NCBI GenBank assembly: GCA_964623265.1
Contig: CAZUTK010000007.1
Coordinates: 168-64,167, forward strand
Length of the DNA: 64,000 bases
Direction: 5' to 3'
Origin: an uncultured bacterium
GTDB taxonomy: Bacteria > Electryoneota > B3-LCP
Part shown: one piece after another, positions 1 to 64,000 of the stretch
Layout: the number at the start of each line of letters is the position of its first letter
Position numbering within the stretch: the stretch's first letter is position 1
Program-made: the position numbers and the translations under genes
Notes under the pieces: generated by a model
Told to the model about the DNA's origin: nothing
What the model saw: only the letters and a program-made list of their open reading frames with translations
Database searches by the model: none

Positions 1-1124
1 AAAATCGCCGAAGATAGATTTGCAACGGAACTATTCCCTGTCATCAGATTATACGATATTTGCGTTTCAACACCGGTTCCAATATAGATAACTCCACAAT
101 AAGTTACAATATTATCAATGAATTGATTACCTTGTACGGTGTATATTCCGTCCCAGAGATTGATACCTGCTCCCCAAACCGAAGTATTTTCAATGAACAG
201 ATTATTTGCAACGACTCCAATCACGCCACTGGAAAGAGTCAACGCGCCGAAACTTTGCGTATTGATATTTCGGATAAACTGATTGTTCTCAACGGTCACT
301 ATGGTTAAATTAGGCAATGCTCCAATAACAAGTCCGGAACCAATGATGAATTGTGAACTATGGTCAGCAATGATATTATCGCAAATCCAGTAGTTTCCTC
401 CTGAGAATAAACCGCAACCCACCGCCGGTGCAAAGTTGTTGAAGAAATGATTATTTAACACGCTGGCATTGTCACAATTAAATAATATGATTCCACCTGC
501 ATAATTGCTGGATGAATCATGGTGGATTTGATTATGCGCAATGACAAGAGCGCTGCTGTCACTGCTGATACCCCCACCGCCTGCAACAGCAAAATTGTTA
601 TATATATAATTGTCATGTATAATAGTTTCGGATTCCGCACCAATATAAATTCCGCCTCCCCAATCAGCACGATTCGAATGGATGATATTGGTTTTTAAGA
701 TCGGGCTTGAATGTCGAATGAAACAGCCTCCACCGTAGGTTTCTGTCGAACCCTGCCACCAGGTGTTTAAAGTCCCTTGACCGCCGGTGATCGTCAATCC
801 GGCGATGAGGGTGGTCGTATCCTGTCCATCACTAACATAGATCACGCTGGCGGAATCGGGGTTGGCGTAATGGCTGCCGTCTACGATTGTGTTCGTAATA
901 TGTGCCGTATCTGCATCCAGAAGATACCAGCTTGATAAAGTCAAATTTAATGGTGGGAAAACGATGTTTTCAAAGTACGTGCCGTCCGCTACGATAACAG
1001 TGTCGAATTCTGATACATTGTTGACAGCTTCCTGGATGGTGGAGTATTCTTCAGGTACATGGTGAATTGCTCCCCATGATGAATGCGAAAATAAAAGAAG
1101 GATCAGCAGAAGAATGAACATCAT
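1..1124 (-). CDS. Secreted parallel beta-helix repeat protein (pectate-lyase/adhesin-like), partial: C-terminus runs off window
   Basis: Uninterrupted minus-strand frame from ATGATG (1124-1119; GGAG 6 nt upstream) to the window edge, so it is absent from the ORF track. N-terminal signal peptide MMFILLLILLLFSHSSWG. Repeated ~22-aa N/G/I-rich units (e.g. NNLFIENTSVWGAGINLWDGIYTVQGNQFIDN) typical of right-handed beta-helix. Confidence 0.6.
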   Translation of the reverse strand, partial: MMFILLLILLLFSHSSWGAIHHVPEEYSTIQEAVNNVSEFDTVIVADGTYFENIVFPPLNLTLSSWYLLDADTAHITNTIVDGSHYANPDSASVIYVSDGQDTTTLIAGLTITGGQGTLNTWWQGSTETYGGGCFIRHSSPILKTNIIHSNRADWGGGIYIGAESETIIHDNYIYNNFAVAGGGGISSDSSALVIAHNQIHHDSSSNYAGGIILFNCDNASVLNNHFFNNFAPAVGCGLFSGGNYWICDNIIADHSSQFIIGSGLVIGALPNLTIVTVENNQFIRNINTQSFGALTLSSGVIGVVANNLFIENTSVWGAGINLWDGIYTVQGNQFIDNIVTYCGVIYIGTGVETQISYNLMTGNSSVANLSSAI

Positions 1125-1139
1125 TTTCTCCAATAAACA

Positions 1140-1177
1140 AGAAATATGCAGAGCAACGGCAATCACCGTTGCTCTGC
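1140..1177 (-). terminator. Rho-independent terminator candidate after gene 1191-1589
   Basis: Perfect 12-bp inverted repeat GCAGAGCAACGG-caatca-CCGTTGCTCTGC (1148-1177). T-rich tract on the minus strand immediately 3' (TTTCTTGTTTATTG). Confidence 0.5.
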
Positions 1178-1190
1178 ACTTAGTTTACGT

Positions 1191-1589
1191 TCACGGATTA
1201 TCTGAACCATAATCACCCGTACCGACCGAACATGTCGCCCATCCTGGTATTGGTTCTGTTCCGGTGTAAGTCGAAACGGTATAGGTGTGTCCATCTTGAA
1301 TTATGCCCGTAAGACTTCCTCCTGTGCTTTCATAGGTTACTTTGCTGAACATGGTTTGCGTATCCTCACTTATGGCAAGATATCCGGGATGATCCAAAGT
1401 ATGCATTGTAATACGCCAATGCCAGCTCGTGCCCGGCGGTGAATTGGCAGTAAAGTAAGCGGTACTGGATTGTGTGAAAGTGTATACCGTACAAGATTGC
1501 CGTTCATATGCTATAAGGGTACCGACAGCCATCAGTAGGATCAGTCCACACGCCAGAATCACAATGAGATTTTGTCTTTGTTTCCCCAT
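1191..1589 (-). CDS. Hypothetical small secreted/membrane-anchored protein
   Basis: 132-aa ORF with strong SD (AAGGAGG 6 nt upstream). N-terminal hydrophobic segment LIVILACGLILLMAVGTLIA. No recognisable family. Confidence 0.5.
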   Translation of the reverse strand: MGKQRQNLIVILACGLILLMAVGTLIAYERQSCTVYTFTQSSTAYFTANSPPGTSWHWRITMHTLDHPGYLAISEDTQTMFSKVTYESTGGSLTGIIQDGHTYTVSTYTGTEPIPGWATCSVGTGDYGSDNP

Positions 1590-1964
1590 TTCAACCTCCT
1601 TGAAAAGTTTCTTCGTTTTTTACAGAAATATCCCGTTGCACGCGTCCGAATAGGATCGGCAATCCCCTCCTTCCGACTTTAGGACGCACTTATAGTAAAA
1701 AAAATGAAAAAGTCAAGGCTTTTCGCAAAATTTTTAATTTTTTTTACACGTCACCGGAGTATGTCGTGCTGTTCTGCGGGATGTATATCTGAACCGCAGA
1801 TGACGCAGATTTCGCGGATTTTACGGATTATTTGCCGTGCCGTCGAGTGCGTAAGTAAATGACCGCTTCGTGGAAGAATCAAAAGCACGGGGAACCACTT
1901 CATGGCAAGACATTGCGGTCTGGATGGCAAGATGGAAGCGTTATCCTGACAAAGTTAGGATAGT

Positions 1965-2001
1965 CTAAAATCATCGAGGCCGCCCTTGCATAGGCGGCCT
2001 C
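1965..2001 (-). terminator. Terminator-like hairpin downstream of GGDEF gene
   Basis: GAGGCCGCC-cttgcata-GGCGGCCTC (1976-2001). Followed on the minus strand by GATGATTTTAG. Confidence 0.4.
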
Positions 2002-2051
2002 CCATCGGAATATTTCAATAGTTGAATAGTTTATGCTTTCGCAACTTTCGT

Positions 2052-2978
2052 TTATCCCACCATCACGCAATTCCTTCCCTGGCGTTTCGCCAGATACAAC
2101 GCCTCGTCCGCCAGCGCCAGCAGATCGGCTTCCGAACGGATGCGGGGATCCGGATAGGCGGAAACCCCGATGGAGAGGCTGATCTTCAAATCCTCGATCA
2201 CTTCCGATCCGCCGACGCGAAAGACCGGCATTACTTCCGCCGCCCGGCGCAACCGGTCCGCCACCGTTTCCGCGCCTCGTCGATCGGTTTCCGGCAGAAG
2301 AATCAGAAATTCCTCGCCGCCGTAGCGGAAGGGGATATCCACTTCCCGCGTGGTGTTGCGGATCAGCGCAGCCAATTCCCGCAACACGGCGTCGCCCTGC
2401 AAATGCCCATGCGTATCGTTGACCAGCTTGAAATGGTCTATGTCCGAGATCAGACAGGAGAGCTTGCTGCGATATCGCTTCGCCCGGATGAATTCGCGGC
2501 GCAGAACTTCCTGCAGGTAGCGGCGGTTGTAAATCTGGGTGAGCTGGTCGGTGATGGATAACAGACGCAGCTCTTCATTCTTCTGTTCAAGCAGCTCGTG
2601 GTATTTCTTCAATCGGCTATATTTCAGCGCTTTCGCCACTCGCAGCTTGAAGTCCCGGGCGTCGAAGGGCTTGAAAATGCAATCTTCGGCGCCGCGTTCC
2701 AGGGCTTTCACACCGAAAAGATCGCCGAATCCGGTGAAGGTGATGACGGGGATGTCCACGTACTCTTTCGCCAGATGATCCAGCAATTCCAGACCGTCCA
2801 TGACCGGCATAGATATATCGGTGATAACCAGATCAAACGGCTGCGATTGGATCTTGCGGATGGCTTCCTGTCCGTTTTCCGCCAGCACCAGATGATAATC
2901 TTCCTGCGTATTCAAGATGGATGTGATGATCTCCCGGCTTTCCCAGGAGTCGTCCACGATCAGGATGGAAAAACTCAT
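2052..2978 (-). CDS. Response regulator receiver + GGDEF diguanylate cyclase (PleD-like)
   Basis: Receiver motifs ILIVDD ... DLVITDISMPVMDG ... KPF. GGDEF domain with RYGGEEF active-site motif. ATG at 2978 has GAGAGG SD; the ORF-track start at 2993 is a TTG. Confidence 0.85.
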   Translation of the reverse strand: MSFSILIVDDSWESREIITSILNTQEDYHLVLAENGQEAIRKIQSQPFDLVITDISMPVMDGLELLDHLAKEYVDIPVITFTGFGDLFGVKALERGAEDCIFKPFDARDFKLRVAKALKYSRLKKYHELLEQKNEELRLLSITDQLTQIYNRRYLQEVLRREFIRAKRYRSKLSCLISDIDHFKLVNDTHGHLQGDAVLRELAALIRNTTREVDIPFRYGGEEFLILLPETDRRGAETVADRLRRAAEVMPVFRVGGSEVIEDLKISLSIGVSAYPDPRIRSEADLLALADEALYLAKRQGRNCVMVG

Positions 2979-3213
2979 CCTTGAACCTCTCAAACTGACC
3001 CTTGCGTCCGGATCGAAACATTACGAGCGTGTAATACTTGCATTTTGTGCTTCACCGTTTTTCACACGCCGACTTCACGAATATAGGTTGATGCTTTCAG
3101 AATGTCAAGGAATTTCCGGCAATTTTAGAGCCTCTGGCGGAGCCGAAGGGAAAAGGGAATTTCGGGCTATATTGCGAAAAGTGCTTGAAAAATTCCGTTG
3201 GATTTCTTATACT

Positions 3214-4065
3214 ATGCGCATGATTAAATTTTTCATCTTCATAGGCGTGCTCTGTTTCATCTCGAGCGCTTTTGCGTCGGAAAGCATCATCCCGGCAGGC
3301 GTGCGCGTGCAGAGTCTGGGAGGCGCCGGCGTGGCTTTGTCTTCGGATGTGTCCACCTTGTACTGGAATCCCGCAGGGCTTTACGATCTGGATCGCTTGG
3401 CTCTGGATCTGACCTTTCAGTTTGAAGATCTGGACTGGCCGTCGAATTGGGGCGTCTCCTATGGAAATTATTCCGCTTCCGCTCGACGCGGAGCCGGCCT
3501 TGGCGTCTATCGTCTGCTCGTTCGTTCCGACTCTGTCGGCGGCGATGCCGTCGCCGTGCTTCTGACCACGGTCTATCGCACGCCCTTGGGATTGCCGTTG
3601 GGAGTGTCTTTCAAGTATATTAACGAAAACTGGGGGGGTGAAGGCAGGGAGCATTATTTCACGCTGGACGCCGGAACCCTTGTAACGATCGGCACACTGC
3701 AATGGGGCGCGTCGTTCCAGAGCTTGACGCAGCCGGACAGCCGCATTCTCCCCTATCAAGTGCTATGCGGTTTTTCTTGGGATCTCTGGGGGCGCTTGAC
3801 CCTGGTGGGACAAGCAGCCGTACATAGCTGGGATGACGTTGAGAACTGGAGGCAGGCTGTCCTTGGAGGCGGTGCGGAGTTCTTCTTCAACGAAGCAATC
3901 TCGATTCGGATGGGCAGAACCGAAACGCCAGATGAGAAGTTCTGGACGGGTGGGATCGGGTGGTCTTCTAAAGGAAATCCGGCGCACCTGTATCTCGGCT
4001 GCCATTGGTTTGATAAAGAAGAAGCGAAAAATCGCTATTTCATCGGTTATGGCATTTACTACTGA
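3214..4065 (+). CDS. Outer-membrane beta-barrel protein, FadL/PorV-like (NPAGL motif)
   Basis: Internal ATG at 3214 gives signal peptide MRMIKFFIFIGVLCFISSAFA. The ORF-track upstream extension overlaps the convergent GGDEF gene. YWNPAGL motif near the N-terminus. Alternating beta-strand pattern. C-terminal aromatic ...GYGIYY. Confidence 0.5.
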   Translation: MRMIKFFIFIGVLCFISSAFASESIIPAGVRVQSLGGAGVALSSDVSTLYWNPAGLYDLDRLALDLTFQFEDLDWPSNWGVSYGNYSASARRGAGLGVYRLLVRSDSVGGDAVAVLLTTVYRTPLGLPLGVSFKYINENWGGEGREHYFTLDAGTLVTIGTLQWGASFQSLTQPDSRILPYQVLCGFSWDLWGRLTLVGQAAVHSWDDVENWRQAVLGGGAEFFFNEAISIRMGRTETPDEKFWTGGIGWSSKGNPAHLYLGCHWFDKEEAKNRYFIGYGIYY

Positions 4066-4070
4066 ACGTT

Positions 4071-4913
4071 ATGCCTGAACTGCCGGAAGTCGAAACCATC
4101 GTGCGGGGCTTGCGCGCTCAGATTTTAGATATACCGATCGCGAACGCGAGATTATTGCGCCGGGATGTATTGAAAAATTCCGGTGTAAAGCCGGCGCAGT
4201 TTGCAAATTTCTTTCAGAGCAAGAGTTTCCGATCCGTTGAACGACTCGGGAAATTCATATTGTTCGAATTAAATACCGGCGATAAGCTGCTGGCGCATCT
4301 GGGGATGACCGGCAAATTCATCATCGGTAGACGAAATGCGCCTCTGCCGGATCATCTTTGCAGCCAGATATTCTTCGCCGATCCAATCAGGCTGGATCAT
4401 GTGGATGTCCGCCGTTTCGGCAGGCTGGAACTCTATACGCGGGATGCGGAGATTCCCGTCCTGAATCGGATCGGTCCGGATCCTCTCGCCCCCAGTTTCG
4501 GATGGAGGACGATGCAAACGCTGATCTTCACCCGGAATAGGAGCGGCAGGAGGCGGCGCGCCGTTCATACGTTGTTGCTGGATCAATCCTTGATATCCGG
4601 AGTCGGTAATATTTACGCTGCGGAAGCTCTCTTCCGCGCCGGCATCCGACCGCAGCGGCGGGCCGATCGAATTACGTCGAAGGAATTGGAACGGCTGACA
4701 GAAGCCTTACGACAGGTCTTATTGGACGCCTTGGAAGCAGGCGGGACGACGGTGAATGACTATCGCCGAGTGGACGATAAACCCGGTGAGTTCCGATCGC
4801 TGCTGCAGGTTTACGCCAGAGAAGGCGAGCCGTGCAAGCGCTGTCGAACCGGCATCCGACGCGTCCGGATTCAGAATCGAAGCGCTTTTTTCTGCCCGTC
4901 CTGTCAGAAATGA
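4071..4913 (+). CDS. mutM: Formamidopyrimidine-DNA glycosylase
   Basis: N-terminal MPELPEVETI (catalytic Pro2), H2TH region. C-terminal zinc finger CKRCRTGIRRVRIQNRSAFFCPSCQK. Confidence 0.9.
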   Translation: MPELPEVETIVRGLRAQILDIPIANARLLRRDVLKNSGVKPAQFANFFQSKSFRSVERLGKFILFELNTGDKLLAHLGMTGKFIIGRRNAPLPDHLCSQIFFADPIRLDHVDVRRFGRLELYTRDAEIPVLNRIGPDPLAPSFGWRTMQTLIFTRNRSGRRRRAVHTLLLDQSLISGVGNIYAAEALFRAGIRPQRRADRITSKELERLTEALRQVLLDALEAGGTTVNDYRRVDDKPGEFRSLLQVYAREGEPCKRCRTGIRRVRIQNRSAFFCPSCQK

Positions 4914-4925
4914 TGATGGCGCCGC

Positions 4926-5999
4926 ATGGAGATGCATCCCGATTCCAATACCGATTCTACTGCAATGTCCGCACATCGGTTTCTACGCGGCAATTCCGCG
5001 CGATATTTCGGCGCGTATCTCCTGGCGTTTCTATGTCTATTCCTCGTATTTTACGACGCCCGCATCGGCGTCATCATCGAGCAAATGGGAGCCATCCGCT
5101 GGAGATGGATGCTGGCGGCGGTAATACTTGAAATCTGCGTGTATATCCTGGAAGGTTTGCAGTGGCAGCTTCTCTTGAAACCGCAGGGTCGGATCACTTG
5201 GTATAAAGCGATGCAAGCGATTTACGTCGGTCTGTTCGCCAATGAAATTCTGCCGCTGCGCGCCGGCGAAGTTGCTCGAGCGTATCTCGTTTCCCGCTGG
5301 CTGAAGTCTTCGTTCGTCGCGATACTTCCATCCATTATGCTGCAGAGATTTATGGATGGGATTTGGTTGATCATCGCTCTCGGAATCACCGCCATTCTGG
5401 TGGATCTGCCGAAGAATCTGGTCCAAGCAGCGGATATTTTCGGCGTCGCTCTTCTGGGCGCTACGATTCTGTTGGTTTTCCTGATCTTTCGCAGGGAGAA
5501 GAAATTGGAGAGAGGATCGGTGGAGACTCGCTACCACTGGAAGCTATTGCAATACTTCGCCTCGGTCATCCAGCGGATCGCCGCCGGAATTCGAACAATC
5601 GGCACATCCGGATCCTTCTATGCGGCATTCGGCGTTGCTTTCTTCGTGCTTTTTTTTCAAGTCCTTTCCTTCTGGTTGATGATGCTGGCATACGGGATCA
5701 CGGTTTCCGTTTGGGTCGGCGCCGCGGTGCTGTTCATCGTTCTTTTGGGCACGGCGATCCCCAACGCGCCGGCAAATCTCGGCACGTTCCAATTCTTTGC
5801 GGTTCTGGGCTTGTCGTTGTTCGAAGTGGATAAGACCACGGCAACAGGATTTTCCGTCATCTCGTTCTCGTTGATCACCGCATTATTTTTAATCTTAGGT
5901 TTTTTCGCTGTCAGCATGAGCGGTATTCATTTCAAGCAGATCAAAGATGACATTGCGACTTTATGGAATGCCCAGCGAAAGAATAGAGCAGCAACCTGA
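4926..5999 (+). CDS. UPF0104 / lysylphosphatidylglycerol-synthase-TM-like integral membrane protein (flippase-like)
   Basis: ~8 predicted TM helices. Conserved LPLRAGEVARAYLVSRW segment typical of the UPF0104 family. Confidence 0.55.
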   Translation: MEMHPDSNTDSTAMSAHRFLRGNSARYFGAYLLAFLCLFLVFYDARIGVIIEQMGAIRWRWMLAAVILEICVYILEGLQWQLLLKPQGRITWYKAMQAIYVGLFANEILPLRAGEVARAYLVSRWLKSSFVAILPSIMLQRFMDGIWLIIALGITAILVDLPKNLVQAADIFGVALLGATILLVFLIFRREKKLERGSVETRYHWKLLQYFASVIQRIAAGIRTIGTSGSFYAAFGVAFFVLFFQVLSFWLMMLAYGITVSVWVGAAVLFIVLLGTAIPNAPANLGTFQFFAVLGLSLFEVDKTTATGFSVISFSLITALFLILGFFAVSMSGIHFKQIKDDIATLWNAQRKNRAAT

Positions 6000-6019
6000 A
6001 TCATAATTGATAGAGGACG

Positions 6020-6667
6020 ATGATTCCAGACTCGCAAAAGATCGAAAATGCCGTCTTATGCGGCGAGACGGAAACTGCCGCATCTCTCGCTCATGAATTG
6101 CTCGCAGCCGGAATGCCGCGACTTGACGCGCTCCAGCCATTCATCGCCGCCATCCGGCGCGCCGGCGACCTCTTCGAACAAGGTGATTTTTTCCTCCCCC
6201 AGCTTCTCTTGGCATCCAACGCTATGAAAGCGGCTCTGGATGTTATCTACCCCCGCGATTCGCAGGAAACGAATGGCATTTATCAAGGTACGGTGCTGGC
6301 TGGGACGGTTCAGGGCGATATCCACGAAATCGGCAAGAATCTGGTCTGCGCTCTGCTGACCGCTCACGGCTTCAGAGTCATTGATCTGGGCGGCGATGTG
6401 GCTCCGAACCGCTTTCTCGAACAAATCCGAGTAATAAAACCGGATCTGCTGGCGCTGTCCGCTCTGTTGACGACTACGATGATCCAGCAGAAGCGGATGA
6501 TCGAATTGCTGGAAGAAGCCGATCTGCGAAACCGGGTGAAAGTGATGGTCGGCGGCGCGCCCGTCACCTCGCAATGGGCGCAAAGCATCGGCGCCGACGG
6601 TTACGCCCCTGACGCGGCGCGCGCCGTAGATCTGGCATTCGGTTTGTTGGGAAAAAGCCGTGCGTGA
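6020..6667 (+). CDS. Cobalamin-binding corrinoid protein (MtgC/MtbC-like, B12-binding domain)
   Basis: N-terminal B12-binding cap helix bundle. DxHxxG motif (GDIHEIGKN) and Rossmann-like GGxxxT region (MVGGAPVT). AGAGGA SD. Confidence 0.8.
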   Translation: MIPDSQKIENAVLCGETETAASLAHELLAAGMPRLDALQPFIAAIRRAGDLFEQGDFFLPQLLLASNAMKAALDVIYPRDSQETNGIYQGTVLAGTVQGDIHEIGKNLVCALLTAHGFRVIDLGGDVAPNRFLEQIRVIKPDLLALSALLTTTMIQQKRMIELLEEADLRNRVKVMVGGAPVTSQWAQSIGADGYAPDAARAVDLAFGLLGKSRA

Positions 6668-7553
6668 GCCGATCGTTCGGCGAATTGCGCAAGGAAAACC
6701 CCTGCTGTTCGACGGAGCACTGGGTACGAGATTGATCGCGCGAGGCTTGTCCGCCGGAACACCGCCGGAAGACTGGGTTTTGCGTCATCCGGAACAGCTG
6801 CTGAACGTGCATCGCAGCTATGTCGAGGCGGGATCAGAGGCCATCGCCGCCTGCACGTTCGGCGCTAACCGCCTGCGTCTTCGCAAAACAGGACTGGAAG
6901 ATCGGATCGAAACGGTCAATTGTGAAGCGGTGCGTCTGGCTCGGGAAGCGGCGGGAGAGAACGTGTACGTTGCGGCGGATATCGGACCCACCGGCGAATT
7001 CTTTGAACCGATCGGGGCTTTGACGGAAACTGAAGCCGAAGCCATTTTCGAAGAACAGGCGAGGTTTCTCGCGCATACGGACGTGGATTTCCTTTTCTTG
7101 GAGACTTTTTATGATCTGCGGGAAGCGCGCATCGCGTTGAAGGCTTGCCGGGAAGCCGCGCCTCAGATCCCGATTGCGGCCAGCCTGACATTCAGCCGTA
7201 AGCCGCGCGGTTTTTTTACAGTGATGGGGGACCCCGCCGTCGCCTCCCTGCGCGCCCTGATGGAAGATGGGGCGTTCCTGATTGGTTCGAATTGCACTCA
7301 GGAAGCAAAGGGAATGCTGGAATTGGCGCGGGTGCTGATTCTCGGTGAGCTTCAGGCTCCTCTCGTTTTCCAGCCCAACGCCGGTGAACCGCAGGTGACA
7401 ACGAGCGGGATCATTTATCCGCAGGACGCCGAAACATTCAGCGCATTGGTTGCGGAAATGCTCGCGCTGGGTGTCCGCGCCGTCGGGGGATGCTGCGGAA
7501 CGGATGAAAGCCATATTCGCGCTATTAAGAAACAGATTGAAAATCAGTTTTAG
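6660..7553 (+). CDS. Homocysteine-S-methyltransferase-domain protein (Zn-dependent thiol methyltransferase, MetH Hcy-domain-like)
   Basis: LFDGALGT N-terminal motif. Zn-ligand cysteines IGSNCTQE and AVGGCCGT. GTG start overlaps the stop of the corrinoid gene (translational coupling). Confidence 0.75.
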   Translation: MREPIVRRIAQGKPLLFDGALGTRLIARGLSAGTPPEDWVLRHPEQLLNVHRSYVEAGSEAIAACTFGANRLRLRKTGLEDRIETVNCEAVRLAREAAGENVYVAADIGPTGEFFEPIGALTETEAEAIFEEQARFLAHTDVDFLFLETFYDLREARIALKACREAAPQIPIAASLTFSRKPRGFFTVMGDPAVASLRALMEDGAFLIGSNCTQEAKGMLELARVLILGELQAPLVFQPNAGEPQVTTSGIIYPQDAETFSALVAEMLALGVRAVGGCCGTDESHIRAIKKQIENQF

Positions 7554-7655
7554 CGAAGTTCTTATGATGGACTTCGATCCGCCTTGCGCTTAAAGCAGCG
7601 GAATGGACAAGCAGCGGCGGATCCGACAATCACGGATCAACGAGAGCGATAAAAA

Positions 7656-9131
7656 ATGAATCAACTATCTCCTCTCTGCATCGTCACGGAAGAGTTCATC
7701 GAAGATGTCATCTCGGAAGCGTTCGACATCCTGATGAAGGTCGGCGTCTACGTCGAGAATCCGGAAGCCTACTCTCTCCTCTGCGAGCATGGAGCGAAAC
7801 CGCAGAACGAATCGAAAAGCGGCAATCGCATCGGGAAGCTGCTCTTTTCTCAAGCGATGATTGAGAAGGCGTTGGAAACTGCCCCGCTGTCCATTCGGCT
7901 TGCGGATGTAACAGGCGATGAATCACTCGCATTGCAGGATGACCAGGTGCACTATGATCCGGGTTCTGCGGCGTTATTCCTGCATGATCCCGCCGCCGGG
8001 CGCATCTGCAAACCGACAACAAAGGACTTGCTTAGATACATACGGCTCGTAGATCTCCTCCCTCATTATCACCTGCAATCCAGCGCCTTGATCAGCGCCG
8101 ATGTGCCCGAATCCTGCGCGGATTCCTATCGGCTCTATCTGGCTTTGCGACACGGAAGGAAACCGGTTGTAACCGGGACGTTCCACAAGAGCAGTTTCGG
8201 GCTGATGCACGAGATGCTGGCGTTGGTGCGTTCCGGTGAACAGGCTTTGCGGGAACTGCCGCTGGCGATCTTCGATGCCTGCCCCTCGCCGCCGTTGATG
8301 TGGTCGGATTTGACGTCGCAGTCCGTCCTGGATGCCGCGCGAGCGGGGATCCCATCGGAGTTCGTTTCCATGCCGCTCACCGGTTCCACGGCGCCGGTAA
8401 CGCTTGCCGGAGCGGTTGTGCAACACGCCGCCGAAACGCTCTCCGGCGTGGTGCTGGCTCAGTGCGCGATGGCGGGCGCTCCCGTCATCTGGGGCGGATC
8501 TCCTTCCGCGATGGATTTGCGTTTCGGCACGACGCCGATGGGCGCTATTGAGACTATGATGCTGAACCTGGCGGATGTTGCCGTGGGGAAGTATCTGGAT
8601 TTGCCCACACACGCCTATATGGGATTATCCGATGCCAAGCAAGTGGATTATCAAACTGGGATGGAGTCCGCGCTGGGGATCCTCTTAGCCGGATTGGCGG
8701 GGATCAACGTCGTTTCCGGCGCTGGGATGCTGGACTTTGAAAACTGCCAGAGTCTGGAGAAACTGTATCTGGATCATGAAATCTGCGCAATGACGTATAG
8801 ATTCCTCGCGGGGATCGTTCGTCGGGATGACGTTATGGCTCTGGATCTGCTGGCGTCGCTGCCGCACGGCGGACATCTTTTAACTCACCCCCACACCTTG
8901 CGCTGGTTTAAGGAAGAGATCGCGATGCCAGGCAGAGCTATTGACCGACGCGCGAGGAATTCCGAAGTTCTCTCGGAACTGCCGTCCGCGGCGGAACAGG
9001 CGCATGCCGAGGTTGAACGTTTGTTGAGCGGCGAGGCGCACCCTTACCTGGATGAAAAGGTGCTCGCTCAGTTGGATCAAATGATGACGGCGGAATTGAA
9101 ACGATTCGGTGCGAAGGGGTTGCCGGAATAA
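7656..9131 (+). CDS. MttB-superfamily (trimethylamine methyltransferase family) substrate:corrinoid methyltransferase, non-pyrrolysine member
   Basis: 491 aa. Strong similarity pattern to MttB core (PLTGSTAPVTLAGAVVQHAAETLSGVVLAQ ... GAGMLDFEN). Position of the Pyl codon in MttB (AGS-O-SDAK) is Leu here (MGLSDAK), as in MtgB/MtpB/MtcB-type quaternary-amine methyltransferases. Confidence 0.8.
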   Translation: MNQLSPLCIVTEEFIEDVISEAFDILMKVGVYVENPEAYSLLCEHGAKPQNESKSGNRIGKLLFSQAMIEKALETAPLSIRLADVTGDESLALQDDQVHYDPGSAALFLHDPAAGRICKPTTKDLLRYIRLVDLLPHYHLQSSALISADVPESCADSYRLYLALRHGRKPVVTGTFHKSSFGLMHEMLALVRSGEQALRELPLAIFDACPSPPLMWSDLTSQSVLDAARAGIPSEFVSMPLTGSTAPVTLAGAVVQHAAETLSGVVLAQCAMAGAPVIWGGSPSAMDLRFGTTPMGAIETMMLNLADVAVGKYLDLPTHAYMGLSDAKQVDYQTGMESALGILLAGLAGINVVSGAGMLDFENCQSLEKLYLDHEICAMTYRFLAGIVRRDDVMALDLLASLPHGGHLLTHPHTLRWFKEEIAMPGRAIDRRARNSEVLSELPSAAEQAHAEVERLLSGEAHPYLDEKVLAQLDQMMTAELKRFGAKGLPE

Positions 9132-9137
9132 ACCGAT

Positions 9138-10151
9138 TCAGGCGGGGCAGAGTTCAAGTGGAAGATCCCTTTTTTCCAGATACTGGCGTGGATTCCGGTC
9201 GAATTCGGCGATATCGGAGCGGATGGAATTCAGATCCGGGAGCTGTGCATTCCCCTGCGCATAGCAATAGAGGCATCCGAATCCGCCGCTGTAACAACTC
9301 ACCGATCCAGTCGAATAACCGATATCCCGGCTGTAGGTGCAGCAGCAGGTCGGCCGTTGTCTGCCGATGCGGTTGTGCGGGATTTCGGTGGCGGGTTTCG
9401 AAGCATACCCTTTGATGCGGTTCAACCAGCGAGCATCAATGCAGCCCCAGTTATCGGTAAGCTCGGGGATGTGAGGTTCACAACAAATGCTGAAATCGCC
9501 GCCTCGGGAGCGAATGAATTCAGCCATTGAAGCGCAGAGGTCTGCAGCTTCCGAATCCGGGATGTGCAGCCAGGTAAGGTTCAATTTTCGAAAGCGGCCG
9601 GCAACTTTTGGATAGCGGACGGCGTCGCCGCGACTGGTGGTGATCCGTCGGATGCCGAGTCCCAGAAATTCCGAGCTGATCCGGCGGAAAATTACTTCGT
9701 CCGCGTTGCTGCAGATTCTCCCCGCCGGCGTGCGGATCCTGATGAAAGGATCATAGCGGAAAAGAACGGCTTCGGGCGGAATCCAGCCTTCGGCGATCAA
9801 GCGCTTCAACTGCGCATGAACCGCTTTCCAGTGAGGAATGCCGGGTTCGATGAAGCTGCCGCCCAGCGAAGTTGCGGTGATCTGCAGCGCGATTTGCACG
9901 TGATGCTTGACCCGCAGCTTCTGCAGCGCATCTCGAAGCTTCCCATGAGTGAGTAGATTCGCGGGATCTTTCGTCCAGAGCACCACGCTGTGCAGCGCAG
10001 ACGGGTCCACCCGGCCGAACGGTCCATGCGGACCCCATCGGCAGGGAGCTTTCCCCAAGAGAATATCCGCCAACAGATCCGGCACGCGGTGAACCATGTC
10101 CTTTGTGCGGGAAGCGGAGAGGATCAACGGCGTTTGCAGATCGTGGATCAT
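9138..10151 (-). CDS. DUF1848-like protein (Cys-rich C-terminus)
   Basis: N-terminal LILSASRTKD resembles the ISASRRTD signature I recall for DUF1848. C-terminal cluster RPTCCCTYS ... CYSGGFGCLYCYAQG suggests a metal/Fe-S site. Convergent with the MttB gene (6-nt spacer). Confidence 0.4.
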   Translation of the reverse strand: MIHDLQTPLILSASRTKDMVHRVPDLLADILLGKAPCRWGPHGPFGRVDPSALHSVVLWTKDPANLLTHGKLRDALQKLRVKHHVQIALQITATSLGGSFIEPGIPHWKAVHAQLKRLIAEGWIPPEAVLFRYDPFIRIRTPAGRICSNADEVIFRRISSEFLGLGIRRITTSRGDAVRYPKVAGRFRKLNLTWLHIPDSEAADLCASMAEFIRSRGGDFSICCEPHIPELTDNWGCIDARWLNRIKGYASKPATEIPHNRIGRQRPTCCCTYSRDIGYSTGSVSCYSGGFGCLYCYAQGNAQLPDLNSIRSDIAEFDRNPRQYLEKRDLPLELCPA

Positions 10152-10295
10152 AGCCTTAAAGTAAAAAGAGCTTCGTGCAAAAGCAAGATGATTCCCGGAG
10201 AATCAATCAAGGTGCCGAGGGGAAAGAGGGGAAAGTTGATTGTCCAAAAATCCGTTGATTTTCTCGCGAAGGTTTCGTAATATCTGACTGTAAGG

Positions 10296-11090
10296 ATGAC
10301 GGCGGCGCACCTTCAGAGTTTGATGCTTGCACTGATTCTGTCCGGTTTGGTCGGCTTTCTCTCTTTCAAACTCGGATTCCTGACAAGTTCCGGTGCGGTC
10401 GCGGCTCTTTTTCTGGGAACTGTGATCCTCGGGTTCGGCGGTTGGGATGCGGTCTTCCCAATGATGGCGTTTTTCGTGAGCTCTTCGTTGTTGTCGAAAG
10501 CTTGTGCTCGTTCCCATCCGCACCGGGAAGCCGTGAAGTCGTCCCGCCGTGATGCGGCTCAAGTTCTGGCGAACGGAGGCGCCGCGGCGCTGTTAGTGAC
10601 GGCTCAGGCAATGAGTGGATTCAATTTTTACCCGGCGTTTTTGGGCGCCGTTGCCGCCGCCAACGCAGACACCTGGAGCACCGAATTGGGGATGCAATTC
10701 GGGCGCAAACCTCGTCTTCTTTTCGGCAAGTGTCCGGTGCCCCCGGGAACTTCGGGCGGAGTCACGGCGGCGGGGTTCATCGCCGCGCTGCTGGGAGCGA
10801 TTTTGATTGCCTGGACGGGATATTGGAGCGCACCGACCATTACGAAGGTCGGCGTATGGGCAGTCGTCATCGCTGGTTTCGCAGGCAGCATCAGCGACAG
10901 CCTTTTAGGCGCTTTCTGGCAGAGGCGCAATCGCTGCGCAGTCTGCGGGACAACGACGGAAGACGACATACATTGCGACCGGAAAAGCGCCTACGCCGGC
11001 GGCATCCGCTGGCTGAACAACGATGCCGTAAATCTCTTTTGCACGGTGTGCGGCGCTGTCATAGCAGGCATCCTAACTTATGGATTCTAA
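10296..11090 (+). CDS. DUF92 (TMEM19-like) integral membrane protein with C-terminal CxxC zinc-ribbon extension
   Basis: Motifs NADTWSTELG, GGVTAAGFIAA and SDSLLGA typical of DUF92. C-terminal CAVCGTTTEDDIHCDRK. Confidence 0.65.
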   Translation: MTAAHLQSLMLALILSGLVGFLSFKLGFLTSSGAVAALFLGTVILGFGGWDAVFPMMAFFVSSSLLSKACARSHPHREAVKSSRRDAAQVLANGGAAALLVTAQAMSGFNFYPAFLGAVAAANADTWSTELGMQFGRKPRLLFGKCPVPPGTSGGVTAAGFIAALLGAILIAWTGYWSAPTITKVGVWAVVIAGFAGSISDSLLGAFWQRRNRCAVCGTTTEDDIHCDRKSAYAGGIRWLNNDAVNLFCTVCGAVIAGILTYGF

Positions 11091-11106
11091 ACGATTTAAA
11101 TACACA

Positions 11107-13335
11107 ATGTCTCACGGTAAAATGATAAACCGAAAACGCATCCCGCACCTTCGCTTGACCCTTCTTGTCTGCGGTTTCCTCTGGATCATGCTGGAGATTG
11201 CGGCGGTCGAGGCGGCGGAAGAGGCTTTCCGCATTCAACATCACGATTTGTCCCTCGAAGTGAACCCTTTGGAGCATCATCTTTCAGCGGTGGATCGAAT
11301 CACATTCACGGCCGAGTCCAAACTCGGTAAAGAGGACTCCATCTTATTATTGTTGCGTAGAGGGCTGGATGTCCGCAGCGTTCTAATTGAAGGAAAGCGC
11401 GTTGAATTCAGCCTAGAGACGAATGTGGATCCCCATAATTTCTCCGCCGCTCCGGATTCCGAGGATGTCGCTTATTATCAGCGCGCACAGGGGGTGCGAA
11501 TCCCCATCGGAAAGACCATCGCGAAGAAAAGCCGTTTCCAGTTGGAGATCGCTTATCAGGGATTTGTGGGGGACAGCCTGGCTTCCGCCGATTTCAGCCG
11601 GGAATACGTTGCGGATCAAATCACCGCCTATGTGGGTGCGGAAGGTATCTATCTTAGCCCGGAAGGCATCTATTATCCTGCGATGCCGGGACAGCTTTTC
11701 ACATATGCCTTGAAGGCGACGATTCCGGATTCCTTCTTCTCGATGTCGGAAGGAACCAGAATCCAGAATATGGTGCTATCCGGCAAACGAACCGAAGTTT
11801 GGGTGGAAAAACATCCGCTGGATGCATTTCACTTGATCGCGGGTCCGTATCAAATCCATGAGATGGAACAGGACGGGGTTACAATTCAGACCTATTTCTA
11901 TGCCCAATCCGAAGATCTGGTGGAATCTTACCTGCAAGCTTGCGCGCGTTATGTGGCGTTGTACGACAGTTTGTTAGGTACTTATCCCTTCGAGAAATTC
12001 GCGGTAGTGGAGAACTTTTTCCCCACGGGGTACGGAATGCCTTCCTTCACGCTGCTGGGTTCGGAAGTCATCCGGCTGCCGTTCATCATCGGCACATCCC
12101 TCGGACACGAAGTCTGCCATAACTGGTGGGGAAATTCGGTTTACGTGGACTATGCCTCCGGCAATTGGTGCGAAGGCTTGACGACCTACTGCGCGGACTA
12201 CCTCTACAAGACGCAGAAATCGGATCAGGAAGCCCGGCAATACCGTCTCGACCTAAATCGTGACTACACCGCCTACACCGACGACCACAACGACTTCCCC
12301 TTGAAGGATTTTCGCGAACGCCATAACCCGGCGCAGAGAGCGGTGGGATACGGCAAAAGCGCTATGATCTTCCATATGTTAGAGAGACAAGTCGGCGCAG
12401 ACGCGTTCTGGCGCGCCTTGCGGGCGTTCTATCGGGACAATGTCTTTCAATTCGGAAGTTGGCGGAAGCTGCAGAAAGCCTTTGAAGTGGAAGCGGATAC
12501 CAATCTAAGCTGGTTTTTCGATCAGTGGGTGAACCGCACCGGCGCCCCTTACCTCGCGATCCAGTCCCCGGCTCTGGGACGTTCCACCCATCCTTCCGTC
12601 GGACATCTCGCTACTTTCACAATCACCCAACAGCAGCCCGGTGAACCCTATATTCTGGACGTTCCGATCATCGCATCCGACGGGATCCAAGACACCATTC
12701 TGATCCGGCGGATCGAGGAGCGCGATGCGTTGGTGAAAATCGAGTTGCCGTTTCAGCCGAAGACCGTATCCGTGGATCCGAATTTCGAGCTCTTTCGCCG
12801 CCTGCACCGCGCGGAAATCCCGCCGACGCTGGCGGAAGTATTCGGTTCGCGGACTTTGATTCTGGTCTTACCGTCCAACGCCGCGCCGGATCTGATCGAG
12901 GCGTACCGACAGACGGCGCAGCAGATCAACCGAGAAGGACGATACCGCATCATCCAAGATCAGGAGTTAACCCCCGACGACCTCCGGACGAACTCCCTGT
13001 TTTTCTTCGGGACGCCGCGCGAGAATCTTGCGATTCCGGCGGAATGGCTCGAGCATATAAGTTGGGAAGTATCGGATGATCGCTTCCTCCTGCAGGGCGC
13101 GAGTTATCCTGGACTGGGGTATTCCCTAGTGATTGTGGAGAGAAATCCCGCGGACGGAAAACATTCCGTCGGCTTTTTTGCCGCGCGACGCGTCCAGGAT
13201 GCGCAGGAAGTAGGACGGAAGCTGATTCACTACGGAAAATATAGTTATCTGGTCTTTCAAGACGGCAAGAATCAGGTGAAGGGCGTCTGGGACGTAGTGG
13301 AAAGCCCTATGACCATTTCATTCCAAGGAGAATAG
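11107..13335 (+). CDS. M1-family zinc metallopeptidase (aminopeptidase N-like), secreted/membrane-anchored
   Basis: HEVCHNWWGN-x18-E gluzincin motif (HEXXH-X18-E). N-terminal hydrophobic anchor LRLTLLVCGFLWIMLEIAAV. Start uncertain (ORF track 11080; ATG at 11107 or 11122). Confidence 0.75.
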   Translation: MSHGKMINRKRIPHLRLTLLVCGFLWIMLEIAAVEAAEEAFRIQHHDLSLEVNPLEHHLSAVDRITFTAESKLGKEDSILLLLRRGLDVRSVLIEGKRVEFSLETNVDPHNFSAAPDSEDVAYYQRAQGVRIPIGKTIAKKSRFQLEIAYQGFVGDSLASADFSREYVADQITAYVGAEGIYLSPEGIYYPAMPGQLFTYALKATIPDSFFSMSEGTRIQNMVLSGKRTEVWVEKHPLDAFHLIAGPYQIHEMEQDGVTIQTYFYAQSEDLVESYLQACARYVALYDSLLGTYPFEKFAVVENFFPTGYGMPSFTLLGSEVIRLPFIIGTSLGHEVCHNWWGNSVYVDYASGNWCEGLTTYCADYLYKTQKSDQEARQYRLDLNRDYTAYTDDHNDFPLKDFRERHNPAQRAVGYGKSAMIFHMLERQVGADAFWRALRAFYRDNVFQFGSWRKLQKAFEVEADTNLSWFFDQWVNRTGAPYLAIQSPALGRSTHPSVGHLATFTITQQQPGEPYILDVPIIASDGIQDTILIRRIEERDALVKIELPFQPKTVSVDPNFELFRRLHRAEIPPTLAEVFGSRTLILVLPSNAAPDLIEAYRQTAQQINREGRYRIIQDQELTPDDLRTNSLFFFGTPRENLAIPAEWLEHISWEVSDDRFLLQGASYPGLGYSLVIVERNPADGKHSVGFFAARRVQDAQEVGRKLIHYGKYSYLVFQDGKNQVKGVWDVVESPMTISFQGE

Positions 13336-13337
13336 CA

Positions 13338-15349
<2,012 letters not shown>

Positions 15350-15353
<4 letters not shown>

Positions 15354-16990
15354 AGGGTACCCCGCATGGACTCGAACCGATGCGAATAGACTCTGACTTT
15401 TTGTTGATTGGATCGGGGATAGGCGGTTTGACCTTCGCGCTGGAGGTTGCGAATTTCGGCACGGTCGCGATTGTCACCAAAAAATCCGATGAAGAATCCA
15501 ACACGAACTACGCTCAGGGTGGAATCGCAGCGGTCATATCGGAGAAAGACAGCTTTCAGAGCCACATCGAAGACACCTTGCAAGCCGGCGCGGGACTGTG
15601 CAAGCGCCGCGTCGTCGAAATGGTGGTGCGCAAGGGGCCCGAAAGCATACGGAAGCTCATCCACTGGGGGGTGCGGTTTTCGGTGAAGCACAACCATAAA
15701 AAAACCCTCGCATTGGGACGCGAAGGCGGGCATTCCCACGAACGCATCGTTCACGCCGCGGATTTAACCGGCGCCGAAGTGGAAAGGGCGCTGCTGGAGC
15801 GAGTCAAGAATCACCCCAATATCCGCATTTATCCTCATCATCAAGCGGTTGACTTGATCTGCGCTTCGCCGCGAAAGAATTCCAAATCCGAGAAATCCAG
15901 TCGCTGCTATGGCGCTTATGTCCTCGATGTAGAGAGCGGGGAAGTGCTGATCTTCGTCGCCAAAATCACGCTGCTAGCGACCGGCGGATGCGGCAGGGTC
16001 TATCTGCACACAACCAACCCGGAAATCGCCACGGGCGATGGGATCGCCATGGCGTATCGCGCGGGTGCACCCGTCGCCAATCTCGAGTTCATGCAATTCC
16101 ATCCCACGGCGTTGTACATCCCGGAAGCCAAATCTTTTCTCATTTCTGAAGCCGTGCGGGGTTTCGGTGGTATTTTGAAGACGATTGCCGGGGAACGTTT
16201 TATGGAGAAATATCATCCTGCGAAAGAATTGGCTCCGCGAGATGTCGTAGCCCGAGCCATTGACCAGGAGATGAAACTTTCGGGCGATCCGTATGTGCTA
16301 TTGGATTTGACGCATCTCAAGTCTTCGAAAGTCAAGGAGCGTTTCCCTAATATTTACCGGCGATGCCTGGAATATCATCTCGATGTTACCTGTGAGCCCA
16401 TACCGGTTGTGCCTGCGGCGCACTATATGTGCGGCGGCGTCCGGACGGATCTGAAAGGAAAGACCTCTATCGCCGGTCTATATGCCACCGGCGAAGTGGC
16501 TTGCACGGGTTTGCATGGTGCCAATCGTCTGGCATCGAATTCACTGCTGGAAGCGCTGGTATTTTCGCAGGAGGCGGCGAAAGCCTGCATTGCGGAGCTG
16601 AAATCAACTCGGAAGCCGGCGGGATTGGAAGAATGGGTGAAAACCGGGGATGCCAATCATGAAGAATGGGTGTTGATCTCGCACGATCGCGAAGAGATCC
16701 AGCGGTTGATGTGGGATTACGTGGGAATCGTCCGCGCCGACAGCCGATTGCAGCGAGCTCGGAAGCGCATCCAGCTGATCCGCGCCGAAATCGAAGAATT
16801 TTATGAGAAGTCTCCTCCGGCTGTGGGTATTATAGAACTGAGAAACCTGGCTCTGGTTTCCCAGTTGATCATCCTTTCGGCGCTGCGGCGCAAGGAAAGC
16901 CGCGGCTTGCACTTCAATACGGATCATCCGGAACGCGATGACCGGCATTGGCGCAGAGATACCATCCTGCGCAGATCAGAGCGAGGGTGA
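15350..16990 (+). CDS. nadB: L-aspartate oxidase (FAD flavoprotein, NadB/SdhA/FrdA family)
   Basis: FAD motif DFLLIGSGIGG. HPTALYIPE and HYMCGGVRTDLKGKTSIAGLYATGEVACTGLHGANRLASNSL. ~530-aa length. No covalent-FAD His context. GTG start overlaps the ftsB stop (GTGA); alternative ATG at 15380. Confidence 0.7.
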
Positions 16991-17371
16991 GTTTCCCGTC
17001 ATTCCGTTTCGTTTACCGCCGTTCCGTTCTTTTTGCCGTGCGTACAACGAACCTGCCGCCAGAATGCCGATGCCGGGCAGCAGAAAAATCAACCCCCACC
17101 CCCAATCGCTATCCCCTTCGATGATCATAGCGATCATCATCGCCAAGCCGAATCCGATCAGAATGAAACCCCAGAGATAGGGATTCTTGCTCTTTTCAGC
17201 TTGAGGCGGGGGAGAAGGCAAAGCGACGCCTTTTTCAATGGCGAGCATTCTCTCCTTATGCTCCATTTCATTTCTCTTAGCGCGGTAGTCAAAGGACGCG
17301 ATCGCGATTGCCACACCGGCTAAAATCGCGATGATCGGTATACTGAATGGAAGTACTTCGACGAGTCCCAC
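16976..17371 (-). CDS. Hypothetical small membrane protein (3 TM)
   Basis: GTG start with strong SD (AAAAAGGAGAG). Hydrophobic segments with GDSDWGWG loop. Convergent 15-nt overlap with the nadB 3' end. Confidence 0.45.
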   Translation of the reverse strand: MGLVEVLPFSIPIIAILAGVAIAIASFDYRAKRNEMEHKERMLAIEKGVALPSPPPQAEKSKNPYLWGFILIGFGLAMMIAMIIEGDSDWGWGLIFLLPGIGILAAGSLYARQKERNGGKRNGMTGNSPSL

Positions 17372-17522
17372 GATGACTCTCCTTTTTTTTATCTTTCTAT
17401 TGGTTAGACTCAGGCAGAATCTACCCGGTTACATCGAAAAGGGCAGAATCATACCGTCAATAGGATGAACGCGGCTTTCCCCTTGCGCGCGATGGAAAAG
17501 TCTTGTTCAGGCATCTTTCCGA

Positions 17523-17885
17523 GTGTACATTATGATGCAAACAGCGCAGACTCACGAGGAGAGGATGACGGATAAACACTGTCCCTTTGACACGCAGCCT
17601 TGTCAGAATGTGGATGAGCTGATTCAGGATTCACAATGTACAAAGTTGGCAGCGTTGGAAAGATCCGTGAAGGAATTGAGGCACGCGATCAACAATCCGC
17701 TGTTGCTGATCATCGGGCATACGCAGCTTCTCCTGGCTAAGGAAGGGACACTCCCTGCGGGAACGCGGACGAAATTGGAAAAAATCCTACAAAACGCGGA
17801 GAAGATCCGTTCTATTGTGGAAGATTATGAGGATATGAAACGAATCCTTTTAATAAAAGAATCTTCTGAGTCCATCGAGACCTGA
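17523..17885 (+). CDS. Stand-alone HisKA (dimerisation/phospho-acceptor) domain protein without ATPase domain
   Basis: H-box-like ELRHAINNPLLLIIGHTQLL. N-terminal Cys cluster HCPFDTQPCQNVDELIQDSQC. No HATPase_c anywhere downstream before the terminator. Confidence 0.5.
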   Translation: MYIMMQTAQTHEERMTDKHCPFDTQPCQNVDELIQDSQCTKLAALERSVKELRHAINNPLLLIIGHTQLLLAKEGTLPAGTRTKLEKILQNAEKIRSIVEDYEDMKRILLIKESSESIET

Positions 17886-17908
17886 GAAGGAAATAAAGAA
17901 AGATTGAG

Positions 17909-17960
17909 TCAAGCGTTTCGTCGGTGGGATGCTGCCGGGGAAATCGCTTGACTTTTTTTT
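17909..17960 (+). terminator. Rho-independent terminator after HisKA gene
   Basis: TCAAGCGTTTC ... GAAA(T)CGCTTGA stem (11 bp, one bulge) followed by CTTTTTTTTC. Confidence 0.5.
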
Positions 17961-18011
17961 CACCCTTTCGTATCTTATTCTGCGGTAAATAGAACTCAGG
18001 AGTCATCGAAA

Positions 18012-18878
18012 ATGGCGATACTAGTTACGCGTTCTTCTCGGGTCATTGTTCAGGGCATCACGGGTGGGGCGGGATCTTCGCATACGCAGAGGATGCTGAA
18101 TTACGGCACGAAGATCGTCGCCGGTACCTCCCCCGGCAAAGGCGGCGAAACAGTTCACGGCGTGCCGGTGTATGATACGGTCAAGGAGTGCGTCGAAAAG
18201 CATCAAGCGGACACGTCCGTTATTTTTCTGCCGGCGAGATTCGTGATGGAAGCCGGCATCGAAGCGGTTCGAGCCGGCATCAAGCTGGTGGTCGTCGTTC
18301 CGGAACACATCCCCATCGCAGATATGCTCAAGCTGCGTCAGGAAGCTCAAAAATGCGGCGCGAGGATCCTGGGGGGGAATACCGCCGGCATTATTTCGCC
18401 CGGGCAGGCGAACGTCGGCATCATCCCGGATGTCGCCTTCAAACCGGGGCGCATCGGCACGGTGTCCCGATCCGGATCTTTGACCTATTATATCGCCGAT
18501 ACTCTGACTCGGGAGGGATTCGGCGAAACCACCTGCGTGGGTTTGGGAGGGGATCCTGTCCTGGGCAGCACGTTTTCGGAAATCCTCGCGTTGTTCGAAG
18601 CCGATCCCGAGACGAAAGCGGTCGTCTTGGCGGGGGAAATCGGAGGCGTTTATGAGGAGATGGCTGTGGAAACCATCAAGGGGATGAAAAAGCCGGTCGT
18701 CGCCATGATCGGTGGGCTTTATGCGCCTCCCGGCAAACGCATGGGGCATGCCGGCGCCATTGTGGAAGGTCAGATGGGGACCGCTAAATCCAAACTGGAC
18801 GCGCTCACCAAAGCGGGAGCTCACCCAGCGCTCACCTTTCAGGACATCCCCCGTATTCTGAATCAATTAAACGTATGA
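18012..18878 (+). CDS. sucD: Succinyl-CoA synthetase alpha-subunit-like CoA-binding protein (no adjacent beta subunit)
   Basis: CoA-binding Rossmann domain ([12 protein letters not shown]) and phospho-His loop [18 protein letters not shown]. No sucC in the window. Confidence 0.7.
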
Positions 18879-19657
18879 ATCCATCCGCCGCCGATCGTTT
18901 TCGGGAGCTGATCGAAATTCTGCAAAGATTGCGCGCTCCCGACGGCTGCCCCTGGGATCGCGAACAGACCTTTGATTCCTTGCGCCCCTATCTCCTGGAA
19001 GAGACCTACGAAATCCTCGAAATTCTCGACGAGAAAAGCTACACCCGGCTCAGGGAGGAGCTGGGCGATCTTCTCTTGCATATCGTTTTTCAAGCCCAGA
19101 TTGCCACGGAGATGAACCTCTTCGACATTGCGGATGTCCTCGAAACGATCAATCAAAAGTTGATCCGCCGGCATCCCCATGTGTTCGGTGATGTCCGCGT
19201 CGAATCCGCGCGTCAGGTGGAGAAGAACTGGGAGAGCATCAAGCTGGGGGAGAAGAATCAATCCGTGCTGGGGGGAGTGCCCAAGCATCTTCCCGCCCTC
19301 CTGCGAGCCTATCGGGTGCAGGAGAAGGCTTCCGGCGTGGGATTCGACTGGGTGAGCGATCGGGATGTGCTGGCTAAAATCCGGGAAGAGATCCGCGAAT
19401 TGAGCCGCGCGAAATCATCCGGGCGGCAAGATAGGGTTGAGGATGAGTTCGGGGATCTTCTATTTTCACTGGTGAATCTCGCGCGATTCTGGGGCGTAAC
19501 CCCTGAAGACGCCCTGCAGAAGACGGTGCGCAAATTCATCCGTCGCTTTCATTACATCGAAGAGGCATTGAAGCAGCGCGGCAAAAGCGCGAATCAAGCC
19601 ACGCTGGAGGAGATGGATGCGTTGTGGGAGGAAGCGAAGGCGGTTGCGGATGAGTAG
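18875..19657 (+). CDS. mazG: Nucleoside triphosphate pyrophosphohydrolase MazG
   Basis: Two MazG repeats with EExYExLEIL and EEFGDLLFSLVNLARF motifs. Start overlaps the sucD stop (ATGA). Confidence 0.9.
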   Translation: MNPSAADRFRELIEILQRLRAPDGCPWDREQTFDSLRPYLLEETYEILEILDEKSYTRLREELGDLLLHIVFQAQIATEMNLFDIADVLETINQKLIRRHPHVFGDVRVESARQVEKNWESIKLGEKNQSVLGGVPKHLPALLRAYRVQEKASGVGFDWVSDRDVLAKIREEIRELSRAKSSGRQDRVEDEFGDLLFSLVNLARFWGVTPEDALQKTVRKFIRRFHYIEEALKQRGKSANQATLEEMDALWEEAKAVADE

Positions 19658-19664
19658 AAAAGAA

Positions 19665-20072
19665 TCAGACCGGCTCGGGACGGGTGGGATTTTGAGAGGT
19701 GCTGCGGATCTTCTGGCGGGCTCGCTCAACGGCGGTTAAAACGTCGGCGGTCTTGAACGGCTTGGTCAAATAACCGCTCGCCCCCAGCTTCATCGCTTCC
19801 CGAACGGTGTACTCCTGACTGAATCCCGTCATGATGATCACCGCGGTATCCGCTGAAACGCCGCGGATTTTTTTCAGCAGTTCGAAGCCGTCCATATTGG
19901 GCATTTTGATGTCGGTTAAGATGAGGTCGTAGCAGGTGATCTGCATTTTTTCCCAAGCCGACGCGCCGTCCTCCGCACAATCCACGGAATAGCCTTCTTC
20001 TTGCAGAAAACGAGTCAGCGTTTCGCGAATGAAACGCTCGTCGTCCACCACTAAGATCGAAATCGTCTTCAT
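19665..20072 (-). CDS. Single-domain response regulator (CheY-like receiver)
   Basis: ILVVDDE ... DLILTDIKMPNMDG ... KPF. Confidence 0.8.
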   Translation of the reverse strand: MKTISILVVDDERFIRETLTRFLQEEGYSVDCAEDGASAWEKMQITCYDLILTDIKMPNMDGFELLKKIRGVSADTAVIIMTGFSQEYTVREAMKLGASGYLTKPFKTADVLTAVERARQKIRSTSQNPTRPEPV

Positions 20073-20073
20073 T

Positions 20074-20553
20074 TTAAGATCGAATCCCCGTTTGCAGATC
20101 CTCTAAGATTCTCCGCAGCGGCGCCGGCATCCGCCGCAGCTTGCCGTGAAGATTCATGAAACAATGTACGGTGAAACCTTCCGCAAGAGAGTGAATTTCT
20201 GAACTTTTAAAGATGGTGTATTGGAAGCGGAGGCTGGCGCCGGTAAATTCTACCACCCGGGTGCACACCGTGAGCACATCGTCATATTCGGCGCCCTTAT
20301 AATATCTGCAGCCCGCTTCGATGACGGGCAGAAAGAGTCCCTCTTTTTCGAGCTCGGCGTACGGCTTCCAGACTCTCCGGATGAAATCAGCGCGTCCGGT
20401 TTCAAAATACTCGAAGTAATTCGCGTGATACACTACCCCCATTCTGTCCGTATCGGCGTAGCGAACGCGGACCGAAGTTTTTTCGAAATCTCGGAAATCG
20501 TTCGTGTTCATCCCGCCTGCCATATATTTCCAGCCTATTTCGCTATATCCCAT
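20074..20553 (-). CDS. Acyl-CoA thioesterase, 4HBT/YbgC family
   Basis: Hot-dog-fold signature [22 protein letters not shown]. True start probably an internal ATG (20523 or 20511), which avoids the overlap with accA. Confidence 0.7.
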
Positions 20554-21500
20554 TTCCCCGCCCGAAAGTAGCGTTGATGCCGCTGTCGGATGAGTTCCTC
20601 GATCGGGAGGCTCTGCAATTCCTGCAGAACTCGTGCGATCACCGTGCTGATGTTTTCCGCGGTTTTATCCGGATCGCGGTGTGCGCCTCCCAGCGGTTCC
20701 GGGATCACTTCATCAATCAGCTCCAGTTCCAGAAGATCCGGGGCAGTGACGCGCATCGCTTCCGCGGCTTTAGGAGCTTCCGCGGCGTTCCGGTAGAGGA
20801 TGGAGGCGCAGCCTTCCGGTGAGATGACGGAATAGATCGAATTTTCCAGCATCAGAATCCGGTCGGCGACGCCGATTGCCAGCGCCCCTCCCGACCCTCC
20901 CTCCCCGATGACAACGGCGAGGATGGGGACTTGCAAATTCGCCATCGTAAACAAGTTGGAGGCGATGGCTTCCGCTTGTCCGCGCTCTTCCGCGCCTAAC
21001 CCGGGGTAGGCGCCGGGCGTATCAATGAAACTGATGACAGGACGCTCAAACCGCGCCGCCAGTTCCATCAATCGTTTGGCTTTGCGGTATCCTTCCGGAT
21101 TGGGCATGCCGAAATTGCGATAGAGGTTCTCTTTGGTCCCCCGCCCCTTTTGGTGTCCCATAATGAATACGGGTTTTCCTTGAAAACCTGCGAAACCGCA
21201 GACAATCGCCGCGTCATCGCTGTAACGCCGATCTCCGTGCAATTCGACAAAATCGCTGAAGATGCGCCGAATATAGTCCAGAGTATAAGGGCGGTTCGGA
21301 TGTCGGGCAAGCTGGACGCGCTGCCAACGAGTCAAAGATGAATAGACTTCGGCGCGCAGCTTTTCCATCTTCTTTTCCAGGCGGGCGATTTCCTCTCCTA
21401 ACTCGATGTTGCTGCTGCCGGACAGCGCCTTCATCTCGGCGATCTTCTTCTCCAGATCCGCAATAGGTTTTTCAAAGTCCAGCGTCGAAATTTCCGCCAT
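20535..21500 (-). CDS. accA: Acetyl-CoA carboxylase carboxyltransferase alpha subunit
   Basis: Full-length AccA pattern ([49 protein letters not shown]). Confidence 0.9.
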
Positions 21501-21537
21501 GAATCACCTTTTAAGCAAGTTTTCGATCAGCATCCGC

Positions 21538-23154
21538 TCACTTTCGGATCTTGAAACCGTGAGAAAACTCAAGACGAAACATCGGCAATTCCTCCGATCC
21601 GTTTTGGCTCTCGCCGGGGATGATTCTGAAATTCAGAGAGTGATGCGACAATTTCTGAATCAAGGAGATGATTTTGTCATACGAAGCCGCCGTGGAGGAA
21701 AAAAGCAATTCTTCCACCTGCTCCGTCTTAACAATACGCTCCAGATCCTCCAATCCACCCAGAATCGGCACGCCCTGAAGTATTTCTCCGATCCCTTCAT
21801 CGGTCAGGGCGACATAGCCGATCGGTTCTAATTCACTCATAGGGTCCCGCATCAACTGTCGGGCAATCTGACAGGCTCGTTCGTCCGCGCCCACGATCAA
21901 GGTTTTGCGTTTCATCCACTTCATCCCGCGCTTCCACGACCGCCTGCGCAGCCAATCCCGCAGAAGAATGCGCCAGCCGGGCATCGCGGCTGCCATACCG
22001 AAAGCAAACCAGAGCACGACGAAGCGGGAAAATGCCCACTGGATGAAAAAATACGTCAGCGCGGCGCACAGGGTTCCTGCGCTTGCAGCGGAGTAAAGCG
22101 CCTTTCTGCCGGAGTATTTCTTCGTCGAATACGCTTTGAAATAGAGTCCAGTGATCAGGTAAATCAGTGTGTATAGTCCGTTCACCAGCCAGACGGCGGA
22201 GCTGTAATCCGGAGCCGAAAAACGGATCCAGCGCCCCGTGAAGATGAACAGATTCAACAGCAAAAGATCGAGAAGCGGAGCCGCACCGGCTCTAAATAGG
22301 GAGAGGATAACCCGCTCGGCATCCCGCAACTGAAACCCGATCGTCACAATGCACCGCGCGAAGAAGGATGAGTTCCCGCTCAAATGTTTGTTCACGAAAA
22401 GCTTCATCGCGCGCTGGAAGTGATAATCGCGGTCTATTTCGGATCTCCTCGTACTTTCGCCTTTGAAGTGAACGATCTTCGTCGCCGGTGTGTAGAGAAT
22501 TCGAAAGCCGGTTTTGCGGATTCGATAGCAGAGATCCAGATCCTCCCCGTACATAAAATAGTCGCCGTCGAATCCCCCCAGTGCCTCCAGAATGGACTTG
22601 CGAACCATCATGCAGCAGCCGGAGAGCGCTCCGACGTCATTTTCCGATTCGGGATCCAAGTAGGTGAGCAAATACCGGCTGAAGGTTCGGCTGCGGGGGA
22701 ACAAGGCAGATAATCCAGTTAAATAGCTGAACGCCGCCCAGGGCGTGGGAAAACCGCGCATGCTTCGAGGCTCAAAGCGCCCATCAGGCAGGATGATTTT
22801 GGGCCCCACCGCGCCCACATCCGGCATCCGCATCAGGCGTTCCGCCAAAATTGAAAGCGTATCTTCCTGAACGAAGGAATCCGGATTCAAGATCAGAACG
22901 AAATCACCGCAGGCTTTTTCAAATGCCAGATTATTGGCGCGCGCAAAGCCGATGTTCTCGCGGTTGCGGATCAACAAAACGTCGGGATAGCGCTCTTCCA
23001 CCATTTCCGCAGAACGGTCGCTGGAGGCGTTGTCCACCACAATGATCTGGACATCGCCACCTTGGCTGGCGCGCTGCAGCGAACGGAGGCAGTGATCCAG
23101 AAAAGGTCGAACGTTGTAGCTGACGACAACTACGCTGATGCTGGGTTGTGCCAT
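21538..23154 (-). CDS. Family-2 glycosyltransferase fused to TM region and C-terminal CoA_binding_3-like (sugar-transferase N-terminal) domain
   Basis: N-terminal GT2 motifs (SVVVVSYN ... VVDNASSD ... MYGEDLD). ~5 TM helices. C-terminal KTLIVGADERACQIARQL ... IGYVALTDEG ... VPILGGLEDLERIV, like the Rossmann N-domain of WcaJ/EpsB-type transferases, but with no Bac_transf catalytic domain. Confidence 0.65.
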   Translation of the reverse strand: MAQPSISVVVVSYNVRPFLDHCLRSLQRASQGGDVQIIVVDNASSDRSAEMVEERYPDVLLIRNRENIGFARANNLAFEKACGDFVLILNPDSFVQEDTLSILAERLMRMPDVGAVGPKIILPDGRFEPRSMRGFPTPWAAFSYLTGLSALFPRSRTFSRYLLTYLDPESENDVGALSGCCMMVRKSILEALGGFDGDYFMYGEDLDLCYRIRKTGFRILYTPATKIVHFKGESTRRSEIDRDYHFQRAMKLFVNKHLSGNSSFFARCIVTIGFQLRDAERVILSLFRAGAAPLLDLLLLNLFIFTGRWIRFSAPDYSSAVWLVNGLYTLIYLITGLYFKAYSTKKYSGRKALYSAASAGTLCAALTYFFIQWAFSRFVVLWFAFGMAAAMPGWRILLRDWLRRRSWKRGMKWMKRKTLIVGADERACQIARQLMRDPMSELEPIGYVALTDEGIGEILQGVPILGGLEDLERIVKTEQVEELLFSSTAASYDKIISLIQKLSHHSLNFRIIPGESQNGSEELPMFRLEFSHGFKIRK

Positions 23155-23158
23155 GCAC

Positions 23159-23899
23159 TTAGAGGCGGCCGAACAGGCTCTGCAGCTTCAATTTCCAGAC
23201 CATCCAGATGGCTTCGCGGACAATCTTGCGCGACATTTTCGATTTCCCTTCGACGCGGTCGGTGAAAATGATGGGTATTTCTTTGATGCGGAATCCTTTC
23301 TTCCAGGCGCGGAAACTCATCTCGATCTGAAACGAGTAACCGCCGGAGTGAATGCGATCCAGGTCGATTGATTCTAAGACATTGCGCCGGAAGCACTTGA
23401 ATCCACCTGTGGGATCCTTCACCGGCATACCGGTAATGAAACGGGTATAGAAGGAAGCGCCGTACGAAAGCAACAAACGCTTTAAAGGCCAATTGATCAC
23501 ATTCACGCCGGTGATATAGCGCGATCCTAGCACTAAATCGGCGTCTTGGATCGCTTCCAAGAACTTCGGCAAGACGCTGGGATCGTGTGAGAAATCGGAA
23601 TCCATCTCCAAAATGTACTCGTAATCTCTCTCCAGAGCATATTTGAAACCGGCGATATAGGCGCGCCCCAAACCTGCTTTTTCGGGTCTTTCCAGCAGGA
23701 AAATCCGGTTGGGATGCTGCTTCTGCAGTTCCTTGACCAGGTTCGCCGTGCCGTCCGGTGAATTGTCATCCACCACTAGAATATCGAATTGCGGCCCCTG
23801 TTTCAGGACTTCCGGGAGAATGCAGGGGATGTTCTCCGCTTCGTTGTAAGTGGGCATCACCACCAGGGCTCGTGAACGCACTTCCGCGCCGGTGTTCAT
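23159..23899 (-). CDS. Polyprenyl-phosphate sugar synthase (Dpm1/GtrB/ArnC-like GT2)
   Basis: VVMPTYNEAENI, VVDDNSPDGT, EMDSDFSHDP, LVLGSRY: classic dolichol/undecaprenyl-phosphate mannose/glucose synthase pattern. Confidence 0.75.
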   Translation of the reverse strand: MNTGAEVRSRALVVMPTYNEAENIPCILPEVLKQGPQFDILVVDDNSPDGTANLVKELQKQHPNRIFLLERPEKAGLGRAYIAGFKYALERDYEYILEMDSDFSHDPSVLPKFLEAIQDADLVLGSRYITGVNVINWPLKRLLLSYGASFYTRFITGMPVKDPTGGFKCFRRNVLESIDLDRIHSGGYSFQIEMSFRAWKKGFRIKEIPIIFTDRVEGKSKMSRKIVREAIWMVWKLKLQSLFGRL

Positions 23900-24840
23900 T
23901 GAGTTTCACCTCCGTATTCTCTTTTTCCGGCGTCCCTTTGCCGATGATATTCTTGCAAGCCTGCATGGATCCCGCGCGGCGAAAAGGCGAGTTCCCGTGC
24001 GATTTTATCCAGAGCGAAAGTGGAATCGGCTGGGCGCGGCGATTTCTGCACCAATTCCGATGTCTTGATCGGCTGGATGCGGTCCGGATTTTCGCCGAAT
24101 TCAGCCGCGATCCGCCGGGCGAATTCGTATCTCGTCACCGACTCGCTCCCGCTGATATGGAAGATCCCCTCCTTTTGCAGTTGCATCACCCGGGCGATCC
24201 CCGACGCCAGATCATCCGCCAGAGTAGGGTTGCCTCGCTGATCTTCAACGATTTTTATGACCCCTACGGACTGCAATCGTTGTAAGACGAAGTCCACGAA
24301 ATTCGGGCGGATGTTATCACCTACGCCATAGAGCACCTGCGTCCTGATGATGGTGTGGGGCACATCCGCGCCGCGCAGGATGTTTTCACTCGCCAGCTTC
24401 GATTTGCCGTAAAATCCTAAAGGCTTCGTGGGGTCTTCTTCCCGATAGGGTGGATGAGTTCCATCGAATACATAATCGCTGGAGATGTGGATCAGGTGGG
24501 CTTTAACCTTCTTTGCCGCCCGAATCAGATGATCCACCGCCAGGACGTTGATCCGCCAGCAGCGGTCTTTTTGCACTTCACAGCCGTCCACATCCGTCAT
24601 CGCTGCGGTGTTGATGATGTAATTCGGCCGAATTTTTAAGGCTAGCTCGAGAACCTCGTCGCGTCGGGTGATATCCTGGGTGAAATACTCGCAGGGTGCG
24701 TCCCGCAAATGCATCCGCGTTTGTAAATCCACTCCGAAGATGTGATTGTGTTTCGCTAAAAGCAGCGTCAGTTTCTGACCCAGCAGTCCATTACACCCTG
24801 TGATGAAAATCCGCAAACCCGACGGGATGGAGGAATTCAA
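23896..24840 (-). CDS. RmlD-like NAD(P)-dependent sugar-nucleotide reductase/epimerase (dTDP-4-dehydrorhamnose reductase family)
   Basis: FITGCNGLLGQ Rossmann motif. HISSDYVFDGT and YGKSK catalytic motifs. Confidence 0.6.
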   Translation of the reverse strand: MNSSIPSGLRIFITGCNGLLGQKLTLLLAKHNHIFGVDLQTRMHLRDAPCEYFTQDITRRDEVLELALKIRPNYIINTAAMTDVDGCEVQKDRCWRINVLAVDHLIRAAKKVKAHLIHISSDYVFDGTHPPYREEDPTKPLGFYGKSKLASENILRGADVPHTIIRTQVLYGVGDNIRPNFVDFVLQRLQSVGVIKIVEDQRGNPTLADDLASGIARVMQLQKEGIFHISGSESVTRYEFARRIAAEFGENPDRIQPIKTSELVQKSPRPADSTFALDKIARELAFSPRGIHAGLQEYHRQRDAGKREYGGETQ

Positions 24841-24865
24841 TGGAGTTTGCTCCTGGATTGCGATC

Positions 24866-25333
24866 CTATAGTCTGCTTCCTTGCTTTCGAAATTGCATCA
24901 GTTGAGCGGCAACAGCCGGTGATTCTAGCGCGAGGATGCGCGCCGCCAGGCAAGCGGCGTTAACGGCGCCGGCTTTGCCGATGGAAACCACGCCCACCGG
25001 TACGCCGGCGGGCATCTGCACGCTGGATAGAAGCGCGTCCAAACCGCCCAGCGTCGAAGAAGCCAAGGGCACGGCGATCACTGGCAGCAGGCTGTGAGCC
25101 GCGCAGGCGCCCGCCAGGTGAGCCGCCATACCCGCCGCGGCGATGATGAGCTTGAAGCCTTGGTCCGCAGCGCTGCGGGTGATTTCCGCCGTCGCATCCG
25201 GGTGGCGATGCGCTGAACTCACGCGCCATTCCGCTTCGATGCCGAAGAAATCGAGATAGGGCTTCATCGCTTCCAACGTTTCTCGATCGGAATCGCTGCC
25301 CATTAAGATGAGAATCTGCGGTTTCTTTGCCAT
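24866..25333 (-). CDS. purE: N5-carboxyaminoimidazole ribonucleotide mutase
   Basis: ILMGSDSD, AAGMAAHL, VPVGVVSIGKAG motifs. Start taken at MAKKPQ (ORF track 25378). Confidence 0.85.
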   Translation of the reverse strand: MAKKPQILILMGSDSDRETLEAMKPYLDFFGIEAEWRVSSAHRHPDATAEITRSAADQGFKLIIAAAGMAAHLAGACAAHSLLPVIAVPLASSTLGGLDALLSSVQMPAGVPVGVVSIGKAGAVNAACLAARILALESPAVAAQLMQFRKQGSRL

Positions 25334-25346
25334 AGTCTTCCTGAAT

Positions 25347-26405
25347 TTAGTATCGGCTGCCTGGAGCCATAATTTCAAAGGTTTCCAGCATTACTTCCAA
25401 TTGTTTGATGTATGGCTCTTTCTCGCCGCCCGGATTGAAAACCTCACCATCCAGCAAATAGGCCCGCTGCTGATCTTCATCAAAAAAGGCGTAACCTACA
25501 AATGCTCCTCCACCCAGTGAACTTAAAGTCTCCCAAACACCGTGAAATTTCAGAGCTGGATAGTATCCGACCACCGTGCTGGTGATGCGGGTAAAATCCG
25601 GGTTCACCCGGCTGGGGTCTTCGAACTGCATCCCCAGCATGTTCCAGGTGTCGATCACCCAGGCTGAATCAATGGGGTTTTCAGCCAACGGCGGGGATCG
25701 CCAGAGTGTGACGAAACGGGTCGGCAAGACGCGTTTCAGGCGCAGCCAACCGTTTTCGACCTCGTCGCGTACCAGCGCGAAATCCGCCGGAATACGAAGC
25801 GTGAACTGATACCTGCGACTCAAGTCGCGTTCTAGGTCTTTGCGCTCCAGTTTGCTGTACAACTCATCCAATACGATCTCGGTGCGTTTTTCGTCGAGGA
25901 TCTTGTAGAGATTCTCGCCTTCTTCCTCGAGCTTCCGTCGCAATTCGTCCGCATTCGGAGTGACGAGGACCAGCATCAACTGATGTCTCGCCCATTCGTT
26001 TTCTTTCTGGAAAACGTAATAGATCCCATTCTGCACTCCTTCTTTGACTTCCGGCGTGAGCATCGTCTCAATCAGTCCGGATACACCCCCGGAATTTTGC
26101 AGGGTTCCTACAATTAAGAGGAAGCGTTGCGTCTGGACTTGCTCCAGCTTGCTGTAGTCGGCGAATATCGGTTTCAACCGGTATTCCGGCTGAGGCGTTT
26201 CGATGATGGGACAGAATGTAGAGATGAGAGCGTCGCCGATTTGCGTCTCCAATTCGGTGTCAATCAGGATCGCCAATTCATACGGCGTGCCGGTGGCGCG
26301 CGGCTTGATGTTGCAGCCGTTCAGAACCAGCGCTGGCAGCAGAATGATCCCTATGCATAAACGATGAAAATTTCGCCGGTTTTTTAAGATCACGCGAAGT
26401 TTCAT
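25347..26405 (-). CDS. Hypothetical lipoprotein (possibly DUF4837-like)
   Basis: Lipoprotein signal MKLRV ... LLPALVLNGC. No catalytic motifs. Confidence 0.4.
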   Translation of the reverse strand: MKLRVILKNRRNFHRLCIGIILLPALVLNGCNIKPRATGTPYELAILIDTELETQIGDALISTFCPIIETPQPEYRLKPIFADYSKLEQVQTQRFLLIVGTLQNSGGVSGLIETMLTPEVKEGVQNGIYYVFQKENEWARHQLMLVLVTPNADELRRKLEEEGENLYKILDEKRTEIVLDELYSKLERKDLERDLSRRYQFTLRIPADFALVRDEVENGWLRLKRVLPTRFVTLWRSPPLAENPIDSAWVIDTWNMLGMQFEDPSRVNPDFTRITSTVVGYYPALKFHGVWETLSSLGGGAFVGYAFFDEDQQRAYLLDGEVFNPGGEKEPYIKQLEVMLETFEIMAPGSRY

Positions 26406-26412
26406 TCTTTGA

Positions 26413-27369
26413 TTATTCTTTCGCAAAAAGGTGGAGATTCGAAGACCCTTCACCGGATTTCAACCCGCGGATGAAGCTGACCAATCCGATCCCTAATCCT
26501 CGGACGATCTTCGGCAAGACTTGAACGCCTGAAGACCAGCTCAATTCGGAGATCAAGGCGTTGTACCAGGGATCCAACGGCAGGGACCGCGTGGCGAACC
26601 AATTGATATTATACACACTCAACAGTATCTCAAGATCCCGACGTCTGAAATGATAGAGGTGTCTGGGCGCATCCCAGGCAACCCACCGCGAACGGTAGAA
26701 TTTCGCATCAAAGGAATAGGGGTTGGGCAGAGCGATGGCCAAGATACCGCCCGCTTGGATTCGTTTCGCTACGGCGTCCAGTGTTCCTTTCAAATCGGGT
26801 AGATGTTCCAGCGCGTGCCAGAAGGTGATCAAATCGAATTTTAGATCGGGATACGTCACGGTTGCCGGGTCGCCGGTCAACACTTCGCAACCGGCGGCAC
26901 GAGCCTGTTCCGCGGCGTCGGCATCGCTTTCCACGCCCAGAACCTGCCAGCCGTGACGCCTCATATATTGCAAAAATTCGCCAGTGCCGCAGCCTACATC
27001 CAATAGCGTTCCAGGCTCTTTCTTTTTCCAGACCAGTGAAGCTTTAAGATGGATCGAAAGAGGGCGGATTCGGCGATAAATGCATCCGAAACAACCACCG
27101 CCCCGGCGCCTGTGAGGGTCGTATCTTTCCGAACGATAGTATCTCTTAAGATGCTCTGAAATCGGTCTCGGATTCAAATATAGAAAACCGCAGGATGAAC
27201 AGGCAACGATGCGAAACGCTGCTCCCTGCGGTTGGTTCTTTGTCCGAGCTGGTTCCGAATGCAGGCGATCCTGGACGGTGTAAACTGAGCGGAAGGGACG
27301 CGTTCCGCAAATTGGACAGGGGATCTCCTCGAATTGGGTTTGGAGATCCTCTGATCCTCTATTCGCCAT
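26413..27369 (-). CDS. Class I SAM-dependent methyltransferase with N-terminal zinc ribbon
   Basis: CPICG ... CSSCG ribbon. SAM motif I LLDVGCGTGEF. Acidic motif II region. Confidence 0.65.
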   Translation of the reverse strand: MANRGSEDLQTQFEEIPCPICGTRPFRSVYTVQDRLHSEPARTKNQPQGAAFRIVACSSCGFLYLNPRPISEHLKRYYRSERYDPHRRRGGGCFGCIYRRIRPLSIHLKASLVWKKKEPGTLLDVGCGTGEFLQYMRRHGWQVLGVESDADAAEQARAAGCEVLTGDPATVTYPDLKFDLITFWHALEHLPDLKGTLDAVAKRIQAGGILAIALPNPYSFDAKFYRSRWVAWDAPRHLYHFRRRDLEILLSVYNINWFATRSLPLDPWYNALISELSWSSGVQVLPKIVRGLGIGLVSFIRGLKSGEGSSNLHLFAKE

Positions 27370-28153
27370 ATTTATTCCAGGGCGCGGCGGGATCGAAATA
27401 GACCCGCAGCCCGGCGTTCAAATATGCGCCGCTGAAATCCGCCTCAAAGGTGTCGAAGGTATTCTGCCAGTAAGCAATTTCCCCCACCTTGTAGTTTCCG
27501 GTCTGACCGACGACTTCGCGGAAAAATTTATAGCGGGTGACCGGTGCCCAGCGGAATCCTCCGCCCAATTTCAGTGAAACCGCGCTGGACAGGAAGAATT
27601 CAGCGCCCAGTTCCCCCGTGAAACCGAAGCTGCGTCCATTGGCGCCGTAGAAGGATTCGCCGTATACTGCCTGAGACTGAGTGCTCACTTCGCGGTCCAA
27701 TGAACTCAGGTAAAACGCCGGACCGGCGCCCAGCTCCAGATTGAACCGCGGTGTGATGTGCCAGTAATAATTCGCGGTCAGAAAGATCTCCACGGCGTTG
27801 GTGAACACCCGCGCCGTCTGGGTTTCATTCGCCGCATTGACGGCGGTTGCGGTGGCGCTGTCCGTGCCCAGAACGTTCAAACCGATGTGCCAGGCGAAAT
27901 ACGGCTGCGTCTTGTACAGCAGAGTGATGCCGCCCATAAACGATCCTTCTGACTCTGTGTACTCCTTTTGACTATACCCGGACGGACCGGTGAAACCCTT
28001 AACGAAAGTATTGGGATCCGTCATGTTCAGGTACATTCCGTAGCCGCCGCGGATCTCGATTCCGCGTTGATGATCAATTTTCGGACCGCTTTGAGCCGTC
28101 AGAACGGTTACGCTGAGAACGACGAAGCAAGCCAACCACTGAGATGCGCGCAT
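27359..28153 (-). CDS. Outer-membrane beta-barrel protein
   Basis: Signal peptide MRASQWLACFVVLSVTVLTAQS. Alternating amphipathic strands with aromatic girdle. C-terminal ...NKYGE. Confidence 0.5.
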   Translation of the reverse strand: MRASQWLACFVVLSVTVLTAQSGPKIDHQRGIEIRGGYGMYLNMTDPNTFVKGFTGPSGYSQKEYTESEGSFMGGITLLYKTQPYFAWHIGLNVLGTDSATATAVNAANETQTARVFTNAVEIFLTANYYWHITPRFNLELGAGPAFYLSSLDREVSTQSQAVYGESFYGANGRSFGFTGELGAEFFLSSAVSLKLGGGFRWAPVTRYKFFREVVGQTGNYKVGEIAYWQNTFDTFEADFSGAYLNAGLRVYFDPAAPWNKYGE

Positions 28154-28183
28154 TCTTCCTCCTGTATCCCTGAGTCGAACTCA

Positions 28184-29236
28184 TTATATTTCGTTTTTCT
28201 GCAAAATTTGCGTAGTTTTATCTTTTCCCAGCAGAAAATGCTGAATAACGATGCTGCCGCGGTACATTTTCCGTATGATCTGCCGATCGCTGACTCGGCG
28301 GATTCTCTGAACCTGCCTGCGCTTGGAAAAACTGCGGAACAGCAGCCAGGGCAGCATTAATTGTACAGTCAGCGCCGCGGGACCGCGGCGAAAATCTCTG
28401 CGTAAGAAGGAGACGACGATTGTCCCCCATTCAAAGATTATTCTAAGCGGCAAAATCCAGACCAACTGCGCCAGTGAATAGTTCTTCACCAAACAGACGA
28501 TGCTGTTGCGGTGGTTCAAAAACATTTTGCGCCGTTCTGTGTTCGGCAGGGTCCCGCCGGAATAGTGATAGACGACCGCAGCCGGAACGCGAATCCCATG
28601 ATAGCCTGCCAGGTGCAGCCGCCAGGCGAGGTCTATCTCTTCCATATGAGCGAAAAAGTCTTCATCCAGCAACCCGACTTCGCTTAGCGCCGAACGGCGG
28701 AAAATCGCGGCCGTCCCGCATGCCCAGAAGATTTGTGAAGGAGTATCGTATTGCCCATGATCTTCTTCCAGCGACATAAACAGGCGTCCGAACGCGAAGG
28801 GATAGCCCAGAAAGTCCATCAGACCGCCGCAGGCTCCGGAATAATCAAACTGCCGGCGATCCTTGATGTTCAGCAGTTTGGGCTGAGCGAATGCCGCTTC
28901 GGGATTCCTGTCCAGCGACGCCACCAGTTCGCCCAATGTCTGCGGTTCCAGTACGGTATCATCGTTCAACAACAAGACAAATTCACTGCCGGATTGCTGA
29001 ATTCCCGCGTTGCACCCGCCGGCGTACCCTCGATTGCTGCTCAGAGCCAGGAGTCTGACTTGTGGGAATTCCCGCTGCAGCATTTCGCGGCTGCCATCGG
29101 TGGAGGCATTGTCCACGATGATGACGTCGAAAGAGCGATAAGTGGAATGGAATACGCTGTTCAGACAGTCTCTCAAAATCCCTGCCCCCTGCAGATGGGG
29201 AATCACAATGCTCAAGCGGGGCGGCGGGGATGTCAT
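28184..29236 (-). CDS. Family-2 glycosyltransferase
   Basis: SIVIPHLQG ... IIVDNASTDGS ... LLLNDDT ... HMEEIDLAWR GT2 pattern. Start overlaps the stop of the upstream gene. Confidence 0.75.
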   Translation of the reverse strand: MTSPPPRLSIVIPHLQGAGILRDCLNSVFHSTYRSFDVIIVDNASTDGSREMLQREFPQVRLLALSSNRGYAGGCNAGIQQSGSEFVLLLNDDTVLEPQTLGELVASLDRNPEAAFAQPKLLNIKDRRQFDYSGACGGLMDFLGYPFAFGRLFMSLEEDHGQYDTPSQIFWACGTAAIFRRSALSEVGLLDEDFFAHMEEIDLAWRLHLAGYHGIRVPAAVVYHYSGGTLPNTERRKMFLNHRNSIVCLVKNYSLAQLVWILPLRIIFEWGTIVVSFLRRDFRRGPAALTVQLMLPWLLFRSFSKRRQVQRIRRVSDRQIIRKMYRGSIVIQHFLLGKDKTTQILQKNEI

Positions 29237-32163
29237 CAGGGCGAGCCCTCAGCCATCATCCGCTGGTATTGCTGCAACCGACGCGTCGCCTGCACGTCGT
29301 TGGGATGCGCCGTGGTCCAATCCCGCAGCAATTGAACCGCCGCGGGATAGTCCCGCTTTCGTTCATAAACCAGCAGCAAGCCGCCGACGGCGGAACCGTC
29401 GTTGGGGTTCTTCAGCAGCATATCCCGGAAGAGCTGTTCCGCCTGATCTAATTGACCCATCTGGATATAGGCGCTGCCGAGTCTCATCTCGAGATCGTTG
29501 CTAAGCGGCTTCGAGCGCACTTCATTGAGCAATTTTTCCGCTGCGTCAATGCGCCCCATCTGTCGGTATGCCGTCGCCACTTCCAACTTCATCTCCGGAG
29601 TGGGATTCTCCTTCAGCGCCAGATCGAATTGCCGTTCCGCCGCTGCGGTGTCTCCCGCCCATTGCAGATACACAGCCCCATAGCGGAAGCGCTGTTCCGG
29701 TGTGATGTTGGGCTTGGAAGTGAGGCGGTTCAAGCGCTTGATCAGTTCTTCCGGCCTGCCTAAATCGGCGTAGAGTCTTCCCAGATGCATGACGATTTCA
29801 TCCTGACTGATGGCGATGACATCTTCCGGCATAAAATGCTCCATGCAATCGAGGATGAACAGCACTTTATCGCGGCTCGAGAAATCGGCGAATCGGTTCA
29901 CCGATTCCTGAATCGAGCTGTTGCGGTTGTACGGGATGGTTCCGGGCTGGTTCTGTTCGAGGTAGTAGGTGGCGAGCTGCAGAAACGCACTGCGATAGTT
30001 CTGCAAAAGACGAAAGATGTTGTCGTCGTAGTGAACCTTCGGATTATCTAGGTTGCGATAGTAATCCCGATAGTTGACCAGCAGATTCTCGAGGAGACGA
30101 TCCGGGTCAATTTCTTTTCCGGGTTCGGGATTCAAGCGGAACGCCAGCCCTTCCATCGTGAGATGATCTCGCAGGTTGAGCATATTCAAGGTGGAAACCG
30201 TGACGGCGAAGTAGATCGGGCGCTTCCATTGGGCGGCGCGGATGATGTCAATGATCATGATGTCCTGCACCCGCAGAAAGTTCGGTTCACCGGTATCGCC
30301 CGGTCCGGTGGACAGATGCAGCGTGGCGGGGACATCCCAGACCATCTCGCCTCCATCTGGCGTCGCCAAGCGGATAGTCGTGGGCTTGTTGGGGTCGTTT
30401 TTGGGCCAATAGCGCATCCTCAGAGCCGTCATATCGTGCTGGTCCAGGTACCGGTTGATGTAATCGTCGCTGAAGGTCATCGGAACTTTGGGTTCTGTGT
30501 GCTTCAATTGCAGAATATACCAGCCGGTGTTCAGCAGCGAAAGATTGATGACCCGGACATCCTTGCGGATGTTCTCCACTTCCTGCAGATACCAGAGCGG
30601 AAAGGTATCGTTGTCGCCGTTGGTGAAGATGACCGCATTGGGAGCACAGGTTTCCAGCATATTCCGAGAGTAATCCCAAGCGACGTAATTCCCCTGCCGG
30701 CTTTGACTTCGGTAGCTTTTCGCCAGCATATTCAGAGGAAGAAGGATCAGCAGCAGAGCCAGACCGCCGGCGATTAGGATTTGCGGATTCTTCTTCTTCC
30801 TGCCCAGCTCGCGCAGTTGATCCAGCAAGCCCTGCGCGCCGATGCCGATCCAGACTGCGAAGGCGTAAAAGCTCCCCACGTATGAGTAATCCCGTTCCCG
30901 CGGTTGCGGATTATCCTGATTGACATAGATGATGATGGCGTAACCCGTCATCAAGAACAGGGTGAGGATGACTAACGCTCTGCGCTTATCCTTGATGACG
31001 TGATGCGCCAGACCCCAGAATCCGAGAATCAGGGGCAGCGCGTAGAATTCGGAAAACTTCACCCCTGCGCCCTGAAAATCGCCCTCCATTCCGACGAATT
31101 GCCATAAGAAATAGCGGTTGTACATATAGTCAATCTGGTATCTCCAGAAGAAATCCGCTTCGCTGCTGTAGTTGGGATCGTTGTTCCAGCGGCGGGGAAA
31201 AATGCCGACATCCCCGTACTGCTCCCGGTTGATATAAGCGAGGAAGCGCTCGATGGTATCCGGATTGTTTTCGTCAATGTTGGGATTTAAGGATGATCGG
31301 ATGTAAATATATCCGTACGTCGAGTAACCGAGGATGATCAGGAATGTGGAGGCCAGCACCAGAAAGGGGACGCGCTGCCGGGCTTTCAATGCGTAATAAC
31401 AACCCAGCAGGACGCCGATGAAAATCAGAACCGGCACCGCCCAGCTGATCTTGAAAGTTGCCGGCAGGTATTTGATGATCCCGGGGTAGATGACGACGAA
31501 TCCCGCCAGAGTGATCGCCAGCATAGCGAAGAATGAAGACCAAGTGAACTTCCATCTTCGAAAGTAAATGACCAGAGCGATCGCAGGAATCGCCAGGATA
31601 TTCAGCAGATGCACGCCGATCGCCAAGCCGAAAATGTATGCGATGATCAGAAGCAGATGGTCGCTGGCAGGGTCGTCCGCTTCATCCGCCCAGCGAACGA
31701 TCAGATAGAACACGATGGCGGACAGAAACATGCTGGCGGCATAGACTTCCGCTTCCACGGCGTTGAACCAGAAACTGTGCGTGAAAGCGAACGTCAGCGC
31801 GCCGACTGCGGCGCCTCCGTAGACGATCCATCCGTCCAGAAGAGTCTCTTCCTTGCCCCGGTATAATCGCACCAGCCGCACGATGGTCAAATAGAGCAGC
31901 CAAACGGATAACGCGGATACGATGGTGCTGATCAAATTCACTCGCCAGCCCACATCGCCGAACGGGATCAAGCTGAAAAGATGCCCCATCAGCAGATAGA
32001 GTGGGGAACCCGGCGGATGCGGCACTCCCATTATAACCGAGCAAGCGATGAATTCGCCGCAATCCCAAAAAGAGAGCGTCGGTGAGATCGTGCTCAGGTA
32101 GATGATCCAGGAGAAAATAAGAAGAAAAGCCGCGATGACGCGATGCAGAGTCTTTAAATCCAT
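29236..32163 (-). CDS. DUF2723/TMEM260-like GT-C-fold membrane protein with C-terminal TPR repeats (putative polyprenyl-P-sugar-dependent protein glycosyltransferase)
   Basis: ~11 TM helices in the N-terminal ~500 aa with SFWDCGEF motif. Large soluble C-terminus of TPR-like repeats (AYIQMGQLDQAEQLF ...). ATG at 32163; the ORF-track GTG is at 32220. Confidence 0.6.
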   Translation of the reverse strand: MDLKTLHRVIAAFLLIFSWIIYLSTISPTLSFWDCGEFIACSVIMGVPHPPGSPLYLLMGHLFSLIPFGDVGWRVNLISTIVSALSVWLLYLTIVRLVRLYRGKEETLLDGWIVYGGAAVGALTFAFTHSFWFNAVEAEVYAASMFLSAIVFYLIVRWADEADDPASDHLLLIIAYIFGLAIGVHLLNILAIPAIALVIYFRRWKFTWSSFFAMLAITLAGFVVIYPGIIKYLPATFKISWAVPVLIFIGVLLGCYYALKARQRVPFLVLASTFLIILGYSTYGYIYIRSSLNPNIDENNPDTIERFLAYINREQYGDVGIFPRRWNNDPNYSSEADFFWRYQIDYMYNRYFLWQFVGMEGDFQGAGVKFSEFYALPLILGFWGLAHHVIKDKRRALVILTLFLMTGYAIIIYVNQDNPQPRERDYSYVGSFYAFAVWIGIGAQGLLDQLRELGRKKKNPQILIAGGLALLLILLPLNMLAKSYRSQSRQGNYVAWDYSRNMLETCAPNAVIFTNGDNDTFPLWYLQEVENIRKDVRVINLSLLNTGWYILQLKHTEPKVPMTFSDDYINRYLDQHDMTALRMRYWPKNDPNKPTTIRLATPDGGEMVWDVPATLHLSTGPGDTGEPNFLRVQDIMIIDIIRAAQWKRPIYFAVTVSTLNMLNLRDHLTMEGLAFRLNPEPGKEIDPDRLLENLLVNYRDYYRNLDNPKVHYDDNIFRLLQNYRSAFLQLATYYLEQNQPGTIPYNRNSSIQESVNRFADFSSRDKVLFILDCMEHFMPEDVIAISQDEIVMHLGRLYADLGRPEELIKRLNRLTSKPNITPEQRFRYGAVYLQWAGDTAAAERQFDLALKENPTPEMKLEVATAYRQMGRIDAAEKLLNEVRSKPLSNDLEMRLGSAYIQMGQLDQAEQLFRDMLLKNPNDGSAVGGLLLVYERKRDYPAAVQLLRDWTTAHPNDVQATRRLQQYQRMMAEGSP

Positions 32164-32355
32164 TGGGGTTCCAGCCGTATTAGGTTCTTCCGTCGGTTCA
32201 ATGGGCGGATAACATTGCACGAATCAGCAGGGCATTAAAACAAAAATGTACAAAATATATCATTTGAAGTCAAGCGAAATTATCCGCATGCGTTTTCATG
32301 ATGCTTCGATCCTTGCGTGATTGTAACCTGTCATAATTCTATTCGATGATCGAAC

Positions 32356-33234
32356 TCAATGAATCTCGGATTCGCTGCCGTTCTTCGCATTTCCTTTGCA
32401 GAGCCCGCGGAATGCCGCCTGCAGCCGGAGTGTGATCGGACCGGGTTTTCCGCTTCCGATGCTGCGTTCTCCGATTTTCACGATCGGAGTGATCTCGGTC
32501 GAAGTTCCGGCGATCATGGCTTCGTCCGCCTTGTAGAATTCCATTTCCAAAATCGTTCTCTCGCTGAAGGGGATGCGCAGCTCACGGCAGAGATTTAGCA
32601 CTATACAGCGGGTGATGCTGCCCAGCATATAATTCGTCAGCGGCGGCGTCACCACGCAACCGTCGAAAACCGCCAGCACGCTGCTGTGTGTCCCTTCGAT
32701 GACCGCACCGTCTCGGATGAAGACGGCTTCCTGCGCATTTTGATCCAAGGCTTGCTGATGAGCCAGCACATTGGCGGTCAAGCCGGTGGCTTTAATGTCG
32801 CACCTCGCCCAGCGCTGATCCGGCAGCAGGATGACATTGATTCCGCGACGCATGGCGTCGCGATCGGGTGTGAAGGGTTTGGCTTCGGCGTAAATGGTCA
32901 AGGGTGTATCCAGCGCAGGGAAGCGGTGCAATCTCGGCGCAACGCCGCGCGTCACCTGGATATAAAGCACGGCTTCGCCGAGGAGGAGATCATTCTCTCG
33001 AAGCAGATTGGCGCAGACCTCCTGCAGAAACCCAAAATCCGTCTCCCGGAATCGAAGCTGCCGGGCTCCGTAGTTCAAGCGCTCGATGTGAGCCTCGATC
33101 TCGAAAATCCTGCCTTCATAGCTGCGCATCACTTCGTAGATCGAGTCCGCAAAGAGGAACCCCCGGTCATCCGGCGAAATGCAGACTTCTTCTTTAGGCA
33201 GGTATTTGCCGTTGAAATAAACCAGCATAGCCAT
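32356..33234 (-). CDS. Class IV PLP aminotransferase (branched-chain/D-amino-acid aminotransferase family)
   Basis: Fold-type IV signature (EVMRSY ... catalytic Lys region, GTSTEITPI). Confidence 0.75.
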   Translation of the reverse strand: MAMLVYFNGKYLPKEEVCISPDDRGFLFADSIYEVMRSYEGRIFEIEAHIERLNYGARQLRFRETDFGFLQEVCANLLRENDLLLGEAVLYIQVTRGVAPRLHRFPALDTPLTIYAEAKPFTPDRDAMRRGINVILLPDQRWARCDIKATGLTANVLAHQQALDQNAQEAVFIRDGAVIEGTHSSVLAVFDGCVVTPPLTNYMLGSITRCIVLNLCRELRIPFSERTILEMEFYKADEAMIAGTSTEITPIVKIGERSIGSGKPGPITLRLQAAFRGLCKGNAKNGSESEIH

Positions 33235-33248
33235 GCAGAATGATCCGT

Positions 33249-36068
33249 TTAATGCGCTTCCAACCAGTTGTCTCCCACGCCCAATTCCACCACCACCGGA
33301 ACTTTCAGTTCCATGGCGCTTTCCATCTCTTCCTTGACCATCTGTTTCACTTCCTCCAATACGTTTTTTTCCACTTCGAATACCAGCTCGTCGTGCACTT
33401 GCAAAATCATCAGTGCAGACTGCCGAGACTTCGCCTCCTCTGCGGATGGGGAACCGCTCTGCGGGAATAGTTCAGCGTGTGCCACGGAGGCGGATGAATT
33501 GTTATGATTACTTGATCTTCCCGCAAATTGTGAACTCCTCAGCTTTTTGTGAATGCGGATCATCGCCAGCTTGATCATATCCGCCGCCGTCCCCTGGATC
33601 GGCGTGTTGATGGCGGTGCGCTCCGCGGATTCGCGCACGATGCGGTTTTGGGAGTTAATATCCGGGAGCAGCCGCCGCCTGCCCAGGAGCGTGGTCACGA
33701 ATTTATCCCGCCGCGCTTGTTCGATGGTTCTCTCCATATAGGTGCGCACGCCGGGATAAGTCTCGAAGTACTGCCGGCGGAAGTCCGCAGCGACGGTAAG
33801 AGGGATGCTCAGACGGGAGGAGAGACCGTAATCCCCCATGCCGTAGATGACGCCGAAATTGATCTCCTTGGCGCTGCGCCTCAGCTCCGGTGTGACCTCT
33901 TCTTCGGGCACGCGCAGGATGCGGGCTGCGGTGGCGGTGTGAATGTCTTTGCCTTCGTGGAAGGCGGCGATTAAGTTTTCGTCGCCGGAAATATGCGCCA
34001 CCAGACGCAGTTCGATCTGGGAGTAGTCCGCCGAGAGGATGACCCGCGAAGAGCCCCCGGGAATGAACGCCTTGCGAATCGTGCCGCCCAGCTCCGTGCG
34101 GATGGGTATGTTCTGGAGATTCGGATCGGAACTCGAGAGCCGACCCGTCGCCGCCACAGTCTGGTTGAAGGAAGTGTGTACTCTGCCCGTGGCCGGATTG
34201 ATCATTCGAGGCAGAGCGTCCACATAGGTGGATTTCAATTTCTGCACTTGACGGTATTCCAGCAGTGTGCGCGGCAGAGGATCCAATTTCGCCAGTTCTT
34301 CCAATACCTCCACATCCGTAGAATAGCCCGATTTGGTTTTCTTAATTGGCTTCAGGTGCAGTTTTTCAAATAGAATATGCGCCAATTGCTGGGTAGAATT
34401 GATGTTGAATTCCGTTCCGGCAAGCCGGTAAATTTCCTGGGTCAGAGCTTCCAGTCGTTCACCCATTTCCCGCGACATCTCGGCGAGAAGTTTCAGATCC
34501 AACGCCACACCGTTGAATTCCATTTCCAGCAGGACTGGGATCAGAGGCAGCTCCAGCTTCTCGAACAGATCCAGCATCTTCTCTTGTTCCACGCGCGCTT
34601 TCAAAAGAATACACAAGCGGCGGGCGATATCCGCGTCTTCGCAGGCGTAGCGGGAGATCTTTTCCAGAGGCACTTCCGCCATCGTGATCTGATTCTTGCC
34701 TGAACCGATCAAATCCGATGTGGGGATTTTCTTGTATTCGAGAAATTCTAGCGAAAGGGAGTCCATACCGTGCTGCCGTCGAGACGGATCCAGCAGATAG
34801 GAGGCGATCATCGCGTCGCAAACGATTCCGCGCAAGATAACGTCGTGGCAACGCAAAACTAAAGCGTCATATTTTAAATTCTGACCGCATTTGGGGATGG
34901 TCTCATCTTCGTAGAGAGGGCGCAATCTGTCGAGCAGCCATTGGGTTTCCGGCAGGACCGGCTGCCCCAGGCGGAGGATGCCGCTGTCCACCGCGGGGAA
35001 ATACCCCAGGCGCGCCGGAACATACCAGGCTTCATGATCTTGTACCGCGAAGGAAAACCCCACGATTTCCGCCTGCATCGGATCCTGCGAAGTCGTTTCC
35101 AGATCCACGGAAAGCGGGCTGCCTTGCTTGAGTTGCGGCAGAATCTCTTCCAGCTCTTCCGGAGAAAGAATCGTCTTATATTGCTGTTCGGGTCGGGGTT
35201 TGCCAAAATCCAGCTTATCGAGCAAGCTGTGAAATCCGAGTTTCTTGTAGAATTCGATCAGTTTTTGAGCGTCCGGAGGGCGCCGGATGAACTGATTTAG
35301 TTCGATTTTCACCGGCACATCGGTGTTGAGCTCGACCAATTTGCGGGATAAGCGCGCCTGTTCGGCGAATTCCAGCAAATTCTGGCGCAAGGCGGGTTTG
35401 GGGATTTCCTGCGCATGGCTTAATACCTCTTCCAGCGAGCCGAATTGATTGATCAATTCGGCGGCGGTCTTTTCACCCACTTTCGGGACGCCGGGCACGT
35501 TGTCGGAGGTGTCACCTTTCAACCCCATGAAGTCCACGATCTGATCTGGATGCACACCCCACTTCGCCTTGACGCCGGCGGCGTCAATTAAATCCAGCCC
35601 TTCACCTTTGCCGCGGGGCGCCAGCAGTTTGATGCGCTCATTCACCAATTGTCCGAAGTCCTTGTCGCCGCTGACGATGAAGACATCGAACCTTTCTTGC
35701 GCCGCTTTCTTGGCGATCGTGCCGATCAAGTCATCCGCTTCATACCCCGGCATCTCCATCACATCCAGACCCATCGCCAAAACCATTTCCTTGATGACAT
35801 CCAACTGTGCCGCCAGATCCTCCGGCATCTTCTGGCGGGTGGCTTTGTAATCCGGGTAGATTTCGTGGCGGAACGTGGGACCCTTGGCGTCGAAGATGCA
35901 GACGGCGTGAGTGATGTCTTCCCGAGACAGCAGCGCGTTTAGAAACAGAGCCGCACCGTAGGTGGCGCCGGTGGGTTGTCCCGTCGAGCTGGTCAGCTGT
36001 GTGCGGCTGAACGCGAAATGCGAGCGATATGCCAGCGCAGTTCCGTCAAGAAGATATAAGGTCGGCAT
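33249..36068 (-). CDS. polA: DNA polymerase I
   Basis: 5'-3' exonuclease, 3'-5' exo-like and polymerase domains. DYSQIELR, QVHDELVFE motifs. Confidence 0.95.
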   Translation of the reverse strand: MPTLYLLDGTALAYRSHFAFSRTQLTSSTGQPTGATYGAALFLNALLSREDITHAVCIFDAKGPTFRHEIYPDYKATRQKMPEDLAAQLDVIKEMVLAMGLDVMEMPGYEADDLIGTIAKKAAQERFDVFIVSGDKDFGQLVNERIKLLAPRGKGEGLDLIDAAGVKAKWGVHPDQIVDFMGLKGDTSDNVPGVPKVGEKTAAELINQFGSLEEVLSHAQEIPKPALRQNLLEFAEQARLSRKLVELNTDVPVKIELNQFIRRPPDAQKLIEFYKKLGFHSLLDKLDFGKPRPEQQYKTILSPEELEEILPQLKQGSPLSVDLETTSQDPMQAEIVGFSFAVQDHEAWYVPARLGYFPAVDSGILRLGQPVLPETQWLLDRLRPLYEDETIPKCGQNLKYDALVLRCHDVILRGIVCDAMIASYLLDPSRRQHGMDSLSLEFLEYKKIPTSDLIGSGKNQITMAEVPLEKISRYACEDADIARRLCILLKARVEQEKMLDLFEKLELPLIPVLLEMEFNGVALDLKLLAEMSREMGERLEALTQEIYRLAGTEFNINSTQQLAHILFEKLHLKPIKKTKSGYSTDVEVLEELAKLDPLPRTLLEYRQVQKLKSTYVDALPRMINPATGRVHTSFNQTVAATGRLSSSDPNLQNIPIRTELGGTIRKAFIPGGSSRVILSADYSQIELRLVAHISGDENLIAAFHEGKDIHTATAARILRVPEEEVTPELRRSAKEINFGVIYGMGDYGLSSRLSIPLTVAADFRRQYFETYPGVRTYMERTIEQARRDKFVTTLLGRRRLLPDINSQNRIVRESAERTAINTPIQGTAADMIKLAMIRIHKKLRSSQFAGRSSNHNNSSASVAHAELFPQSGSPSAEEAKSRQSALMILQVHDELVFEVEKNVLEEVKQMVKEEMESAMELKVPVVVELGVGDNWLEAH

Positions 36069-36103
36069 TTAAGCGATTCTCAAATAATACTCTGCGAGTC
36101 TTT

Positions 36104-37714
36104 TTAGGGAAGAGGCATCCATTCCCCGATATGTTCTGTGTAAATCTTGCATTTCCCTTGCGTCGTCCATCGGTCGTCGGAATTGTAAGTCCAGGTGAGG
36201 TATTCCGAATTGCCGCCTCCCAGCGTGGTGATCAGATAGCGGTTGGCGAGATGCCCGATGTAATTCGCTTGATCCTCCGGCAACGGCTGATCTCCACCGG
36301 AGGGGTCCACCGGAATCCAACCATAGGGGGGCAAATAGACTTCCGCCCAGCGGTGGAAGACGTCATCCAGACTGGCGTCGTCGCCGCGCACCGCGATGGA
36401 CCCCGCGTGACGGGCGCGCAGCCCCGCGGCGCGGCACAGCGCCAGAAAGACGAAAGTGTATTCCGAGCAGGATCCATTTCCGCGCTGCAACACCGCGGGA
36501 GCCGAATTCCATCCTCCGGACAGCTCATACGTCAGATGATCTCGAAGATAATTGAAAATTTTGCGCATGATCCAATAAGGGTTCTGCTCTTTACCCACCG
36601 CCTCCTGCAGTGCTTTCTGGATGATGGGATTCTGATAGTCAAATTTCTCGTCGTTGATGAGATAGGATTCCCGGATTTCCTTGGGGATGTCCGTCAATTT
36701 TCCCACCTTTTCCGGAAAAATGAAATAGCGGGTATCCTTGAGTTCGACGTCAACGATCATCGTGAAACGCGGCATCTGCCCCGCCGCCGTCCGGTTCAGA
36801 TGATAATGCGCCACCTTCTGACCCCATCGGTCGGTCAGAAAATCCACAGGCGCCGGATGAAAAATCGGATCGCTCAGGAGGCGCTGGTTGGGAAGATCCC
36901 GGGGAACGGCGAGGTACACATCCAACGCTTCCAGAACACCGGGACCGTAGTTGCGCACTTCGTGAGTGAATTCCACTCGCTCTCGCTTCACATCGGAGTT
37001 GCGAAAGATGCCCTCATCCCCGACGGCAATACAGTAAATTGAATCCGTCTGAAAATCCACGTTCCAAAGCAATTTGCCGTCCCATGCCAGACCGTCGGCG
37101 TAGGGCGCCGGCGCGTCGAACATCACGATCACATCTCCGGTTTCCGGGCTGATGCGATAGATGCGGTTGCTCACGCGGTCGGACACCCAGAGACAGCCGC
37201 CGTCGAACGTCAGTCCCTGGGGGGATCGGGAAGGAGCAGGCAGGGATAGAATGGTGGTGCCATCCGCAGGGCTGATTTTGTGGATCTTTCGATCTGCGCG
37301 GCTTGCCAGCCAGAGATATTCGCCGTCCCAGGCGATGCCCGTCGGCTGCGCCGCCGGCGATTCGACAGTTCGGGTGACCAACGCGTCCCGCGGTCGCAGT
37401 CGGTAAATCTTCCCCTCTTCGCCGCACACGCACCAGAGTTGCTCCCCATCGTAGGTCAGCCCCACCGGTCTGAAGGTCGGAGCGGGCAAAGATCGAATTA
37501 CATTGCCGCCTGCCGGATCTACGCCATAGAGTGAATCCGTCTTCAAATCCGCCGCCCAGAGGTTTTTTCCATCCCACGCCAACCCCGTGGAACAGGTTGC
37601 CGGAGCGGGAAAACCGCGCAGCACATCTCCGGTGACGGCGTGAGCGGCGTTCAAAGCGAAGAAAAGCAGGAGTATTGCGATCCCAAAGCTTGGAAAGGGT
37701 GTAGGTTTGCCCAT
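36104..37714 (-). CDS. Secreted fusion protein: glutamine-cyclotransferase-like beta-propeller + transglutaminase-like cysteine protease domain
   Basis: Signal peptide. ~5 repeats of the GLAWDGKNLW / GLTYDGEQLW / GIAWDGEYLW / GLTFDGGCLW / GLAWDGKLLW type. C-terminal G-S-C-S-E ... H ... D transglutaminase core. AAAGGAG SD. Confidence 0.65.
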   Translation of the reverse strand: MGKPTPFPSFGIAILLLFFALNAAHAVTGDVLRGFPAPATCSTGLAWDGKNLWAADLKTDSLYGVDPAGGNVIRSLPAPTFRPVGLTYDGEQLWCVCGEEGKIYRLRPRDALVTRTVESPAAQPTGIAWDGEYLWLASRADRKIHKISPADGTTILSLPAPSRSPQGLTFDGGCLWVSDRVSNRIYRISPETGDVIVMFDAPAPYADGLAWDGKLLWNVDFQTDSIYCIAVGDEGIFRNSDVKRERVEFTHEVRNYGPGVLEALDVYLAVPRDLPNQRLLSDPIFHPAPVDFLTDRWGQKVAHYHLNRTAAGQMPRFTMIVDVELKDTRYFIFPEKVGKLTDIPKEIRESYLINDEKFDYQNPIIQKALQEAVGKEQNPYWIMRKIFNYLRDHLTYELSGGWNSAPAVLQRGNGSCSEYTFVFLALCRAAGLRARHAGSIAVRGDDASLDDVFHRWAEVYLPPYGWIPVDPSGGDQPLPEDQANYIGHLANRYLITTLGGGNSEYLTWTYNSDDRWTTQGKCKIYTEHIGEWMPLP

Positions 37715-37768
37715 ACGAGACTCCTTTCAACATCAGGAAACAATCGGGTCAAATCCGCAGCGCATCAC

Positions 37769-37797
37769 AATTTAACTTTCGCTTGCTTAAAGGTCAA
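37769..37797 (-). promoter_or_regulatory. Sigma70-like promoter candidate for gene 36104-37714
   Basis: Minus-strand TTGACC-17 nt-TAAATT, ~50 nt upstream of the SD/ATG. Confidence 0.35.
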
Positions 37798-37850
37798 TAG
37801 TTTGTGAAGCGGATTTTTACTTCGACAAAGTATGATGTATCTGCGCAGGG

Positions 37851-37890
37851 GAGAAAAAATCGGCTGGATAGGGCGTTCTCCATCCAGCCG
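37851..37890 (-). terminator. Rho-independent terminator of che operon
   Basis: CGGCTGGAT-12 nt-ATCCAGCCG stem, followed on the minus strand by ATTTTTTCTCCCC, ~40 nt past the cheX stop. Confidence 0.6.
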
Positions 37891-37927
37891 AATTTGCGGG
37901 AAAATTCCGAAATGTCGTCGCGCGAAT

Positions 37928-38440
37928 TTATAAAACAGCTTCCTCCGTCGTTTTTTCGATCGGAGTTCGGCGATGTTCGACTTTCATGCTGACTTCCATG
38001 ACGAAAGCGGATCCGTCCCAGGTGAACGGAATAACGACGATGGGGATCGTTCCGCGGTGAGCGATCGTATGCTGCCGACCGACGACGACGGTGGGGATCG
38101 AGATGCGGAACGATAGCCCGCTGTTCTCGAATTCCGTCTTCGCCCCGCCCGCCACAATGTTGATCAATTCCCCCACCGTGTCTTCGACTTCGTGGTTGAT
38201 CTTGTGGAATGTTTCGCCCATCATCGTTCGATAGATCTTCAGCGCCGCTTCCGTCGAAAAACTCAGCGCCACCGATCCTTGAACGAATTCTCCCGCGTAG
38301 CCGATAATGCCGGAGATGTCCCCCTGAGCGATCATATGCTCTTTGATCTTGGGCGAACTGCGAACCGGTGCTTTGCCCAGCATGGTCTCCATCGTGTTGT
38401 TCACGGCGCGGATGAAAGGGTTAATGTACTTGACGTCCAT
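37928..38440 (-). CDS. cheX: CheY-P phosphatase CheX
   Basis: CheC/CheX family motif GELINIVAGG. ~170 aa. Confidence 0.75.
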   Translation of the reverse strand: MDVKYINPFIRAVNNTMETMLGKAPVRSSPKIKEHMIAQGDISGIIGYAGEFVQGSVALSFSTEAALKIYRTMMGETFHKINHEVEDTVGELINIVAGGAKTEFENSGLSFRISIPTVVVGRQHTIAHRGTIPIVVIPFTWDGSAFVMEVSMKVEHRRTPIEKTTEEAVL

Positions 38441-38460
38441 AGAGTCTCCCGGTGCCTATT

Positions 38461-38823
38461 TCAATTGGGGTTGATGACGGATTTCACTTTTTCCAGAAGC
38501 GTGGCTGGTGTGAAGGGTTTTACCACATAATTGTTAACACCTTGTTTTAACGCTTCGACGACGTCTTTTTTTGCGCCGATGGAAGTAATCATAACGATGG
38601 GGATGCCTGCGAAAGAAGGATTCTTCTTGATCTCTTTGACGAACGTCAAGCCGTCCATCACCGGCATGTTCCAATCGGTCAAGATCAGATTCACCCCTGC
38701 TAATTTTCCGATCGCTTCGACGCCGTTTTCCGCTTCGATCGTATCGTTGAAGCCCGCGTCATTCAGATTCTTAATGATGATCCTGCGCATGGTCGCAGAG
38801 TCATCCACTACGAGGATTTTCAC
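38461..38823 (-). CDS. cheY: Chemotaxis response regulator CheY
   Basis: 120 aa. ILVVDDSATMR ... LILTDWNMPVMDG ... NNYVVKPF. Confidence 0.9.
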   Translation of the reverse strand: MKILVVDDSATMRRIIIKNLNDAGFNDTIEAENGVEAIGKLAGVNLILTDWNMPVMDGLTFVKEIKKNPSFAGIPIVMITSIGAKKDVVEALKQGVNNYVVKPFTPATLLEKVKSVINPN

Positions 38824-39400
38824 TGGTGGTCTCCGTGGTTATGGGCATTTCCGCATTCATCGCTATAAAATCTTCACCTGCAATTTTCACCTGGAATATC
38901 TGGCCGGATATGTCGAATTTCAACAGCAGGAATCGGGGATCACCGGCATCGCCGGAGCCTATGGAAATAAGGTTATCCAAAACCGGACGAGTCATCTCGT
39001 CGTATTCGCCTCTGCCGGTGCTGGGGAATCCCAGTTCAAAATTGGACGCGCTGCCCAGCAGAGCGATCATAAAACGCCCCGCCAGAGTGTTCAGGATTTC
39101 CGCTAAAACATCGAGGAAAATATCGTGGGTGTTGCAGTCATCGCCGCTGTATAAATTCTGGGCGAGATCCCGGGCGAAGGTCTCCGTCAGTTCAATGCTC
39201 ATCTTGCCGTAATGCGGAGAAAGAAGGGGGATCGCCGCCCAGACGAGACCGATATCCGCGGCTTTATCGGCGGACTGCGAAGGTCCCGATGCCGAAACCA
39301 TCGTAGCCTCCAGCAGCTGAGGCTGTTCGAAGACCATGTTCTCCAGCGTCAAGGTGACCGCTTCAACAGCGGCTGGAATCAGTTTGCTGTGTTCATCCAT
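38801..39400 (-). CDS. CheC-like phosphatase family protein
   Basis: EILNTLAG motif and CheC-like repeat organisation. ORF-track coordinates overlap the cheY start by 23 nt. Confidence 0.55.
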   Translation of the reverse strand: MDEHSKLIPAAVEAVTLTLENMVFEQPQLLEATMVSASGPSQSADKAADIGLVWAAIPLLSPHYGKMSIELTETFARDLAQNLYSGDDCNTHDIFLDVLAEILNTLAGRFMIALLGSASNFELGFPSTGRGEYDEMTRPVLDNLISIGSGDAGDPRFLLLKFDISGQIFQVKIAGEDFIAMNAEMPITTETTSENPRSG

Positions 39401-39842
39401 GTTCTACCTCCGCGACGGCGGCATTCTCCAAATTCTGCAGCGCCTGCATAATGCTCGCCGGTGAAACCGGTTTGCTCAACACGGCAAATGCGCCCAACTT
39501 CAATAATTCTTCCTCTTTTGCAGAATTCCCCATACTGCTGATGACCAGAACCGGAATATTACTCAAGCGTGGACTCGCTTTGATGTGCTTCAATAGAGAA
39601 ATTCCATCCATATTGGGCATATTTAAATCCGTAACTAGTAATTCTACTTCCTTTGCAGAAACGCCGCTCTCCGGTTCTCCCGCTCTATCATTGCGGAATC
39701 GTTCCTTGAGTAACTGCAGCGCTTCCCGCCCGTCCCGGGCGTTCAAGAACTCTGCATCTTGATAGCCGGCGATTTCCAGACAGCGTTTGGTTACCATTCG
39801 AGCTGTGGCGGAATCATCCGCTACGATGATCACAGAGGGCAT
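39393..39842 (-). CDS. Response regulator receiver protein (CheY-like with ~20-aa insertion)
   Basis: IIVADDSATAR ... LVTDLNMPNMDG ... SKP, with an insert (RFRNDRAGEPESGVSAKE) after alpha-2. Confidence 0.75.
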   Translation of the reverse strand: MPSVIIVADDSATARMVTKRCLEIAGYQDAEFLNARDGREALQLLKERFRNDRAGEPESGVSAKEVELLVTDLNMPNMDGISLLKHIKASPRLSNIPVLVISSMGNSAKEEELLKLGAFAVLSKPVSPASIMQALQNLENAAVAEVEHG

Positions 39843-39851
39843 ACGACCTCC

Positions 39852-40742
39852 TCAAGAGCTCTGAAAAACGGCATCCCGCGTGCGGGAAAATTCCATCTGC
39901 ACGTTGAGAATAATGCGGGATAAATCGTCCTTTTCTATCTTGAAGAAAGATTCCACGGTTTCGTCGAGGCGATAAGAAAGAGAATCCGCGCCGGTGCCCT
40001 GCCCCGCCATCATCGCCAGCAGGTCGCCAGTGTGCACGGCTGCGACCAGCACCCGGTCTTTCAACGCCGCAGAAGACGGATGATGGTGATGCCGGATCAC
40101 CGCGCAGAGTTCTTGCGGCAGATTCCAATGCGCCGCCATTTCCGCTCCGATCCGGCAGTGATCCGTCCCCAGCAGTTCCCGTTCTGCGGCGAGGAAGTCT
40201 TCGCTGCGGCGGGTGTCGCACCATTGCGTCAGCGTCTCCGCATTTCCCCGCAGGAATTCTGAGATAATGGTTTTTCCGATGTCGTGGAGCAATCCGCCGG
40301 TAAACGCCAGATCCAGAGATACGGGCGCCGCAGCGTAGCGCGCGACTTCCCTGGTGGCGATGGCGCAGCAGAGCGAATGATCCCACATCTCGCCCGCGCA
40401 GCTTTCATAACCGACCAGAGGGTGTGCGAAAAGGTCCGGTGCGCAGGCGCCCAGGGCGATGCCGATGACCATCTTCTCCCCCAGGTGAATGATGGCGCGC
40501 GAAACTGTGGTGATCTGCTGCCCCCGTGAAAATGCTGCGGAATTCGCCACACGCAGGACCTTCACCGTCAGTGAGGAATCGCTCTCCACAATCTGAACGA
40601 TTTCCTGCAGGGAATGCTTTTCCCGCCCCACCATTTCCAGCAGGCGATGCACGACCAACGGCAGCGTCGGCAGGCGGTTGACTTTCTGCGCGATGGCTGC
40701 CGCCTGTGCGTCCTGCCATCCGGTTTCAGTTATAATTCCCAT
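39852..40742 (-). CDS. HDOD domain protein
   Basis: HD-related output domain pattern (LPTLP ... GLLHDIGK ... HHHHP). Confidence 0.7.
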   Translation of the reverse strand: MGIITETGWQDAQAAAIAQKVNRLPTLPLVVHRLLEMVGREKHSLQEIVQIVESDSSLTVKVLRVANSAAFSRGQQITTVSRAIIHLGEKMVIGIALGACAPDLFAHPLVGYESCAGEMWDHSLCCAIATREVARYAAAPVSLDLAFTGGLLHDIGKTIISEFLRGNAETLTQWCDTRRSEDFLAAERELLGTDHCRIGAEMAAHWNLPQELCAVIRHHHHPSSAALKDRVLVAAVHTGDLLAMMAGQGTGADSLSYRLDETVESFFKIEKDDLSRIILNVQMEFSRTRDAVFQSS

Positions 40743-41215
40743 TCCCCCCTGCCCGGCGATGAAAGAATCACCCGACCGCGGCCGACTTCCAGAGTCACCG
40801 TGCGGCTGATGTTATCGCCGACGTCTTCTGCGATCGCTCCCAGATGATTCGCCCATAGGATCTTCTTCACCGCCAGAATATTGCGTTTGCCGATATTGAA
40901 GGTGTTGTTGGGATCCATGATGCTGGCGCCGCCTGCTAATTTGATCATGAAACCCCCGCCGGTTACTCCGGATTTCCGGATCATAGTTTGAATCAGCAGG
41001 GGAATGCCGGTATCGGCGAACATCCCCGGACGCTCCTGCGCCAGCTTCTTGTTGATCGAGGAATCCGGCAGAGCGATGTGAATCAATCCGGCAGTGCGGC
41101 GATCCCGGGTGCTGGCAATCACGGCTACGCAGGAACCCAGCGCCATCGTCTTGATGACGTCATCCGGCGAATTCGAGGCGGCCATTTCACCGATGCCGAC
41201 ATAGATGGTCGCCAT
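40730..41215 (-). CDS. cheD: Chemoreceptor glutamine deamidase CheD
   Basis: ALGSCVAV active-site Cys motif. 161 aa. Confidence 0.85.
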   Translation of the reverse strand: MATIYVGIGEMAASNSPDDVIKTMALGSCVAVIASTRDRRTAGLIHIALPDSSINKKLAQERPGMFADTGIPLLIQTMIRKSGVTGGGFMIKLAGGASIMDPNNTFNIGKRNILAVKKILWANHLGAIAEDVGDNISRTVTLEVGRGRVILSSPGRGEWEL

Positions 41216-42294
41216 TACTGCATCTCCGCCAGCAAGCCCAATATCGTCGGTGCAATCGCCGGCAATGGGACCAAGCGCTCCGCTCCGCCCCTTTCGTAGG
41301 CGACCTTCGGCATGCCGAATACTACGGAAGTCGCTTCGTCCTGCGCGATCGTCCTGGCGCCTTCTTTTCGCATAGCGACCATCCCGTCCGCACCGTCATG
41401 TCCCATGCCGGTCAGCATGACTCCGACAGCATTCGCGCCAACGTGTCGCGCGACGGACTGCATTAATACTTCGACCGAAGGTCGGTGACCGCAGACTTTG
41501 TCGCCGGTCTTGCATTCCACGCGGTAGGTGCCGCCGGAACGCTGCACCGTCAGGTGATAATCACCGGGGGCGATCAGCACTCTGCCCTGCATCACGCGAT
41601 CACCGGTCTCGGCTTCCTTAACCGACATGGCGCACAACTCGTCCAGGCGTTCGGCGAACATCTTCGTGAAGCCTGCAGGCATATGCTGGACGATGACAAC
41701 GCCCGGCGTCGAAGCGGGCAATTGCTGCAGTACTTGACGGATCGCTTCCGTGCCGCCAGTGGAAGCACCGATGGCGATGACTTTATCCGTTGATTCCGCC
41801 AGTGACTGCGGAGTGTATGCCAACTTCGGAGCGGATTGCCGGCTGATTTTTTTCCAGGCGCTGACATTGACGGACGCCGCGGCTTTCACTTTGGCGCGCA
41901 ATTCGTCCAACATGCCGTTCAGGCCCCGAGCCACGTCGCTGCCAGGTTTCGTCACAAAATCCACGGCGCCGGCTTCCAGAGCTTCCAGCGTGATCCTCTT
42001 GCCCCGTTGCGTCAGAGCGCTCACCATGATGACGGGAAGCGGGTGCTGGGGCATCAGCCTGCGCAGGAACTCCACCCCATCCATCTTCGGCATCTCCACG
42101 TCCAGCGTGAGGACGTCGGGGCGGAGTTCAACGATTTTGTCGCGAGCCGCATAAGGATCGGCGGCTTGCCCCACGACTTCGATCTCCGGGTCCATCGCCA
42201 AACCGCGTCGCAGAATCTCCCGCACCATCGCGGAATCATCCACTATAAGAACTTTAATCCGCTTCTTGCGGAGCGGCGGCGTTATTGGATTCAA
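41215..42294 (-). CDS. cheB: Chemotaxis methylesterase CheB (receiver + methylesterase)
   Basis: N-terminal receiver VLIVDDS ... DVLTLDVEMPKMDG. C-terminal methylesterase with IAIGASTGG and GMGHDGA. Confidence 0.9.
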   Translation of the reverse strand: MNPITPPLRKKRIKVLIVDDSAMVREILRRGLAMDPEIEVVGQAADPYAARDKIVELRPDVLTLDVEMPKMDGVEFLRRLMPQHPLPVIMVSALTQRGKRITLEALEAGAVDFVTKPGSDVARGLNGMLDELRAKVKAAASVNVSAWKKISRQSAPKLAYTPQSLAESTDKVIAIGASTGGTEAIRQVLQQLPASTPGVVIVQHMPAGFTKMFAERLDELCAMSVKEAETGDRVMQGRVLIAPGDYHLTVQRSGGTYRVECKTGDKVCGHRPSVEVLMQSVARHVGANAVGVMLTGMGHDGADGMVAMRKEGARTIAQDEATSVVFGMPKVAYERGGAERLVPLPAIAPTILGLLAEMQ

Positions 42295-42295
42295 A

Positions 42296-43228
42296 TCAGC
42301 CTACCTTCTGATAAACCGCCGGTTTGACATATCGGAAATAGTGATTGCTGCGCCCTAAGGTTTCCGAATGACCGATGAAAAGATATCCGTCGGGCTCTAA
42401 ATAGCGGTGAAAGCGCTGCGTCAATGCCATGCGCGTGGGATGGTCGAAGTAGATCATCACATTGCGGCAGAAGATGATGTGAAATTTGCCCTTGAAGGGA
42501 TACGTTTCGCGCATCAGATTCAAGCGGCGGAACGTTACCAACTCCCGCAATTTCGGATGAACGAGCATCGAACCGTCAGCTCTCTGCGAGAAGTATTTTT
42601 TGACGAGATTCGCCGGTAAATGGTGCACGCTTTCGGATGAGTACATCCCCGCCTGAGCGATCTGTAATACCCTGGATGAGATATCCGTTGCCAGAATCCC
42701 CACATCTGGCGAAGAAATTCCACCGAATCTGGTGCGGTGTTGGTTCTGCACTCCGTCATCTTGATTGGAAGAGAGGAATTCGAGCAGTAGCATACCCAAT
42801 GTGTAAGGCTCTTCACCGGTGGAGCAGCCCGGACACCAAATTCTCAGAACCGCAGATTTTGACTTGCGGTTGGAGAACAGTTGGGGCAACACCGTTTCGA
42901 AATAGAACTTGAAATGATCGTTCTCACGGTAAAAGAAGGTGTGATTGGTGGATATGCGGTCAATCAGACGCGTCAGCGCTGCTCCGCTGGATTCCGTGAC
43001 GACATATCGGTAATAGTCGGTGAAATTCGTGAATCCGTTTTCACGCAGCACTTTTTGAAGGCGTCCGGTGATCAGAGCCCGCTTCTGCTGCCCCAGGTTA
43101 ATCCCGAAGTTTTCGTAAACCAGATCGCGGATCAACCGATATTCCCTGTCGGTCAGCGGCGACGGTTCCGCCGGGATGACGTTATTTTGTTGTTTTTCTT
43201 GATCCTCGCAGGTCAGTGCATTTTTCAT
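42296..43228 (-). CDS. cheR: Chemotaxis protein methyltransferase CheR
   Basis: CheR N-terminal helical domain and SAM-binding domain (RIWCPGCSTGEEPYT). Confidence 0.9.
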   Translation of the reverse strand: MKNALTCEDQEKQQNNVIPAEPSPLTDREYRLIRDLVYENFGINLGQQKRALITGRLQKVLRENGFTNFTDYYRYVVTESSGAALTRLIDRISTNHTFFYRENDHFKFYFETVLPQLFSNRKSKSAVLRIWCPGCSTGEEPYTLGMLLLEFLSSNQDDGVQNQHRTRFGGISSPDVGILATDISSRVLQIAQAGMYSSESVHHLPANLVKKYFSQRADGSMLVHPKLRELVTFRRLNLMRETYPFKGKFHIIFCRNVMIYFDHPTRMALTQRFHRYLEPDGYLFIGHSETLGRSNHYFRYVKPAVYQKVG

Positions 43229-43330
43229 CTTTGGTTCCGAACTCTACCACCCATTCGAGTCTGATATTTCACACAGGATAGACGACTCGCTTGGAAGAAT
43301 GATTCCGCCGGAAGACGGCGCGGTGAATCT

Positions 43331-43858
43331 TCACGCCGCGGCGGCTTCGCTGATCTGCTCGAGCTCCTCGTCGAAGAGGAGATTCTGTATATCCAGGAGG
43401 ATTTTCACCTCGTCGTCGAGATGCCCTAAGCCCGCGACGAAACGGCTGCTTTTCCCTTTTCGCACTTGCGGCGGCGGTTCGATTTTCCCAGCAGGAATGT
43501 CCACGACTTCGGATACGGAATCCACGATCAGCCCGACCGACGCTTCCCGGATATTGACGACGATGATGCAGGTTCGCTCATCGTAGGGTCTCTCTTCCAA
43601 TCCGAAGCGCAAGCGGACGTCAATGACGGGAATCACCTTGCCGCGCAGATTAATGACGCCTTTGACGAAATCCGGCATATCCGGCAGATCCGTCACGTTT
43701 TGAATCCCGATGATTTCGGTCACGTTGCGGATTTCTATGCCGTACTCTTCTTTACCCAGTGCGAAGGTTAAATACTTCCCTTCCTGGATGTCCTGCGATT
43801 CTTGGTTCTCCAGAATCTCTTCGCTTAGTCTGTCATGGTCTGCCATCTTCCGCTCCAT
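43331..43858 (-). CDS. cheW: Chemotaxis coupling protein CheW
   Basis: CheW-like domain (YLTFALGKEEYGIEI ... VINLRGKVIPVIDVR). Start taken at ATG 43858 (MERK.., 7 nt after the cheA stop); the ORF-track extension would overlap cheA. Confidence 0.85.
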   Translation of the reverse strand: MERKMADHDRLSEEILENQESQDIQEGKYLTFALGKEEYGIEIRNVTEIIGIQNVTDLPDMPDFVKGVINLRGKVIPVIDVRLRFGLEERPYDERTCIIVVNIREASVGLIVDSVSEVVDIPAGKIEPPPQVRKGKSSRFVAGLGHLDDEVKILLDIQNLLFDEELEQISEAAAA

Positions 43859-43865
43859 AGTTGTT

Positions 43866-46283
43866 TTATGCCACCGCTGAGGCGCTCTGTCTGGATTTGT
43901 GTTTTGAATATTCTGAGCCCGACTGTTCTTCTCGACAGCGCGCGAGATTGAAAATCCCGGCGATGTCAATGATCAGGCAGATTTCCCCATCACCCAAGAT
44001 CGTGCAGCCGGAAATTCCCGCCAATTCGCCGATGTAGCGCGACAACCCCTTGATCACAATCTGCTGCTGGCCGATCAACTCATCCACGAATAGACAGATG
44101 GACTTCCCCTCGTTTTCCACCACCAGAACCAAACCGTCGGTCAATTCAAGATGATCGGTTTTGTGCTCGAAGATTTCGTGCAGCCGGATCACGGGTATCA
44201 GCGTCCCTCGGATGTTGACCAACTCCTGGCCGTCCACCAGACGAGTAACGTCCTTCGCCTGCGGTCGGAGCGTCTCTTTGATCGAGCCGATGGGGACGAT
44301 GTAACGCGCTTGCCCCACCCGCACCAGCATCCCGTCTATGATCGCCAGCGTCAAGGGGATGCGCAGGACGATGGAAGTCCCTTGTTCCGGGATGCTGCGA
44401 ATATCCACTTTCCCGCGGATGTTCTCGATATTCCGCTTCACCACATCCATCCCGACGCCGCGGCCGGACACATCCGTCACTTTCTCCGCCGTCGAAAAGC
44501 CGGGTTGGAATATGAGTTGATGGACTTCTTCATCCTTCAGATCGGAACCGTCGCCGTGGATCAGCCCTTTTTCCTGCGCCTTCCGGAGAATATGTTCCCG
44601 ATGCAACCCGCGCCCGTCATCTTTGAGAATGATCCAGACTTCGCTGCCGACGTATTTCGCTTCCAGAACGATTTTGCCGACTTCCGGTTTGCCCTGCCGG
44701 ACTCGTTCTTCCGGCGGTTCGATGCCGTGGTCAATCGCGTTCCGAATCAGATGCACCAGAGGATCGTTGATCTGTTCGATGACGGTCTTGTCCACTTCCG
44801 TCTCTTCGCCGATGATCTCTAATTCGACTTTTTTGCCCGCCTTCTGCGCCAGGTCGCGCACCAGACGGATCGTCCGCCGGAAGGTGCCGGAAAGAGGAAT
44901 CATGCGGATGGAGGTCGCGATTCCTTGGATTTCGCGGCTGATTTTCTCCAGCTGGCGCACGGATTTCTCGAAGCGATCCAGGGATGTGCTGATCCCTTTC
45001 AGATCGGGGTTCTGAGCCACCATCGCTTCCGCGATCACCAGCTCGCCAACAAGATCCAGCAGGACATCCAGTTTCTCAATGTCCACGCGGACCGATTGTC
45101 GCTGAGCGCTTCCCGCCGAATCGCTCTGGCGGCGATCTTCCCCCGAACGGCGTTCCGCGCCGGAGCGCCGCTCCGCATTGACAGCGACGGCATTCGCCGT
45201 TTCTGCGGAATCCTGCTTCGCACTTTCTTTTACTTGAACCTTCGCGTTGGAATCCTGTACATCGTCATTCTGTTGTACAGGGGCTTCCGCAGGCGCATGA
45301 TCGGCGGCGGCTTCTTGCAATAAGCTGATCCAGCCTAAGACTCCCGGTATGGCTGGGCTCCTGCCCTGCTCGGATTCGTTCAATGCGCCGCGCAAGACAT
45401 CAATGATTTCCAGCAATAGGGTTAGGACTTCTTTATCTGCAGCGGAAGAGCGATTCTTGATTCTCTCCAGGGTGCTTTCCGCATGATGGCTGAGAGTCTC
45501 CAGATCCGCAAAGCCGAAGAGCCCTGAATTACCTTTCAGGCTGTGCAATGCCCGGAAAGCTTGCGCGGCATATTCCGGATTCTGGGGATCTTTTTCCAGA
45601 TTCAATAGCGCCGTTTCCGCTTGATCCAGATGCTCGTTGGATTCCGCGATAAACTGCTGAATCAATTCCTGAGTAATGTTGAATTGCAGCGATTCGGAAG
45701 ATGCGTTTTCCGCTTCAGTTTGCTTGGGAAGGGGCATATCCGATGTCGTTGTCCGGGCAGCATCGGCTGCGTTTTCTTTTTGGGCGCCTCGGGACTCCGC
45801 CGAATTTTTCCCTTTCTTCTGAACTGCGAGAGGGCTTTCCTGCGGATCGGGGTCTTGAATCGTTTTGATCGCCGCTCGGAGTTCCCCAATCAGCTCTTCC
45901 GACTCCATTTCCATTCCCGAATCCGTGAGCTTTTCTTTCACGCGATCCAGAAGCCTGCGAATGAAATCACAGGTCTTGATCAGCAAATCAACGTGTTCGC
46001 TGCGTAGCGAGCAGGCGCCCTTTCTGAAGAGATCGAGCAGGGTTTCCGCTTCGTGAGTGACTCGGTTGATGCTGCGCAGGCTTAGATAACCGGCGCTGCC
46101 TTTCAGCGAATGAAAGAGGCGGAAGATGCTGTTGATGAGTTCAGGACTGACGCCGCCTTCTTGATCCGATCGCTTCTCGAGCTCGATCAAGCGGGGCTCG
46201 ACTTCCTCCAGCATTTCAAAGCCTTCTTCGATGAAGCCGGCGAGGAGTTCTTCCTGCTCGCGGTCAAGATTCACATCGGTCAT
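43866..46283 (-). CDS. cheA: Chemotaxis histidine kinase CheA with two Hpt (P1) domains
   Basis: Two Hpt motifs (FRLFHSLKGSAGYLSL and FRALHSLKGNSGLFGF). Dimerisation, HATPase_c (G1/G2 boxes) and C-terminal CheW-like P5. ATG at 46283 with GGGGA SD; the ORF-track start at 46310 is a TTG. Confidence 0.9.
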   Translation of the reverse strand: MTDVNLDREQEELLAGFIEEGFEMLEEVEPRLIELEKRSDQEGGVSPELINSIFRLFHSLKGSAGYLSLRSINRVTHEAETLLDLFRKGACSLRSEHVDLLIKTCDFIRRLLDRVKEKLTDSGMEMESEELIGELRAAIKTIQDPDPQESPLAVQKKGKNSAESRGAQKENAADAARTTTSDMPLPKQTEAENASSESLQFNITQELIQQFIAESNEHLDQAETALLNLEKDPQNPEYAAQAFRALHSLKGNSGLFGFADLETLSHHAESTLERIKNRSSAADKEVLTLLLEIIDVLRGALNESEQGRSPAIPGVLGWISLLQEAAADHAPAEAPVQQNDDVQDSNAKVQVKESAKQDSAETANAVAVNAERRSGAERRSGEDRRQSDSAGSAQRQSVRVDIEKLDVLLDLVGELVIAEAMVAQNPDLKGISTSLDRFEKSVRQLEKISREIQGIATSIRMIPLSGTFRRTIRLVRDLAQKAGKKVELEIIGEETEVDKTVIEQINDPLVHLIRNAIDHGIEPPEERVRQGKPEVGKIVLEAKYVGSEVWIILKDDGRGLHREHILRKAQEKGLIHGDGSDLKDEEVHQLIFQPGFSTAEKVTDVSGRGVGMDVVKRNIENIRGKVDIRSIPEQGTSIVLRIPLTLAIIDGMLVRVGQARYIVPIGSIKETLRPQAKDVTRLVDGQELVNIRGTLIPVIRLHEIFEHKTDHLELTDGLVLVVENEGKSICLFVDELIGQQQIVIKGLSRYIGELAGISGCTILGDGEICLIIDIAGIFNLARCREEQSGSEYSKHKSRQSASAVA

Positions 46284-46553
46284 GCTTTCCCCATGGATAT
46301 CGGTTATCAATCATTCTGTTGCTTAGCGAACAGTCTTGCGGATCGCAGAATTTTCCAGCCGATACAAAGGGTATAAAATAGATGATTTCGATGGGTATTC
46401 AAGGAAAAACAGCAATTTCTAAGGGGAATTTCGGATTCGGCGGCGAAGCGGTTAAAATTCACCGGTGACCCGCGTCGCTTCAGAATTAGAATCCATAAGC
46501 ATTTGCGCATGTCCAACACTCCTGCCATTAGAAAAGGATTGACATCATGGGAC

Positions 46554-46583
46554 TTGACTCGTTCCTATCGAAATTTGTATATT
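46554..46583 (+). promoter_or_regulatory. Sigma70-like promoter candidate for selB
   Basis: TTGACT-18 nt-TATATT ~30 nt upstream of the selB ATG. A second TTGACA sits 15 nt further upstream. Confidence 0.35.
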
Positions 46584-46615
46584 GATAGAGTTAAAGTCAT
46601 CTATTCTGTCCCATT

Positions 46616-48532
46616 ATGCAACACACCGTCATCGGCACAGCCGGCCACGTGGATCACGGCAAGTCCTCTCTGATCAAGGCGCTCACGGGAACCGATCCCG
46701 ACCGCTTGCAGGAGGAAAAAGAGCGGGAGATGACGATTGATCTTGGGTTCGCGTTCCTCGGGGATCATATCACGTTCATAGACGTTCCCGGCCATGAGAA
46801 GTTCATCAAGAATATGCTTTCCGGCGTGGCGACGGTGGACGCCGTCCTGTTTGTCATCGCCGCGGATGACGGCTTTATGCCTCAGACCGAAGAGCATTTT
46901 GAGATTCTGAAGTTGTTGGAAGTCGAACGCGGCATGGTGGTTCTGACGAAAATTGATATGGTAGATCCCGATTGGCTGGACTTGATGGAAGAGGACATCC
47001 GGGAGCGTCTGGAGGGGTCTTTTCTGGAAAAAGCGCCGATTTACCGCGTGGACAGCTTAAGTTACAAAGGCATTGAAGACCTGAAGAAAGCCATCTTCGA
47101 ACTGGCGGCGAGCCTCCCGCCTCGACCGGAAAAGGGAGTTTTCCGAATGTACGTGGATCGGGTTTTCACGATCCGCGGGGCGGGCACGGTGGTGGCGGGG
47201 ACGGTTTTGGGCGGGCGCGTGAAAACGGGCGAACGCATCGAGCTGCTGCCCAGAGGGATTGAAGTCCGCGTGAAGCGCATCCAGGTGCATAACGTGGAAG
47301 TGCCGGAAGCCCGCACAGGCGAACGGGCGGCGATCAATCTGCAGGGGGTGGAAACTTCGCAGATTGCGCGCGGCGATTTGCTCGCACAAATCGGCTATTT
47401 CAAGCCGACCTATATGATCAATGCGTCCTATCTTCACCTCCGCTCCGCCGCGCGTCCACTTGAAAACCGCACGCGAGTGCGCCTGCATCTCGGCACGGCG
47501 GAATACCTAGCCCGCGCCGTGACTCTGGAAAAAAAGCCGCTGCTTCCCGGCGAGAGCGGCTTCCTGCAGTTGCGCATCGAAGCGCCTGTCGTCTGCGAAA
47601 TCGGGGATCGTTTCGTGATTCGGGATTATTCTCCGAGCCGCACCATCGGCGGAGGCAGAGTCCTGGAAGTGCACCCCAAGAAACTGAAATATCTGCCGTA
47701 CGAAGAGATTGAAGTCCTGGAAGTCCTCGATGCGGGCAGCCCTGCGGATCTGGTGGAACAGCACATCCGCCGCGGCGGCTTCAAGCCGTTCAATATCGAG
47801 ACGCTGGCTAAAGAGCTCTCGCGACCGGTGAATGAAGTCGGCGCTCTGGTCGGAGAACTTTCCGCCGCGGAAAAATTGGTGCGACTGGTGAATCCTACGA
47901 CGAACTGGTTCCTGCACCAATCGGTTTACCAGGATGCGCGGGGTCGGCTTTTAAAAATGCTGGATGAATTTCACCGAAACGCACCTTATCGGCTGGGGAT
48001 GCGGCGTTCCGAGTTGGCGGGGAAACTCTTCGGCAGTGTGGATCGTTCCCTCTACGATGCTTTCCTCGACCAGCTGATTGAGGACGAAGAATTGGATGCT
48101 TCCGGCGAAATCGTTTACCGCCGGGGACACCAAATCCGCTTCGATTCCCGCCAGGAAGCTCTGGCTCAAAAAATTCTCAAGATTTATTGGGATACGGCGT
48201 ATGTAACGCCGGAATTCGAAGAACTCGTTGACCAGTTAGGCGAATCGGCGGAAGAGGTGCGCAAAATCATCAACGGTCTGGTGGACAGTGGGGAATTGAA
48301 AGAATTAGGTATCGGCATCGGGCGCGCTTTAATCTTTCACACCGAAAGAATCGTTCAAGCCCGTGAAATCATTCTGCGGCTCTTCAGCCAGAAGAACGAG
48401 GTCGCCTTTTTCGAGGTGCGGGAAGCTCTCCAGTCCACCCGAAAATTTACGACTCCGATTCTGAATTATTTCGACCAGATAGGATTGACGGTGCGCGTGG
48501 GGGATGGGCGTATGTTGAAAGAGCGCGCCTGA
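46616..48532 (+). CDS. selB: Selenocysteine-specific translation elongation factor SelB
   Basis: N-terminal GTPase ([25 protein letters not shown]) with EF-Tu-like domains II/III. ~250-aa C-terminal winged-helix extension characteristic of SelB. Confidence 0.85.
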
Positions 48533-48596
48533 AAGGGCTCGCGGATCAGGAACCGAAATCATATCATAGGAAATATCGCAAACTGGGGATCCACCC

Positions 48597-49652
48597 ATGA
48601 AGGCCATTCTGAAAACCAGCCCGGAAAAGGGCTTGACATTCACTCAGGACGCACCGCTTCCGCAGGTGAAGACGGCGCACGACGTTCTGATCAAAGTAAA
48701 AGCGACCGCTATCTGCGGGACGGATGTGGATATTTACAAGTCGGACGCGGATCTGATCCGACGGATGAGCAAGGCTTTCCCCGTCATCACCGGTCATGAA
48801 TTTTGCGGGGAAGTCGTGGAAGTCGGAAAATCGGTCAAGCGCATCCAGGTGGGGGATTACGTATCGGCGGAAATGCACTTGATCTGCGGGGAGTGTTATA
48901 ACTGCCGCACAGGCAACGGTCATGTCTGCATCAACACCGTCATCAAGGGCATTGACGATCATGGCTGTTTTGCGGAATACGTCGTCGTGCCGGCGGGAAA
49001 CGTCGTGAAATTGCCGGCAGATCTGCCTGAAGAAGTCGCCGCCTTTCTGGATGCCGTCGGCAACGCCGTGCATACCGCATCCGTTGTGGATGTGGTGGCG
49101 AAAAGCGTGGCAATTTTAGGCGCGGGGCCGATGGGCATTATGGCGGCGAAGATCTGCAAGCTTTCGGGCGCGCGGGAAGTGCTGGTAACCGATATTAACG
49201 ATACTCTGCTGAGAGTCGCTCTTGCAAACGGCGCCGATGCCGCTTTCAACGTGAGTTCAGAAGCAGGAAGAAAAGAATTTCTGGATGCCTGCCGGAGGGA
49301 TCTGACGCGGGGTGGAGTGGACGTGGCGTTGGAGATGTCGGGGCACCCCGCCGCGTATAACGACCTCTTCACAGCCGTCCGAATGGGCGGGGAAATCGCG
49401 CTTTTAGGCTTGCCGCGCCATCCTTTGACGGTGAACTTCAACAAAGACATCATCTTCAAGGGGTTGAAAATCCACGGCGTGATCGGAAGAAAAATCTTCG
49501 ACACCTGGTATCGCATGCTGGGCTTGATTCAGGCGGGTCTGGGCGACACTCTTAAGCAGATCGTGACGCACCGTTTGCCGCTTTCGGAGTATCAGCTGGG
49601 CTTCGACCTGAAATTGAAGGGCGAAGGGCTGAAAGTGGTCTTCAAACCGTGA
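48597..49652 (+). CDS. tdh: Zn-dependent L-threonine 3-dehydrogenase-like alcohol dehydrogenase
   Basis: MDR family. Catalytic Zn ligands (C42/H67 context ATAICGTDVD ... GHEFCGEV). Structural Zn CGECYNCRTGNGHVC. GAGPMG NAD motif. Confidence 0.7.
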   Translation: MKAILKTSPEKGLTFTQDAPLPQVKTAHDVLIKVKATAICGTDVDIYKSDADLIRRMSKAFPVITGHEFCGEVVEVGKSVKRIQVGDYVSAEMHLICGECYNCRTGNGHVCINTVIKGIDDHGCFAEYVVVPAGNVVKLPADLPEEVAAFLDAVGNAVHTASVVDVVAKSVAILGAGPMGIMAAKICKLSGAREVLVTDINDTLLRVALANGADAAFNVSSEAGRKEFLDACRRDLTRGGVDVALEMSGHPAAYNDLFTAVRMGGEIALLGLPRHPLTVNFNKDIIFKGLKIHGVIGRKIFDTWYRMLGLIQAGLGDTLKQIVTHRLPLSEYQLGFDLKLKGEGLKVVFKP

Positions 49653-49707
49653 AGTCGTAATGCAGAAAACGCTGTCAGTATAAGAAAAAAGAAAGAGGTT
49701 TGAGTCT

Positions 49708-50577
49708 ATGGAAATTATGCCGCGCCGGCCGAGTAAAAATGTCCTCTACTTCTCAAAATATCACGGCACGGGCAATGATTTTATCCTGGTAGACGGGATT
49801 AAATACCCAGAAGAGCCGAGCTGGTGGCACCGCGAGACGATCAAGAAGCTCTGCGACCGCCATTTCGGTGTCGGAGCGGACGGTCTGATCGTTCTGCTTC
49901 CTTCGCAGGATTGCGATTACCGCATGAAGTATTTCAATTCGGACGGGAATGAAGCCGAGATGTGCGGCAACGGCTTGCGCTGCCTGGCGCTCTTCATCCG
50001 TGATCAAGGCTATTCGGTCGGGGATCCGATGACGATCCAGACGCTCGCCGGAGAAGTCGCCGTAGAGCTGTTAGCCGGCGAACGAGTGCGGGTCGGAATG
50101 CCGGCGGTGAATTTCCAACGAAAGTGGATTCCGATGCGAGGAGAAGGGGAATGCATTCAGGAAGAAATCAAACTCGACCGAAAAACCAGCCTGCGCATCA
50201 CCGCTCTATCCATCGGAAATCCGCATGTCATTTTATTCGGCGAGTACAGCGATGAACAGGTCAGAAGCCTTGGCCCGCTGATTGAAAACCACAACCTTTT
50301 CCCGCAGAAGACCAATGTTCACTTCGTGCAAGTCGAGGGGTCGAATCGGATCCATATGAAGATCTGGGAGCGAGGCAGCGGCGTGACGCTGGCTTGCGGA
50401 TCGGGTGCGGTGGCGGCCGTGGCGGCGGCGATTGCCGGCGGGTTGCTGCCCTTTGAGGCGAATATCCGTGTGCAGCAGCCCGGCGGTGAGCTGATCGTTT
50501 CCATTGCGGATGGGTACCGCGAATCTTCGCTGGAAGGAGAAGCCGTCTACGTGTACCACGGTGTTGTGGAATTTTAA
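49708..50577 (+). CDS. dapF: Diaminopimelate epimerase
   Basis: FSKYHGTGNDFILVDG and both active-site Cys regions (CGNGLRC, ACGSGAVA). Confidence 0.9.
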   Translation: MEIMPRRPSKNVLYFSKYHGTGNDFILVDGIKYPEEPSWWHRETIKKLCDRHFGVGADGLIVLLPSQDCDYRMKYFNSDGNEAEMCGNGLRCLALFIRDQGYSVGDPMTIQTLAGEVAVELLAGERVRVGMPAVNFQRKWIPMRGEGECIQEEIKLDRKTSLRITALSIGNPHVILFGEYSDEQVRSLGPLIENHNLFPQKTNVHFVQVEGSNRIHMKIWERGSGVTLACGSGAVAAVAAAIAGGLLPFEANIRVQQPGGELIVSIADGYRESSLEGEAVYVYHGVVEF

Positions 50578-50615
50578 TGATCAAGAAGCTGTCCAGAAAA
50601 ATGACTTCTTGATGT

Positions 50616-51527
50616 ATGGCTGATCCGACGCAAACGAATCGTCGAAGCCTCAGGTTTCTGCGGATCGCATTGTGGTTTGTTCTGCTGCTTTTGGTGGTTT
50701 TTCAAACATTCCTTGAAGCGCGATCCCAAAAACGGCAGGTTCGAAAACGTTTGAAATCATGCGTGGAACTCTGCGCGCAGCGGTTGGAGAAGAAGAACAG
50801 CGACTTCGGATTCGCTCTGATCGCACTGGTGGAACAGCGCTCGATTCGCGAGGGGTTTGCGCGGTTGAACGAGGAAGGGATCTCCGCAACCTGGGCGCTG
50901 GGCTTTCTGGAAGCTCTGGACGGCGCTACCAGATCTATCATGGTCTCCCATCCAGGGGTAGAAAATCTGGCGTTCCGTTCGCTGGAAGGAATCAAGCTGG
51001 CGGGTTCCGGTGCCGATCGGGATTCCATCACTTATCCGGATCTGCGTTTGCGGATGCAACGTCAGACGATCCGAAGGGAATCTGATCCGTTTACAGAACG
51101 AATCGTCGTGCCCGTTCGCGCCGCCGATGCGAGTCCGGTCGCCTTCTTAACAGCAGACCTCAATCTCAAAGGCTTTTATAGAGAGGTTCTCACCGAGTTC
51201 GATAGTGAATCGGATGCGCTGGTTCTGCTGGCGGATGCATCGGGGAGGAGAATCTGGTCAAACGACGATGAACTTGTCTTAACCGATTTTCGACAGGAAC
51301 TGCGGGAGTTCGAACACAATCGAAAAGTTTTTCTGGCGGAAAGCGCCCTCATCCCCGAGGCGAATCACAGGATTTACGCGGCTATTCCGCAGAATGTGGA
51401 GATCGCCGTGAGCTTCGAATACTTCGCGTGGAACATCGCTGCCATCGCCGTCATCATCTTGCTGTTCTGGTCGTGCGAGTCGGCGATGTTTCGAAGGAGA
51501 CACGCGCCGAAAAAGAGATCTGCGTAG
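50616..51527 (+). CDS. Hypothetical membrane protein with periplasmic sensor-like domain (TM-periplasmic-TM)
   Basis: N-terminal TM (LRIALWFVLLLLVVF). ~230-aa hydrophilic segment. C-terminal TM (IAAIAVIILLFW). Confidence 0.45.
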   Translation: MADPTQTNRRSLRFLRIALWFVLLLLVVFQTFLEARSQKRQVRKRLKSCVELCAQRLEKKNSDFGFALIALVEQRSIREGFARLNEEGISATWALGFLEALDGATRSIMVSHPGVENLAFRSLEGIKLAGSGADRDSITYPDLRLRMQRQTIRRESDPFTERIVVPVRAADASPVAFLTADLNLKGFYREVLTEFDSESDALVLLADASGRRIWSNDDELVLTDFRQELREFEHNRKVFLAESALIPEANHRIYAAIPQNVEIAVSFEYFAWNIAAIAVIILLFWSCESAMFRRRHAPKKRSA

Positions 51528-51530
51528 CGA

Positions 51531-51563
51531 TTATTACCCCTCATGGAGTAATAATATCTCTTT
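51531..51563 (+). terminator. Weak terminator-like hairpin
   Basis: TTATTAC-11 nt-GTAATAA followed by TATCTCTTT. Confidence 0.3.
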
Positions 51564-51573
51564 AAAAAAATTC

Positions 51574-51602
51574 TTGACAGACGGGTTTTTTCTCCCTAAA
51601 TT
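51574..51602 (+). promoter_or_regulatory. Sigma70-like promoter candidate
   Basis: TTGACA-17 nt-TAAATT, ~35 nt upstream of the GTG start at 51639. Confidence 0.4.
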
Positions 51603-51638
51603 GTACAAAAAATAACATATAGAGGGTGCGGCACAGTC

Positions 51639-51845
51639 GTGAAACGGGTTCTACTTATCATCATCAGCCTGATCTTTTTCCTCGGTATATCCGTGGGATT
51701 CACCGGTTGCGGGTATCACATGGTCTATCTGCTCGATCAACCGGTCAGCGATCCCATTATGTACGCCGATGACGGTCAGGACAGTGATCTGTGCAAAGTC
51801 GAAGACGGGGGATATTCCGGTTCGTCGGGTGAGTGCCCTACGTGA
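51639..51845 (+). CDS. Small lipoprotein
   Basis: GTG start with AGAGGG SD. Signal plus lipobox GFTGC. 68 aa. Confidence 0.45.
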   Translation: MKRVLLIIISLIFFLGISVGFTGCGYHMVYLLDQPVSDPIMYADDGQDSDLCKVEDGGYSGSSGECPT

Positions 51846-51966
51846 TGACCGGATCCGCCCGGATCGGGCTTGCAAAACGAACAGATTCGTGCGCCGCATC
51901 TCTTGCAAGCGATGGTGCTCAACGTGACTCGGCGAGGTTGACCCGGATTTGCCACGGATATACAAG

Positions 51967-52956
51967 ATGTCATATAGAAAACGGATTCTCACTGCAATCT
52001 TCTATTTTGGAGGAATCACTGTCGCCCCAGCCGGTGCGGGGGTTTTAGGGTTGGGCTTCACTCAGATCAAGGCGGAATATCAGTACACCGATTATTCGCG
52101 TTACACCTACCCCAATCCCATTCTCTTCGAATACCCCAACCAAGATTATCGGCAGCCCGCCCCCTACATCAATGATTTCCCCGAGAATCGGGGATTGATC
52201 AAGGTCACCCAGGGGTTGGGGATCAATGACGCCCTGCTGGCGAAATATCAATATTCCGAGCTGGATGAGAAGAATCACCAGGACTTATTCAATATGAAAT
52301 ACGTGCGCAACCTTTCCGCTTCGACGGAAGCGCACATCAGCGGGCAGATCACGCGCGGCACCGGGGGATTCCTCGGAAAGATGATCGAAGCGGGCGGCAA
52401 GGTGGATTGGGCGGGGTTCGTACTGGCGGAAGCCGCTTACGCCTATTATTCCAATAAGGTGGATACGGCGGGTTCTTCCACCAGCGATGCGCATTCGCTG
52501 GAATTGCAATTGCGGCAGGCGCTTTCGAAGAGCACCGCCTTGCAGGTCAAATGGGCGTATTTTTTCGCCGCCGGCACAAAAGCGGATTTTTTTTCCAACA
52601 CTCTGAGTTTCTGGCTTTCGCAGTGGCTGCCTACGCAGACGGCGGTGCACCTTGAGTGGCGGGAGAACTGGAACGGTCAGCATTTCCGTTCCTGGTCCCC
52701 GGGCATCGAAATTGATCAATATCTCGGCTGGGCGACTCTAGCCACCGTGCGGGTTCGGTTCTATCAAGGACTGCCGGAAGATCCTGCGCAGCTGGAGCTG
52801 CTGCGAGGAAGCAAATTTGAAAGTTGGGCGTTTTCCGGCATCCTGAGTCATCATATCTTCGCCGAGACGGTGGTGATGTTGAAGTATCGGTACTATTGGA
52901 GCGATCAGGATATTCAGATGAACACCTATCTGATCGCCGTGGAGCATATCCTATGA
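51967..52956 (+). CDS. Hypothetical secreted protein (possible beta-barrel OMP)
   Basis: Signal peptide MSYRKRILTAIFYFGGITVAPAGA. Tyr/aromatic-rich. ORF-track start at 51949 is a TTG. Confidence 0.45.
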   Translation: MSYRKRILTAIFYFGGITVAPAGAGVLGLGFTQIKAEYQYTDYSRYTYPNPILFEYPNQDYRQPAPYINDFPENRGLIKVTQGLGINDALLAKYQYSELDEKNHQDLFNMKYVRNLSASTEAHISGQITRGTGGFLGKMIEAGGKVDWAGFVLAEAAYAYYSNKVDTAGSSTSDAHSLELQLRQALSKSTALQVKWAYFFAAGTKADFFSNTLSFWLSQWLPTQTAVHLEWRENWNGQHFRSWSPGIEIDQYLGWATLATVRVRFYQGLPEDPAQLELLRGSKFESWAFSGILSHHIFAETVVMLKYRYYWSDQDIQMNTYLIAVEHIL

Positions 52957-53849
52957 TGCGGCATTCGACGACGGCGTTGAATCAATGCGGTTCGATCCTT
53001 CTCTGGATCATGGCTGTTTTAAGTCTACACGGCTGCGGCGACCCGCCCACCACCCCCGTGGAACAACGAGGTAATATCGAAATCCACGGGATGCTGCTGC
53101 CTCAGAATGCGCCGGCGGATTCGATTTTCGTCGTTCTCGATGGAGATACATTGGGTTATGTTCCCAATCCGCACCTCTGCGCGGGTCTGTATGCCGGTAA
53201 ACATTTTGTTTCCGTAAAAACGGTGGCACTATACCTCGCGGACACGCTGGAATACCTCAGCAGTCCGGCGTACGTCACCGTCACGGCGGGACAGACTTCG
53301 CAGGCGGCGTTCAGTTTGACCACTGAAATTCCTGTTTCCCCGTATGTGGGGTATCGCGCGCCCGATTTTTCCCTGTGCGATCTGAACGGCGATACCGTCA
53401 GACTCTCAGCCCAGATGGGGAAAGTCGTGCTGCTCTACTTCTTCACCGGAACGTGAAATTTCTGCATGGGGACGGAGATTCCGGCGCTTCAAAAGCAGAT
53501 CAGCGACAGCTTCCGGGTGGTGACCGCACCGGATACCCTGGTCGAAGTGATCGCCTTAAACGAAGATCGCAGTGTCGCATTTTTATCGCAATACGCGCAA
53601 TTTGTAGGACCCTGGCCCGGAGGCGGAAACAAGGATGTCGTCATCACTTTTCCGATCCTGTTTGACAGTACCGGTGCCTCTTTTGAAGAATACGATGCGA
53701 TGAATCTCCCGTCCATCTTGTTGGTGGATCAGACCCGCAAGATCATTCTGCGTTACGACGGCGCCGCCAGCGCCGATCCCTTTTGGGATCATTTCGCTGA
53801 AATCATCGCCGGGATTCATGCGCTTTTAGAGAGCCCACCTGAGAATTGA
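52953..53849 (+). CDS. Periplasmic TlpA/ResA-like thioredoxin-fold lipoprotein, putative selenoprotein (UxxC; in-frame UGA at 53457-53459)
   Basis: ATGATG start overlaps the upstream stop. Lipoprotein signal LSLHGC. Thioredoxin-like domain APDFSLCDLNGDTVRLSAQMGKVVLLYFFTGT-[TGA]-NFCMGTEIPAL. The downstream same-frame ORF (53466-53849) continues the TlpA fold (LPSILLVDQTRKIILRY). TGA falls exactly at the first Cys of the CxxC redox motif. Confidence 0.65.
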
Positions 53850-53862
53850 ACGATGGATCACT

Positions 53863-54369
53863 ATGAGAAAATCAATGTACGGTATCCTCAGCCTGCTCAG
53901 TATAGCAGGGACGCTCGCCTTCCAGACGCGGCCGGCGGTCGCAGGTCTTCCTGTCGGTGCGCAGGCCCCTGCTTTTACCTTGACAACAACGGCGGATAAA
54001 ACGGTCTCCCTTTCCGATTTCGCGGGTAAGATCGTCATCCTGCATTTTTGGAAATCCAACTGAAGGCAGTGCCATGAGGAGATTCCTCATTTATTGAAAA
54101 TCCGCGAGCAATATCCGGAAGATAAAGTTGTCATCCTTGCGATGAACGCAATCAACCCCGCCAAGCAGGCGGAGGCTGAAGCCAAGCGCTATAACATCCC
54201 CTTCGATGTGGTGGTCTGCCGGGGTGCCGGCGTGATCCGCGATTACGAGGTCACCAAACTGCCGCAAATGTTCATCATTGACGGTAAAGGCATCATCCAG
54301 GCGAGCGAGTTGTTTATGCAAGCCGATCAGATCAAAGGGATATTGGATAAATTGCTGGCCGCCCCATGA
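53863..54369 (+). CDS. Periplasmic TlpA/ResA-like thioredoxin-fold protein, putative selenoprotein (UxxC; in-frame UGA at 54061-54063)
   Basis: Signal peptide MRKSMYGILSLLSIAGTLAFQ. FAGKIVILHFWKSN-[TGA]-RQCHEEIPHL aligns with the TlpA consensus FWASWCGPCRAEMPHL, with UGA at the first Cys. Same-frame continuation 54094-54369 completes the fold (LPQMFIIDGKGII). Confidence 0.7.
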
Positions 54370-54416
54370 CCACTCGTTCGGCGTTACCGGGCATCATCGT
54401 ACACATTGAAATCGTA

Positions 54417-54536
54417 TGAGTAAACCGAAGCTCATTTTCTTCATCTTGCTGACGCTGGCGATCGCCGCTTCTCTCGTCTGGGGGATCCTCGAGGGGCATC
54501 CGCAGGATATCCGCATGGAAGCATCCAGCCTCTGAC
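54417..54536 (+). CDS. Possible 39-aa single-TM small protein
   Basis: ATG at 54417, MSKPKLIFFILLTLAIAASLVWGILEGHPQDIRMEASSL. Below the ORF-track size cut-off. Sits between the selenoprotein gene and the GltD::NapH gene. Confidence 0.25.
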
Positions 54537-54649
54537 TGAGCTGCATCGGGCTCGGATGAGCTCTTCCAGCTGCGGATGGGGGAAGTGCGCCCGTGGGCAT
54601 TTTCCCCGATGGATTTTTCTCGCCTGTTTCAGAATCCCTGAGACGATTT

Positions 54650-57052
54650 ATGACTGGATCGAATGCAGATAGATACGCACCGAACTCAACGCCGCCTGCG
54701 GCGCCCTGCATGACGCATTGCCTGCAGGGTACGGATATCCGAACCGTTCTGCAGCTGGTGGCGAAGGTAGAGAGGGGCGAAAAGCCTCCGGATGAAGCCT
54801 TTGAAGAAGCCTGGCGCATCATCGTCGAGAAAAATCCGCTGCCTTCCGTCTGCGGGCGGGTCTGCCCTCATCCCTGCGAAGGCTACTGTCTGCGCAGCCA
54901 AGTGGATGAACCGGTCGCCGTCAACCATATCGAACGCTTCATCGGGGATTGGGGGCTGGCGCACGGTTTCAAGTTCACGAAACTCACTTCGGAGCGTCAG
55001 CTAGAAAAAGTGGCGATCGTCGGTTCCGGTCCCGCCGGATTATCTTGCGCCTATCACCTTGCGCGCCGCGGTTACGCCATAACCGTCTTCGAAGCCTTCC
55101 CCAAAGCCGGCGGCATGCTCCGCTACGGCATCCCCCCCTACCGTTTGCCCCGGCACATATTAGACGCGGAGATCGAACGGATTCTCGAGTTAGGGATTGA
55201 ACTGCGGTTGAATACGGCCGTCGGCAAAGAGATCCCTCTGGAACGGATTCAGGCGGACTATAATGCCGTTTTCATCGGCATAGGCGCTCAAAAAGCTGTA
55301 AGATTGGGGTGTCGCGGAGAAGAATGTCAAGGGGTATACGGCGGAGTGGAATTTCTGCGGTTGGTCAACAGCGGTCAACCTGTGAATATCGGAGGGACGG
55401 TCGTCGTAGTGGGCGGCGGGAACACCGCTGTAGATGCCGCCAGAACCGCCCGTCGTCTGAATCCCGAGGCGGCTGTAACTGTTCTCTACCGCCGCACTCG
55501 TGCGGAAATGCCCGCGATCGCGGAAGAAATCGAAGCCGCTCGGGAAGAAGGCGTCGAGTTTCGTTTCCTCGCCGCGCCGCTGGAGATCCAAGGCGAAAAC
55601 GGGCGATTGGCGCGCGTCCTCTGTCAGCAGATGCAACTTGCGGAGCCCGACGAATCGGGGCGCCGAAAACCAGTGCCGATCGCGGGGGAAACCTTCGTCT
55701 TATCCGCGGATACTTTGATCGCCGCCGTTTCTCAAGAGACGGACTGGGAAGGCTTGGAAACCTTGAAGGATGTCTCGAAGCCGTCTTCCAAGACGGATTC
55801 CAATGCAAGAACGGCTGATCGGGTTTATGCAGGCGGCGATGTAAAGGAGCCGGGATTAGTCGCCGAATCCATCCTTCAAGGCAGACAGGCGGCCGAGGAG
55901 ATGCACGCCCGTTTCCGCGGTTTGGAATTGCCGCCAGTTGCGGAAGTCGAGTCAATCTCGCCGGAACGAATGCACCTCGACGCCGTGCGCCCATCCCCTC
56001 GGCACCAGCCTAAGCAAATCGAGGTTTCCCAGCGCATCCAGCAGCCCTGGAAAGAAGTCTCTGCCACGCTTTCCTGCGAAAATGCTGTTCGGGAAGCCGG
56101 GCGATGCATCGGCTGCGGTGAAAGCTTCATCAAGCATCCTAAAACGCATCCCATCCATATTTTTCGGCGCGTCACTCAGATCGGCGTGGGGGCGTTTCTC
56201 TTTAACAGTTACTTTGCCGTGTTTTCCACGAAGACGCTCTACGACGGATCCTTGCGCAACGTCTGCGTCCCCGGCTTGAATTGCCACTCTTGTCCCACCG
56301 CTTTGATGGGGTGTCCTATCGGGATCGCTCAGCACTTCGCCGCGATGCATACCTTTCCCTGGTTTTTGATCGGCTTTTTAGGAGTCATCGGAGTGATTTC
56401 CGGTCGTTTCACCTGCGGATGGCTCTGCCCCTGGGGATTGGTGCAAGATCTGTTGTATCGCTTCAAGAAGCTGACCGTGCGCATTCCAAAATTTATGAAT
56501 TATCTAAAATACTCCATTCTCGTGGTCGTGGTGATCATCATACCTTACATCACATACGAGCACTGGTTCAGCAAGCTCTGCCCCTGCGGAGCGCTGATCG
56601 CGGCGATTCCTTGGGCGATCTGGAACCCTATGGATCCTGTTCTAGGCGAACCATATATCGCACCCGGCATGATCGGGACGATGTTCTGGTTGAAGATGTG
56701 GATCCTGGGCGTTTTTTTGGTGCTGTTTTTGTTCATCAAACGGCCCTTCTGCCGCACAATTTGCCCTCTGGGAGCCACCTATGCGTTGTTCAACCGCGTC
56801 TCGCTGATTTCCGTGAAGGTGGGGGAGGGCTGCGTGGACTGCGGTCAATGCCGCGCCGTCTGCCCTGTGGACCTCAATGTCCGTCGGGAAGCCAACAGCG
56901 AAGCCTGCATCAAGTGTCTGGAATGCACCCAGTGTCAGCGCATCCGGTTCTACTGGAATCGGTTCTGGCGGTTGCCGGCGCGATTGCATGGGAAACGGCG
57001 CAGGAAATTCGAGGCGATTCCGGATCCCGTCATTCCTGTTCCCGCAGAATAG
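54650..57052 (+). CDS. Fusion protein: GltD-like NAD(P)H-dependent FAD/Fe-S oxidoreductase + NapH/MauN/RdxA-type membrane polyferredoxin
   Basis: N-terminal ~470 aa: glutamate-synthase-small-subunit pattern (PSVCGRVCPHPCEGYC; VAIVGSGPAGL; GGMLRYGIPPYRLP; second NAD fold VVVVGGGNTAVD). C-terminal ~330 aa: 6 TM with CPWGL and CRTICPLG motifs plus a 2x[4Fe-4S] CxxCxxCxxxCP pair (CVDCGQCRAVCP; CIKCLECTQC). Start uncertain (ORF-track GTG 54593; ATG 54650 or 54710). Confidence 0.65.
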   Translation: MTGSNADRYAPNSTPPAAPCMTHCLQGTDIRTVLQLVAKVERGEKPPDEAFEEAWRIIVEKNPLPSVCGRVCPHPCEGYCLRSQVDEPVAVNHIERFIGDWGLAHGFKFTKLTSERQLEKVAIVGSGPAGLSCAYHLARRGYAITVFEAFPKAGGMLRYGIPPYRLPRHILDAEIERILELGIELRLNTAVGKEIPLERIQADYNAVFIGIGAQKAVRLGCRGEECQGVYGGVEFLRLVNSGQPVNIGGTVVVVGGGNTAVDAARTARRLNPEAAVTVLYRRTRAEMPAIAEEIEAAREEGVEFRFLAAPLEIQGENGRLARVLCQQMQLAEPDESGRRKPVPIAGETFVLSADTLIAAVSQETDWEGLETLKDVSKPSSKTDSNARTADRVYAGGDVKEPGLVAESILQGRQAAEEMHARFRGLELPPVAEVESISPERMHLDAVRPSPRHQPKQIEVSQRIQQPWKEVSATLSCENAVREAGRCIGCGESFIKHPKTHPIHIFRRVTQIGVGAFLFNSYFAVFSTKTLYDGSLRNVCVPGLNCHSCPTALMGCPIGIAQHFAAMHTFPWFLIGFLGVIGVISGRFTCGWLCPWGLVQDLLYRFKKLTVRIPKFMNYLKYSILVVVVIIIPYITYEHWFSKLCPCGALIAAIPWAIWNPMDPVLGEPYIAPGMIGTMFWLKMWILGVFLVLFLFIKRPFCRTICPLGATYALFNRVSLISVKVGEGCVDCGQCRAVCPVDLNVRREANSEACIKCLECTQCQRIRFYWNRFWRLPARLHGKRRRKFEAIPDPVIPVPAE

Positions 57053-57156
57053 AGACTTATCGTGGAAAAAGATTCTTCCTCGGGAACTTTGTTTTTCAGC
57101 AGCGGGTTAAGATCACGAAAAGAAAGACAATATCTGCATAATCACAAGAGGTGCAA

Positions 57157-57822
57157 ATGAAGCGAATTTTCCCCATTCTCGGGCTGGCGGTCTTGTTTTC
57201 CGCCGCCTTGATCACGCTGGCGATCACCGGTGAAACGGACGTTTCCAAGGATCCCGTCTGCGGTATGGAAGTCAATCCGGTGGAAACCGCGTTCCATCTC
57301 GACACGGAGAAAGGAACGGTTTACTTCTGCAGTCAGTACTGTTTGGAAAAATTTCAGGCAAATCCCGCCGCTTATATAGCGCCTGCTGTTGATGCGAAGA
57401 AAGCGGAGAAGACGTCCGCAGCGGAAGGATGCCGCGGTCATGAAGGGCATGCTGCATCCTCGGCTGAGAGGCATTCGCATTCCGCTGCCTCCGACTGCGA
57501 AGGAAAGTGCGGACAGACGAAAATTCAGGCGGTGAATGATTTCCACAAGAAGATGGCTCCTTTGGAAGAATGCCTGCAAAAAGGCGATTTCGACGTTTTG
57601 AAGTCCGCCGTTGCGGATCTCATTTCCGCCAAAGAAGCTATCTTGAAAGCGGAATGTCCTGCAGGGGTTCAAAAGGAAGCATTCGATGCGGCGAGAGCGG
57701 AATTCGGCGGCAAAGTAGATGCGCTCGCCGCAGCGGCTGAAACCGGTGACAAAGAGGCTCTCGCAAAGGCGTTCCAGGAAATGCACTCCGCCTATGCGGC
57801 TCTGGATGCCAGCGCGCGCTGA
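57157..57822 (+). CDS. Secreted YHS/TRASH-domain metal-binding protein with His/Cys-rich segment
   Basis: AAGAGGTG SD. Signal peptide. YHS motif DPVCGMEV ... YFCSQYCLEKFQANPAAY. CRGHEGH ... HSHSAASDCEGKCG metal-ligand-rich stretch. Ala/Glu-rich helical tail. Confidence 0.65.
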   Translation: MKRIFPILGLAVLFSAALITLAITGETDVSKDPVCGMEVNPVETAFHLDTEKGTVYFCSQYCLEKFQANPAAYIAPAVDAKKAEKTSAAEGCRGHEGHAASSAERHSHSAASDCEGKCGQTKIQAVNDFHKKMAPLEECLQKGDFDVLKSAVADLISAKEAILKAECPAGVQKEAFDAARAEFGGKVDALAAAAETGDKEALAKAFQEMHSAYAALDASAR

Positions 57823-57855
57823 TTTCTCTTTGTCGGCTATCATAATTTGTCTAAA

Positions 57856-57890
57856 TTAAGAGTTCCAGTTGCGGGACTCTTAATTTGTTT
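57856..57890 (+). terminator. Rho-independent terminator after YHS gene
   Basis: TTAAGAGT-12 nt-ACTCTTAA followed by TTTGTTT. It lies inside the ORF-track N-terminal extension of ychF, supporting the 57904 start. Confidence 0.55.
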
Positions 57891-57903
57891 ATCTGAATCG
57901 CTT

Positions 57904-58980
57904 ATGCTGCGCATAGGAATCATCGGTTTGCCGGGTAGCGGGAAGACATCTTTGTTTCGGGCGCTCACCGGCAGTAGTGCGGAAGGAAGTGCCGGAGGCA
58001 AGCGCGCAGTCCACATCGGACAGGCGAAAGTCGCCGATCCGCGTCTCGATGAGCTGCATCGAATCTTCAAGCCGCCGCGGAAGGTGAATGCAATAGTGGA
58101 GTATGTGGATGTCGCCGGCATCGCCGCCGGCGACGCCCGTAAGGCGGGCTTCGAAGGGCAATTCCTGGGAGATGTCCGCTCCTGCGAAGCGCTGCTGCAT
58201 GTGCTGCGCGATTTCCAAACGCCCGGTTCGCCTCCAGCGGATCCTCTGCGGGATTTTCGTTTCGCGCAGCAAGAATTCCTCCTGTCCGATCAGATGATCC
58301 TAGAGAAGCGCGAACAGAGGATATCCAAAGAAGTGCAGAAAAATCCTCGTCCGGAGCTGAAACAGGAAGCCGCATTGTTGCGGCGCTGCCTGGCGGCTCT
58401 GGAGAAGGAAATTCCGCTGCGCGAACTCGAAATCTCCCCTGCGGAAGACGAGATCCTGCGGCCCTACCAATTGTTGACTCGCAAGCCGCAATTAGTCGTG
58501 TTGAACATCGCCGAAGATCGGATTTCCGCGATAGAGGAAACAGCTGCCGCCTACGCCCGCGAGTGGTCGAGTCCTAACATCGAGTTCGCCTCAGCCTGTG
58601 CTTCTCTTGAGATGGAAATCGCGCAACTGGATGACCGATCCGCCGCGCAATTCATGCAAGATCTGGGAATCCCATCGTCCGCTCTCGACCGATTGATTCG
58701 CGCCTCTTATCATCTCCTCGGTTTAATCAGCTTTTTCACGATCGGCAGAGATGAATGTCGAGCCTGGACGATCCGCCGGGGAACAACCGCTCAAGAAGCC
58801 GCCGGCGCTGTGCACTCCGATATGGAACGCGGCTTCATCCGCGCTGAGGTGGTGAGTTATAATGATTTCATTCAGCGAGGAAACTACGCAGCCTGCCGGA
58901 CGGATGGTGTCCTCCGAATGGAAGGGCGGAATTATGAGGTGAAAGACGGCGACATCATCGAATTTCGATTCGCTATTTAG
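57904..58980 (+). CDS. ychF: Ribosome-binding ATPase YchF (Obg-family GTPase/ATPase with TGS domain)
   Basis: MLRIGIIGLPGSGKTSLFRALT P-loop. C-terminal TGS domain (RAWTIRRGTTAQEAAGAVHSDMERGFIRAEV). Confidence 0.8.
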   Translation: MLRIGIIGLPGSGKTSLFRALTGSSAEGSAGGKRAVHIGQAKVADPRLDELHRIFKPPRKVNAIVEYVDVAGIAAGDARKAGFEGQFLGDVRSCEALLHVLRDFQTPGSPPADPLRDFRFAQQEFLLSDQMILEKREQRISKEVQKNPRPELKQEAALLRRCLAALEKEIPLRELEISPAEDEILRPYQLLTRKPQLVVLNIAEDRISAIEETAAAYAREWSSPNIEFASACASLEMEIAQLDDRSAAQFMQDLGIPSSALDRLIRASYHLLGLISFFTIGRDECRAWTIRRGTTAQEAAGAVHSDMERGFIRAEVVSYNDFIQRGNYAACRTDGVLRMEGRNYEVKDGDIIEFRFAI

Positions 58981-58985
58981 CGGGG

Positions 58986-60467
58986 ATGCTTCCATTGACA
59001 ACGTCGTATAGATCAACACGGGATTCTGCTGCATCATCTCATCGCATTTCCGATGGTTATTCGGACCATCGCTGGAAGGCTTTCCTGCCCATCGCTCTGG
59101 TCTCCATCATCACCACGCTGGATTCCAGCGTGGTGAATGTCTCGTTGCCGGTCATTTCGCAGCAGTTGAAAGCAGGCATCGGCGTCGTCCAGTGGGTGGT
59201 CCTGGCGTATCTTCTGGCGGTGACTTCGCTGCTGATGATCTTCGGCCGTCTGGGGGACCTTGTGGGCAGGCGACGCATTTACCAAATCGGCATCGTCTTT
59301 TTCACGTTCTCCTCGGCACTGTGCGGTTTTTCGCAGAATGTAACGATGTTGATCTTCGGTCGGGCGTTGCAGGGGACCGGAGCAGCTCTGCTGGTGGCGG
59401 TCGGTCCCGCGTTGATCGGCGAAATTTTTCCTCCGCAACAGCGGGGTAAAGCGCTGGGTTTTTTGGGCACGACAGTCTCTATCGGCTTGTCCGTAGGACC
59501 TGCGGTCGGCGGTTTCATCACGGGTTGGCTGGGCTGGCGATATATCTTCTTTCTGAATTTGCCGTTGGGTGTCCTGGCGGTGCTTCTCATCCGAAGGCAT
59601 TTGCGCAGCGACGGCTATTCCTTGCAGACCCGTTTCGATTTCATCGGAGCGGCGACCATGGCGGGTGGATTGGTGTGTCTGATGCTGGCGCTCTCGCGCG
59701 GCAGCGATTGGGGCTGGTCTAGCCCCGTTATTTTCAATTTGCTGCTCGCTGCGCTGATATTCTTCACGCTGTTTTTCATCTCGCAAATCCGTTCGTCCCA
59801 TCCCATTCTGGATTTGAAACTCTTCAGAAATCCCATTTTCCGGAGCGCGACTTCATCCGGTTTTCTCGCTTTCGCCGCGCTCTTTTCACAAACCTTTCTT
59901 CTTCCCTTTTACCTGATTCAATTGCGCGGATTCCCGCCCGCTCACGCCGGACTCTTTCTGGTGTCCGTCCCTTCCGTGATGGCGGTCGTGGCGCCGTCTT
60001 CCGGGTCATTTTCCGACCGAGTCGGGACTCGGGGACTCTGCGTCACAGGCTTGTTTCTTCTCGGGATCGGCTTCATTCTCCTCAGTATGCTTACCGCCGC
60101 GACACCGCAGCTCGTCATCGTCTCCTTTTTGCTCGTCGTCGGTTTGGGTGTCGGGATGTTCAATCCACCCAACAACGCCGATCTATTGAGCTCGGTCCCG
60201 CGGGAACGTCTGGGCAATGCTTCCGGAATGATGGGCTTGACTCGCACTCTGGGAATGGTGACCGGAGTGGCTCTTTCCGGCGCCATTTTCCTGGGCGTCA
60301 GAAAGCTTTATTTAGGTGCGGCGGTGAACGCCTCAAGTGACGCCGCGTCGGCGGATTCCGCCGCCTTCCTGAGCGGATTGCACTGGGCGTTTCGAACAGC
60401 GGCGGTTCTCGCTTGGACGGGAATGATCACGGTTTGGGGCAGAGGGAAGTTCATAAGGCGGGAATAG
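58986..60467 (+). CDS. MFS transporter, DHA2 (EmrB/QacA-like) 14-TM drug:H+ antiporter family
   Basis: MFS motif A (GRLGDLVGRRR). 14 predicted TM. Motif C-like GPALIGEIFPP. Confidence 0.75.
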   Translation: MLPLTTSYRSTRDSAASSHRISDGYSDHRWKAFLPIALVSIITTLDSSVVNVSLPVISQQLKAGIGVVQWVVLAYLLAVTSLLMIFGRLGDLVGRRRIYQIGIVFFTFSSALCGFSQNVTMLIFGRALQGTGAALLVAVGPALIGEIFPPQQRGKALGFLGTTVSIGLSVGPAVGGFITGWLGWRYIFFLNLPLGVLAVLLIRRHLRSDGYSLQTRFDFIGAATMAGGLVCLMLALSRGSDWGWSSPVIFNLLLAALIFFTLFFISQIRSSHPILDLKLFRNPIFRSATSSGFLAFAALFSQTFLLPFYLIQLRGFPPAHAGLFLVSVPSVMAVVAPSSGSFSDRVGTRGLCVTGLFLLGIGFILLSMLTAATPQLVIVSFLLVVGLGVGMFNPPNNADLLSSVPRERLGNASGMMGLTRTLGMVTGVALSGAIFLGVRKLYLGAAVNASSDAASADSAAFLSGLHWAFRTAAVLAWTGMITVWGRGKFIRRE

Positions 60468-60636
60468 GGAACGCTGGAGGAAGCTGTTTTTAATGACTTC
60501 GAACCGGTCTTGCAAGGGCTCATATATCCCCCATTTTTTTCTTGCATTTTCGCTGGTTTTTCTCTATCTTTTTCTCGTAGAATGTCGGTTGTGTTTCCGC
60601 ACCGGCGTCATTTAGTTATGCGGTCATGGCGGCACT

Positions 60637-61857
60637 TTGAAACAAAAGAAACGACTCCTCACGATTATTATGGCGGGCGGACGAGGGGAACGGTTGTATC
60701 CTCTCACCAGAATTCGAGCTAAACCCGCTGTAAGTTTCGCCGGATCCTACCGGGTGATTGATTTCACACTCTCCAATTGCTTGAATTCCGGCATCAAGAA
60801 CATCTATCTGTTGACGCAATATAGTTCTATGACGCTGGATCGGCACATCCATCTGGCGTGGAATTTTTTCAACCGCGAACTGGGGGAGTTTCTGGATACC
60901 GTGCCGCCGCAGCATTTGATCGCCAATAAATGGTATGAAGGAACGGCGGATTCGGTCTATCAGAATATCCACTTGCTGGACGCTCACAGACCCGAGATGG
61001 TGTTGATCCTATCGGGCGATCATGTGTATAAGATGGATTACGGTCAGATGGTCGCATTTCACCTTGAAAAGAAAGCGCATCTGACTGTCGCCACCGTGGA
61101 TATGCCCATCGAACAATCTTCCCGCTTCGGCGTGCTGGAAATGGATTCCAAGAACCGACTCATCGGCTTCGAAGAGAAACCCGAACGGGGAAAACCGCAT
61201 CCGCAGGATCCCACGAAGATTCTGATCAATATGGGAGTCTATGTCTTCGATACCGCCACTCTGGTGCGGGCGTTGATCGAAGACTACAAGCGGGACAGCC
61301 GCCATGATTTCGGCGGCGACATCATCCCGATGATGATCCAGAAAGGGATGAAGGTTTACGGTTATGAGTTTGTGGATGAGAACCGGAAGGAATTCAAATA
61401 CTGGCGCGATATCGGAGATCTGGATTCCTTTTACGAAGCCAATATGGATCAGGTGCAGGTGACGCCGATTTTCAACCTTTACGATGAAGATTGGCCGATA
61501 CACACCTATCGGGAACCGGGACCGCCGGCCAAGACCGTTTTCGATTGGCCCGGCAGGCGAGGGATCGCCTTGAATTCGCTGCTTTCCACCGGGGTGATCA
61601 TCTCCGGTTCCCTGGTAGAACGATCCATCCTGTCGCCGCATGTGCATATACACAGCTACTCCCATATCTCGGATTCCATTCTGATGCCGCGGGTCGAGGT
61701 GGATGAAGGGTGCCGGATCCATCACGCCATCATTGACGAAAATGTCCAGATCCCCCGCGGAGTGGAAATTGGAGTGAATCCGGAACAGGATGCACGCCGT
61801 TTCACGATCTCCAAGAACGGCGTCGTGGTCGTGCCCAGCGGCTACGTTTTTGAATGA
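60637..61857 (+). CDS. glgC: Glucose-1-phosphate adenylyltransferase
   Basis: AGGRGERLYPLT ... RAKPAVSFAGSYRVIDFTLSNCLNSGI. C-terminal left-handed beta-helix. TTG start at 60637 (alternative ATG at 60670). Confidence 0.85.
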   Translation: MKQKKRLLTIIMAGGRGERLYPLTRIRAKPAVSFAGSYRVIDFTLSNCLNSGIKNIYLLTQYSSMTLDRHIHLAWNFFNRELGEFLDTVPPQHLIANKWYEGTADSVYQNIHLLDAHRPEMVLILSGDHVYKMDYGQMVAFHLEKKAHLTVATVDMPIEQSSRFGVLEMDSKNRLIGFEEKPERGKPHPQDPTKILINMGVYVFDTATLVRALIEDYKRDSRHDFGGDIIPMMIQKGMKVYGYEFVDENRKEFKYWRDIGDLDSFYEANMDQVQVTPIFNLYDEDWPIHTYREPGPPAKTVFDWPGRRGIALNSLLSTGVIISGSLVERSILSPHVHIHSYSHISDSILMPRVEVDEGCRIHHAIIDENVQIPRGVEIGVNPEQDARRFTISKNGVVVVPSGYVFE

Positions 61858-61930
61858 TTGAGATCTAAGTCTTAGGACGGGATCGGAATAACCGGAATGC
61901 GAAATTTTCCCTGAGAATTATTGCCACCGT

Positions 61931-62149
61931 ATGCGAGATCGCCTCAAATCCGTCAAATTTTCCCGCACCATCCGAAATATCAGCCTCTGTCTGAGTCTCG
62001 TGTTTTTCCTCGAATTTGTCATACTGTTAGCGGGTGGAATCCTGCGTGGAAGAGAGTTTTTAATGTCTTCTCTGATCTTTTTGTTTCTGGCTGTGGTGTT
62101 CGGCTTTCTGGCCAGATATTATCACGCCCGATTCAGAAACCGGGATTGA
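61931..62149 (+). CDS. Hypothetical small 2-TM membrane protein
   Basis: 72-aa ORF with two hydrophobic helices. No family assignment. Confidence 0.3.
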   Translation: MRDRLKSVKFSRTIRNISLCLSLVFFLEFVILLAGGILRGREFLMSSLIFLFLAVVFGFLARYYHARFRNRD

Positions 62150-62325
62150 CTACATCCTCCCACCCCAATTGATCTTTCCCCGATACGTCCCTTGAAACGG
62201 TTCAATGTATGTTCATGCTCTCATATAGCTCACGGTGATCTTTCCCTTGATCTTTGTGCCCCGTTTGCTTATATTGCAATCGTGATGAGATACATAAAAA
62301 AACCATCGCGCCGGAGACGGATTCG

Positions 62326-63312
62326 ATGAAAGATCAATGCCGGGTGGGGGTGATCGGCGTGGGGCATCTGGGGAGCATCCACGCTCGCCTGCTGCAGGAG
62401 ATTCGCATTGCGCGATTAGAAGGGATCTACGATGTAGATGCGCAGAAATGCCGGGCGCTCGCTTCAGAACTGAAGGTGTCCGCCTTCGAGACTTCGGATC
62501 AACTGTTTCGCAGCGTGGACGTCGCAGTCATCGCCGCCTCGACGCGAGCGCATTACGATCTGGCATTGCAGGCTATTTCTGCGGGCGTCCATCTTTTCAT
62601 CGAAAAGCCCTTAGCCGATACTCCGGATCGCGCCCGTGAAATTCAGCGCCGTAGTGCGAACGCCGGGTTGAAACTCGGCGTCGGACATATCGAACGATTC
62701 AATCGAGCAGTGCGTTCTCTGGAAGGAATCAAAGTGGATCCGCGCTTCATCGAAGCGCATCGTTTGGCGGCGTTCACTTTGCGGGGGGCGGATGTCGCCG
62801 TTATCCACGATTTGATGATCCATGACCTCGATTTGATTCTGCATTGGGTGAAATCGCCGGTGCAGCGGCTGGATGCTTCCGGCGTCGCCATTATTTCGGA
62901 CACGCCGGACATCGCCAACGCGCGGATCCGCTTCGAAAACGGCTGCGTGGCGAATGTCACTGCCAGCCGCATCTCCCGCAATAAAATGCGCAAGGTGCGC
63001 CTCTTTCAGCAGGATGCCTATATGAGCCTCGATTTTATCGAAGGGAAAGCGGAGATTTTCAAGCTTGCGGGAGACGACGACGAAGGAATTCCTGCAATGG
63101 AGCTCGGGCAGATCGAGAAAGCCAGTCAACCGCGCCGCATCCTGTATTTGCAGCCGGCGGCTCCGCAGGCGAATGCTCTGAAGTTGGAACTGGAGATGTT
63201 CCTGTCCGCAGTGATGAAAAACGGCGAGGTTCCTGTTTCCGGTGAAGACGGCGTGCGGGCATTGGAACTGGCGCAGGAAATCTACCGACAGATAGATCCC
63301 TTTGCGAAGTGA
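62326..63312 (+). CDS. Gfo/Idh/MocA-family NAD(P)-dependent oxidoreductase
   Basis: Start at ATG 62326 (GGAGACGG SD). N-terminal Rossmann motif RVGVIGVGHLGSIH. EKP motif FIEKPLA. Confidence 0.75.
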   Translation: MKDQCRVGVIGVGHLGSIHARLLQEIRIARLEGIYDVDAQKCRALASELKVSAFETSDQLFRSVDVAVIAASTRAHYDLALQAISAGVHLFIEKPLADTPDRAREIQRRSANAGLKLGVGHIERFNRAVRSLEGIKVDPRFIEAHRLAAFTLRGADVAVIHDLMIHDLDLILHWVKSPVQRLDASGVAIISDTPDIANARIRFENGCVANVTASRISRNKMRKVRLFQQDAYMSLDFIEGKAEIFKLAGDDDEGIPAMELGQIEKASQPRRILYLQPAAPQANALKLELEMFLSAVMKNGEVPVSGEDGVRALELAQEIYRQIDPFAK

Positions 63313-63344
63313 TCATTTCTGCATAAGATATAAAGCGCGGCGAA

Positions 63345-63920
63345 ATGGACTTGCGGAAATTCTTTTTTAAGCTCCGAAGTTATACTCCGATTCCTCTGTT
63401 GATCCTTTTAGTAGTGACCGGGGAACCGGAGTTGTCCGCATTTCTCTGGGGGATGGCGCTGTTGATCGCCGGCGAAGCGCTGCGTATGTGGGCGGTTGCG
63501 CATGCCGGCGGCGCGACGCGCACGCGTCACGTCGGAGCCCCTGCGCTGGTCACCTCAGGTCCTTTCGCGCATATGAGAAATCCATTGTACGTCGCCAACA
63601 CTTTAATCTACATCGGCATCGCTTGTCTGGCGGATGGACGACTGGCGTGGATTTTAGCGGCGCTGGCTTTTTCCGTCGTTCAGTATAGCTTGATTGTCTC
63701 TCTCGAAGAAGAGACTTTGCGCGGGCTTTTCGGCGTGGAATACCGCTTGTACAGCAAGCGGGTGCCGCGCTGGATTCCCAGGGTGCTCCCCTGGGAATGG
63801 TCTATTCCCCGTAAGCCGGATTGGAAGGATGCCTGGCGTAACGAGAAACATACCCGATTGAACCTCTTTCTCGCGATCCTGGTTTTCTCGGCTATTTGGG
63901 CGTACAGATCCTGGCAATGA
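63345..63920 (+). CDS. Isoprenylcysteine carboxyl methyltransferase / phospholipid N-methyltransferase family membrane protein
   Basis: 4-5 TM. GPFAHMRNPLY and EE-x-L-x4-FG-x-EY-x-Y-x3-VPRWIP motifs of the ICMT/PEMT family. Confidence 0.65.
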   Translation: MDLRKFFFKLRSYTPIPLLILLVVTGEPELSAFLWGMALLIAGEALRMWAVAHAGGATRTRHVGAPALVTSGPFAHMRNPLYVANTLIYIGIACLADGRLAWILAALAFSVVQYSLIVSLEEETLRGLFGVEYRLYSKRVPRWIPRVLPWEWSIPRKPDWKDAWRNEKHTRLNLFLAILVFSAIWAYRSWQ

Positions 63921-64000
63921 CCCCGGACAAGAAACAGATTCTCATCGTCGCCGGAGAAGCTTCAGGGGATTTGCATGCTTCCGGGTTGATCCGCGAATTC
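63917..64000 (+). CDS. lpxB: Lipid-A-disaccharide synthase, N-terminal fragment (runs off window)
   Basis: MTPDKKQILIVAGEASGDLHASGLIREF matches the LpxB N-terminus. ATGA overlap with the preceding gene. Confidence 0.65.
   Translation, partial: MTPDKKQILIVAGEASGDLHASGLIREF

What the first reader, a model, noticed from the sequence alone, without database searches (positions are those of the whole stretch)
54650..57052. Unusual single-polypeptide fusion of a cytoplasmic GltD-like NAD(P)H:FAD/Fe-S oxidoreductase with a NapH/MauN-type membrane polyferredoxin, embedded in a periplasmic thiol-redox/metal cluster
Seen in sequence: one 2.4-kb ORF carries a complete glutamate-synthase-small-subunit-like module (Fe-S motif CGRVCPHPCEGYC, FAD and NAD(P) Rossmann folds). 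It continues without a stop into a 6-TM domain with CPWGL / CRTICPLG and two CxxCxxCxxxCP ferredoxin motifs, typical of NapH, MauN, CcoG and the NosR C-terminus.
Established knowledge: those polyferredoxins normally partner with quinol or periplasmic enzymes, and GltD-like modules feed NAD(P)H electrons into Fe-S chains.
Inference: directly upstream are two exported Sec-containing TlpA-like reductants and directly downstream a secreted YHS metal-binding protein. I therefore propose an NAD(P)H-driven transmembrane electron-delivery module, functionally analogous to DsbD/CcdA but cofactor-based, that may keep the periplasmic selenoproteins reduced.
Basis: partly seen in the sequence, partly recalled or inferred. 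Interest (0 to 1): 0.65.

Follow-up and report, generated by a model that had tools for sequence, protein, structure and literature searches.

The report
NADPH-fed membrane iron-sulfur reductase for periplasmic selenoproteins
One real, conserved gene joins an NADPH-oxidising iron-sulfur flavoprotein to a four-helix membrane iron-sulfur protein whose relatives nearly always sit beside, or are fused to, an exported thioredoxin-like protein. It therefore looks like an iron-sulfur-based alternative to DsbD/CcdA for sending reducing power out of the cell, here serving two selenocysteine proteins.

Summary
The 800-aa ORF (54650..57052, +) is real and not an assembly artefact: about 30 full-length homologues (54-86% identity) exist in independent assemblies.

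The N-terminal 490 aa are best described as DsrL-2-like. They are 53% identical to a DsrL encoded inside a dsr operon and carry the NADPH-specifying YRR motif. The C-terminal 300 aa are a distant NapH-superfamily member with four TM helices, not six. Two outward-facing loops absent from E. coli NapH carry five extra invariant cysteines.

The two upstream TlpA-like genes have UxxC motifs. Their TGA codons and SECIS-like hairpins are conserved in all 11 related clusters.

New evidence:
- In 50 of 80 distant family members, a TlpA/ResA-like lipoprotein is directly adjacent (40) or fused through an extra TM helix (10). Six of these partners are also UxxC.
- The closest clade lies in or next to sel genes; selB is in this window.
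- That clade also has a conserved 27-46-aa micro-protein gene just upstream.
- A second, reverse-order DsrL fusion arose independently.

The main rival is selenium reduction or uptake for SelD.

The parts
46616..48532 (+). selB (selenocysteine-specific elongation factor), about 6 kb upstream on the same strand
   Evidence: Pfam GTP_EFTU, Beta-barrel_SelB, SelB-wing_2 and SelB-wing_3. 42.5% identity to the SelB of L006.
51639..51845 (+). 68-aa predicted lipoprotein of unknown family; first conserved gene of the cluster
   Evidence: Lipobox-like FTGC in the translation. 63-90% identical copies at the same position in L001, L003, L004, L087, L088 and L090. No Pfam or NCBIfam family.
51949..52956 (+). 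335-aa exported protein of unknown family, possibly an outer-membrane protein (inference only)
   Evidence: Conserved at 63-88% identity in all related clusters. No Pfam or NCBIfam hit. Its stop codon overlaps the start of TlpA-U1.
52953..53849 (+). TlpA-U1: lipoprotein with an N-terminal extra domain and a redoxin fold; redox motif U-N-F-C
   Evidence: Pfam AhpC-TSA 50.9 bits and Redoxin 33 bits with U read as C. TGA conserved in 11 clusters.
53454..53499 (+). Sec codon (53454-53456) of TlpA-U1 and its downstream SECIS-like hairpin
   Evidence: Fold. Conserved core CGGAGAUUCCG 18-20 nt after the TGA in all homologues.
53863..54369 (+). TlpA-U2: secreted TlpA/ResA-like redoxin; redox motif W-K-S-N-U-R-Q-C
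   Evidence: Pfam AhpC-TSA 82 bits and Redoxin 61.7 bits. NCBIfam ResA 87 bits, below the 170-bit cutoff. TGA conserved in 11 clusters.
54061..54090 (+). Sec codon (54061-54063) of TlpA-U2 and its SECIS-like hairpin
   Evidence: Fold z = -1.9. Compensatory changes GAGG/CCUC versus GCGG/CCGC among homologues.
54416..54535 (+). Conserved 39-aa micro-protein: one TM helix and the C-terminal tail GHPQDIRMEASSL
   Evidence: Same-position ORFs ending ...G[DH]P.D.R.E[AS]S[GTS]L* in 15 loci matched by the pattern scan (window, L001-L006, L087-L090, L093, L096, L097). L098 has a near-variant ending IESATL. These loci include both TlpA-cluster and sel-operon contexts. The ORF is absent upstream of distant family members.
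54650..56119 (+). DsrL-2-like NADPH:iron-sulfur oxidoreductase module (aa 1-490): N-terminal 2x[4Fe-4S] domain, FAD and NADP Rossmann folds, linker, and remnant C486xxC489
   Evidence: Pfam and NCBIfam. 53% identity to P0082, which is encoded in a dsrABDN-L-C-MKJOP operon. Invariant Y280-R281-R282 matches the DsrL-2 NADP(H) motif (PMC7596348). AF2 pLDDT mostly 80-95.
56132..57052 (+). NapH-superfamily membrane polyferredoxin module (aa 495-800): 4 TM helices, 2 inner CX3CP motifs, 5 invariant Cys in two outward loops, and a C-terminal 2x[4Fe-4S] ferredoxin domain
   Evidence: NapH/MauN 69-74 bits, below the 213-bit cutoff. Invariant Cys listed. Alignment with E. coli NapH. AF2 pLDDT 77, pTM 0.72. 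Positive-inside counts.
57151..57822 (+). Exported YHS (TRASH-type, Cys-rich) metal-binding protein with a helical C-terminal part
   Evidence: Pfam YHS 36 bits. Conserved downstream in L001, L003, L004, L088-L092 and L096, but replaced by selA in L093 and absent in L094.

Best explanation
The gene encodes a self-contained, NADPH-driven device that carries electrons across the membrane.

Shown by sequence and homology:
- A cytoplasmic DsrL-2-type module has an NADPH site with the YRR motif, FAD, and two [4Fe-4S] clusters.
- It is covalently joined to a 4-TM NapH-superfamily polyferredoxin, which has a cytoplasmic 2x[4Fe-4S] domain and two inner-face CX3CP motifs.
- This polyferredoxin clade has five extra invariant cysteines in its two outward-facing loops (C539, C545-x-x-C548, C555; C644).

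Inferred steps:
1. NADPH reduces FAD, and electrons pass along the Fe-S chain to the membrane module.
2. The membrane module, together with the 39-aa micro-protein, relays them to the outer-loop cysteine site. That site could be an Fe-S or metal site, or a CxxC-type thiol relay as in FTR or DsbD; which one is unknown.
3. The outer site reduces the selenenylsulfide (U-x-x-C) of the two exported TlpA-like selenoproteins encoded just upstream.
4. These selenoproteins then keep unknown envelope targets reduced, possibly the Cys-rich YHS protein or the 68-aa and 335-aa cluster proteins.

Functionally it works like DsbD/CcdA plus thioredoxin reductase in one chain, but with iron-sulfur cofactors and without homology to DsbD. 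Its placement in a selenium-utilisation gene island is explained by its partners being selenoproteins.
For: 1. Domain content and conserved ligands.
2. DsrL identity of the N-terminal module and its YRR motif. DsrL clusters titrate at -330/-390 mV (PMC7596348). That potential suits a low-potential selenenylsulfide; the selenenylsulfide value itself is from memory.
3. Topology. The NADPH domain must be cytoplasmic. Loops after TM2 and TM4 average 4.0 and 3.9 K+R, against 1.1 K+R and 3.2 D+E for loop 3. This puts the extra Cys loops outside and the Fe-S domain inside, as in NapH.
4. E. coli NapH lacks exactly the two Cys-bearing loop segments.
5. The cluster TlpA-U1, TlpA-U2, micro-ORF, NapH-like gene is conserved in 12 loci, even where the flanking genes differ (L093, L094).
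6. Family-wide partner. Of 80 distant loci, 50 carry a TlpA/ResA-like lipoprotein that is adjacent (40) or fused via a fifth TM helix (10). 77 of 80 keep the 4-Cys loop.
7. The partner switches between Sec and Cys forms. Six distant loci also have a TGA-encoded UxxC.
8. Two independent fusions to a DsrL-like module, one N-terminal and one C-terminal, show that this NADPH module is a natural electron donor.
9. NapH-like proteins have already been proposed as modular transmembrane electron-transfer units for extracytosolic redox partners (PMC8238504).
Against: - No experiment exists, and no solved structure matches the membrane part.
- I could not inspect AF2 coordinates, so the position of the outer-loop cysteines relative to the bilayer and to the CX3CP motifs is unknown.
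- TM1 is only weakly hydrophobic, and loop 1 carries 3.6 K+R, so loop 1 could be re-entrant rather than exposed.
- Assembling an Fe-S cluster on the outer face would be unusual.
- Four close standalone orthologues (L005, L006, L097, L098) are the first gene of sel operons with no TlpA gene within 1.5 kb.
- 30 of 80 distant loci have no adjacent thioredoxin-like gene.
- Part of the synteny with DapF, YchF and MFS reflects shared ancestry.
- The direction of electron flow is inferred, not shown.
Confidence: 0.55

Rival explanations
1. Selenium supply. The membrane module works like CcoG but on selenium. It binds an oxidised selenium species (selenite adduct, selenotrisulfide or Se(0)) on its cysteine motifs. 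It then reduces that species with NADPH-derived electrons to give selenide for SelD. The TlpA-U pair, the 335-aa protein, the lipoprotein and the YHS protein would act as periplasmic capture and relay components.
For: - Seven close or related loci place the gene in or beside sel genes. In L005, L006, L097 and L098 it comes directly before selA (micro-ORF, NapH-like, selA, with selB and selD further on in L006, L097 and L098). L010 has it before selD, L093 has the fusion before selA, and L095 has the reverse fusion divergent from selA-selB.
- selB is in this window, and selD lies 6 kb away in L096.
- The sel-operon context is basal in the clade tree.
- The only enzymatically characterised relative with a substrate-reducing role, CcoG, reduces a thiophilic ion using its [4Fe-4S] clusters and has no known electron donor (PMC7558416).
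- A recent review states that no specific high-affinity selenium uptake system is known in prokaryotes (PMC13188914).
Against: - Most distant family members pair with ordinary Cys-type TlpA/ResA lipoproteins and have no sel genes nearby; only 1 of 80 is sel-linked.
- Selenoprotein genes commonly sit next to sel genes, so the linkage is explained by the Sec-containing partners.
- Published comparative searches for selenium-trait genes do not list such a protein (PMC5322559 and PMC9312934).
Confidence: 0.18
2. NADPH:menaquinone oxidoreductase. As in NapGH, the NapH-like part exchanges electrons with the quinone pool. The fusion would then be an alternative non-pumping NAD(P)H dehydrogenase, and the neighbouring genes would be unrelated passengers.
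For: - NapH is regarded as the quinol-interacting subunit of NapGH (cited in PMC8238504).
- The CX3CP motifs and the ferredoxin domain are shared with E. coli NapH.
Against: - This does not explain the five extra invariant outer-loop cysteines, the family-wide adjacency or fusion to exported thioredoxin-fold proteins, the micro-protein, or the sel linkage.
- The NapH/MauN score is far below the family cutoff.
Confidence: 0.1
3. Metal handling. This would be a CcoG-like cupric (or other thiophilic metal) reductase fed by NADPH. It would work with the YHS/TRASH metal-binding protein, and the TlpA-like proteins would keep the metal-binding cysteines reduced, as TlpA does for ScoI and CoxB.
For: - A YHS-domain gene lies directly downstream in the window and in 8 or more related loci.
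- CcoG is a cupric reductase with an unknown donor, and TlpA reduces the Cu-site cysteines of CoxB and ScoI (PMC7558416).
Against: - The YHS gene is missing in L093 and L094, in all sel-operon loci, and in the distant family.
- The CcoG model scores only 14.6 bits against a 316.7-bit cutoff.
- This does not explain the selenium linkage.
Confidence: 0.08
4. Assembly or frameshift artefact that joins two separate genes.
For: None found.
Against: - About 30 independent full-length homologues come from different assemblers and samples, with a continuous, conserved junction.
- Six further metagenome loci carry the same fusion.
- GC composition shows no break.
Confidence: 0.01

Closest known systems
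NapH (E. coli NapGH quinol dehydrogenase) and the NapH/MauN family
   Same: Four TM helices with both termini inside. Two CX3CP motifs after TM2 and TM4. A W..NP motif in loop 3. A C-terminal 8-Cys two-cluster ferredoxin domain (alignment A3).
   Different: Only 28% identity, and 69-74 bits against a 213-bit cutoff. It has two loop insertions with five invariant Cys that NapH lacks. There is no nap operon and no NapG. It is fused to an NADPH-oxidising module, and it has a micro-protein partner.
NapH-like modules of flavinylated extracytosolic systems (NosR, PceC; Meheust et al. 2021, PMC8238504)
   Same: The same PF12801 membrane Fe-S module, proposed to carry electrons across the membrane to an extracytosolic redox carrier. 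It is used in a modular way with different partners.
   Different: The outside partner here is a thioredoxin-fold (seleno)protein, not an ApbE-flavinylated FMN domain. No FMN-binding domain was found in the fusion protein by Pfam. The electron donor is built in as NADPH.
DsbD / CcdA / ScsB
   Same: The proposed job is the same: passing cytoplasmic reducing power to exported TlpA/ResA/CcmG-type thioredoxin-fold proteins. Some relatives have a tethered outside thioredoxin domain, as DsbD has its gamma domain.
   Different: No sequence homology and no PF02683 hit. It is rich in Fe-S cofactors rather than relying on a single Cys pair. It draws on NADPH directly rather than on thioredoxin.
DsrL-2 (NADPH:acceptor oxidoreductase of dissimilatory sulfite reductase) and NfnB/GltD
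   Same: 53% identity over 475 aa to a dsr-operon DsrL. It has the N-terminal two-cluster domain, FAD and NADP folds, the linker and the YRR motif.
   Different: The C-terminal ferredoxin domain that defines DsrL is reduced to CxxC and replaced by a membrane polyferredoxin. There are no dsr genes in the window. The PRK12771 score of 482.9 is below the 516-bit cutoff.
CcoG (FixG/RdxA) cupric reductase
   Same: It belongs to the same broad superfamily of membrane polyferredoxins with Cys motifs and two [4Fe-4S] clusters. Its physiological electron donor is unknown, and the fusion suggests what such a donor can be.
   Different: Very weak similarity: 14.6 bits against a 316.7-bit cutoff. The Cys-loop architecture differs, and there is no cco context.
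Ferredoxin:thioredoxin reductase and HdrB (Fe-S-mediated disulfide reduction; from general knowledge)
   Same: These give a chemical precedent for turning one-electron Fe-S chemistry into two-electron disulfide reduction. CPC/CHC-like motifs are reminiscent of C644-P-C646 and C545-H-S-C548.
   Different: No homology was tested or claimed. Those enzymes are soluble.

Membership tests
GltD/NfnB/DsrL-type NAD(P)H oxidoreductases (NCBIfam PRK12771) | N-terminal two-[4Fe-4S] domain (Pfam Fer4_20) | tested here: met
   59.1 bits against a 25.8-bit cutoff, aa 18-105. C24, C28, C68, C72, C76, C80 and E95 are invariant or nearly so.
GltD/NfnB/DsrL-type NAD(P)H oxidoreductases (NCBIfam PRK12771) | FAD Rossmann fold with an embedded NAD(P) fold | tested here: met
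   Pyr_redox_2 93.9 bits and Pyr_redox 45.7 bits. GSGPAG and GGGNTA motifs are invariant.
GltD/NfnB/DsrL-type NAD(P)H oxidoreductases (NCBIfam PRK12771) | Whole-protein score at or above the curated cutoff | tested here: not met
   482.9 bits against a 516-bit cutoff. Profile positions 516-566 (the C-terminal ferredoxin) are unmatched.
DsrL (criteria of Loffler et al. 2020, PMC7596348) | [quoted passage not shown] | tested here: not met
   Only C486xxC489 remains before TM1. The full domain is kept only in homologue P0032.
DsrL (criteria of Loffler et al. 2020, PMC7596348) | Organism encodes dsrAB, or the gene is linked to dsr genes | not testable with these tools
   I saw no dsr genes near the fusion in the window (ORF listings; not specifically searched), and the rest of the genome is not available. 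The unfused relative P0082 is in a dsr operon.
DsrL (criteria of Loffler et al. 2020, PMC7596348) | YRR motif (type 2, NADP(H)-specific) | tested here: met
   Y280-R281-R282 is invariant in 18 of 18 aligned fusions.
NapH/MauN family (TIGR02163; NF007013 NapH) | Score at or above the curated cutoff | tested here: not met
   69-74 bits against 213, and 61-65 bits against 234.
NapH/MauN family (TIGR02163; NF007013 NapH) | 4 TM helices, two CX3CP motifs, and a C-terminal 2x[4Fe-4S] domain | tested here: met
   Alignment with E. coli NapH, AF2 helices and invariant Cys.
NapH/MauN family (TIGR02163; NF007013 NapH) | Encoded with napG/napA or mau genes | tested here: not met
   No such neighbours in the window or in any related locus.
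CcoG/FixG/RdxA (TIGR02745) | Score at or above the cutoff, and ccoGHIS context | tested here: not met
   14.6 bits against 316.7. No cco genes nearby.
DsbD/CcdA (Pfam PF02683) | Homology to the DsbD transmembrane domain | tested here: not met
   No DsbD-family hit in Pfam at E <= 0.01. The resemblance is functional only.
TlpA/ResA-type exported thiol-disulfide reductases (the two upstream genes) | Thioredoxin/redoxin fold, export signal, and a W/F-x-x-x-CxxC active site | tested here: met
   AhpC-TSA and Redoxin above cutoffs. Signal or lipobox sequences in the translations. The motif is UxxC instead of CxxC. The ResA model scores 87 and 49.5 bits, below the 170-bit cutoff.
Bacterial selenoproteins | Conserved in-frame TGA aligned with Cys in homologues, a downstream SECIS hairpin, and Sec machinery in the genome | tested here: met
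   TGA is conserved in 11 of 11 clusters, with Cys (TGC) in distant homologues. A conserved hairpin shows compensatory changes. selB is in the window. No Sec insertion experiment exists.
YHS domain proteins (PF04945) | YHS domain above the gathering score | tested here: met
   36.0 bits against 30.3, aa 33-76.

The most novel reading that the evidence does not exclude
The 4-Cys-loop clade of NapH-like polyferredoxins would be a widespread route for exporting reducing power to extracytoplasmic thioredoxin-fold proteins. It would be iron-sulfur based, independent of thioredoxin, and independent of CcdA/DsbD. The scan found 551 or more relatives, including many gut Firmicutes. The window would show its most explicit form: the electron donor (NADPH, via a DsrL-2 module) is fused on, the acceptors are selenoproteins, a dedicated micro-protein subunit is present, and the whole unit is embedded in the selenocysteine gene island. 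A further possibility is that the same unit doubles as the missing dedicated selenium reduction or uptake step that feeds SelD.
Probability: 0.4. Interest if true: 0.85.

Novelty: new variant of a known kind. Interest (0 to 1): 0.7.

Why it matters
To my knowledge, reducing power for exported thioredoxin-like proteins (cytochrome c maturation, repair of oxidised envelope proteins, Cu-site assembly) is known to cross the membrane only through the DsbD/CcdA/ScsB cysteine relay.

A second, cofactor-based route would change how envelope redox homeostasis is annotated in many anaerobes. These include abundant gut Clostridia, where the NapH-like and TlpA-like pair is common.

The fusion also names a physiological electron donor for a NapH/CcoG-type polyferredoxin. 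That donor is currently unknown for CcoG and only assumed to be quinol for NapH.

The tight link to selenocysteine genes and Sec-containing partners gives a testable reason for the arrangement. A selenenylsulfide is harder to reduce than a disulfide and may need a low-potential Fe-S donor.

It also flags a candidate for the still-unknown dedicated selenium acquisition step.

Tried and rejected
1. **Artefact or frameshift.** Rejected.
2. **First neighbourhood screen.** Plain tblastn and blastp clustering found few thioredoxin-like neighbours in the 80 distant loci, which suggested no conserved partner. That was a sensitivity failure. An iterated profile search (jackhmmer) found 50 of 80 adjacent or fused.
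3. **Solved structures.** A profile search of PDB sequences matched only the ferredoxin part. Foldseek of the AF2 C-domain model against the PDB gave nothing with E <= 0.001.
4. **Full-length AF2 model.** Poor in the membrane half (pLDDT 50-70). The C-domain model was better (77), but coordinates cannot be inspected, so Cys-Cys distances could not be measured.
5. **Metagenome scan with the single C-domain sequence.** Returned only 6 loci.
6. **tRNA-Sec.** No tRNA gene was found in the window.
7. **SECIS-like motif scan.** Found no further selenoprotein genes next to the sel-operon copies.
8. **Literature searches.** Searches for a NapH-like or polyferredoxin link to selenium or to TlpA/CcdA found no description of this system. 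The library is incomplete, so this is not proof of novelty.
9. **Peroxiredoxin reading of the TlpA-U genes.** Rejected. The T-x-x-U peroxidatic context is not conserved among homologues, whereas the TlpA/ResA-type F-W-x-x-x-U-x-x-C context is.
10. **Promoter and terminator scan.** Not above shuffled expectation.

Full report
**1. The observation**

The window has one uninterrupted ORF from 54593 (GTG) or 54650 (ATG) to 57052 on the + strand. The ATG start gives 800 aa. It matches the N-termini of homologues and the identical 800-aa database entry P0001.

Pfam places Fer4_20 at aa 18-105, Pyr_redox_2 at 120-411 and Fer4_5 at 572-607. NCBIfam places PRK12771 ('NAD(P)-binding protein') at aa 13-493 and NapH/MauN at 504-764.

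Four details need correcting:
- The membrane part has four long helices, not six.
- The second ferredoxin motif is CxxCxxCxxC.
- The N-terminal half is more precisely DsrL-like than GltD-like.
- A small conserved ORF lies between the TlpA genes and the fusion gene.

**2. Not an artefact**

A search of 5.8 billion proteins returned about 30 full-length clusters. They are 758-854 aa long, 47-86% identical, and cover at least 92% of the query. They come from NCBI, JGI, ENA and Logan assemblies, and where named belong to Calditrichota, Zixibacteria, LCP-89 and Hatepunaea.

The junction aligns without gaps. One homologue (P0032) still has the complete two-cluster ferredoxin domain between the two halves. 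Another (P0033) has the opposite order: NapH-like, then DsrL-like, then ferredoxin. In a neighbour-joining tree of the membrane domain, the N-terminal fusions form one clade, while P0033 branches far away. The two modules were therefore joined at least twice.

**3. The N-terminal module**

The next-best hits are unfused proteins of about 560 aa. One of them, P0082, is 53% identical to fusion residues 18-491. It is encoded in the order dsrA, dsrB, dsrD, dsrN, P0082, dsrC, then dsrMKJOP, so it is DsrL.

DsrL is an NAD(P)H:acceptor oxidoreductase. It has an N-terminal two-cluster domain, FAD and NAD(P) folds, a linker of about 100 aa and a C-terminal two-cluster ferredoxin domain. Type 2 enzymes carry a YRR motif and use only NADP(H). 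Their clusters titrate at about -330 and -390 mV (PMC7596348).

The fusion has an invariant Y280-R281-R282. Of the DsrL C-terminal ferredoxin domain it keeps only C486xxC489. From this I infer an NADPH-specific electron-input module whose own output domain has been replaced by the membrane protein.

**4. The C-terminal module**

On its own, the C-terminal domain finds more than 6,600 standalone proteins of 270-320 aa, annotated 'polyferredoxin', '4Fe-4S binding protein' or 'NapH'.

It scores 69-74 bits on the NapH/MauN model, whose cutoff is 213, so it is a superfamily relative and not a member. No solved structure matches the membrane part.

Alignment with E. coli NapH gives 28% identity. Both share two CX3CP motifs, W..NP and eight ferredoxin cysteines. 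NapH lacks two loop segments that carry five cysteines here. These are C539, C545, C548 and C555 after TM1, and C644 after TM3. All five are invariant in 28 of 28 sequences.

The NADPH domain must be cytoplasmic. The segments after TM2 and TM4 are K/R-rich (4.0 and 3.9), while loop 3 is acidic (1.1 K+R, 3.2 D+E). The ferredoxin domain and the CX3CP motifs are therefore inside, and the two Cys-bearing loops face outward or re-enter from outside. This is inference. TM1 is weakly hydrophobic, and I could not inspect model coordinates.

**5. The neighbours**

Both upstream genes are exported redoxin-fold proteins. The first Cys of each CxxC motif is encoded by TGA. Both TGA codons are conserved in all 11 homologous clusters.

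Each TGA is followed by a hairpin with the conserved core CGGAGAUUCCG and compensatory stem changes. selB lies 6 kb upstream. I accept both genes as selenoproteins.

The order 68-aa lipoprotein, 335-aa protein, TlpA-U1, TlpA-U2, micro-ORF, NapH-like gene is found in every fusion locus with enough flank. It also occurs in two loci where the NapH-like gene stands alone (L004, L096).

Part of this is lineage synteny, because DapF, YchF and MFS are also conserved. But L093 and L094 have different flanks and keep the core cluster. The YHS gene is conserved only in the closer relatives.

**6. Two unexpected findings**

First, a micro-ORF of 27-46 aa sits directly upstream of the NapH-like gene. It has one TM helix and a tail of the form G-D/H-P-x-D-x-R-x-E-A/S-S-G/T-L-stop. 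It is present in nearly every clade member at 50% identity or above that has upstream sequence; no such ORF was found in L094. It is absent from more distant members.

Second, this clade is tied to the selenocysteine machinery:
- L005, L006, L097 and L098 have the order micro-ORF, NapH-like, selA, often with overlapping coding regions. L006, L097 and L098 continue with selB and selD.
- L010 has NapH-like followed by selD.
- L093 has selD, then the cluster, then the fusion, then selA.
- L095 has the reverse fusion divergent from selA-selB.

Every close relative I could examine is next to either selenoprotein genes or sel genes.

**7. The decisive comparison**

A scan of species-representative genomes gave 551 or more relatives. 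The 80 loci kept are distant (34-49% identity) and mostly Firmicutes.

My first BLAST-level screen missed their partners. An iterated profile search gave a different picture:
- 34 loci have a TlpA/ResA-like lipoprotein gene within 600 bp upstream on the same strand.
- 6 loci have one directly downstream.
- 10 loci have the NapH-like protein continuing through a fifth TM helix and a Gly/Asp-rich linker into an outside TlpA-like domain with the motif FWG.WC.PC.
- 77 of 80 keep the 4-Cys loop.

Six further partners have TGA at the first active-site position (L010, L031, L034, L035, L039, L084).

An adjacency or fusion rate of 62% to one small family is far beyond chance. It identifies the exported thioredoxin-fold protein as the family-wide partner. 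The Sec/Cys interchange in that partner accounts for the sel linkage.

**8. Mechanism**

Shown by sequence: the cofactor-binding motifs, the domain order, the partner genes and the selenoprotein status.

Inferred: NADPH reduces FAD. Electrons pass through the DsrL-type clusters to the ferredoxin domain and the CX3CP region of the membrane module. They then reach the outer Cys site, and finally the U-x-x-C of TlpA-U1 and TlpA-U2, which reduce envelope targets.

How electrons cross is unknown. One option is a chain of Fe-S or metal sites. The other is an FTR- or DsbD-like conversion into a thiol-disulfide relay; C545-x-x-C548 is a classic CxxC motif.

A low-potential donor makes sense, because a selenenylsulfide is harder to reduce than a disulfide. 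That statement is from memory and not from a tool.

The concept that NapH-like proteins are modular transmembrane electron-transfer units is published for flavinylated systems (PMC8238504). The pairing with thioredoxin-fold partners, the fused NADPH donor, the micro-protein and the selenium context are, as far as my searches went, not described.

**9. Rivals**

- **Selenium reduction or uptake for SelD (0.18).** This is the strongest rival. It rests on the sel-operon copies that lack nearby TlpA genes, and on the CcoG precedent of reducing a thiophilic substrate.
- **NADPH:quinone oxidoreductase (0.10).** It does not explain the extra cysteines or the partners.
- **Copper or other metal handling with the YHS protein (0.08).** It does not explain the selenium link, and the YHS gene is not consistently present.
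- **Artefact.** Excluded.

**10. Verdict**

I class it as a new variant of a known kind: a NapH-like transmembrane electron-transfer module doing a DsbD-like job. Interest is 0.7.

Noticed in passing
window 54416-54535 (+); also L001 5768, L003 5719, L004 5726, L005 5889, L006 5745, L097 6830, L098 6827: A conserved micro-ORF of 27-46 aa lies directly upstream of the NapH-like gene. It has one TM helix and the C-terminal tail ...GDP.D.R.E[AS]S[GT]L-stop. It occurs in both the TlpA-cluster and sel-operon contexts and has no Pfam or NCBIfam family. It is probably a small subunit.
   Followed up: partly
L097 11135-12469; L098 11182-13254; L006 11771-12550; L095 13479-16496: Genes for HGD-D (2-hydroxyglutaryl-CoA dehydratase-like) and BcrAD/BadFG-type ATPase activators sit inside or beside sel operons, between selB and selD, in four loci. 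An ATP-driven low-potential reductase in a selenium operon could relate to selenide generation.
   Followed up: no
L052 7935-9545, L072 7965-9431, L078 6374-7855, L073 7611-9539 (and L056, L064, L071, L074, L083, L085): In Firmicutes the NapH-like protein is fused through a fifth TM helix and a Gly/Asp-rich linker to an extracytoplasmic TlpA/ResA-like domain. This is a Rosetta-stone fusion.
   Followed up: yes
L010 7145; L031 5482; L034 6300; L035 7525; L039 1301; L084 7505: The thioredoxin-like lipoproteins next to distant NapH-like genes also have TGA at the first active-site position (G-U-x-x-C). In four of the five Firmicute-type loci (not L035) a GCUGCAGUUGC[AG]GCC-type element follows. 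These are likely unannotated selenoproteins that gene callers split in two.
   Followed up: partly
window 51639-52956 and 50616-51527: Three conserved cluster genes have no Pfam or NCBIfam family: a 68-aa lipoprotein with two further Cys, a 335-aa exported protein, and a 303-aa protein with an N-terminal TM helix. Their roles are unknown; they could be an outer-membrane channel or substrates of the TlpA-U pair.
   Followed up: partly
window 54577-54608 (+): A 12-bp-stem hairpin followed by a T-run lies between the micro-ORF and the fusion gene and overlaps the alternative GTG start. It could be a partial terminator or attenuator. The overall count of terminator-like sites is not above the shuffled expectation.
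   Followed up: no
L099 (same contig as L004, GCA_054018255.1): The genome with a standalone NapH-like/TlpA-U cluster also has a complete dsrABDN-L-C-MKJOP locus about 50 kb away on the same contig. This lineage is probably a dissimilatory sulfite/sulfate reducer or a sulfur oxidiser, and DsrL was available as the source of the fused module.
   Followed up: partly
one search hits P0144, P0162, P0187, P0196, P0203 (421-471 aa): Some close relatives of the membrane module carry extra C-terminal 4Fe-4S dicluster domains (Fer4_11 and similar) instead of a DsrL module. That would be an alternative cytoplasmic electron-input extension.
   Followed up: no
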